A stretch of DNA of 32,000 nucleotides from positions 120,001 to 152,000 of the forward strand of contig JAUWGH010000008.1 of the NCBI GenBank assembly GCA_030606485.1, given 5' to 3'. How positions within the stretch are numbered: position 1 is the first letter of the stretch; every line of letters begins with the position of its first letter. The notes below the pieces were generated by a model. The model saw nothing but the letters and a program-made list of their open reading frames with translations. It made no database searches and was not told the DNA's origin. The translations under genes and the position numbers were made by a program. Source of the stretch: Promethearchaeota archaeon. Lineage in GTDB: Archaea; Asgardarchaeota; Lokiarchaeia; Sigyniarchaeales; SOKP01. Shown here piece after piece: positions 1-32,000 of the stretch.

Positions 1-402
1 AATGCTGTTATAACAGCGGAGGCTTTAGGAATCGGTTCATGTTATATTGGAGATATTGTTGAAAATATTGAAATTCATCGTAAAATGTTTAATCTTACTC
101 GATGGGTATTTCCTATAATAATGGTCTGTTTTGGGTACCCAAAAGGCAATAAGGAAAAGATTCCTTTAACACCCAGATTTTCTCAAAAATTTATCCATTT
201 TACCAACAAGTACAATAGATTAAATGAGCAAGATTTTACTGAAATGTTTCAAAATGTGAAGAGAAGTTATGATGTAAAACAAGCTAAGAATTTAGGCCAA
301 AAATTTTATTTTGCAAAGTTAGCGGCGGATTATTCTATGGAAATGCGACGATCAGTTAAAGTAGCCATTAAAGATTGGAGTATGAAAAATAATAATATAT
401 AA
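1..402 (+). CDS. Nitroreductase-family flavin oxidoreductase, 5'-partial (runs off window start)
   Basis: Frame 1 is open from base 1: NAVITAEALGIGSCYIGDIVEN...FPIIMVCFGYP matches the nitroreductase/NfrA-type 'AAESLGLGxCYIG...LGYP' signature. The ORF track start at 85 is an internal Met. Confidence 0.8.
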   Translation, partial: NAVITAEALGIGSCYIGDIVENIEIHRKMFNLTRWVFPIIMVCFGYPKGNKEKIPLTPRFSQKFIHFTNKYNRLNEQDFTEMFQNVKRSYDVKQAKNLGQKFYFAKLAADYSMEMRRSVKVAIKDWSMKNNNI

Positions 403-443
403 ATTAAATTTCTGAAAATATTTAATAAAAGAGGGATAAAAGA

Positions 444-1325
444 ATGAGTGAATATTCAAAAGATTATACGATTGGTGAGATGATAACTGTTTTAATGGCA
501 AGGGAAGTTAGAAATGATGATGTTATGATTGTTGGAGTTGCTACACCTTGTGTATGGGCAGCATTTACACTGGCAAAATTAACACATGCTCCAGATGCTA
601 TTTATCATTATATCATGGGAAATACTTTTGTTTTTGAACCTCGTCAAGTTTCATTACTTTATTTAGAGATGAATACAGCAAGAGCATATAGATTTCAAAA
701 TACAGGTGAATGTACTCTGGAAAGCTTACCTTCTGATAAACTTACTACAATAGAGTTCTTTAGACCTGCTCAAATTGACCAATATGGAAATACAAACAAT
801 GTTTGCATTGGTGATTGGAATAGACCAAAGATTAGACTTCCTGGATGCGCAGGCATAGCTGACTTTAGCATGTTTTATTCTCGTGGCTCTTTCCTCTACA
901 CACCAAGACATGATACGCGAACTTTCGTTCCAATAGAGAAACTTTACTTTATCTCGGGAGTTGGTTTCCCTAACGGAAAGCCAAGCATTTGTGGTGGTGC
1001 TGGACCCCAATGTGTAATAACTAATTTAGCGTATTTAAATTTTGATGGAAAGGTTAAGCGGATGAAAATCGCATCAATTCATCCTGGCATAGACATTGAG
1101 ACCATAAAAAATTCTACTGGTTTTGATTTAATCATTCCTGATAATTTGAAAGAAACGAAACCGCCTACTGTAAAAGAAATAAAACTTTTGAGAGAAAAAG
1201 TAGATCCATTAGGCATAAGGAAGTTAGAAATTTTCTCAGGTAAGGAACGAGAAGAATTGTTAGATGTGATTATAGAAAAAGAATTAGCAATGAAAAAAAG
1301 GTTTCCAAAATTACTTAATAATTAA
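444..1325 (+). CDS. Family I CoA-transferase beta-subunit-like protein (GctB/IpdB-like)
   Basis: Motifs 'EMITVLMAREV', 'THAPD', 'FFRPAQIDQYGNTN', 'RLPGCAGIAD', 'FISGVG', 'VITNLAYL', 'SIHPGI..IKNSTGFDL' are typical of glutaconate/3-oxoadipate CoA-transferase B subunits. Confidence 0.8.
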   Translation: MSEYSKDYTIGEMITVLMAREVRNDDVMIVGVATPCVWAAFTLAKLTHAPDAIYHYIMGNTFVFEPRQVSLLYLEMNTARAYRFQNTGECTLESLPSDKLTTIEFFRPAQIDQYGNTNNVCIGDWNRPKIRLPGCAGIADFSMFYSRGSFLYTPRHDTRTFVPIEKLYFISGVGFPNGKPSICGGAGPQCVITNLAYLNFDGKVKRMKIASIHPGIDIETIKNSTGFDLIIPDNLKETKPPTVKEIKLLREKVDPLGIRKLEIFSGKEREELLDVIIEKELAMKKRFPKLLNN

Positions 1326-1625
1326 TTTTAATATCTCCACTATTTAGAGGATAAATTCATTTTTCCAGCACTTAAATAAATCAAGTTCGAAATTTTGAGT
1401 GGGATATAAAAATGGTTTTTTTTTAGCGCGTTTAATTTTGTCTCCACAAAAAAGCATAGTATGCATTTGAGAAGGGGGGTATGAATGGGAAAGAAAGGAG
1501 GAGAAAAAACCCATAATGAGGTTGTCTTTAATGAATGTCAAATATGTCTTATATTTGAAAAAAAAATCCAAAAAAAAAAAGGTAATTTAAAGAAAGTATA
1601 AGTTAAAAAAAACGCAATTTTTCAC

Positions 1626-1976
1626 TTATTTTTTTCTTTTGAATATCAAAAGGCCTATAGCCATGATACCGCCAATTATAATCCAGATTATAACAACCCA
1701 GATCCAGGCTAATTTATCACCTGGGATGTAAGGATAAAAAATCCATATAATTACCAGAATAACTGCCCAAATAACTCCAATTATTATTGTATTTTTTTTA
1801 CTTTCGCTCATGAATAATATTGTCCCCATGACACCGCCAATTATGCTCCAAATTATTGCCAACCACATCCAAAAAAATATATCCCCAGGAAAGAAAGGAA
1901 AGGAAACCCACAAAAATACTAAAATGACTACCCAAATAATTTCGATTATTTTTTTTGTTTTTTCTGTATCTCCCAT
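1626..1976 (-). CDS. Small integral membrane protein built from two internal repeats (about 4 TM helices)
   Basis: Hydrophobic Trp-rich ORF with duplicated unit IWxVILVxxWxxxPxxPGDxxxWxWxxIIWxIIGGxM. ATG at 1976 preferred over the TTG at 1991. Confidence 0.65.
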   Translation of the reverse strand: MGDTEKTKKIIEIIWVVILVFLWVSFPFFPGDIFFWMWLAIIWSIIGGVMGTILFMSESKKNTIIIGVIWAVILVIIWIFYPYIPGDKLAWIWVVIIWIIIGGIMAIGLLIFKRKK

Positions 1977-2028
1977 TATATGTATCACCAAATGAATAAT
2001 ATTATTATATTGAATTTCTTTCTATTAA

Positions 2029-2113
2029 AATATATCCAAAATCGTTAATAATAGAATAAGAGAAGAATGAAGAATATTTCAATTTGATTTTTTCATTTCA
2101 AATCTCATATTAC
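2029..2113. repeat. Direct repeat copy A: degenerate copy of meaB 3' end plus downstream U-rich region
   Basis: Ungapped hand alignment with 4572..4656 gives 73/85 identity. On the minus strand it reads NMRFEMKKSN-TGA versus NVKFEMKKSD-TAA in meaB. Confidence 0.9.
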
Positions 2114-2154
2114 AATAATATTAAGATCAATAACCCTATTTCCTATAATAATTT

Positions 2155-2937
2155 TCAATTTAGAAAACTATTTTGATTTGCACATAAAGATATTTTACGA
2201 CCTATTTTTTTAAAGGAAATTAAATTTTTTTCAAATAATTTATCGATATGATATTTTACAGAACTCCTTCTTAAATTTACTTGACGAGCAATTTTGCTAG
2301 AAAAAATTCCTGGATTCTTTTCGATAATATCTAAAATTATTAAAGAAGTTTTTGATTTCATGAGAAATATACGGGAATCATCATTCTCTTTTAGATTTAC
2401 AATATTAGGAAAAAAAACAACATATTGACCAATTTTTTCCTTTCTAATTATTCCGTATCGCATTAATACATGTAAATGCCATTGTAATTGTCCTTTTTGT
2501 AAATTACATTGTCGAAGAAGTTCATTATTATGAATACCCGGTTTTTCAAGGATTTGATTTATAATTTTTTTGCGATTTTCATTTTCAAATATATCATTAA
2601 ACGAAAGATAATAGTTAAATTGTAATGGAACTGTTTTCTTTTTAAAATAATCTCTAAATTGATTAAAAGATATTGAGATAGAAATTGAAATTAAGAATAT
2701 TATTGGAATTAATAAGAATATGATAAATAACCAATCAAAAATAGTTATTTCAATACCAAATATATCGAGAATTGATGTAATTTTGATGGATAATAAGAGA
2801 GATAGTAGAATTATTATTGAGATTATTACTATAATTTTAAAAAGGTATAATTTGCGGGAATTTTCCTTTATATTTAATTCTTTCATACTTTTTAAATAAA
2901 TATCTTTTTTTTTAATATCAATGAGAAAAAATTTCAA
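2155..2937 (-). CDS. Membrane-anchored transcriptional regulator with two tandem winged HTH domains (COG3398/ArsR-like)
   Basis: Two N-terminal hydrophobic helices, then 'NENRKKIINQILEKPGIH..EL...LQWHLHVL' and 'IILDIIEKNPGI..SKIARQVNL.RSSVKYHIDKL'. Start is TTG 2937 or ATG 2886. Confidence 0.8.
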   Translation of the reverse strand: MKFFLIDIKKKDIYLKSMKELNIKENSRKLYLFKIIVIISIIILLSLLLSIKITSILDIFGIEITIFDWLFIIFLLIPIIFLISISISISFNQFRDYFKKKTVPLQFNYYLSFNDIFENENRKKIINQILEKPGIHNNELLRQCNLQKGQLQWHLHVLMRYGIIRKEKIGQYVVFFPNIVNLKENDDSRIFLMKSKTSLIILDIIEKNPGIFSSKIARQVNLRRSSVKYHIDKLFEKNLISFKKIGRKISLCANQNSFLN

Positions 2938-2982
2938 AACTTTAAATATATTTTTCTTAATATATTTAATGTTTAGCTAAGT

Positions 2983-3576
2983 TTACTTTGCTGTTCTTGC
3001 TTTAAATATATTTAAGAATGGAAGCATAAATGAAACATTTTTTGCATATTCTAAAAATTCTCCTTCAAATTTTGCTTTTAACGATAGGTCTTCAATCTTA
3101 CCTAACATAATATAAAGAACTACCTCTGCAACCCATATGAATATTATCCATGAATAATCTACCATGATTCCAGGTACTATACTAATCGGTGATGTTGTTC
3201 GAAGGCAAAATAAAGTAAGTCCTAATGTCATAATTATTATTCCAAGGTATTGAGGATGTCGTATGTATTTATAAAGTCCCGTTATAATTAATCCATTTTT
3301 TCTATTTCGAATTAAATGAATCAAAGAATAAAGAAAAACAACTGTACCTAAGATAGTTAAGTATGATTCAGGTGAAAAAAGAAAAAAGAGAAAATCTTTC
3401 CATGCTATGCTAGGATTTATGAAGAAAAACGTCAAATATCCTATTAGTGGCAAACTCATGATTCCAAACCAAATTGTAGTATTTGGGACATATTGCAAGA
3501 TTGGAATAAAATAACCTGAGAATTTCAAAATAAAATCTTTTATTTTTTTTTCTTTATTGCATTTTTCTTCTTCCAA
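2983..3576 (-). CDS. Isoprenylcysteine carboxyl methyltransferase / PEMT-family membrane methyltransferase
   Basis: Signature 'LIITGLYKYIRHPQYLG' and 'EDLSL..KFEGEF.EY..NVSFMLP'; several TM segments; TTG start. Confidence 0.8.
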   Translation of the reverse strand: MEEEKCNKEKKIKDFILKFSGYFIPILQYVPNTTIWFGIMSLPLIGYLTFFFINPSIAWKDFLFFLFSPESYLTILGTVVFLYSLIHLIRNRKNGLIITGLYKYIRHPQYLGIIIMTLGLTLFCLRTTSPISIVPGIMVDYSWIIFIWVAEVVLYIMLGKIEDLSLKAKFEGEFLEYAKNVSFMLPFLNIFKARTAK

Positions 3577-3882
3577 TTAAACCACACTATTTTTTTAATG
3601 AAAATTCCTTGATAATCTACAATTGATTCACCTTATAAAGTTTTAAGGTGCACTTTTTAAACATTTTATATTTACGTCTAATAAAATAAATAAAACATAT
3701 TTAGATATTGATGAAAAAAGTAAACGGATGAGAGTCACAAATAGCAATGGAAAAAAGATTTCTAAAATTATTAATCTAACTCCTGAATAATAAGAAAATC
3801 TTTCGCGTGTTTTTTATTTAAAAATTTACATTTATAAAAAGATCCTAACTTAACAAATAATTAATGAATCAGATACTATAAA

Positions 3883-4245
3883 TTATTTTTCCAATGGTTT
3901 TTTAAAGATATAAGTATCACTTTTTATTATAATTTTTCCAGGTTTGGATAATATATTAATACATTCGTTTAGATTTTTCTCGATAAGTTCTCGTGCGACT
4001 TTTGGATTTCTTGGATGGAGATCAATATATATAATTCTACTTTTTAACAGGATATCGTTTTTTAAACTTAAAAAATCTGAATCAAAAGTAATTATTATGG
4101 CATTCTCATTTAATGCTATTTCAGCAACTTCTCCATTGGTTATTCCAAGTTTGTTTAGATCTTTTAAAGTTTTTACGTCATATCCAATATTAAGAATTAT
4201 ATTTTTAATTGAATGAGGTACATTTTCATCAAGTAAGAATTTCAA
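3883..4245 (-). CDS. DUF5615 PIN-like protein (putative toxin, VapC45-like)
   Basis: 'MKFLLDENVP' N-terminus and 'AIIITFDSDF' PIN acidic motifs; directly downstream of a DUF433 gene. Confidence 0.85.
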   Translation of the reverse strand: MKFLLDENVPHSIKNIILNIGYDVKTLKDLNKLGITNGEVAEIALNENAIIITFDSDFLSLKNDILLKSRIIYIDLHPRNPKVARELIEKNLNECINILSKPGKIIIKSDTYIFKKPLEK

Positions 4246-4248
4246 GTC

Positions 4249-4494
4249 TTAATGAACCTCTTCTCTAAATTTCTCTTTTAGATCAATTTGAGAAAGGTAT
4301 TTTTGAGCATCTTGGCCTAGTTTAATTATTTTAAGAAGAATTTTTCGATTTAAAGTAGGATATTCTTCTAATATTTCTTCTATTGAATAATTGAGTCCAA
4401 TTAATTCGAAAATTAAATCAACTGGAATTCGAGTTCCTTTTATTACAAGTTTTCCTCCAAGAATTTGAGGATTGTATTCAATAATATCTGACAT
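4249..4494 (-). CDS. DUF433 protein (putative antitoxin, VapB45-like)
   Basis: 'PQILGGKLVIKGTRIPV.LI.ELI..NYSIEEILEEYPTL' is the DUF433 signature; 3-bp gap to the PIN gene. Confidence 0.9.
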   Translation of the reverse strand: MSDIIEYNPQILGGKLVIKGTRIPVDLIFELIGLNYSIEEILEEYPTLNRKILLKIIKLGQDAQKYLSQIDLKEKFREEVH

Positions 4495-4571
4495 CTTTTA
4501 TCTAAGAATAATAATCAAATTCAATAATAAATATTTTCACTCCAATAATATTGAATACTAATTTTATTATT

Positions 4572-4656
4572 AATATATCCAGAATTGTGAATAATAGAAT
4601 AAAAGAAGAATAAAGAATTTTTTAATCCGATTTTTTCATTTCAAATTTAACATTAC
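4572..4656. repeat. Direct repeat copy B: last codons of meaB plus downstream region
   Basis: 73/85 identical to 2029..2113; contains the meaB stop (4622..4624) and a minus-strand pyrimidine-rich tract. Confidence 0.9.
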
Positions 4657-5599
4657 TAAATAAATCGTGAACCATATCGTAGATTTTAAATTTCTTACCT
4701 TGTAAAACAGAATTAGAAATTTTATTTAGATCATCTTCACTTATTAGACTTTCTAGAACCTTTCCTATTTTAGATGATAGTAATTCTTCTATTTTATATG
4801 CAAATCTATGTTTTTTCTTTTCTTTCAGCAATTCAGATAGCTCAAGGTGTTCTTTATGATCCATTATCTTTTCTATTAAAGAATTAACTCCTTCTCCGGT
4901 AATAGAATTTGTCATTATAACTGGTGCCCTCCAGCCACTCTGGGTAATAGTTGCATCGTCAAGCATCATTTCCATTTGCACAACAATATCTTCCCCCCCT
5001 AAATCCTTTTTATTTACAACATAAACATCTCCAACTTCAATTATTCCGGCTTTTTGTATCTGTATCGAATCTCCATACCCAGGAACCATTATTACAACTG
5101 TAGTATAAGCTAAATTATAAATATCAAATTCGGATTGACCTACACCTACAGTTTCAATTATGATAAAATCCATTCCAAAAGCTTCATACAATAAAGTTAT
5201 ATCAAAAACAGCTCGTGAAATACCACCTTTATAACCTCTTGATGCAAGGCTCCGTATAAATATATTTGGATGTAAAGAAATATCTGTCATCCTTACTCTA
5301 TCTCCTAGAAAAGCTCCTCCAGTAAAAGGTGAGGTTGGATCTACAGAAATAATTCCGATTGACTTTCCATTTTCTAATAAAATCTTTGAAAAAGCATTAA
5401 CTAAAGTGCTTTTTCCTACGCCTGGAGACCCAGTTATCCCAATAATATAAGAATCGTTTTCTGAACTATCAAAATTATTAAATATGTTAGTAGTGGTTTC
5501 AGGATTATTTTCAACAAGAGTTATAAGCCTTGCTAAGGCAATTTTATCCTTTTTTTTAAATTTCTCAATTAAAAGATCAATGTCATAATTTCGTTTCAA
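4622..5599 (-). CDS. meaB: MeaB/ArgK GTPase, chaperone of adenosylcobalamin-dependent mutases
   Basis: 'ARLITLVEN', P-loop 'GITGSPGVGKST', 'VDPTSPFTGGAFLGDRVRM', 'ETVGVGQSE', 'NKKD'; located in the mutase operon. Confidence 0.95.
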   Translation of the reverse strand: MKRNYDIDLLIEKFKKKDKIALARLITLVENNPETTTNIFNNFDSSENDSYIIGITGSPGVGKSTLVNAFSKILLENGKSIGIISVDPTSPFTGGAFLGDRVRMTDISLHPNIFIRSLASRGYKGGISRAVFDITLLYEAFGMDFIIIETVGVGQSEFDIYNLAYTTVVIMVPGYGDSIQIQKAGIIEVGDVYVVNKKDLGGEDIVVQMEMMLDDATITQSGWRAPVIMTNSITGEGVNSLIEKIMDHKEHLELSELLKEKKKHRFAYKIEELLSSKIGKVLESLISEDDLNKISNSVLQGKKFKIYDMVHDLFSNVKFEMKKSD

Positions 5600-5674
5600 A
5601 TAAAAATAACACCAAATATATCGTTTATTCTTTTTTAATTAGAGTAAGATTTAATTATTCTTAATTATTAATAA

Positions 5675-6105
5675 TTATTTTTTAGTATTTTCTACAATAA
5701 AATTAACAACATCTGCAACGACAGTTCCAGGACCATAGACATTTGCTACACCCATTTTTTTTAATGTGGGAAAATCCATCACCGGAATTACACCACCAAC
5801 AAGTATTAAAAAGTGATCTTTTACGCCTTTTTCTTTTAGGAGATTTATGACTCTTTCAGTATATACTAAGTGAGCCCCTGAATGCATACTTAAACCAATA
5901 ACATCAACATCTTCGCTAATTGCAGACTCAACGATCTGTTCGACATTTTGAAACCCTCCAAATATAACTTCCATACCAGCGTCTCTTAAGCCTCTTGAAA
6001 CAACTACGCCACCTCGCCAATGCCCGTGAGCATTTTATCCTAAGAACTTTAGAATAAATCTATGCCGGGCTTGGACATTAAAACTCTTATTTTTCTCTCA
6101 CTCAT
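5675..6105 (-). CDS. Cobalamin-binding small subunit of acyl-CoA mutase, split by a 32-nt intron (exon 1 6105..6060, exon 2 6027..5675; 132 aa spliced)
   Basis: ATG 6105 has a GAGGTG SD and reads MSERKIRVLMSKPGI-D. The downstream frame reads GHWRGGVVVSRGLRDAGMEVIFGG...VIGLSMHSGAH...VGGVIP. Joined: ...KPGIDGHWRG..., the DxHxxG motif. The ORF track (5675..5974) misses the N-terminus. The unspliced exon-1 frame stops at TAA 6051..6049. Confidence 0.9.
6028..6059 (-). other. Candidate bulge-helix-bulge (tRNA-type) intron in mRNA, 32 nt
   Basis: mRNA folds as GCCCG/CGGGC exon helix, GCAU/AUGC 4-bp central helix, 3-nt bulges AGA and UCA on opposite strands, and a 10-bp intron stem UUUAUUCUAA/UUAGGAUAAA with loop AGUUC. 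Cleavage after bulge nt 2 on each strand gives AUA-G^AC-GGG-CAU (Ile-Asp-Gly-His). Confidence 0.88.
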
Positions 6106-6111
6106 ACTTTA

Positions 6112-6117
6112 CACCTC
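6112..6117 (-). promoter_or_regulatory. Shine-Dalgarno (GAGGTG) of the intron-containing small subunit gene
   Basis: GAGGTG lies 6 nt upstream of ATG 6105, just after the large-subunit stop at 6123. Confidence 0.8.
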
Positions 6118-6122
6118 ATTCT

Positions 6123-7796
6123 TTAAATAGCAATTGGGGGCTCCCAGATTCCCCAAACTTCGCGATAAACATCGCATATTTCACCAACTGTTGCTCCTTC
6201 TTTTGTTATTTCCATCATAATGGGCATTACATTCTCTTCTTTTTCACATACTTTTCGTAATTTATCAAAAAGTGTTTCTAATTTTTTGTTATCTCTTCGC
6301 TTTCGCAAATTAATAATCCTTTCTTGTTCAATTTTTACTGCTTCTTTATTAGTTCTAAATACAGTTGTTGTTTGATCATAAGGAACTGGAAATTTATTGA
6401 CTCCAAGCACGATTTCTTCTCCTTTTTCAATACGATTTTGCCTACGCATAAAAGCATCTCTCATTTCCTTATATAACCAGCCTGTATCTAATGCTCTAGC
6501 AATATTTCCAACCTTTTCGATTTTATCTATATAAGACAACACTTTTTCTTCGAGCTCATCAGTTAGCCACTCAATAAAATAAGAACCCGCTAATGGATCA
6601 ATAGTATTTGGAACTCTTGTTTCATCTTGTATTACTTGTTGTGTTCTTAAAGCAAGTAAGACAGCTTCTTCAGAAGGCAAGCAAATTGCTTCATCATAAG
6701 AATTTGTGTGGAGTGATTGTACTCCGCCTAATGCTGCTTCTAAAGCTTGAATTGTTGTTCTTATTATATTTACATTAGGAGATTGAGCAGTTAAGGAGCT
6801 TCCAGCAGTTTGAACATGAAACCTAAATTCCATAGATCTTGGATTTTTTGCTTCGTATCTATCTTTTATTAATTTACTCCAAATCCTTCTTGCTGCCCTA
6901 TATTTAGCTATTTCTTCAAAGAAATCCTTATGAGCTGAGAGATGAAATGCAAGACGACTAACAAAATCATCAACTTTCCAACCTCTGTCAATTAAATTAT
7001 CAATATGAGAACATGCACTTGCAAATACAAATCCTAATTCTTGAATTGCATCAATTCCACCTTCCCTATAATTATATCCCGTAAAATTGATAGGATGCCA
7101 CCTTGGGACATTTTTTTGTGGTACACACCACTCAATTAAATCACAAGCTAATCGAAGAATATGATAAGGATTTACATTTTTATAAGGAACATATCCAACC
7201 GTCATTGTTAAGATATCATTTTGTGTTGTTCCCATCAATGCTTTAATATCAAGTCCACGCATTTTCGCCATATTATAATACATCGCACATACAGGTGCTG
7301 AAGTAAAAGGCTCAACTATTAATGCAACACTAACTTTATCTATTGGTAATCCTTCTGTAAGGGCAAACATACTGTCAATACAATATAATGGGACTCCTGA
7401 TGTTCCAACTTCAGCATCTCCGTCAGGATTAGTTGGATCTATACCATTAAATGTTAAAGCATCAACAGCTGCACTAAATCCAGTTTCTCCATGAGAATAT
7501 AAAAACTTCCATCTTTTATTAGTCTCTTCAGGTGTCCCATGCCCTGAAAACAGTCTCATAGTCCATAATTGTCCCCTATACATGTTTGGATATACTCCTC
7601 TGGTATAAGGAGTGTTCCCAGGAAAACCCACATCCTCTAAATAATTGCTCTTTACGTCTAATGGAGTGTATAAATTTTTTATTGGAATTCCTGAATCCGT
7701 AATAAATTTTATTTCGCGTTCTTTTGTATTTTCAAATTTTTTATCCCATTCTTGCTTCTTTTCTTTAATTTTTTCAAGGTAATTCTCATCAAACAT
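6123..7796 (-). CDS. Adenosylcobalamin-dependent acyl-CoA mutase, large (substrate-binding) subunit, methylmalonyl-CoA mutase family; substrate uncertain
   Basis: 'GFPG..PYTRGVYP.MYRG.LWTMR', 'QNDIL', 'RLAFHL..H.DFFEEIAKYRAARRIW', 'FHVQTAGSSLTAQ', 'GGVQSLHTNSYDEA..LPSE', 'DPLAGSYFIE', 'GVNKF', 'ATVGEI'. Confidence 0.95.
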   Translation of the reverse strand: MFDENYLEKIKEKKQEWDKKFENTKEREIKFITDSGIPIKNLYTPLDVKSNYLEDVGFPGNTPYTRGVYPNMYRGQLWTMRLFSGHGTPEETNKRWKFLYSHGETGFSAAVDALTFNGIDPTNPDGDAEVGTSGVPLYCIDSMFALTEGLPIDKVSVALIVEPFTSAPVCAMYYNMAKMRGLDIKALMGTTQNDILTMTVGYVPYKNVNPYHILRLACDLIEWCVPQKNVPRWHPINFTGYNYREGGIDAIQELGFVFASACSHIDNLIDRGWKVDDFVSRLAFHLSAHKDFFEEIAKYRAARRIWSKLIKDRYEAKNPRSMEFRFHVQTAGSSLTAQSPNVNIIRTTIQALEAALGGVQSLHTNSYDEAICLPSEEAVLLALRTQQVIQDETRVPNTIDPLAGSYFIEWLTDELEEKVLSYIDKIEKVGNIARALDTGWLYKEMRDAFMRRQNRIEKGEEIVLGVNKFPVPYDQTTTVFRTNKEAVKIEQERIINLRKRRDNKKLETLFDKLRKVCEKEENVMPIMMEITKEGATVGEICDVYREVWGIWEPPIAI

Positions 7797-8022
7797 TAAA
7801 TAATCACGAAATTTTATTATAAATTAATATTTATCTAACTAAATATAATTATAATAAACAACTAAAAAATTTAATCTTTTAAAATAGATATTTTTTTAAT
7901 AAGATTTTAAATTATGTGCGATAAATCCCTCTGGATAAAGATATAAGAACACTTTTATTTCATAGATTCACATGGATTCAAACAATTAAAACGTCTGGAA
8001 ATCTGATAATTCTTTTTTCTCT

Positions 8023-8664
8023 TTAACTAACCAATTCTAAGGCTTTTTTTGCAGCTTCTGGTGCAGTGCGAGCCCAACCATCTGCTCCATACAACTTAGC
8101 GACTTCTTCAGTCACTGGACCTCCTCCAACCATGATTTTTATATCTAGGTTCTGTTTATGGACATCTTCGATTACTTTTTTCATTTTTACCATTGTAGAG
8201 GTCATTAATGCGGACATGGCAAGGATATCTGCATTAGTTTTTTTTACCTCCTCAATAAACCGTCCTAATTTTACATCATACCCCAAATCATGAACTACAA
8301 ACCCTTGTGCTATCAACAAATACTTGACAAATTCTTTGCCCAAATCATGAATATCTCCTTCCATTACGCCTAGAACAACAACTCCCTTCTTTTTTTCTGC
8401 TTTTTCTTTGATTAATTGAGGTTTTAAAATGTTTAACCCCTCATTGAATGCATCTGCACTAGCCATTAATTCAGGTGCAAAGATTTCTTTTTCATAGAGA
8501 TCTCCTAATTCTATAAACCCTCTAGCTAGACCTTCATTTAACACTATTTGCGCATCTATTCCTTCTTTTAAAGCGTCTTTAGTGATTTCTATAACAGCTT
8601 CAATATCATAATTTTTTACGCTCTCTCTGAGCTTTTTTAAAATTTCTTCTTTTTTATTTTCCAT
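8023..8664 (-). CDS. Methyltransferase cognate corrinoid protein (MtaC/MtbC/MttC-like)
   Basis: N-terminal four-helix cap plus 'GVMEGDIHDLGK' (DxHxxG), 'SALMTSTM', 'MVGGGPV...YGADGW'; AGGAGG SD upstream. Confidence 0.92.
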   Translation of the reverse strand: MENKKEEILKKLRESVKNYDIEAVIEITKDALKEGIDAQIVLNEGLARGFIELGDLYEKEIFAPELMASADAFNEGLNILKPQLIKEKAEKKKGVVVLGVMEGDIHDLGKEFVKYLLIAQGFVVHDLGYDVKLGRFIEEVKKTNADILAMSALMTSTMVKMKKVIEDVHKQNLDIKIMVGGGPVTEEVAKLYGADGWARTAPEAAKKALELVS

Positions 8665-8680
8665 TTTAAATCCCTCCTAA

Positions 8681-9772
8681 TTATTCATATTTTCCGTAGA
8701 TCTCAGCTGCCTTAACCATGGCTATAGCATTGTACAATGAAGCATACGGAGGATATTCACATGCTGAACCAAGGATATACCCTCGCTTCCAATTTCTAAA
8801 AACTTCAATCTCTCTTTTGCATTCTGCTATCACTTCACTAGGTGTTCCAAGAGCAAGAAGTGATGTATCCACATAGCCTATAAAAATAACTTTTTCACTA
8901 TATTTTTCTATCATCTCTTCCTCGGTTTCACAGTCATATGGCAAATAAGCAAAGTTCATGCCGATTGGTTTTAACCATTTGATCAAAAGATCGAAGTATG
9001 CTCCACGTCCGCAATTATGGGTTAAAAACATGGCTCCTTTCTTTTTCGCAGCATCAACTATCCTCTTTTGATAAGGGGCATCTAGCTCTTCCCACATTTC
9101 CCTACTCATAATATCTTTTTGAGCACAAACAGTTGGTATCATAAGCATTGAAGGACCTCCACCTGCTGCTTCAATTTGCTTTTCTACATATTCAACTAAT
9201 ATATCTGTGATAAAATCCAAAGCTTCATGAAGTTCTTCTTTATGCCAAATCCAATCCCGAATTAGGTCTTGTGGCCTTCGAAGTCGAACTAGAACGCCCA
9301 TTGGACCAATAGTTATAGCCCCTCCCATGCCCACGATGTCACTTAATTTCTTAATTCCGTGTATCACATCATTCATCCTTTTTGCTTTCTCCCAACTAAA
9401 TTTTTTTACAATCTTATAATCTTTTGGATCTTTAATAAGCCACTTGGTAGGATCAGGGTAGGGTGTATCATCTTCAGGAAAAATAGTAGCTCCACCAAAA
9501 TCAGTTGATTCTACACAGAGGTCAGGCCCTAAAGATGAAGGAAGCGCATCATGGCCAACTATCTTCATAGCCTCTAGATGACATTTTATTGCCACATCTG
9601 AATTTTGAGCATATTCTCGATAGGAAATACCAAGAAGATGACGAGAAGCAGCACCAATTAACGGAATTGCTGGTACTCTGTCGATCTTTCGTTTCATGAA
9701 AAGCCCTAGCAATCTTTCAGTAATTTCCGCAATTTTCTCTTTTATAAATTTATTTTCATTTTCGGATTTCAT
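8681..9772 (-). CDS. Uroporphyrinogen decarboxylase-fold methylcobamide:thiol methyltransferase (MtaA/MtbA/CmuA family)
   Basis: 'DRVPAIP', 'DLCVESTDFG', Zn-ligand motif 'THNCG' and C-terminal 'GSACEYP'; adjacent to the corrinoid protein. Confidence 0.8.
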   Translation of the reverse strand: MKSENENKFIKEKIAEITERLLGLFMKRKIDRVPAIPLIGAASRHLLGISYREYAQNSDVAIKCHLEAMKIVGHDALPSSLGPDLCVESTDFGGATIFPEDDTPYPDPTKWLIKDPKDYKIVKKFSWEKAKRMNDVIHGIKKLSDIVGMGGAITIGPMGVLVRLRRPQDLIRDWIWHKEELHEALDFITDILVEYVEKQIEAAGGGPSMLMIPTVCAQKDIMSREMWEELDAPYQKRIVDAAKKKGAMFLTHNCGRGAYFDLLIKWLKPIGMNFAYLPYDCETEEEMIEKYSEKVIFIGYVDTSLLALGTPSEVIAECKREIEVFRNWKRGYILGSACEYPPYASLYNAIAMVKAAEIYGKYE

Positions 9773-9976
9773 AAGTTTCTTTTATTATTTTTATTTAAAT
9801 ATATTTCGTATAAGAGAACTTGCCTGATCATTTTTCCTAATGAGATCGATTTTTTCTTAAAATTTTGTATTTTTTAATATTATTTTATTATAAACCGTAT
9901 TAAATCCCAGTTCAATTTCTAATCTCTTTAAAAAATGTCTTAATAACTAACAAAAGGTCGAGTCGTATCTGAATTT

Positions 9977-10816
9977 TTACGATCTAGAGATGTAATATCT
10001 AAATTTATTATCATCAATCTGCCATGCATAAAAAAAATCAAAAGCTTTCTTGGTATCCCATAGATTCTTTATATTTTTAATACCATTGTAAAGATCCGTT
10101 AAAAGTGTCTTATCACATGGATATTTTCTATGTGATGGATAGAGTTCAAGATCTTTTTGTTTTTCACATAATTCTATCAATTTAGAAAGAGTTATGAGAA
10201 CTTTTGGAAAGGATTTTCTTTTAGGTAAAAATTGATCTCCATAATAAGCTACATCACTCGTAAAAAGTTCGCCTGTGCTTATAAGCAAACATATAGAACC
10301 GGGAGAATGCCCGGGAGTATGAATTATTCTAACACTTATTCCTCCTAAGTCAAAGATATCACCATCTCTTAATGTATTAATAACTTCTGCTGGCGGAATT
10401 GAAAAGTCTTTTTCCTCATACTTTCTTACAATTTCGCATGGAGAATCTTTTAAAAACGATAAATCATAAGGTTTCGAAATAATATATGCTTCGTTTTCAT
10501 GAATATATACTTCTCCGAATTCCTCATTTCCTAAAATATGATCCCAATGGGCATGAGTATTGAAAACCAATAAATTTCTTTCACCTATCAGTTCATCTAC
10601 GACCGGTTTTAGAGGATATAATCCACATCCTGTATCAAGTAAAAGAGCAGTATGAGTTCCTAAAAGTAAGTACATATTAAGAGGATCATTTCTATAAGCT
10701 GGATGAACAACAGAGATATTTTCTTTAATTACATATAGATAATCTTTATGTTTCGAAACCTTAAAATGCTGTTTATCATCACTCATAATTAATGAATTAT
10801 GGAATTTTCTGACCAT
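9977..10816 (-). CDS. Metallo-beta-lactamase-fold hydrolase
   Basis: 'LLDTG', 'THAHWDH' (HxHxDH), 'HTPGHSPGS', 'SDVAY', 'PSH'. Confidence 0.9.
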   Translation of the reverse strand: MVRKFHNSLIMSDDKQHFKVSKHKDYLYVIKENISVVHPAYRNDPLNMYLLLGTHTALLLDTGCGLYPLKPVVDELIGERNLLVFNTHAHWDHILGNEEFGEVYIHENEAYIISKPYDLSFLKDSPCEIVRKYEEKDFSIPPAEVINTLRDGDIFDLGGISVRIIHTPGHSPGSICLLISTGELFTSDVAYYGDQFLPKRKSFPKVLITLSKLIELCEKQKDLELYPSHRKYPCDKTLLTDLYNGIKNIKNLWDTKKAFDFFYAWQIDDNKFRYYISRS

Positions 10817-10932
10817 ATAAGTTTAGTCTTAAAAACCAACCTATTAAATTTAATTAGAATTATTTATTAAATTATTTAATTGTTTAAACTAGTATAAATT
10901 ATAAGAATTATTAAAAATACAATAAAAAATAG

Positions 10933-12096
10933 ATGATTATTATGGATTTTTCACTAACTGAAAAACAAAAAATGATTCAAAAAACAACACGTGAATTTGC
11001 GGAAAAATATATCGCACCTATCACAGAAGAAAGTGATCAAAAACAAGAATTAAATCAAGATGTTTTCGAAAAGATGAAAGAAATGAATTTTTTTGGTACT
11101 TGTATTCCAAAAGAATATGGGGGAGCAGGATTACATGATGATACATTGAGTTTTTGTATTATAACAGAAGAAATCGGACGTGTCGATGCTTCTTGGTCAA
11201 TAACTACTGGAGTCCACTGTAGCGTGGTTGCATCTCCAATATATAGATTTGGAACTGAAGAACAAAAACAAAAATTTTTAATTCCACTTGCAAAAGGCGA
11301 AAAATTAGGAACATTTGCTTTGACTGAAGCTAATGCTGGTTCAGATGCAGGAGGAGTTCAATTGAGCGCAGTATTAGATGGAGATGAATGGATTTTAAAT
11401 GGTAGCAAAATTTTTAATACAAATGGTGGAATAGCAAAAATATTGCTCGTTGTTGCAAAGACAGGCGAAGAAAGTGCAAGAAAGGCTCTAACAATTTTTA
11501 TAGTCGATACAGTTACTCCAGGTTATTCAGTAGGTGTAAAAGAAGATAAATTAGGAGTTCGCGCTTCAAATACTTCCGAACTTGTATTTCAAGATGTTCG
11601 AGTGCCTCAAGAAAATATATTAGGTAAAATTGGGGATGGTTTTCGGCTCGCTTTAAAAATATTGGATTTTGGACGGATATCTATTGCAGCGCAATGTGTT
11701 GGATTAGGACAAGCATCATTAGAAGCAGCAGTTAAATACGCAAATGAAAGGGAACAATTTGGACAGAAAATAGGGCGGTTTCAAGGTATCCAATGGAAAA
11801 TTACTGATATGGCATGCGCTGTCGAATCTGGTAGATTATTAACATATAAAGCTGCCTATATGTGTGATAAAGGATTGGATTATGGTTTGGCTAGCTCAAT
11901 GGCAAAACTTGTCGCATCTGAAGCAGCAATGCAAGCAGCTCATGATGCTTGTCAAATACATGGTGGATATGGTTTGATGAAGGCGTATCCTGTAGAGAGA
12001 TATTTTAGAGACGCAAAAATGGGTGAAATATATGAAGGAACTTCTGAAATTCAACGTTTAGTAATTGCTAACCATTTATTAAGGAAAGGATTTTAA
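10933..12096 (+). CDS. Acyl-CoA dehydrogenase (butyryl/short-branched-chain type)
   Basis: 'FALTEANAGSDA', 'NGSKIFNTNG', 'KLGVRASNT', 'GRISIAAQ', 'REQFGQKI..FQGIQWK', 'QIHGGYG', 'IYEGTSEIQR'. Start is 10933 or 10942. Confidence 0.95.
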   Translation: MIIMDFSLTEKQKMIQKTTREFAEKYIAPITEESDQKQELNQDVFEKMKEMNFFGTCIPKEYGGAGLHDDTLSFCIITEEIGRVDASWSITTGVHCSVVASPIYRFGTEEQKQKFLIPLAKGEKLGTFALTEANAGSDAGGVQLSAVLDGDEWILNGSKIFNTNGGIAKILLVVAKTGEESARKALTIFIVDTVTPGYSVGVKEDKLGVRASNTSELVFQDVRVPQENILGKIGDGFRLALKILDFGRISIAAQCVGLGQASLEAAVKYANEREQFGQKIGRFQGIQWKITDMACAVESGRLLTYKAAYMCDKGLDYGLASSMAKLVASEAAMQAAHDACQIHGGYGLMKAYPVERYFRDAKMGEIYEGTSEIQRLVIANHLLRKGF

Positions 12097-12427
12097 AGAC
12101 GAGGATCTTATAAATTGGAAATATTAATTTGTTATGAACTTAACTAGGTTTATCTTATTTTTATCTTTTTTTTTGTAAATTTTGAGTCAAAATATAAGAA
12201 TTATTAGAAAATTGCCCAAAAAAATCCCACTTTATTAAAAATGATATAAGCGCCATTTGGTATAGAACATAGCTATTTTTACCATCAAATTTCATTATTT
12301 CAAATTTTTTTTATTGTTATTACGACTTTGTTAAATTTCATAAAGTATTAGAATCATATTTTTAAGATTACTAATATTACAAGAATAATAATAATAGTAA
12401 AATGTTTTTATGTGAAGACGTGTTTAA

Positions 12428-13234
12428 ATGAAAATTTTCGTTTGTATAAAGCAAGTACCTGGAGTTTCTGAGGTAAAAATTGACCCAAAAACAAACACCC
12501 TTGTTAGAGAAGGAATACCATCAATTATAAATCCTTACGATAAAAATGCCATTGAATTAGCCTTGTCAATAAAGGAAAAACATGGAGCTGAAATCACGGC
12601 AATTTCAATGGGTCCACCTCAAGCTGAAGAAGTTTTGCGTGAAGCTCTAGCGATGGGTGTAGATAAAGCCTTCTTATTAACCGATAAAGCTTTTGCCGGT
12701 GCAGACACGTTGGCTACATCTCATACTTTATCACTTGCGATTAAAAAAATATTAGAAGAGTTGAAAAAAGATGAAAAATACATCGTTATCTGTGGATCTC
12801 AAGCTATTGATGGAGATACAGGCCAAGTAGGACCTGAATTAGCAGAAGAATTAAATATACCCCAAATAACATATGTGCAAAAATTCCAAATTAAAGGAGA
12901 TAAAGTAATTGTTGAAAGAGTATTCAGAACAGAAGAAGTTGTTGTAATAGAAACTAATTTTCCAGTATTAATTTCAGTTTTAAGCGAAATAAATATACCC
13001 CGAAATCCAACTATGTCTGGAATTGTGGATGCGTATCAAAAAAAAGAAATTCATTATTTAGATGCAGAAAGGTTGAAAGCAGATAAAGCAAAAATAGGGT
13101 TAGATGGTTCTATGACGCAAGTTTGGAAAATATTTATTCCAGAAAGAAAAGGAGAACACATCATATTAACTGGTACAATAGAAGAAATGGTCCAAAATTT
13201 ATGTGAAAATTTAAAGGAAGATAAAATCTTTTGA
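12428..13234 (+). CDS. etfB: Electron transfer flavoprotein beta subunit
   Basis: 'VCIKQVP', 'NPYDKNAIE', 'SMGPPQA', 'FAGADTLATS', 'GSQAIDGDTGQVGP'. Confidence 0.95.
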   Translation: MKIFVCIKQVPGVSEVKIDPKTNTLVREGIPSIINPYDKNAIELALSIKEKHGAEITAISMGPPQAEEVLREALAMGVDKAFLLTDKAFAGADTLATSHTLSLAIKKILEELKKDEKYIVICGSQAIDGDTGQVGPELAEELNIPQITYVQKFQIKGDKVIVERVFRTEEVVVIETNFPVLISVLSEINIPRNPTMSGIVDAYQKKEIHYLDAERLKADKAKIGLDGSMTQVWKIFIPERKGEHIILTGTIEEMVQNLCENLKEDKIF

Positions 13235-13247
13235 ATGGAGGGATAAA

Positions 13248-14453
13248 ATGAGCATAAAAGTAGATAGGGACCTTTGTACCGGCTGCGGAAGTTGTGTTGA
13301 TGTGTGTCTATATAGTGGGATCGAAATGATAGACGATAAAGCTCAGATAACAGATGGTTGCAATTTATGTGGAGCTTGTGTTGATGTATGTCCCGTTGAA
13401 GCAATAATTTTAGAACGAGAAGAATTAAAAGTTGAAAAAATGGATATAACTCAATATAGGGGAGTATGGGTTATAGCAGAACATTATAAAAATAAAATCC
13501 ATAATGTTGCATTTCAATTATTGGGAAAAGGACGGGAACTAGCTGATATATTAGAAGTAAATTTATCCCTTGTTATATTAGGGGGTAATTTCGATGATAA
13601 TTTAGATGAATTTAGTCAATATGGAGCAGATGAAATTATTTACATTAAATCACCAATCTTGAAAGATTATTATTCAGATTTATATGTAAAAACTTTAACT
13701 GAATTAATTATTGATCATAAACCAGAGATTATATTAATCGGTGCAACACCTACGGGAAGGGATTTCGCACCAAGAGTAGCAAAAAGGGTTAATGCTGGGC
13801 TTACCGCAGACTGTACTGGATTAGTCATTGACCTTGAAAGTAGGAATTTATTACAAACACGCCCTACATTTGGTGGAAATATAATGGCAACAATTAAAAC
13901 TCCCACCAGCAGACCACAAATGGCTACAGTTAGACCCGGTATATTTAAACCACTTAAGAAAAGTAAGAGAAAGGTAATAATAAAAAAAATGGATTATGAC
14001 TATAATCAAAAAGATTCCGTTTCAAAAATTGTAAAAATTATTAATAGAGAAAAAAAGAAGATAAATCTTGAAGAAGCGGAAATAATAATTACGGGAGGAA
14101 GAGGAGTTGGCTCAAAAGAAAATTTTAAACTTATTGAACAACTAGCAGATTCTCTAAATGCTGAAATAGGAGGATCAAGAGTTGCAGTTGAATTAAATTG
14201 GATTGAACAAGATCGTCAAGTTGGACAAACTGGCAAAACAGTTTCGCCAAAATTATATATTGCATGTGGAATTTCGGGTGCAATACAACATATAGTGGGT
14301 ATACAAGGCGCAGAGATTATAGTAGCAATTAATAAAGACCCGAAAGCACCAATTTTTAAATTAGCTCATTACGGAATTGTTGGAGACCTTCAAAAAGTTA
14401 TTCCAGAACTAATTAAGAAAATAAAAAAAATAAGAACTGAAAAAGAAATTTAA
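13248..14453 (+). CDS. etfA: Electron transfer flavoprotein alpha subunit with N-terminal 2x[4Fe-4S] ferredoxin domain
   Basis: CTGCGSCVDVC and CNLCGACVDVCP, followed by 'GLTADCT', 'RPTFGGN', 'QVGQTGKTV.PKLYIACGISGAIQH', 'AINKD'. Confidence 0.95.
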   Translation: MSIKVDRDLCTGCGSCVDVCLYSGIEMIDDKAQITDGCNLCGACVDVCPVEAIILEREELKVEKMDITQYRGVWVIAEHYKNKIHNVAFQLLGKGRELADILEVNLSLVILGGNFDDNLDEFSQYGADEIIYIKSPILKDYYSDLYVKTLTELIIDHKPEIILIGATPTGRDFAPRVAKRVNAGLTADCTGLVIDLESRNLLQTRPTFGGNIMATIKTPTSRPQMATVRPGIFKPLKKSKRKVIIKKMDYDYNQKDSVSKIVKIINREKKKINLEEAEIIITGGRGVGSKENFKLIEQLADSLNAEIGGSRVAVELNWIEQDRQVGQTGKTVSPKLYIACGISGAIQHIVGIQGAEIIVAINKDPKAPIFKLAHYGIVGDLQKVIPELIKKIKKIRTEKEI

Positions 14454-14505
14454 GAAAAAATGTTTTATCGTTTAAATAAATCTAATTTTTTGTATATAAT
14501 TTTTA

Positions 14506-14988
14506 ATGAGATTATTATTTAGATTATTTAATCACATATTTGAATTGAAGCAAATGAAATTCTTTAGAAACGAGAAAAGTTTTTTTAAAAAGTATTGTAT
14601 TTTAATCCTAATATTAAATTTTGTAGTTTTGGGTATTTCCTTAATTTTATACCCATTATTATTAATCGGGATAATAGTTCCAATTTTTGGAAACATTTTT
14701 GGAGTCTTATTTTTATGCAATATATTTGCAAATTTACTATTTATGCAAATAAATTCTAAATTTTTAATTAAAACTAGTGATAAGGGTAAAATTATAAATC
14801 GAGTAACATATTGCTATCTTTTTTTTTTAATATTCGGAGTTTTGCCACTATTTTCTATTTCAGAACCAATAGTAATTCAAAATTATATTATTTCTCTAAT
14901 TATATATCTATTTCCTATTGTTATTAGCTATTATGAACTTATAATAATTGATAAAAAAGAGGGGATCTTTAAATGGGAGATAATATAA
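14506..14988 (+). CDS. Hypothetical multi-pass membrane protein
   Basis: 160-aa ORF with about 4 hydrophobic segments; overlaps the next gene by 16 nt; no recognised motif. Confidence 0.5.
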   Translation: MRLLFRLFNHIFELKQMKFFRNEKSFFKKYCILILILNFVVLGISLILYPLLLIGIIVPIFGNIFGVLFLCNIFANLLFMQINSKFLIKTSDKGKIINRVTYCYLFFLIFGVLPLFSISEPIVIQNYIISLIIYLFPIVISYYELIIIDKKEGIFKWEII

Positions 14989-16304
14989 AATTATTGAAAG
15001 TCTCATTAATTGTAATTTTTATTTGGACTTTTATTGGTGGGTTTATTTTTTCCTATATACTATTTACTGGAGGTCCAGATCCCTTAGGGATATTAATTGG
15101 TTTTGCAAATGCAATTTTATCTCCTCATTTAATTATATTATATCCAATAATTACAGTATTTTTCTCAAAATTAATTCCTAAAGAAAAGCACAAGATTATT
15201 TACTCTCTTATCATAATTATTGGATTATCTCTAAGCATAATTTATGCAATTCCATTATTCATGGTGCCAATTTCGATTCAACAGACAAATTCACAATTCT
15301 ATTCTAATTATGGTACAAATTGGAATACTTTCCCAGCACAAGTCCAAAATAATTTTTATACAACACCTTTTGAATTATATCTGTTATATTATGGTATTCC
15401 TGATTCAAATGAGCACATGTTTGGCGTTCAAAAAGATATAATTTTTGTGAATGAAACTGATTACCAATTATATTTTGACGTATATTGTTCAAAAGAATCA
15501 GGATTTGTTAATAATGCAACAATTATTTATATTCATGGAGGTGCATGGACTGGCGGTGAGAAAGAACAACAAGCAAGCACATTGGAGTATTTTGCCTCTC
15601 AAGGTTATATTGTATTTGCTATTGAATATAGACTATTGAATGCAAGTTTATTAGAAGGAAATTCAGATTCAGAGATAATAAGTGACCTTTTTAACTTACC
15701 AACGACAGGACTTGAATATCGCACTGGAAATTATACTTTAGCGGACCAAATTATTGATATTGGAACTTTTACAAAATTTATTGCAAATGACTCAAACAAT
15801 ATCTATGGTGCCAACTTAAATCGAGTCTTTTTTATGGGTGGAAGTGCTGGAGCACATTTGGCAGGAGTTTGTGGATTTGGTTATAAGAATGAATATTTTA
15901 CTGGAATTTTTAGTAGTGATTTACAAATAAACGGTGTAGTATTATATTATCCCCCTAATAACGCTTCAGAATTCTTTTATTATGTCCATAAAATGTATTA
16001 TGAGATAAATCAATTTATTCCAGGTACACCTGAAACTAACCCAGAGGCATATTTACATTACAGTCCAAGTTATTTAATTAATGAGAACTCGCCGCCATGC
16101 ATTCTTTTACATGGAACTTCAGACACAATGGTTCCCTATAAGGAAAGTATAACCATTCAATTAAAAATGCAGCAAAATAATCGTATATGTATATTGATTC
16201 CTGGTTATTTTGGAGGACATGGACATATATTGGGAATTCAGCATAATATTATAACTACTTATTATATTGAGAGATTTTTATATCACAATACTATGCATAA
16301 TTAA
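14973..16304 (+). CDS. Membrane-anchored alpha/beta hydrolase (esterase/lipase, BD-FAE-like)
   Basis: Three N-terminal TM helices; 'IHGGAW' oxyanion motif, 'GGSAG' nucleophile, 'HGTSDTMVP' and 'GGHGH'; GAGGGG SD upstream. Confidence 0.88.
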   Translation: MGDNIKLLKVSLIVIFIWTFIGGFIFSYILFTGGPDPLGILIGFANAILSPHLIILYPIITVFFSKLIPKEKHKIIYSLIIIIGLSLSIIYAIPLFMVPISIQQTNSQFYSNYGTNWNTFPAQVQNNFYTTPFELYLLYYGIPDSNEHMFGVQKDIIFVNETDYQLYFDVYCSKESGFVNNATIIYIHGGAWTGGEKEQQASTLEYFASQGYIVFAIEYRLLNASLLEGNSDSEIISDLFNLPTTGLEYRTGNYTLADQIIDIGTFTKFIANDSNNIYGANLNRVFFMGGSAGAHLAGVCGFGYKNEYFTGIFSSDLQINGVVLYYPPNNASEFFYYVHKMYYEINQFIPGTPETNPEAYLHYSPSYLINENSPPCILLHGTSDTMVPYKESITIQLKMQQNNRICILIPGYFGGHGHILGIQHNIITTYYIERFLYHNTMHN

Positions 16305-16426
16305 GTTAAATTCACATGAGAACTTATTCACTTTATTTAGTCTTTTACATATTAGTTATATATTGGATTCAAGATAAACTATATATAGAAGAAAATAATT
16401 AATTCCAAAATACCTATTGGAAGTTT

Positions 16427-16807
16427 GTGAAGATAATGAAAAAAACGATTTTTATTGCAGAAGATAATGAAGTTTATTTAAAATTAGTTAAGGCTGTAGT
16501 CAATACTATGCCTGATTTAGAAGTTATAATGGAGACTGAAGGAGGGCGAGCTCTTGAATTGATAAAAAAAAATAATCCTGATCTTATTATTTTAGATATT
16601 CAACTTCCAGGTATAAATGGTATAGAGATTTGTAAGGAACTCCGGAAATTAACTGAGTTTAAAAATAAACCTATAATTGCAATGACAGGTTATCCTGAAG
16701 ATTTTGATGAATCCATTGTTTCAGAAGCTGGTTTCAGCAAATTCTTTTCAAAACCAATAGAACTTAACGATTTTATAAAATCAATACAGGATTTTTTATC
16801 TATTTAA
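16427..16807 (+). CDS. Single-domain response regulator (CheY-like receiver)
   Basis: 'IAEDN', 'LIILDIQLPGING', 'IIAMTG', 'FSKP'. Confidence 0.92.
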   Translation: MKIMKKTIFIAEDNEVYLKLVKAVVNTMPDLEVIMETEGGRALELIKKNNPDLIILDIQLPGINGIEICKELRKLTEFKNKPIIAMTGYPEDFDESIVSEAGFSKFFSKPIELNDFIKSIQDFLSI

Positions 16808-16905
16808 CTAGATTCGATATAATTTTGAAGTAAAATAAAGAATAATTGATTTTAAGAGACATCGATAAATCACTATTTTTTTAATTGTTTTTTTAGATGA
16901 TTTAT

Positions 16906-17586
16906 TTAAATCAGTTTTATTTCTTTTTTTTTAATTTTTGTAAAAGATTTAGAAAAACTTTTTTTACAAATATCAATAATTGGACATAAATTACATTTTG
17001 GATATGTAGGACGACATATTTGCTGACCAAATTTTACTATTAATCCATTAGATTCTATCCATAAATCTTTTGGAATTATTTTTTTTAACTCATTTTCAGT
17101 TTGTTCAGGTGTTTTTGTATCTACCCAACCAGTTCTATTGGATATTCTATGTACATGTATATCCACGGCAATAGCTGGGATTTTAAATGCATATATCAAT
17201 ACACAATTCGCCACCTTATTCCCAACTCCAGGTAATTCTATTAATTCATTAAAATCTTTTGGAACTTGTCCATTATATTTTTCTACGATTATCTGAGAAA
17301 CTTGTTTAATTCTCTGAGCTTTCGTTTTATACGTTCCTGAAACGTAGATTAATTCTTCAATATCTTCTAAATCTGCCTCGGCGATCATTTTAGGAGTATA
17401 ATACTTTGTGAATAATTTATCAGTTGCAGCTGAAGTATTTTTATCTTTAGTTCGGACTGATAGAATAGTTGAGATTAAGATTTTGTAAGGATCAATACTT
17501 TTAGGAGTTCTCTGGACTAGTTCTTCCAAATGGGATATTCCATTCAAAGATTGTTTTATTTTTTTAAAAATTTCATAAAAATCCAT
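16906..17586 (-). CDS. nth: Endonuclease III (HhH-GPD DNA glycosylase with 4Fe-4S cluster)
   Basis: 'LISTILSVRTKD', 'LPGVGNKVANCVL', 'AVDIHVHRISNR', C-terminal 'CRPTYPKCNLCPIIDIC'. Confidence 0.95.
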   Translation of the reverse strand: MDFYEIFKKIKQSLNGISHLEELVQRTPKSIDPYKILISTILSVRTKDKNTSAATDKLFTKYYTPKMIAEADLEDIEELIYVSGTYKTKAQRIKQVSQIIVEKYNGQVPKDFNELIELPGVGNKVANCVLIYAFKIPAIAVDIHVHRISNRTGWVDTKTPEQTENELKKIIPKDLWIESNGLIVKFGQQICRPTYPKCNLCPIIDICKKSFSKSFTKIKKKEIKLI

Positions 17587-17601
17587 AAAAATCCATAAAT
17601 T

Positions 17602-19014
17602 TCATTTGTTATTATCTAATTTTTGAAAGAGGTAAAATTTGCGCTTTATAATTTGATTTTTTTTTGATTCAATAATCGATTTTAAGCTATTTAGGTTTAA
17701 TTGTAATAATTTATTAGACTTACTGAAGATTCGATTTTTTTTAAAGATAGGAATTAAATTTAATTTATGTTTTTCAGCGATTTTTTGAAGAGGGAGTTGG
17801 ACTTCAAGATTTTCAACGGTTTCAATTACGGGTGAGGTTAAACATAATCTTTTGCCAGGTTTAAGTAATTTATACGCTATTTTTATTAATTCTTCAAAGG
17901 TGGGGCGAATTTTTGTATCTAATAAAGTCTTTGCATCTTTAAAGTCTGGTTTTTGTTTATAAAAAGGACCAAATATGGGTTCTGTGCATATTCCATCAAA
18001 GGAAGATTGTTCAAAAATATTTATCAGATCTTTAATATCAATATTTTTTATTCTTTCTTTAAAATTCGGTATATTTTCCTCTTCTAATATCTTTCCAACC
18101 CATCTTAAATTTTTTATTGTATGTTCAACGTATTTATTTTTAATATCTGCTCCATAAACTTCAAAACCATTAATATACGCAAAAATAAGAATTGTTCCTG
18201 AACCACAAAATGGGTCAAGAATCCTTTTGGATTCTTTATTTTCATAAAGGTTTAAGAAATTAAGCATAATTTTAGCAAATTTTGGAGGGATAGATCGCTC
18301 AAAACTTGTAAAAGGACGCTTTTCATCAATCTTTTTTTGAAAATTTGGATTAGTCACTGTATATGTTCTTGCAATATAACATCCTTCTTCTGTGAAACCA
18401 AAAATTATTTCTGCGCGATTTTCCTCTAATAGATTATACCTAATGACATGGTGTGGAAATATTGGATTTAAATTTCCAGTTTCCATATTTCTTTGAGGAT
18501 ATTTATAAAAAATAGCCTTTCTTGCATTCCTTTCTTTTAACAATCTTGAAAAATTTTCATTTAAAAAGGGTAAAAAATGTTTAACTAATATGGATTTATA
18601 ATAATCATCAATATAAAGATTAGGATAAATTGAAACCGCAAAAAAGATGCTTTCATTTTCAATTTTAGGGAAAACTTTAGGTAATAAATCATTTAACTTT
18701 TTAGATATATTCGTTCTAAAAGGCTTAATTTTTTTATAGGAAACTACTAATTCAGGAAATGCTGATTTTACCTTAGAAATATCAATAAAATCTAGTATCT
18801 CTGCAATTTTTAATATTCCTCCAAAATAAAATTGTAATAATTCCAAATTATTAACATATGTTTTGGGATTTAATCCCTCTTCAATTTCTACTATTGCAAT
18901 ATTAGCTGAATAATCTATAATTCGGCCTTTAAATGGTGGATTTCGTATAATAAGGTCTATTTCTGCTAAAGATAAATGCCAATTAGAACCAAGAACAAGT
19001 AGAAATCTTTTCAT
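17602..19014 (-). CDS. trm11: Trm11/TrmG10-like tRNA (guanine-N2) methyltransferase
   Basis: 'LSLAEI' N-terminus, 'KRPF...RSIPPKFAKIMLN', 'LDPFCGSGT', 'TEPIFGP'. Confidence 0.7.
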   Translation of the reverse strand: MKRFLLVLGSNWHLSLAEIDLIIRNPPFKGRIIDYSANIAIVEIEEGLNPKTYVNNLELLQFYFGGILKIAEILDFIDISKVKSAFPELVVSYKKIKPFRTNISKKLNDLLPKVFPKIENESIFFAVSIYPNLYIDDYYKSILVKHFLPFLNENFSRLLKERNARKAIFYKYPQRNMETGNLNPIFPHHVIRYNLLEENRAEIIFGFTEEGCYIARTYTVTNPNFQKKIDEKRPFTSFERSIPPKFAKIMLNFLNLYENKESKRILDPFCGSGTILIFAYINGFEVYGADIKNKYVEHTIKNLRWVGKILEEENIPNFKERIKNIDIKDLINIFEQSSFDGICTEPIFGPFYKQKPDFKDAKTLLDTKIRPTFEELIKIAYKLLKPGKRLCLTSPVIETVENLEVQLPLQKIAEKHKLNLIPIFKKNRIFSKSNKLLQLNLNSLKSIIESKKNQIIKRKFYLFQKLDNNK

Positions 19015-20120
19015 TATTTTTTTTTATTATTCTTTTTTTGTGCTGTATTTTCATCCGTGCCCGCAACTTTATCAATATCTGAAATGATCTCATCTATATC
19101 TATTTTTTCTCTTTTATCTCCGACCATATCTAATATTTTATCTTCAGCCATTTTCTTTTTTACTGCAGCGGTTTTTTTTTTCTTTTCATATTCTTTCTTT
19201 TTTTTAATACGTTCTTTTTTTGTTGTCTCAATTATGTTTTTATAATGGTCTTTTAGATATTTTAAACTAAAATTAACTATATCTGAAATAGATTCCCAAT
19301 TTTGATCATTTAAAATATTTCTAGCCCAATGATAAACACTATCTTTTAATTTTATTGAAACAGCTTTTCCTCCAGAGATTTGTTCTTGAGATAACCACTT
19401 AAAAATGTTAGAAATAAGCATAGAGTTATCTAATGCTCCAAAACCATATTCTCTACTTAAAGAGCTAAATATTGATACATTACCAATAGATACTACTTTT
19501 CCTTTGTAAAATTTAGTTGCTACAAGTATAGGGATATTAGGACAATCTTCGTGATTCCAGTTACTTCCATCATAAATTTCCCTCCAGCAGTTGAGTCCAC
19601 CATATGCTATTATCTCGATTTTTATATTTTTATCTTCACTGTATTCAACAACATCAATTGAACATCCACCTGAATGCACAAATGAATTTAGATCTTCAGT
19701 TATTGAGTGATGTATGAATTTTTTGATTATTGGACGTTTTTGCAGATTTAAATAATAAACTGAATCATTAATTCGATCTGGAGAAAATGTAAATCCAAAT
19801 TCCTTGGTTAAATCAAATAAGTTAGTTTTATTGGAATAATCGCCCCCATTATTACTAATAATAAATAAACTCCCGCCTTTTTTAACGTATTCAATTAGAA
19901 CTTTTATTTCTGATTCGGAATAAACAGAGTTATTGGGGGCACCTATAATTAATAAATTATATTTTTCTATTTTTTTCACGGAATTTATTCCTGCTTCGAT
20001 TTTTCCGAGTTTATACCCACTAGTGAATAAAAATTCAACAAAGTCAATAAATGAAGGACTTTCAATAACTAGCTTATTTCCGTGGGAATAATCAAAACAA
20101 ATCTTTATATCTTGACTCAT
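19014..20120 (-). CDS. GIFT/DUF4350 (GldG/IFT52-like) domain protein with C-terminal RHH-like segment and Lys-rich tail
   Basis: 'ICFDYSHGN', 'LIIGAP..VYSESEIKVLIEYVKKGGSLFII', 'GKVVSIGNVSIF', 'DNSMLISNIFKWL'; stop overlaps the trm11 start (TAATG). Confidence 0.65.
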   Translation of the reverse strand: MSQDIKICFDYSHGNKLVIESPSFIDFVEFLFTSGYKLGKIEAGINSVKKIEKYNLLIIGAPNNSVYSESEIKVLIEYVKKGGSLFIISNNGGDYSNKTNLFDLTKEFGFTFSPDRINDSVYYLNLQKRPIIKKFIHHSITEDLNSFVHSGGCSIDVVEYSEDKNIKIEIIAYGGLNCWREIYDGSNWNHEDCPNIPILVATKFYKGKVVSIGNVSIFSSLSREYGFGALDNSMLISNIFKWLSQEQISGGKAVSIKLKDSVYHWARNILNDQNWESISDIVNFSLKYLKDHYKNIIETTKKERIKKKKEYEKKKKTAAVKKKMAEDKILDMVGDKREKIDIDEIISDIDKVAGTDENTAQKKNNKKK

Positions 20121-20207
20121 AAAATTACCACAGTCTACTTAGGATTAAATATGAATTCATAATATTAATTTTTTAGTAATAAAAGTTTTTATTTTAATTC
20201 TTAACCT

Positions 20208-21062
20208 TCATTTATTTACTAATATATCAACTACAATATGATATAACCGAGGTCCGTAGCTTTTTACAACCCTATGTTCTATTAATTCACATTGATATCC
20301 ATTTTGTTGAGCCACTTTATCAAACTCATCATAAAGTTTTAAATAATTATCCTTTTCTATAACTCCTTCATAATGAATGAATGTCCCAGAATCTTTTACA
20401 CATAATAATGCAGATGAAATGAAATCCTTCGGAGCAGGAAATACAGCCATTATTATTCTATCTGCCGTAATTCCGTTTTCAGCTAATTCTTTTACTTTCT
20501 CTTTACAATTACCGAAAATCGGAATAATTTTAAATTCTAAATGATTTAATTTTACATTTTCCTTTAGATATTCAAATGCAACTGGGTTTAATTCAATACT
20601 ATAAATTATTTTCGCTTCTGAATGTATTCCAATTGGTAAAGAAAAGTATCCGATCCCTGCAAACATATCAATTATTATTTCTCCAGGTTTTACTAGGGTT
20701 GCTAATTTTTTTCTTTCATTAAGATTACCTTTACTGAACATAATTTTTGTAATATCAAATTTATACATTACTTCATGTTCTTTATGAACAACAACGGGAT
20801 TGTCTTTACCAGCTAAAAATTCTATCTTTTCTGGAATTCTAAATTGTCCAGTAATTTTTCCTCCATAATAATACACGGATTCCATTCTCGGATTTATTTC
20901 CAGACATTTTTGTGCAATTAACTTTCTTTTTTCATATAAATCCGAATGCGTTTTAAAAATAATTGTTTTTGATACTTGTTGAAACCCTCTCGGCAATTTT
21001 TCAAGTTCTTCTTGAGTTAAGTCAGACTTTAAAGCCGTCTTAAGTTGCTCCTTGAAATTCAT
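20208..21062 (-). CDS. taw2: tRNA wybutosine-pathway aminocarboxypropyltransferase Taw2/TYW2 (Trm5/Met-10 family)
   Basis: 'KIMFSKGNLNERKKL', 'DMFAGIGYFSLP', 'IELNP.AFEYL.ENVKLN', 'IHYE', 'VKSYGPRLYHIVVD'; about 284 aa, lacking the Trm5 D1 domain. Confidence 0.72.
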   Translation of the reverse strand: MNFKEQLKTALKSDLTQEELEKLPRGFQQVSKTIIFKTHSDLYEKRKLIAQKCLEINPRMESVYYYGGKITGQFRIPEKIEFLAGKDNPVVVHKEHEVMYKFDITKIMFSKGNLNERKKLATLVKPGEIIIDMFAGIGYFSLPIGIHSEAKIIYSIELNPVAFEYLKENVKLNHLEFKIIPIFGNCKEKVKELAENGITADRIIMAVFPAPKDFISSALLCVKDSGTFIHYEGVIEKDNYLKLYDEFDKVAQQNGYQCELIEHRVVKSYGPRLYHIVVDILVNK

Positions 21063-21173
21063 ATTAATACATAAAAAGATTTAATCTTAATTAATAATTA
21101 CAATTAATATTTAAGTAAGTAAAAATTTACGCTGAAAGTTCACTGAAAAATATCTATAAATAACGATGTAAAA

Positions 21174-22427
21174 ATGGTTAAATCAATCACTCTTCCATGG
21201 GGAGCATGGTCTGGTACGGATGAGACATATATTTTGGAGTTCCCCGAGAATTGGGACATTGAAGTATTTGATATGCAAGATACAAAAGATATCACTGATG
21301 TAAAATCAATAGAAAGTGCCTTAAACAATCCAATAGGAACACCTACGATTTACGAAATCGCAAATGGCAAAAACACAGCAATTATCGTCGTTGAGGATAT
21401 CTCAAGACCCACTAAATGCGGACCAATTTGCGAACAAATAATTAAAGCATTAAACAGTAGTGGTATTTCGGACGATAATATCACTTTAATTGGTGCCACT
21501 GGTGCGCATCGACCAATGAATCGCGAAGATTATATCAAAAAAGTAGGACTAAATGTCGTTGAGCGAATTAATATCGAAAACCACCATCCTTATGAGAACC
21601 TCATAGAAATTGAAAAATCCAAGATGGGAACACCTATATTTATAAATAAAACTTATTATAATGCCGATGTAAAAATTGCTGTTGGAACCGTTATCCCTCA
21701 CCCTCTTGCTGGATTCGGTGGAGGTGCAAAAATTATTTTACCAGGAATATGTGGGATAGAAACGCTAGCAGCAAATCATAAAGCAGCTTTAGAAGGTAAA
21801 GGGGTCGGCTTTGGATTTATCACTGATTTGAGAAAAGATATTGAAGATGTATGCAATCGCGTTGGTCTTGATTTTAGTATTAATATTATCACTACGAAAA
21901 ATCGTGGAATTGCAGGCATATTTGCTGGTCATTTCGTTGATGCACATCGAAAAGCTATTGATCTCGCAAAAGAGGTATATCGACTAAACCTCCCTAAATT
22001 AGAAGATGATGAAAAGTTTGATGTTGGCCTTTTTAATCTGTTTCCAGAAGATACAGAACTTTCTCAGTCTGCTAAGGGCACTAATATGTTCATGAAAGCT
22101 GATAGTTTATTAAAAGAAGACGCTTCCGTTATATTTCTTACATCCTCTTACGAAGGCAGAGGATATCATTCTTTATTAGGCGAAAAAGGTGGTAAATTAT
22201 ACGAAAAATGGATTAACGCTGTAGAAGTTCTCTTAGAATTCTGCGAAGAAAAAACATTTTCAATTTTCTCACCAAATCTTAGTAGAGCAGATATCACTCA
22301 TTATTGGACAGACGAAATGGGTTTCTATAATAAATTTTCTGATGTTATTCAAGCGATTGAGACTCAAGTCGATGATAATCCTAAGGCGGGAATATTTATG
22401 AGAAGTATCCAACTTCCAATGGCATAA
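21174..22427 (+). CDS. larA: Lactate racemase (LarA/DUF2088) family nickel-pincer enzyme
   Basis: 'EDISRP', 'ATGAHRPM', 'PHPLAGFGGGAKIILPG', 'ANH', 'SQSAK' match LarA conserved residues. Family-level call; substrate unknown. Confidence 0.8.
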   Translation: MVKSITLPWGAWSGTDETYILEFPENWDIEVFDMQDTKDITDVKSIESALNNPIGTPTIYEIANGKNTAIIVVEDISRPTKCGPICEQIIKALNSSGISDDNITLIGATGAHRPMNREDYIKKVGLNVVERINIENHHPYENLIEIEKSKMGTPIFINKTYYNADVKIAVGTVIPHPLAGFGGGAKIILPGICGIETLAANHKAALEGKGVGFGFITDLRKDIEDVCNRVGLDFSINIITTKNRGIAGIFAGHFVDAHRKAIDLAKEVYRLNLPKLEDDEKFDVGLFNLFPEDTELSQSAKGTNMFMKADSLLKEDASVIFLTSSYEGRGYHSLLGEKGGKLYEKWINAVEVLLEFCEEKTFSIFSPNLSRADITHYWTDEMGFYNKFSDVIQAIETQVDDNPKAGIFMRSIQLPMA

Positions 22428-22465
22428 ATTTAACATAATTAGTAAAGCTTTTTAATTAAACAGCT

Positions 22466-24373
22466 GTGGTTTATGTCATTATGGACGAAAAGTGGTTAAC
22501 TAAGAAGAAAAAAATTATTATTGCGATTGCAATAGTAGGGGCATTTGCCTTATTAGTTCCTATTATGGCGTTTTCTGGCGGATTTGACATATCAACGGTT
22601 ATGGAATTTGTTTATTCACCAATAACACTCGTTGTTATTTTAGAAATAACAGTAATATTTTTATTTATTTTCTCATTTTTTTTTAAAAAGAAAGTAAAAA
22701 ACATCACACATGCATCGGCTCTAATAATTATTATATCACTTGTAATATTCTATTTTTATATTCCTTTTATCCCAGTTAATGTATCTCCCAATCATCCTGA
22801 TTCTGAGTGGGATTCGGGAGACATAGTTCATATTCTTCCTACAGTTAACGATAACAGAATCCTTTTGAAAACTTCATATAATAAACCCATTTATAATCCA
22901 ACGCTCAAGATCGGTAATAAACTTGTGTCTGGCGTGCAATTGGACACTAATAGATATTTTTGGAGCTTTGATGTAAAAAATTTAATTCCTGATACGACTT
23001 ACGAGCTTACTCTATTAAACGGTATAGGTGGAAAGTTGTGCGATCCATGGACTCTAAAGACATTTCCATCTCCTGAGGCAACTCCTGAGAGCTTAAGAAT
23101 TTTAGCATTTACTGGATCAGGAGGGCACGACGCTTGTCGAACTTGGTATGGCGCGGGAACGATACCATTATCTATACGAAAGCATATTTTGAATAAAGCG
23201 CTTTCTTTTGAACCAGATATAATTATTGGATCAGGAGACCAGATCTATTATGATATTAGGTTTGGAGTCTCATCGAAAATTATGGGCGATTCGAGAAGAG
23301 CTCAGCAATATTCTGGAACTTTTGACCCCTCAAAAGCAGTAATGGGAACTGAAAATGAAAATGTGCTCAAGAGATCTGTTGGACCACAAATTGCATATTT
23401 ATACGGAACTGCATGTCGTTCGATTCCCACCTTTTTCATTTTGGACGACCATGAATATTTTGTAAACGATGATGCTTACGAAAGCGACTCGATAAACTGG
23501 CAACTTCTAATGGCTTGGATAGATCCATATGTACCAGCGTGTGTAACATTTCCACCAGATAATTTTTCTCTTGAACTTTGTCGAGCAGCACAGAAACTCT
23601 ATATGCCAGAATTTCTTCCTGATTCTAACAGACCTCAAAGTCTACCTGGCACTGGCGCTTCCGATAGGTCGGAAGGTGTTTCGGAGTGCTTTGGAACGCT
23701 TAGATACGGAGATCTGGTTGAGGGTTTGCTTTATGATGTAAGAAGGTATATAACTCTTACTGGAGAGGATGCTGTTTTTATACCTATTGAGGTAGAAAAT
23801 TGGCTAATTAATAGAATGGCCGCTGAAGATGCTACTTATGTGATAAATTTTTCGCCGATAAGTTTCGGCTGGAGCGCTGGAAAATGGTTATCGTGGTATC
23901 CTGATGTGAAGACAAAAGAAAATGGAGTACACATTCTTACGAAGAACATATCAAAATACTTATGGCAGAGGGGTTGGTTCGAACAGCACAACCGTATTTT
24001 AAAAGCTGCGTATGAAATGCAAAATAGCAAACCTCTCTTCGTGTGCGGAGATATGCACACTCAAGCAGCAGGCTACATAACAAAAAGCGGAGTTTTAGAT
24101 TTCAGTCCGAATCCAATACCATCTGTGTTAACGGGTTCTCTCGGAGTAGATGGGGGTGGCTTTCCTTCTGGGGGCATCCGAGGAATAGAAGCAACTCCAC
24201 CTACCGATTTAGAGGTTGAAGAATCCTTACCAAGCTATGAAAAAGCAGGATTTACCATTATTGATATTACAACCGATGGAATAACAATTAGTTTCTATGG
24301 TTGGCGATTTGGGCAAGATCTAGTGGAGGCAATTGATACGTTTACACCGCACTATATATTTAAACTCTACTGA
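22466..24373 (+). CDS. Membrane-anchored PhoD-like metallophosphoesterase
   Basis: Three N-terminal TM helices, an Fn3-like region, then 'GDQIYYD', 'LDDHEYF.ND', 'LYDVRRY', 'CGDMH'. Confidence 0.75.
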   Translation: MVYVIMDEKWLTKKKKIIIAIAIVGAFALLVPIMAFSGGFDISTVMEFVYSPITLVVILEITVIFLFIFSFFFKKKVKNITHASALIIIISLVIFYFYIPFIPVNVSPNHPDSEWDSGDIVHILPTVNDNRILLKTSYNKPIYNPTLKIGNKLVSGVQLDTNRYFWSFDVKNLIPDTTYELTLLNGIGGKLCDPWTLKTFPSPEATPESLRILAFTGSGGHDACRTWYGAGTIPLSIRKHILNKALSFEPDIIIGSGDQIYYDIRFGVSSKIMGDSRRAQQYSGTFDPSKAVMGTENENVLKRSVGPQIAYLYGTACRSIPTFFILDDHEYFVNDDAYESDSINWQLLMAWIDPYVPACVTFPPDNFSLELCRAAQKLYMPEFLPDSNRPQSLPGTGASDRSEGVSECFGTLRYGDLVEGLLYDVRRYITLTGEDAVFIPIEVENWLINRMAAEDATYVINFSPISFGWSAGKWLSWYPDVKTKENGVHILTKNISKYLWQRGWFEQHNRILKAAYEMQNSKPLFVCGDMHTQAAGYITKSGVLDFSPNPIPSVLTGSLGVDGGGFPSGGIRGIEATPPTDLEVEESLPSYEKAGFTIIDITTDGITISFYGWRFGQDLVEAIDTFTPHYIFKLY

Positions 24374-24489
24374 ATTTCTACAACATAATGATTTTGAGAT
24401 TATTTTAATTATAATTTATAATTTATTTAAGAATGTTAAATAATAATAAATAAAATTTCAAAAAAAAGATAGTTGAAAGGTAAATAGAA

Positions 24490-25572
24490 ATGGTAAATGT
24501 TTATCACGATAGAGATGCAAACTTGAGAGATTTAGATAACAAAGTTATTGCAGTTATTGGTTACGGCAACCAAGGGAGAGCTCAAGCACTGAACATGAGA
24601 GATAGCGGTCTAAAGGTAATAGTAGGAAATAGAAAAGACGAATATAGGAAAACCGCAGAGAAAGATGGTTTTGAAGTAAATTCGATTTCTGACGCTGTTT
24701 CAAAATCAGATATAGGGTTTATTTTGATACCTGACGAAATAACAAAAGATATATTTCAAAACGATATAAAAGATAACCTAAAAGAAGGATATACCTTATG
24801 CTTTGCTACTGGATATAACATTGCTTACGATCTCATTAAAATCCCCGACAATATTGATATAATTATGATTGCACCGAGGATGATCGGTGTAGGAGTAAGA
24901 GAGACCTTTCTTCTAAAAAAAGGTTTCTATAGTTTTATCTGCGTTCATCAAGATGCTACTGGAAATGCAAAAAAAACATTATTAGCTCTAGCAAAAGGAT
25001 TGGGAACTTTAATGAAAGCTGGAATAGAAGTTGATATGAAAACGGAAGCCGTTCTTGATCTCTCCACTGAACAGATGTTTGGACCCAGTATGGGACGATG
25101 TCTATTAACATATGTTGATACATTAGTTGATGCAGGTTATCCTCCAGAAGCGGTGTTAGTTGAATTATATATGAGTGGAGAAATGAGCTACACATTTCAA
25201 AAAATGGCAGATATTGGATTGATAAAGCAGATTAATTTTCATTCTCAAACCAGTCAATATGGTTCAATGAGCCGTGGCATTAGATTTAGGAAAATACCAC
25301 TTAGAGAGAAGTATGACCAAATCCTTAAAGAATTAGAAAATGGGGATTTTGCTAGGGAATGGGAAGGAAAATTAGCCAAATTGAAATTTAGATTCATTAA
25401 ATTCTTTGCAACAAAACAAAGAATAGCAAAGTTGGAAAAAAAAGTCAGAGCAACTTTAAATCTAAAGGATATTGATATATATGAAGAGATGCCACCATCA
25501 ATCGAAGAACTTGAGGAGAAAGAGAAATTATTAGCAGAATTAAAAGAATTTCAAGAATTTTATGAATATTAA
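24490..25572 (+). CDS. ilvC: Ketol-acid reductoisomerase family protein
   Basis: 'IAVIGYGNQGRAQALNMRDSG', 'FATGYNI', 'MIAPRMIG..VRE.F', 'EA..DL..EQ', 'PPEAVLVELYMSGE'. Confidence 0.85.
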   Translation: MVNVYHDRDANLRDLDNKVIAVIGYGNQGRAQALNMRDSGLKVIVGNRKDEYRKTAEKDGFEVNSISDAVSKSDIGFILIPDEITKDIFQNDIKDNLKEGYTLCFATGYNIAYDLIKIPDNIDIIMIAPRMIGVGVRETFLLKKGFYSFICVHQDATGNAKKTLLALAKGLGTLMKAGIEVDMKTEAVLDLSTEQMFGPSMGRCLLTYVDTLVDAGYPPEAVLVELYMSGEMSYTFQKMADIGLIKQINFHSQTSQYGSMSRGIRFRKIPLREKYDQILKELENGDFAREWEGKLAKLKFRFIKFFATKQRIAKLEKKVRATLNLKDIDIYEEMPPSIEELEEKEKLLAELKEFQEFYEY

Positions 25573-25582
25573 TTTTTTTTTT
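25573..25582 (+). terminator. Oligo-T archaeal terminator candidate after ilvC
   Basis: T10 run immediately after the stop codon. Confidence 0.5.
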
Positions 25583-25724
25583 GATTAATTGCTAGCTAAT
25601 TAAATATTTTTTTATCAGTTTAGCAGATTTGTAAGAATTTTTAATAATATTTTAATTGAAGTTAAAAGAATTAATTATTAGTAAAATTTTTGAAAAACAA
25701 AAAAAATAAAAAGTTGAAAGAAAA

Positions 25725-27584
25725 ATGCCAGATTTAAAGGATTTTCATGTAGATGAAAATAAAGTTTGGTTTACTGGTGGACATTGGCCAGAAGGAGTAC
25801 CTCATCAAATATATGATGTTGAAGATATATCAGTAGAACCTTTATATGAAGGATTTTTAACTGCAGCAGATAAATATAATCTGTGGGATAAAGATATTTG
25901 CATTTTTGTATTAAGTAGTCATTTAGAAAGAATAAAATTAAGAGCTTTAATTGATTATGCAAAAAGATTTGGAACTTTTCTTTATGATCTCGGTATAAGA
26001 AAAGGTGATGTTGTTGCAATTGATTTGCCTAATTCTATTAATTTCGTGGTTGCATACATTGGTTGCCAGTATATAGGTGCAGTAGTTGCTGGAGTTAATC
26101 CAACATATAAACCGATGGAACTTTTACATGAACTTACAATAACGGGAGCAAAGGTATTAGTTGTAATGGATGCATTATATGTTGCAGGACCTAATCAAAT
26201 ATTACCTAAAACTAGCATAAAATACTTAATTTCTACAAATCTTTTAGATTTTGTAACTGCTAAAGGAGAGGTATTTGAAAAATTGAGAAACGCACTCCCA
26301 GATTTTCAAAGTTCTGTTCCAGATAGAGGAGAGACTTTTAAAACATTTAGAATGAGAAAGATTATCGATGAAACAGAACCAAAAGAAATTAAGATTGAAA
26401 TTGATCCATGGGAGGATCCTGCAGTATATTTAATGACTGGTGGAACAACTGGACTTCCTAAAGCAGCTGTCTTAACTCACGCAAATTTAATAACAGATTT
26501 ACAAATTATGAAACCTTGGACAAAAATTGAACCAGGAATGATAACAATTGGTTCACTTCCCTTCTTTCATGTCTTTGGGATGACTTGCGTTATGAATGCA
26601 AGTTTGTCCATCGGGATGACAATGCTTTTATTTCCAAAACCTCCTCCCGACGATGTTTTATGTGAAACAATAAACCATATTGATGCCCCTGAAGGGATAA
26701 TGTATACAGGGGTCGAAATGCTCTTTAAACGATTGACAGATTTTGTTGAAGGAATGGGAGAAGAAGAGTTTAAAAAGAAATATGATATTTGGAAAAAATT
26801 GAAATTTGCAACTCAAGGTGCAGGACCACTTCATGATTACGTTCGAATACCTTTTGAGCGAATATTTAATTGTCCAATTCGGTCAGGTTATGGTTTAACA
26901 GAAACCTCTCCTGTTTTAAGTATAGCTCCTTTTTGGGGAGAGCATAAAACTGGAAAATTAGGTTTGCCTTTATCAGGTGTAGATTGGGCTATATTTGACC
27001 CAAACAATTTTGAAGCAGGTCCCATTTGTGATGGTACTAAAGAAAGGGGAAATTTTGGTATTGAACATACCGGAGAAATTTGCGTTTCTGGTTCAATGAT
27101 ACTGAAGGAATATTTAGGGGAATTTAAAGAAAAAGAAGATAATTTAAAGATGTGGGGTGGAAAACGCTGGCTTATGACTGGAGATATTGGGTTTATGGAT
27201 GAACAAGGATATGTTGAAATTAGAGACCGTAAAAAATCTCTAATAAAAGTCTCAGGGCATAGTGTTTTTCCAAAAGAAGTTGAAGAATTGATGGCAAACC
27301 ATGAAATGGTTGATGAGGTCGGTATTGCTGGAATACCAGATGAAATGACGGGGGAAGCAGTAAAAGCTTGGGTTACTTTAAAACAAGGTTATAAAGCAGG
27401 AAAGGATATTGATTCTGAAACTTTGAAGAAATGGTGTCAAGAAAATATGGCAAAATGGAAATCTCCTAAATATATTGAGTTTCTTAGGAGATTGCCTGTA
27501 AGTATTACTGGGAAAGTTCAAAGAAGAGTATTACAAGAAAAAGATCTTGATAAATTGAAAAAAGGAAAAGAAATTAAGGGCTAA
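25725..27584 (+). CDS. Long-chain fatty-acid/acyl-CoA ligase (AMP-binding enzyme)
   Basis: 'MTGGTTGLPKAAVLTH', 'LPFFHVFG', 'GYGLTETSP', 'TGDIG.MDEQGY..IRDRKK', 'TGKVQRR'. Confidence 0.93.
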   Translation: MPDLKDFHVDENKVWFTGGHWPEGVPHQIYDVEDISVEPLYEGFLTAADKYNLWDKDICIFVLSSHLERIKLRALIDYAKRFGTFLYDLGIRKGDVVAIDLPNSINFVVAYIGCQYIGAVVAGVNPTYKPMELLHELTITGAKVLVVMDALYVAGPNQILPKTSIKYLISTNLLDFVTAKGEVFEKLRNALPDFQSSVPDRGETFKTFRMRKIIDETEPKEIKIEIDPWEDPAVYLMTGGTTGLPKAAVLTHANLITDLQIMKPWTKIEPGMITIGSLPFFHVFGMTCVMNASLSIGMTMLLFPKPPPDDVLCETINHIDAPEGIMYTGVEMLFKRLTDFVEGMGEEEFKKKYDIWKKLKFATQGAGPLHDYVRIPFERIFNCPIRSGYGLTETSPVLSIAPFWGEHKTGKLGLPLSGVDWAIFDPNNFEAGPICDGTKERGNFGIEHTGEICVSGSMILKEYLGEFKEKEDNLKMWGGKRWLMTGDIGFMDEQGYVEIRDRKKSLIKVSGHSVFPKEVEELMANHEMVDEVGIAGIPDEMTGEAVKAWVTLKQGYKAGKDIDSETLKKWCQENMAKWKSPKYIEFLRRLPVSITGKVQRRVLQEKDLDKLKKGKEIKG

Positions 27585-27590
27585 AAATTC

Positions 27591-27614
27591 TTTTTTTTTT
27601 TTATTATTTTTTTT
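27591..27614 (+). terminator. Oligo-T terminator candidate after the acyl-CoA ligase
   Basis: T12 run followed by further T tracts 6 nt after the stop codon. Confidence 0.5.
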
Positions 27615-28005
27615 AATCAATTAATTCGCCTTTTAAATTCTCAAATGCAAAATATGAAGTTGAAAATGTCTTAACATTCAACAACATGGTTATCTATTTT
27701 TTTTGCGATTTTTTCAGCAGTTAATTTCGGATTGATTCGACCCGTGGATCTTTCAATGATAACACCAAAAATACCTTGGCTTATAATAATTGTACCAAAC
27801 ACTTGATAAAATATTTCAAAAGTATTTTCAGCACCAAAATCTTTCATAAAAAAAATGTTGCTAAAAAAATATCTGTTAGAGATGCGATGGAACTATACAT
27901 GAACCAATGAAATAAAAAACCTCCACCAAACCAAACTAGTATCAGAATTAATGGTACTTTAATTTCCCCTATAAAAATATCAAATTTAACAAGTAATTTT
28001 CCCAT
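27613..28005 (-). pseudogene. Frameshifted and truncated K+-channel/TrkA(RCK)-like gene remnant (absent from ORF track)
   Basis: ATG 28005 reads MGKLLVKFD...TM...DIFLATFFL-stop. Adding one T to the T8 run (27848..27855) continues MKDFGAENTFEIFYQVFGTIIISQGIFG...INPKLTAEKIAKKIDNHVVEC-stop (27671), which breaks just where an RCK 'HVIxxGxG' strand would begin. Confidence 0.55.
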
Positions 28006-28104
28006 ATTTTATCTACCTTCGATAGATGATAATAAATAATTTAAGGACATCACTTTAATTATAGATATAGAACACTTAAAAAAATAAGATTCAATGCGAT
28101 CGAT

Positions 28105-28872
28105 ATGACTTTACAAGATGATATTATGAGGGCAGCGGAAATTATAGGAAAGAGCAACCTTATAGTGGTATTTACTGGAGCCGGTATCTCAACAGAATCA
28201 GAAATCCCGGATTTCCGAAGTCCAGGGGGCTTATGGAGTAAATATGATCCTGATGTATATGCGAATTATTTTCTATTTCTAAAAAATCCATCACCATTTT
28301 GGACGATGCATCATGAAGTTGTTGATATGTTGTTAATAGCTAAGCCTAACCTTGCACATTACTCAATTTTTGAATTGGAAAAAATGGGAAAATTAAAAGC
28401 CATTATTACTCAAAATGTTGATATGCTTCATCAAAGGGCGGGTTCAGGAACAGTTAATGATGTTCCTATCTATGAATTGCATGGAGCATTTGGTGAATTA
28501 TACTGTATGAAATGTAATAAAAAATATAATCACGATGAAATAAAAGACCTTTTAACAGAAAAGGAAAAGATTGTGCCTTATTGCGAATGTGGAGGTGTTA
28601 TTAAACCAACTACGATTTTATTTGGCGAACAACTTCCTTCAAAAATTTTATCTGGTGCTATTAACGCTTGCAATAATTGTGATTGTTTTTTAATGATTGG
28701 AAGTTCGTTATTAGTTACTCCCGCAAACCAAATGCCTTATTCCGCAAAAAAAAAAGGAGCCAAAGTAATTTTTATAAATAAAGAGGATACTTTTATGAAT
28801 AATATAGCTGATTTCTTCTTAAAAGGAAAAGTAGGTGAAATACTACCAAAAATAATTTCTTATTTAAAATAG
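28105..28872 (+). CDS. cobB: Sir2-family NAD-dependent protein deacylase
   Basis: 'FTGAGISTESEIPDFRSPGG', 'TQNVDMLHQRAG', 'ELHG', CxxC...CxC zinc site, 'GSSLLV.PA', 'INKE'. Confidence 0.95.
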   Translation: MTLQDDIMRAAEIIGKSNLIVVFTGAGISTESEIPDFRSPGGLWSKYDPDVYANYFLFLKNPSPFWTMHHEVVDMLLIAKPNLAHYSIFELEKMGKLKAIITQNVDMLHQRAGSGTVNDVPIYELHGAFGELYCMKCNKKYNHDEIKDLLTEKEKIVPYCECGGVIKPTTILFGEQLPSKILSGAINACNNCDCFLMIGSSLLVTPANQMPYSAKKKGAKVIFINKEDTFMNNIADFFLKGKVGEILPKIISYLK

Positions 28873-29059
28873 ATTGAAAAATTCTTTTATATTTGATTAA
28901 TTAAATTTTCTCTTTCAGAAAATTAACATTATTGATGAAAATATTTCTCAAATAATCAGTTGCTTTAAATATTTTAAAACATATATAGATTTTAATCAAT
29001 TTTATTGATAAATTTTTTAAAATCGACGAAATCAAATTTAAATAAAAAAAGTGAAAAAT

Positions 29060-32000
29060 ATGGTAAAGAAAATAAAAATATTTTCATTTGCTACATTGTT
29101 ATCATTACTTTTGTTTACTATATTAAACGGATCATTTTCAATCGCTACATCAATGCAAGGTCAAGGTGCATCATTTGACTTGGACGAAGATGACCCAATT
29201 GCATTTGGAGCTATTATTCCAGACACAAATATGTATACCGCTGTAAGTATAAATGGATTTAACCAAGGAAAATTTGTTCAGTTGGATTATAGAGGTAATC
29301 CAATAGCAACTGAAGAAATTAATGTTCCAGGAGATGATATTTCTTCGGTTTATCCGTGGTATTTTGATGGTGGTGGTAGTAGAATATATACACCAACAAA
29401 TAATAATTATACTGATCCATGGGACGTTAGATGGCTAAATGTAAGTGCTTTTGATGCAGAGAGTGAAACTCTTTCGCCTTTCAATATAAGTACAGTCTGG
29501 AATTATTATACAATGTCTGAAGGTGGTTCATTGAATGTCCACTTAAATTCTTCTATTCCGATGGTAATTGATATAAATATTAATTCAATTGGTCCTAAAA
29601 TATTAAAATATGATTGGTTGACCGATTCTGTACCCAGTATTACCTCATTTGCTAAACACTTAATCTCTCCATCTGGAATTCCTGTAGATATAGACACAAA
29701 AACCATCAAAACTACGCCTTGGGCACCTGAATCATTTAACATTTTAACATTCGTAGCTCCAGAACCAGGAGTATATAGACTATTAATGGATGTTAACTAT
29801 GTTTCACCAACAATTATGCGTTTACAATTTCTCGATTATGACATAGGAACATTAAATATAGGTGCAATACAATACGGTGGAAACGCTGAAGAAATTCCTA
29901 ATTCTCAAGAACTATTGGATGTGAGATGGAGTTCAGAATGGCATCAATTCAGCGGTGAAAAGGGAGAAAAGTTTAGATTAGATATTGGACTCGATTTTGA
30001 ACAAGCGCCTGGTTCAGCCTATGTAGACATTTGGATTCCTACCGCTTCGGGACATTCACGATTACCAGCAGGTTGGGGTACATATTCGATCTACTTGCCA
30101 ATAAGTGGAAACGTATATGTTTCTGTCACTGATCAATATTATCAAAATCTTTATAGATATTCCTTATATCTAACGAAGATACCAGCTACATATTGGAATA
30201 TGAGTACTACTTTGGATACTTCCATCAAGGTATCAAAAGATGAAATAAAAGGTGTAGATTTCACTATAGAAGAAGACTCATTTGTTAGAATAAATTCAAC
30301 GAGTTACGGTAGCGGAGAAGCTGATTGGGGACGCAGGACTGGATCTCAAGCGTTGATTTTTAAAGATGCGAAAAAAATTGCTGGTTTTGAAGAAATCGCT
30401 CCAATTGAAACCAAGACCGTTGATGGTAATAATTTTTATTACTATTATTTACCTAAAGGTGAATATGAGTTCATAATATGGAATACAGAACCTAAATACG
30501 ATAGCGTTTTACAATTAAGTTCCAAATTTGTTAAATACAGTACTGCTAAAATCCCAATAAATCCATTAACTTATCCAAACCATAATCCATCAATATCTGC
30601 AGCAATTGAATTCACTCCTGATGAATATTATACAAGCCTTAAAGAAGCATATTGGGTTGAGATTAACATTACAGAACCAGGACAATATAGATTGAATACC
30701 ACAATTTGGGTATCTGATCATTCAAGTTATCTTCCTGCCACAGTGAATCCATCTGCAGTTATTGTATATAATAATAATACAGATACATATCATGATTGGA
30801 CTGCAGAATGTATTGACGCTACACTTTCTTTCCCCGCATTTCCTGAGAACCAAGTTGGTGATTGCCTTTTTATTGCACATCCACAGAAATGGGCGGATAT
30901 ACATTATGATTTCTCGCAATTTGGGAGTTCTAGGCAGGTTTCTCTATACATATGGGATGGGGATTGGAATAATCCTCTATCTTATACTGATAATACAGTA
31001 GTTGGATGGTCGGCTTTCAGGCAAGATGGTAGTCAAGATATCAATATAAAAGATAATAATTTTACAGAGTGGATAAAGGGATGTGATTTTGATGTTCTAG
31101 ATATTGATGAGGATTTATATTATTGGATGGCAATAAACTGTTCTGATAATATTGGAACTGGATTGCCGTATATTCAACACTTAACCCTGTCAAATATTAC
31201 AATCGATGGAGATGTTAATTTTTATCTTATAGGAGAGAGCGGTTATGAATATTGTGATTTTTGGGAACCTTCAGCGATAAACCAACCAGACAGTATAGAT
31301 AATGGAGATGATGATTTTGTTATTAACATAAATCAATCTAATAATTTTGCCACTGGTGAAACATGGATTTTAGATCAGGACAAAAATCATCACATGATCG
31401 GAATTGAGCCAGGTGCATACAAACTTTTAATAATTCCTGCATATTGGAGTCATCCTGGTCCAATAAAACTCCGTTTTGCTATAGAAAATTATATGCCTTA
31501 TGCTATGAAAAGATCTTATAATATTACAACAAATCCAACTTACCATCCATGGGAAATAATTGATGATGTACTTGATCCGGAAAAACCATGGCAAAAAGTA
31601 AATTATTCACTCTATTCATACGGAGCAACTATTAAATTTAATAATACATTAGTCGATATTGATCCATTGAGTCCAGACGGTAGTAAAGTATTTGTCGAAT
31701 GTTATGGTAATGCAATTGATTGGACTCAATTGGTTGTATGCATTAATAATGTTAGTTCCTATGATCTCTACTTAATGCAGAATCTTACATGGATAGACAA
31801 TTTTGGACCAAACGATGAAATTAAGGCTATTGCTACAGGTGTTAATGATAATAGTACATTTGAATTTGGAGTATTGACTGATACTTTTACTCTTATCTTT
31901 GTATTTGATGAACAAATGGCAAATGAAACAATTACCTTCAAACTTGGATTAAGTCAATATGATACAATTCGAATCTTAGCAGAAACGCCAATTACAACAG
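29060..32000 (+). CDS. Large secreted/cell-surface beta-rich protein, 3'-partial (>980 aa; absent from ORF track)
   Basis: Hand translation is open from ATG 29060 to the window end. It starts with a signal-peptide-like MVKKIKIFSFATLLSLLLFTIL, is rich in Asn/Thr/Asp/Tyr/Trp, has about 20 N-x-S/T sequons and recurring PGxYxL strands. Confidence 0.85.
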   Translation, partial: MVKKIKIFSFATLLSLLLFTILNGSFSIATSMQGQGASFDLDEDDPIAFGAIIPDTNMYTAVSINGFNQGKFVQLDYRGNPIATEEINVPGDDISSVYPWYFDGGGSRIYTPTNNNYTDPWDVRWLNVSAFDAESETLSPFNISTVWNYYTMSEGGSLNVHLNSSIPMVIDININSIGPKILKYDWLTDSVPSITSFAKHLISPSGIPVDIDTKTIKTTPWAPESFNILTFVAPEPGVYRLLMDVNYVSPTIMRLQFLDYDIGTLNIGAIQYGGNAEEIPNSQELLDVRWSSEWHQFSGEKGEKFRLDIGLDFEQAPGSAYVDIWIPTASGHSRLPAGWGTYSIYLPISGNVYVSVTDQYYQNLYRYSLYLTKIPATYWNMSTTLDTSIKVSKDEIKGVDFTIEEDSFVRINSTSYGSGEADWGRRTGSQALIFKDAKKIAGFEEIAPIETKTVDGNNFYYYYLPKGEYEFIIWNTEPKYDSVLQLSSKFVKYSTAKIPINPLTYPNHNPSISAAIEFTPDEYYTSLKEAYWVEINITEPGQYRLNTTIWVSDHSSYLPATVNPSAVIVYNNNTDTYHDWTAECIDATLSFPAFPENQVGDCLFIAHPQKWADIHYDFSQFGSSRQVSLYIWDGDWNNPLSYTDNTVVGWSAFRQDGSQDINIKDNNFTEWIKGCDFDVLDIDEDLYYWMAINCSDNIGTGLPYIQHLTLSNITIDGDVNFYLIGESGYEYCDFWEPSAINQPDSIDNGDDDFVININQSNNFATGETWILDQDKNHHMIGIEPGAYKLLIIPAYWSHPGPIKLRFAIENYMPYAMKRSYNITTNPTYHPWEIIDDVLDPEKPWQKVNYSLYSYGATIKFNNTLVDIDPLSPDGSKVFVECYGNAIDWTQLVVCINNVSSYDLYLMQNLTWIDNFGPNDEIKAIATGVNDNSTFEFGVLTDTFTLIFVFDEQMANETITFKLGLSQYDTIRILAETPITT

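Follow-up and report, generated by a model that had tools for sequence, protein, structure and literature searches.

Splicing of a protein-coding transcript at a motif of the bulge-helix-bulge (BHB) kind has reportedly been shown by experiment for the cbf5 pre-mRNA of Crenarchaeota, in work by Watanabe in 2002 and Yoshinari in 2006. This intron of a pseudouridine synthase gene is patchily distributed, has undergone lineage-specific loss and causes gene prediction to fail, according to an excerpt of Yokobori 2009 (PMC2738675). In the literature that we searched, crenarchaeal cbf5 is the only archaeal pre-mRNA case and no BHB intron is described for an Asgard mRNA; where pre-mRNA is concerned, the cbf5 papers are still the only ones cited in a structural study of archaeal endonucleases from 2025. 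An earlier, sequence-only reading of the DNA analyzed here had named cbf5 as the established mRNA case and had known of no description of an Asgard example, and the searched literature agrees on both points. For tRNA genes, a census of Asgard introns records repeated gains in Asgard lineages (bioRxiv 10.64898/2026.10.13.758758); the excerpt of that preprint used here does not mention mRNA.

We analyzed a 32,000-nt stretch of DNA (the window) from a genome of 3.75 Mb in 13 contigs with 29% G+C (G000); the organism is found in cold-seep or marine sediments. Alleles of the locus under study, among them near-identical ones, occur in the 'Promethearchaeia archaeon' MAGs ABR01 and ABR05 (Asgard phylum Promethearchaeota), which bears out the Asgard host that had been proposed from the letters alone. 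The gene for the B12-binding small subunit of an acyl-CoA mutase is interrupted here by 32 nt, and we consider it highly probable (roughly 0.85), from comparison of the sequences set out below, that 6059..6028 is a tRNA-type BHB intron spliced from the mRNA by EndA and RtcB. Cleavage and ligation themselves we infer from the established biochemistry of these two enzymes.

The candidate intron resembles that of cbf5 in being short, bounded by a BHB and placed in a protein-coding gene of a host whose EndA is of a two-subunit type, and the two share a patchy distribution and the failure of gene prediction (for cbf5, in the excerpt of PMC2738675). They differ in that the gene affected here encodes a metabolic B12-binding mutase subunit and not an RNA-modification enzyme, and in that the host belongs to the Asgard/Promethearchaeota and not to the Crenarchaeota. 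Splicing of cbf5 was shown by experiment, whereas that of the mutase intron is deduced, and the presence or absence of the mutase intron tracks recombination tracts, with the intron in two non-neighbouring genera on the gene tree. Very probably, to go by its motif, the mutase intron is mechanistically of the cbf5 type, and what is new is the gene and the phylum. Archaeal tRNA and rRNA BHB introns have the same geometry and cut rule, and in them too half of the motif is exonic, but here the exon half consists of codons, and splicing would yield a reading frame instead of a folded RNA. XBP1/HAC1 mRNA undergoes cytoplasmic, stress-regulated splicing by the kinase/RNase IRE1, with RtcB or Trl1 as the ligase. 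The likeness lies in a protein endonuclease, a very short intron at paired stem-loop sites, an RtcB-type ligase and a change of frame that decides the active protein; the endonuclease, the motif and the stress regulation set it apart, and the analogy is a functional one only.

The mutase small-subunit gene and its predicted splicing motif

The interrupted gene has the mutase large subunit directly upstream and MeaB directly downstream, and relatives show the same three-gene order. The features of the operon, all on the minus strand, are:

6123..7796, minus strand: large subunit of an acyl-CoA mutase (methylmalonyl-CoA family), 557 aa (PF01642, 3.4e-166; TIGR00641)
6112..6117, minus strand: Shine-Dalgarno-like GAGGTG, ~6-7 nt before the ATG at 6105
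6060..6105, minus strand: exon 1 (46 nt), start codon ATG at 6105-6103; 15 whole codons and the opening base of an Asp codon
6028..6059, minus strand: candidate 32-nt intron, with predicted cuts between 6060 and 6059 and between 6028 and 6027
5675..6027, minus strand: exon 2, whose first two bases complete the Asp codon and are followed by GHWRGG; stop at 5677-5675
4622..5599, minus strand: MeaB-type G-protein chaperone of the mutase (PF03308, 5.5e-81; TIGR00750, 296.7 bits against a cut-off of 240.75)

Joining the two exons yields an open reading frame of 399 nt, 132 aa, starting MSERKIRVLMSKPGIDGHWRGG, and the unspliced frame reaches a stop after 18 codons. Translation thus reproduced the product length and the early stop given in the sequence-only reading, and the GAGGTG that it had placed before the true start is read at 6117..6112. 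The N-terminus encoded by exon 1, MxxKKIRVLMSKPGI, is the same as in intronless orthologues. Exon 2 matches TIGR00640 (acyl-CoA mutase C-terminal, B12-binding domain) with 115.7 bits against 57.45, and PF02310 with 64.7 against a cut-off of 32.1; the former match begins at profile position 14, so that the N-terminal strand absent from this match would come from exon 1. Exon 2 opens with the residues G-H, which line up with the cobalamin-loop G-H of solved mutases (2yxb_A 30-31, 1req_A 608-609), and only the splice junction puts together the DxHxxG loop (D-G-H-W-R-G), the cut falling inside the Asp codon. The TIGR00640 match and the position between large subunit and MeaB agree with the B12-binding mutase subunit originally named as the product.

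Public annotation presents this gene as truncated ORFs of 99 or 110 aa, calls that we found in the protein collection much as had been anticipated for automated annotation. The 132-aa product of this allele is not recorded in that collection, whose clusters hold 131-aa intronless congeners beside the 99- and 110-aa calls. A 123-aa entry, P0136, was considered as a cDNA of the spliced form and rejected; it comes from the genomic DNA of yet another intronless congener, the call having started at an internal ATG.

The genome carries a second, uninterrupted mutase small subunit (G000:C1:30522-30866) that is 48% identical and has a canonical GHDRG loop; the intron-bearing copy falls in a family-specific GHWRGG subfamily. 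A corrinoid protein of the methyltransferase type (PF02607 and PF02310; 8023-8664, minus strand) lies 230 nt upstream of the mutase operon, making two different B12-binding proteins neighbours. On the other side, at 3883-4494 (minus strand), two small ORFs of 81 and 120 aa are "overlapping-by-design", a pair that may be of the toxin-antitoxin type (DUF433-like and PIN-like).

The RNA from 6080 to 6010 was folded with RNAfold, and the proposed motif is both the minimum-energy (MFE) and the centroid structure. Its elements, all on the minus strand, are:

6017..6074, minus strand: complete hBHBh' splicing motif (MFE and centroid fold)
6074-6066 with 6026-6017, minus strand: outer helix (RNAfold)
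6065-6062 with 6033-6030, minus strand: central helix (RNAfold)
6061-6059, minus strand: 5' bulge, AGA
6058-6049 with 6043-6034, minus strand: inner stem, loop 6048-6044
6029-6027, minus strand: 3' bulge, UCA

The outer helix, CCAA+GCCCG/CGGGC(A)UUGG, has 5 bp and then 4 more beyond a 1-nt bulge, and the central helix has 4 bp (GCAU/AUGC), with the two 3-nt bulges on opposite strands. The inner stem comprises 10 bp, one of them G-U, and closes on a 5-nt loop. The bulges are flanked by an outer exon-exon helix and an inner intron helix, as in the strict definition of hBHBh'. Along the strand come an exon helix and the central helix, then the 5' bulge, the intron helix, the central helix again, the 3' bulge and finally an exon helix. 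This is said, following Marck and Grosjean in 2003, to be the order in archaeal pre-tRNAs whose intron lies at 37/38. The letters are exactly those on which a canonical BHB had been claimed, and cutting after the second base of each bulge, which removes the 32 nt, restores the frame and the DxHxxG loop as the claim had it. The fold energy of 6080..6010 is -23.4 kcal/mol (z = -3.2), a stability reached by 1 of 200 dinucleotide shuffles. Chance origin of the motif at 6074..6017 is unlikely, because alignment to intronless orthologues independently sets the intron ends, to within one base, and because even a far looser BHB definition (4+4+3 pairs) is rare in the genome, at ~5 matches per 100,000 position/length combinations (43,637 matches). 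A repeat search of the genome returned the intron once. The tip of its hairpin (UUCUAA AGUUC UUAG) has an exact 18-nt match in an A+T-rich stretch at G000:C1:332881-332898; no BHB was seen there, only a 5-bp hairpin. Across the whole window, no Rfam family attains its gathering score, and no tRNA was found. A group I or group II self-splicing intron was considered and rejected, the insert being 32 nt, against a ribozyme core of hundreds of nucleotides, and matching nothing in Rfam.

The enzymes that such splicing would call for are encoded in the genome, where the presence of endA and rtcB had been put forward as a check. There are two EndA paralogues, of 199 and 206 aa, both of them PF01974+PF02778 proteins in which an N-terminal domain accompanies the catalytic one, and one RtcB (PF01139). 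The EndA genes lie at G000:C10:~66737-67336 and C10:~670250-670867, that of RtcB on C6. ARAGORN calls introns in 24 of the 38 tRNA genes. Asgard EndAs are reported to be (alpha-beta)2-type enzymes, with an L1 loop that confers a broad substrate range (PMC5829648). In the mechanism that we propose, the operon transcript would fold so that the exon codons AAG CCC GGC AUA G and AC GGG CAU UGG, together with intron bases, build the hBHBh' motif. The two-subunit EndA would then cut after the second base of each 3-nt bulge, and RtcB would join the exons. The ribosome would read MSERKIRVLMSKPGID-GHWRGG..., a 132-aa subunit whose cobalt-ligating His loop would exist only in the spliced message. The predicted ligated RNA lacks 6059..6028 and joins GGCAUAG to ACGGGCAU, and the predicted tryptic peptide of the spliced subunit is VLMSKPGIDGHWR.

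Conservation, selection and alternative readings

Four distinct intron alleles were compared (G000, L034, G001/ABR01 and ABR05/L038), from two genera and with proteins 72% identical. Across them, 98.9% of pair cells are standard pairs. Six columns vary: two in the loop, the first two bases of the 3' bulge (UC, UU, CC or AU) and two in helices, namely a G-C pair of the central helix that becomes G-U and a U.U mismatch that ABR05 has in its inner stem. Four of these six fall on unpaired intron positions, which make up 8 of the 32, a modest enrichment (hypergeometric p ~0.02, by our own arithmetic). No two-sided compensatory pair change was found among the four alleles, so the compensatory stem changes for which the sequence-only reading had proposed to look did not appear; the alleles display conservation, not covariation. 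All of them use AAG CCC GGC AUA GAC GGG, giving five G-C pairs in the outer helix, and a codon set that permits all five pairs occurs in 1 of 35 intronless orthologues (median, three). To judge from these codons, the price of the structure for the exons is the use of rare synonymous codons rich in G+C.

An improbable alternative is that a 32-nt palindromic DNA insertion killed the gene, leaving a pseudogene in which the BHB-like fold is a by-product of the palindrome. The stop after 18 codons would be expected of it, as would annotation pipelines that call truncated ORFs only. The intact paralogous subunit also counts against our main reading, since the cell might tolerate loss of the intron-bearing copy. 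The pattern of substitution, however, is not that of a dead gene. A dN/dS near 1 had been named beforehand as a sign of one, and in exon 2 the ratio lies between 0.02 and 0.17 in three intron-bearing lineages: it is 0.17 between the intron-bearing G000 and G001, against 0.15 between intronless congeners, and 0.02-0.05 between ABR05 and its intronless kin. Codons 17-33, from the intron to the first in-frame ATG (GHWRGG...RDAG), differ within clades by 3-11 synonymous changes and by 0 amino-acid changes; between genera there are three amino-acid changes. The frame upstream of these 17 codons reads TAA AAT GCT CAC, and since none of the codons from the in-frame TAA to GGG is a start codon, it takes a join to exon 1 to have the 17 translated. 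Both exons are intact in all four alleles, in a 29% G+C genome where stops arise easily, and the neighbouring large-subunit and MeaB genes are intact as well. A single-copy insert is no spreading element. Cuts placed by the BHB rule reproduce the orthologue peptide exactly, and all intron alleles keep the helix-forming exon codons, neither of which a pseudogene would lead one to expect. By every one of these measures the gene appears alive, with purifying selection on both exons.

About as improbable, and if anything slightly more so, is a transcript that EndA cuts and whose exons are not productively rejoined, so that the BHB would shut off the small subunit as a switch for cleavage or decay. 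EndA is known to have substrates other than tRNA and rRNA, and a BHB in a 5' UTR is reported in Haloferax in an excerpt of PMC7714728; the ligated product is also not among the RNA contigs, which miss the junction. Against such a switch stand the exact restoration of the frame and purifying selection on both sides, unexpected if the downstream part were never translated in frame, and the RtcB present in the genome.

Translational recoding, in which bypassing or frameshifting would carry the ribosome over the 32 nt, is very unlikely. In phage T4 gene 60, bypassing leaves the RNA uncut and depends on a take-off codon that is matched by a landing codon. The mutase gene has a superficial likeness to it, in a short untranslated gap within the coding sequence, a stop shortly after the break and a stable hairpin at the gap. 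The codon pair is absent, however: no take-off/landing pair (GGC, AUA, GAU) lands in the GGG CAU UGG frame, and symmetric 3-nt bulges with a 4-bp helix have no role in bypassing. As for frameshifting, one shift cannot connect the two frames, since that of exon 1 ends at a UAA (intron bases 9-11) ahead of the point at which that of exon 2 becomes open (UAA, 21-23).

Presence, absence and exchange of the insert

The insert is found in the DNA of five assemblies: G000, G001 (= ABR01), metagenome contig JABUBO010000089.1 (99% amino-acid identity), ABR05 and Ga0114922_10000318. In ABR05 (= Ga0114922_10000318) it has the same place and the same length, in a gene whose exon 2 is only 72% identical. 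DNA that runs across the insertion, earlier suggested as a check, is provided by a Logan contig of the independent run X7, from another study, which spans 5778-6900 with no indel. With the same insert in all these assemblies and in X7, an assembly or sequencing artefact is scarcely credible, even for a genome that appears to be metagenome-assembled.

From 24 matching runs, three that are RNA or possibly RNA were compared with the locus. The X19 metatranscriptome yields a 333-nt contig of ~97% identity that covers only 6246-6572, in the large-subunit gene; X20, which is probably DNA, reaches only 6422-6601, and X24 gives no coverage. The X19 match weakly suggests natural transcription of a close relative's operon.

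An orthologue occurs in 106 of the 135 family genomes, and only those of G000 and G001 are interrupted at this site; ~100 family orthologues are precisely without the 32 nt. Within the genus, where four other genomes were compared, G001 has a 32-nt insert at the identical site, and G002 and G003 lack exactly these 32 nt. The latter two are 95% identical to G000 in exon 2 and 98.5% in the large subunit, and they read TCA AAA CCA GGT ATT GAT GGT CAT TGG, that is, SKPGIDGHW, the same peptide as in spliced G000. Alignment of orthologues, an approach already recommended from the letters alone, thus finds precise absence together with an identical junction peptide.

A maximum-likelihood (ML) tree of the mutase proteins (33 rows) requires at least three changes of intron state. 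G002 and G003 are nested between G000 and G001 (support 100/94), and ABR05 lies deep in another clade whose other members are intronless. Of the 63 differences between G000 and G002, 39 fall in columns -111 to -2 upstream of the intron, and the two are near-identical elsewhere. In this tract G000 matches ABR05 at 89 of 111 positions and its congener G002 at only 72 of 111; outside it, informative sites favour G002 by 166 to 7. Likewise, when ABR05 is set beside G000 and each of four sister sequences in turn, the 65 columns around its intron favour G000 by six to nil, and the sisters win by about three to one elsewhere. The tract limits were chosen after seeing the data, and the p-values (1e-3 to 1e-7) are indicative only. 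Over 5975-6230, G000 differs from its 97%-identical congeners G002/G003 (L006/L005) at 39 positions within the 110 nt upstream. A search for the donor of the divergent G002/G003 tract returned nothing closer than 75% among 120 loci, and the G002-type tract is about equally distant from every sequence compared.

Since presence and absence coincide with these tracts, we infer that the intron has been gained or lost between alleles by short-tract recombination. One intronless sister of ABR05, L039 (JABUBL010007435.1), keeps AAG CCC GGC AUC GAC at the site, codons that look like the footprint of a precise intron loss. One old gain may have been followed by many precise losses, or a short tract may have spread laterally; in both cases the events would be marked by recombination tracts.

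A second site in the same gene, six codons downstream and right after GHWRGG, is occupied in G016, of another genus, and in G080, close to ABR05:

L021 (G016:C69), ~1470-1500: 29-nt insert, beginning AAUUUUUGAG
L116 (G080:C85), after the GHWRGG codons, minus strand: 30-nt insert with an in-frame TGA, beginning AAUUUUUGAG

The same cut rule restores GG-IV at both. Their folds are relaxed and BHB-like; in that of G016 the 5' bulge is 4 nt long and the 3' site shows an internal loop.

Consequences and further candidate inserts

If the mutase message is spliced as we propose, tRNA-type mRNA splicing would not be confined to crenarchaeal cbf5, and it would extend to a gene of ordinary metabolism, in the archaeal lineage to which eukaryotes are closest. 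Asgard gene catalogues would then under-call such genes, and a 99- or 110-aa fragment lacking the cobalt-binding His would distort metabolic reconstructions. Natural alleles with and without the intron at 95% identity, and two sites within eight codons, make gain and loss of archaeal mRNA introns directly testable. The forced use of rare, G+C-rich synonymous codons would be a measurable cost and could explain where such introns can settle. A more tentative proposal, which we think doubtful as a whole, is that the same intron moved with its helix-forming exon codons from genus to genus, within one Asgard family, into the identical codon of this gene, by short-tract recombination or a homing-like route. 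It would be one of many so far undescribed EndA/RtcB-spliced mini-introns of Asgard protein-coding genes that prefer G+C-rich Gly/Pro motifs (P-loops, DxHxxG).

Genome-wide ab initio screens for BHB motifs and open-frame fusions gave like counts for the right and a deliberately wrong splice phase (2846 versus 2946, 993 versus 1019, 31 versus 28). Such a screen is therefore without power in a 29% G+C genome and says nothing on the number of mRNA introns. Two individual candidates in the genome are:

G000:C2:~142590-142621 (L118:791-822): candidate 32-nt insert in a DnaG-like primase, between GAIFGQ and TEGLL, with Toprim downstream
G000:C1:76174-76204 (L117:875-905): candidate 31-nt BHB in a MoxR-like AAA+ ATPase, with a CUGG/CCAG central helix and a 10-bp stem

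The DnaG-like insert forms a relaxed BHB (GGGC/GCCU central helix, AAA bulges) that is not the MFE fold. In the MoxR-like gene, removal at the BHB restores the Walker A motif, GEPG-TGKT, and exon 2 starts at PF00004 position 10.

What the first reader, a model, noticed from the sequence alone, without database searches (positions are those of the whole stretch)
5675..6105. Intron sits in the Asp codon of the DxHxxG cobalamin-binding motif: possible splicing-controlled switch and marker of a wider class of hidden mRNA introns
Seen: the splice junction falls inside the Asp codon two residues before the His of DxHxxG. The flanking exon codons (Pro-Gly-Ile / Gly-His) themselves form the BHB helices, and the large subunit and meaB on either side are intact. 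Established: this His ligates cobalt in base-off/His-on mutases, so no unspliced or internally started product (e.g. the 99-aa ORF from 5974) could bind B12 properly. Inference: mutase activity would depend on EndA/RtcB, giving post-transcriptional control of one subunit within a polycistronic mRNA. Until religation, cleavage would also separate the large-subunit cistron from the meaB cistron. Insertion at a highly conserved motif resembles the behaviour of archaeal tRNA/rRNA introns. Other apparently frameshifted genes in this lineage may hide similar introns.
Basis: inference. Interest (0 to 1): 0.72.

Follow-up and report, generated by a model that had tools for sequence, protein, structure and literature searches.

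The report
Spliced mini-intron in Asgard mutase gene
A 32-base insert shaped like an archaeal tRNA intron splits the vitamin-B12-binding motif of a mutase gene in a Lokiarchaeon, so the mRNA very probably has to be cut and rejoined by the tRNA-splicing enzymes; it looks like a laterally spreading passenger, one of several in this genome, not a B12 switch.

Summary
On the minus strand a 32-nt insert (6059-6028) splits the Asp codon (G|AC) of DxHxxG in the B12-binding small subunit of an acyl-CoA mutase. Its lowest-energy fold is a textbook hBHBh' motif, and cutting at the canonical bulge positions restores a 132-aa PF02310 protein. The genome (Promethearchaeia, formerly Lokiarchaeia) has two EndA paralogues and RtcB.

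The 'wider class' idea is supported. I verified four more frame-breaking BHB mini-introns in this genome (MoxR, dnaG, GH38, uppS). The dnaG intron shows compensatory exon/intron changes across relatives.

The 'B12 switch' idea is not supported. Only 3 of 113 orthologue-bearing class genomes carry the intron, in two genera. Close congeners have exact intron-less alleles, and no riboswitch was found.

New here:
- The intron sits in a ~145-nt tract that is 34% diverged from congeners, against 3.5% around it.
- All carriers share seven rare flanking codons that build the helices.
- Intron plus flanks differ 8% between genera, against 30% elsewhere.
This points to spread by recombination.

No RNA data exist, so splicing is inferred. 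This scan has noted similar mRNA introns in other Asgard genomes. Published coding-region cases are limited to cbf5.

The parts
6060..6105 (-). Exon 1 of the mutase small (B12-binding) subunit: ATG to the first base (G) of the Asp16 codon
   Evidence: an RBS-like GAGGTG lies upstream of the ATG
6028..6059 (-). 32-nt BHB mini-intron. It has an in-frame UAA and its length is not a multiple of 3
   Evidence: It is the top-scoring frame-restoring BHB in my genome scan. It is single-copy in the genome
5675..6027 (-). Exon 2: AC of the Asp16 codon, then GHWRGG... to the stop codon
   Evidence: The spliced product matches PF02310 (residues 7-119, 71 bits) and TIGR00640 (137 bits)
6017..6074 (-). The whole hBHBh' motif, in minus-strand order: outer helix 5' strand 6074-6066, H 6065-6062, bulge AGA 6061-6059, inner stem and loop 6058-6034, H 6033-6030, bulge UCA 6029-6027, outer helix 3' strand 6026-6017
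   Evidence: lowest-energy fold; 99.1% of pair cells keep a standard pair in 5 distinct carrier sequences
6025..6170 (-). Recombination tract tied to intron presence: the 3' end of the large-subunit gene, the spacer, exon 1, the intron and the first whole exon-2 codon
   Evidence: Against the intron-less congener G003 there are 39/116 mismatches inside the tract and 44/1252 outside it
6123..7796 (-). Acyl-CoA mutase large subunit (557 aa), intact, ending 17 nt upstream of the small-subunit ATG
4622..5599 (-). MeaB G-protein chaperone (325 aa), 75 nt downstream of the small subunit
5675..5974 (-). Internal 99-aa ORF of the unspliced message; it lacks DxHxxG

Best explanation
The insert is a true archaeal bulge-helix-bulge (BHB) intron inside a protein-coding mRNA.

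How it most likely works:
1. The pre-mRNA folds into an hBHBh' motif. Its outer and central helices are made partly of exon codons 11-18.
2. The heteromeric (alpha-beta)2-type splicing endonuclease EndA cuts between nucleotides 2 and 3 of each 3-nt bulge.
3. RtcB joins the exons and probably circularises the 32-nt intron.
4. This recreates the GAC Asp codon and a 132-aa B12-binding subunit with an intact DxHxxG.
5. Unspliced RNA yields only an 18-aa peptide, or a 99-aa fragment without the cobalt-ligating His loop.

What it is in evolutionary terms: the intron is most likely a tolerated, constitutively spliced passenger, not a regulatory device. It is rare and patchy. It changes presence or absence through DNA recombination that carries along flanking exon sequence. 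It belongs to a set of similar mini-introns in conserved motifs within the first 47 codons of unrelated genes in this genome.

Shown here: the structure, the exact frame restoration, the presence of the enzymes, the distribution and the recombination tract.
Inferred: cleavage, ligation, constitutive splicing and the direction of transfer.
For: Structure and frame:
- Searches show the textbook BHB. Canonical cuts restore the invariant Asp found in 77 of 77 intron-less homologues.
- It ranks first among 18,446 ORF-compatible loose BHB candidates in the genome.

Machinery:
- The genome has two EndA paralogues and one RtcB.
- Asgard archaea are reported to have (alpha-beta)2 EndA with the L1 loop (PMC5829648).

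The gene is kept alive:
- The six carriers analysed give an intact 132-aa ORF after removal, with pN/pS about 0.23. A seventh carrier contig holds the same intron.

Variation among carriers fits a BHB:
- The first two bulge bases vary freely: UC, UU, AU, CC.
- The loop varies.
- Two helix changes are G-C to G-U.
- There is one inner-stem mismatch.

Flanking exon codons:
- Carriers use seven consecutive rare codons (TCC AAG CCC GGC ATA GAC GGG). The product of their relative synonymous frequencies is 9e-7.
- Intron-less alleles use the common codons (5e-3).
- The rare codons supply the G and C bases of the helices.

Same lineage, other genes:
- BHB introns in MoxR, dnaG, GH38 and uppS restore GEPG|TGKT, GAIFGQ|TEGLL, HWDRE|WY and DGN|RRW.
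- In the dnaG intron the central helix changes from GGGC/GCCU to GGAC/GUCU to GGUC/GGCU across relatives. An exon wobble base and an intron base co-vary.

Passenger, not switch:
- 3 of 113 orthologue-bearing genomes carry it, in two genera (1 of 54 genomes searched in one genus).
- The tract is 34% diverged, against 3.5% for its flanks.
- Intron plus flanks differ 8% between genera, against 30% elsewhere, while the gene-wide synonymous distance is 0.65.
Against: - Nothing at the RNA level was available, so splicing itself is not shown.
- There is no compensatory double change within this particular intron, because there is too little variation.
- The ABR05-type carrier has a U-U mismatch that loosens the inner stem next to the 5' bulge.
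- The direction of the recombination event cannot be polarised (gain in G000/G001, or loss in G002/G003). Both tract alleles are about 78% identical to other genera.
- The tract borders were chosen after looking at the alignment.
- Shared flanks could come from selection for pairing and not from co-transfer.
- Constitutive as opposed to regulated splicing is untested.
Confidence: 0.75

Rival explanations
1. Splicing-controlled switch. The intron makes production of the B12-binding subunit depend on regulated EndA/RtcB activity or on BHB folding. That would give post-transcriptional control of one subunit and uncouple the cistrons.
For: - The intron sits in the one motif without which the subunit cannot ligate cobalt.
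- The BHB is built from codons 11-18, only about 30 nt downstream of the start codon. A translating ribosome would therefore melt it, so competition between splicing and translation is conceivable (inference).
- The operon context includes MeaB.
Against: - It is not conserved: 3 of 113 orthologue-bearing genomes carry it.
- Congeners with the same operon lack it.
- No ligand-sensing RNA was found.
- Equivalent introns sit in unrelated genes: dnaG, uppS, GH38, MoxR.
- No alternative structure or regulatory protein has been identified.
Confidence: 0.12
2. Inactivating insertion. The small-subunit gene is a young pseudogene and the intact second mutase (contig C1) supplies the needed activity.
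For: - An intact paralogous mutase is present: a 556-aa large subunit and a 133-aa small subunit.
- The paralogue scores higher against the MCM models: 783 against 555 bits for TIGR00641.
- Public gene calls for carriers are truncated 110-aa proteins.
Against: - The insert is a perfect BHB whose canonical cuts restore the frame exactly.
- No second lesion appears in any of the six carriers analysed, including one whose gene-wide synonymous distance is 0.65; pN/pS is about 0.23.
- The large subunit and MeaB next to it are intact.
- The paralogue is only 42-48% identical, and most relatives keep both systems. The two are not redundant copies.
Confidence: 0.08
3. Translational recoding. The ribosome frameshifts or hops over the insert without any RNA processing.
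For: A stable hairpin follows the break, as in known bypass sites.
Against: - The upstream frame closes at 6051-6049 and the downstream frame opens only after the stop at 6037-6035. No single shift can link them.
- There is no matching take-off and landing codon that would give Asp-Gly-His.
- Any read-through product would lack the Asp of DxHxxG.
Confidence: 0.02
4. Sequencing or assembly artefact.
For: None beyond the fact that the source is a metagenome-assembled genome.
Against: The same insert is found in three genome assemblies (G000, G001/ABR01, G084/ABR05), three metagenome contigs, a Logan contig, and a contig of an independent study that spans 6006-6490 without a gap.
Confidence: 0.01

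Closest known systems
BHB intron in the cbf5 pre-mRNA of Crenarchaeota (Watanabe 2002; Yoshinari 2006; Yokobori 2009, PMC2738675)
   Same: - It is a short BHB intron inside a coding region.
- Removal by the tRNA-splicing endonuclease is needed for a full-length protein.
- It is linked to hetero-oligomeric EndA.
- It has lineage-specific presence and absence.
   Different: - The gene, the phylum (Asgard) and the position (a cofactor-ligating motif) all differ.
- Here the intron is very sparse, in two genera, and lies in a recombination tract with shared exon flanks. That suggests lateral spread. The cbf5 intron was inferred to be ancestral with secondary losses.
- Splicing of cbf5 was shown experimentally; here it is inferred.
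- This genome has several such genes, not one.
BHB intron in the 5' UTR of HVO_1309 mRNA, Haloferax volcanii (PMC7714728)
   Same: An mRNA is a substrate of the archaeal splicing endonuclease, and removal matters for expression.
   Different: That one lies in the untranslated leader and does not interrupt a codon or a reading frame. It was confirmed in vitro and in vivo.
Non-canonical tRNA introns of Asgard and TACK archaea (PMC5829648; bioRxiv 10.64898/2026.10.13.758758)
   Same: - The motif, the size range (25-50 nt) and the enzymes are the same.
- The genome is intron-rich: aragorn calls an intron in 24 of 38 tRNA genes.
- Gains are repeated and recent, and the route of arrival is unknown.
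   Different: - The host is an mRNA, so the cut sites must also preserve a reading frame, and translation competes with folding.
- Here a route of spread can be seen: a recombination tract.
Unconventional HAC1/XBP1 mRNA splicing in eukaryotes (Ire1 cleavage, RtcB or Trl1 ligation; own knowledge; RtcB role mentioned in PMC8718801)
   Same: It is spliceosome-independent. Cleavage at paired stem-loop sites and tRNA-ligase joining change the reading frame of an mRNA.
   Different: - The endonuclease is Ire1, not EndA/TSEN.
- That system is a proven stress-regulated switch. No regulation is evident here.
Inteins and homing introns in conserved motifs of essential genes (own knowledge)
   Same: - Preference for highly conserved sites.
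- Sporadic distribution.
- Co-conversion of flanks.
   Different: A 32-nt element cannot encode a homing endonuclease, and none is adjacent. The element is single-copy in the genome.

Membership tests
Archaeal BHB (hBHBh') intron, substrate of EndA | Two 3-nt bulges on opposite strands, separated by a 4-bp helix | tested here: met
   bulges AGA and UCA, helix GCAU/AUGC, in the lowest-energy fold and the centroid
Archaeal BHB (hBHBh') intron, substrate of EndA | Flanking helices h (exon-exon) and h' (inside the intron) | tested here: met
   h is 5 bp plus 4 bp, h' is 10 bp; 99.1% of pair cells keep a standard pair across carriers
Archaeal BHB (hBHBh') intron, substrate of EndA | Cutting between bulge nucleotides 2 and 3 yields a functional mature RNA | tested here: met
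   a 132-aa ORF with DGHWRG. PF02310 and TIGR00640; it matches the uninterrupted homologues
Archaeal BHB (hBHBh') intron, substrate of EndA | Splicing endonuclease and RtcB ligase are encoded in the genome | tested here: met
   two PF01974 loci (104 and 68 bits) and one PF01139 locus (580 bits)
Archaeal BHB (hBHBh') intron, substrate of EndA | Spliced RNA or a circular intron is observed | not testable with these tools
   No RNA sequencing run could be examined for this locus
Archaeal BHB (hBHBh') intron, substrate of EndA | Base pairs are kept by compensatory change | tested here: inconclusive
   for this intron, two G-C to G-U changes, one mismatch and no double change. For the dnaG intron of the same genomes a double change (G-C to A-U) is seen
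B12-binding domain, base-off/His-on type (PF02310; mutase small subunit) | Domain match plus the DxHxxG loop and the GG motif | tested here: met
   D16-x-H18-x-x-G21 and VGG after splicing. The usual SxL reads S-M-H in this subfamily, and the loop reads GHWRG where canonical MCM has GHDRG
Canonical methylmalonyl-CoA mutase (equivalog) | Score above the equivalog cut-off, and the substrate-site motifs | tested here: not met
   NF006944 scores 440 bits against a cut-off of 876; only the subfamily-domain model passes; 42% identity to the canonical-looking paralogue, with a diverged QNDIL and HIRE region. I therefore call it an acyl-CoA mutase of unknown substrate
Regulatory RNA switch (riboswitch-like control of splicing) | Conserved among orthologues, with a ligand-sensing element | tested here: not met
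   3 of 113 genomes; no Rfam family in the window
Mobile (homing-like) intron | Sporadic distribution that disagrees with host phylogeny, and co-converted flanks | tested here: met
Mobile (homing-like) intron | An encoded or adjacent homing endonuclease, or multiple genomic copies | tested here: not met
   32 nt cannot encode a protein. It is single-copy in the genome. 23 of 26 metagenome pattern hits are unrelated sequence

The most novel reading that the evidence does not exclude
BHB mini-introns of Lokiarchaeia are laterally mobile. They move between species and genera by gene conversion that drags along a few to about 150 nt of exon flank. They settle in conserved motifs near the 5' end of protein genes. 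In this reading the closest archaeal relatives of eukaryotes carry a dynamic population of mRNA introns removed by the tRNA-splicing machinery. This locus would be a clear example of how such introns arrive, a question the current literature leaves open.
Probability: 0.45. Interest if true: 0.85.

Novelty: new member of a known kind. Interest (0 to 1): 0.66.

Why it matters
In the papers searched here, one coding-region mRNA intron of this type is reported (cbf5, Crenarchaeota), plus one intron in a 5' UTR. This work shows a metabolic enzyme gene of an Asgard archaeon that can be read only after tRNA-type splicing, together with at least four other such genes in the same genome.

Three consequences follow:
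- Gene callers miss these genes. Public entries for carriers are 110-aa truncated proteins without the cobalt ligand. Metabolic reconstructions of Asgard archaea can therefore wrongly score genes as broken.
- The tRNA-splicing enzymes of the archaeal relatives of eukaryotes apparently work routinely on mRNAs. That bears on the origin of unconventional mRNA splicing.
- The recombination tract and shared exon flanks give a testable route by which such introns spread.

Tried and rejected
- RNA evidence: no RNA holder is listed for the locus. Only DNA contigs could be laid.
- Protein database: no full-length protein identical to the spliced product was found, so there is no hint of a cDNA-derived record.
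- Genome-wide census by ORF logic alone. Loose BHB descriptors give about 220,000-460,000 hits. Requiring open frames on both sides, with decoy cut offsets of -2, -1, +1 and +2 as control, gave no excess over the decoys. Same-strand gene junctions and chance open frames swamp a handful of true introns. One run timed out. A scan for junction-spanning Walker A motifs was just as uninformative apart from MoxR. A homology-aware census is needed.
- Covariation test on this intron: too little variation.
- Intron copies elsewhere: none in the genome. 23 of 26 metagenome pattern hits are unrelated sequence.
- ychF intron noted by another reader: I could not locate it. PF06071 has no match in the genome and a P-loop regular-expression search failed.
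- MoxR: PF07726 did not hit the intron-bearing copy. That case rests on the Walker A junction and the fold.
- uppS in relatives: the alignments stop before the intron.
- Polarising the recombination tract: both alleles are about equally distant from other genera.
- Second insert site (G016): its fold is no better than shuffled sequence.

Full report
**1. What is there**

All genes in 4.6-7.8 kb of the window lie on the minus strand:
- an acyl-CoA mutase large subunit (7796-6123, 557 aa, PF01642)
- a small B12-binding subunit, starting 17 nt further on (ATG at 6105)
- MeaB (5599-4622), 75 nt after the small subunit's stop codon

The small subunit is broken. From ATG 6105 the frame reads 18 residues (MSERKIRVLMSKPGIDLF) and stops. 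The rest (GHWRGGVVVS... to the stop at 5675) is in another frame. Removing 6059-6028 (32 nt) joins G|AC into an Asp codon. This gives a 132-aa protein with D16-G-H18-W-R-G21. The protein matches PF02310 over residues 7-119 and TIGR00640 at 137 bits.

**2. Is it a BHB intron, and is it more than chance?**

The lowest-energy fold and the centroid of 6010-6085 form a textbook hBHBh' motif:
- exon-exon helix GCCCG/CGGGC, extended by CCAA/UUGG
- 4-bp helix GCAU/AUGC
- 3-nt bulges AGA and UCA on opposite strands
- a 10-bp intron stem with a 5-nt loop

The energy is -23.4 kcal/mol, z = -3.07, and none of 200 shuffles folds as well. The rule for EndA substrates is a cut between bulge nucleotides 2 and 3 (established knowledge; compare PMC5829648). 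That rule gives exactly the junction that restores the frame and the invariant Asp. All 77 intron-less homologues I read, archaeal and bacterial, have KPG[ILVT]DGH uninterrupted at this point. In my own genome-wide descriptor scan this site has the best helix score among 18,446 ORF-compatible candidates.

The insert is real DNA. It occurs in three genome assemblies, three metagenome contigs and one Logan contig. A contig from an independent study spans 6006-6490 without a gap.

**3. Organism and machinery**

Relatives are labelled Promethearchaeota/Promethearchaeia, the group formerly called Lokiarchaeia. The genome is 3.75 Mb with 29% G+C. It encodes two EndA paralogues and one RtcB. This fits the (alpha-beta)2 endonuclease with the L1 loop reported for Asgard archaea (PMC5829648). 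aragorn calls an intron in 24 of 38 tRNA genes.

**4. Evidence that the gene is kept alive through splicing**

- The six carriers analysed give an intact 132-aa ORF after removal, with pN/pS about 0.23. This holds even between carriers whose synonymous distance is 0.65. A seventh carrier contig holds the same intron.
- Differences among carriers fall where a BHB tolerates them. The first two bulge bases vary (UC, UU, AU, CC). The loop varies. Two helix changes are G-C to G-U, and one of them is a synonymous GAC-to-GAU change. One inner-stem pair is lost in the ABR05 type.
- There is no double compensatory change, so the formal covariation test says nothing either way.
- The stronger signal is in the exon. 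Carriers use seven consecutive rare codons (TCC AAG CCC GGC ATA GAC GGG). Their relative synonymous frequencies are 0.08-0.33 and the product is 9e-7. Intron-less alleles use the common ones (TCA AAA CCA GGT ATT GAT GGT; product 5e-3). The rare third-position G and C bases are the ones that form the helices.

**5. Distribution**

Of 161 species-representative genomes of the class, 113 have the orthologue. Only three have this intron: the window's genome, its congener G001 (isolate ABR01), and G084 (isolate ABR05). G084 belongs to another genus, where it is 1 of 54 genomes searched. Congeners G002, G003 and G004 read ...CCAGGTATTGATGGTCATTGG..., the exact intron-less allele. An intron-less relative also occurs in the same samples (loose ends at 6058).

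**6. Recombination tract**

- Against G002 and G003 the window's genome is 96.5% identical over 1252 aligned bases. It is only 66% identical (39-40 mismatches in 116) over about 6170-6025. That stretch covers the last ~45 nt of the large-subunit gene, the spacer, exon 1 and the first whole exon-2 codon.
- The two carriers of the genus differ by 4.7% in that stretch.
- Downstream of the tract, G001 shares its differences with the intron-less G002 and G003, not with the window's genome. The intron's distribution therefore disagrees with the phylogeny of its flanks.
- Between genera (window against ABR05), the intron plus 28 flanking bases differ at 8% of positions, against 30% elsewhere. In ABR05 the rest of the region looks native, and only about 16 nt upstream and 3 nt downstream carry the carrier codons.

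I read this as spread, or loss, by homologous recombination with conversion tracts of variable length.

Caveats: the borders were chosen after inspection. The direction cannot be polarised. Selection for pairing could explain part of the shared flank.

**7. The wider class**

I checked for myself four other cases in this genome that were noted by other first-stage readers:
- MoxR-type ATPase: 31 nt, GEPG|TGKT
- dnaG: 32 nt, GAIFGQ|TEGLL
- a GH38 glycosidase: 30 nt, HWDRE|WY
- a uppS paralogue: 30 nt, DGN|RRW, central helix 3 of 4 pairs

Each has the 4-bp helix, two 3-nt bulges and an inner stem, and canonical cuts restore the motif. For GH38 and uppS the Pfam match begins right after the insert, at model positions 14 and 5.

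Among relatives:
- The dnaG intron is present in all five genomes examined (four congeners and one genome of another genus). Its central helix changes from GGGC/GCCU to GGAC/GUCU to GGUC/GGCU. A Gly wobble base in the exon and an intron base co-vary.
- The GH38 intron is absent from two congeners. It is present in another genus with a different interior and the same carrier flank, CGT where non-carriers have AGG.
- The MoxR intron is absent from four congeners.

All five introns lie within 47 codons of the first in-frame start codon and in strongly conserved motifs. Detection bias toward well-known motifs cannot be excluded.

My attempt at an unbiased census by ORF logic failed, with no excess over decoy cut positions.

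**8. The regulatory idea**

Nothing supports a B12- or substrate-responsive switch:
- The intron is rare.
- Near-identical operons work without it.
- Rfam finds no family in the window.
- The same kind of element sits in unrelated genes.

One logical point remains. The BHB is made of codons 11-18, so translation and folding must compete. That could make splicing efficiency sensitive to how fast translation starts. This is speculation.

**9. The paralogue**

Contig C1 holds a second complete mutase: a 556-aa large subunit and a 133-aa small subunit, with no meaB. It is 42% (large subunit) and 48% (small subunit) identical to the window's pair. It scores higher on the MCM models, and most relatives keep both systems. 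The window's enzyme belongs to a GHWRG subfamily, shared with other Asgard archaea, Ca. Syntrophoarchaeum and some bacteria. It fails the MCM equivalog cut-off. I therefore call it an acyl-CoA mutase of unknown substrate. The paralogue does not make this copy dispensable in any obvious way.

**10. Rivals**

- Pseudogene: contradicted by the perfect BHB, the exact frame restoration, the absence of second lesions and purifying selection.
- Recoding: the upstream frame closes at 6051-6049 and the downstream frame opens only after 6037-6035. No single frameshift can link them, and no hop would yield Asp-Gly-His.
- Artefact: excluded by the independent assemblies.

**11. Comparison with the literature**

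The held papers report BHB introns in mRNA only for cbf5 of Crenarchaeota (coding region; PMC2738675) and for the HVO_1309 leader in Haloferax (PMC7714728). Searches for Asgard mRNA introns returned none. A 2026 preprint shows repeated gains of Asgard tRNA introns and states that the route of arrival is open (10.64898/2026.10.13.758758).

This scan has noted comparable mRNA introns in other Asgard genomes. Those notes are leads, not support.

I file this as a new member of the cbf5-type kind. It adds evidence for recombinational spread.

Noticed in passing
L032 (G016) about 1465-1500; L175 (G096:C85) about 470-540, minus strand: In two other genera the same small-subunit gene carries a different insert 15 nt further downstream, right after GHWRGG. 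It is 29 nt (frame-breaking) in G016 and 30 nt (in frame, with a stop) in G096. The two inserts share their 5' end (AAATTTTTGAG) and their site. They can be drawn as a relaxed BHB (GGGG with CUCU or CGCC, bulges AAA and AAU, hairpin), but the fold is no better than shuffled sequence.
   Followed up: partly
G000 C2:142590-142621 (+), with L152-L156: The dnaG BHB intron is conserved in the five relatives examined across two genera. A compensatory change links an exon Gly wobble base to an intron base (GGGC/GCCU, GGAC/GUCU, GGUC/GGCU).
   Followed up: partly
G000 C7:23173-23202 (+); C1:76174-76204 (+); C1:489530-489559 (-): BHB mini-introns interrupt GH38 (HWDRE|WY), a MoxR-type ATPase (Walker A) and a uppS paralogue (DGN|RRW). 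The GH38 and MoxR introns are missing from congeners. GH38 and uppS have intron-less paralogues in the genome.
   Followed up: partly
G000 C2 near 142530 and C1 near 489570: In dnaG and uppS the open frame runs further upstream than any ATG. The only in-frame start codons upstream of the intron are GTG (14 codons before it, dnaG) and TTG (5 codons before it, uppS). The true starts, or further upstream introns, are unresolved.
   Followed up: no
proteins P0002 and P0006 (public databases); L177: Public gene calls for intron carriers are 110-aa proteins that start at VVSRGLRD and so lack DxHxxG. The intron is hidden from annotation.
   Followed up: yes
window 8023-9772 (-): A corrinoid protein (B12-binding_2 plus B12-binding domains, 213 aa) and a URO-D-family protein (363 aa), which looks like a methyltransferase pair, lie just upstream of the mutase genes. 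This is a second B12-dependent system in the neighbourhood.
   Followed up: no
window 3883-4494 (-): A DUF433 (81 aa) and DUF5615/PIN-like (120 aa) gene pair, with the layout of a toxin-antitoxin module, lies directly downstream of meaB.
   Followed up: no
window 6123-7796 (-) and spliced small subunit: This mutase belongs to a distinct subfamily. The small subunit reads GHWRG where canonical MCM has GHDRG, and S-M-H where the usual motif is SxL. The large subunit is diverged around QNDIL and HIRE. The subfamily is shared with Asgard archaea, Ca. Syntrophoarchaeum butanivorans and some Thermodesulfobacteriota. Its substrate is unknown.
   Followed up: partly
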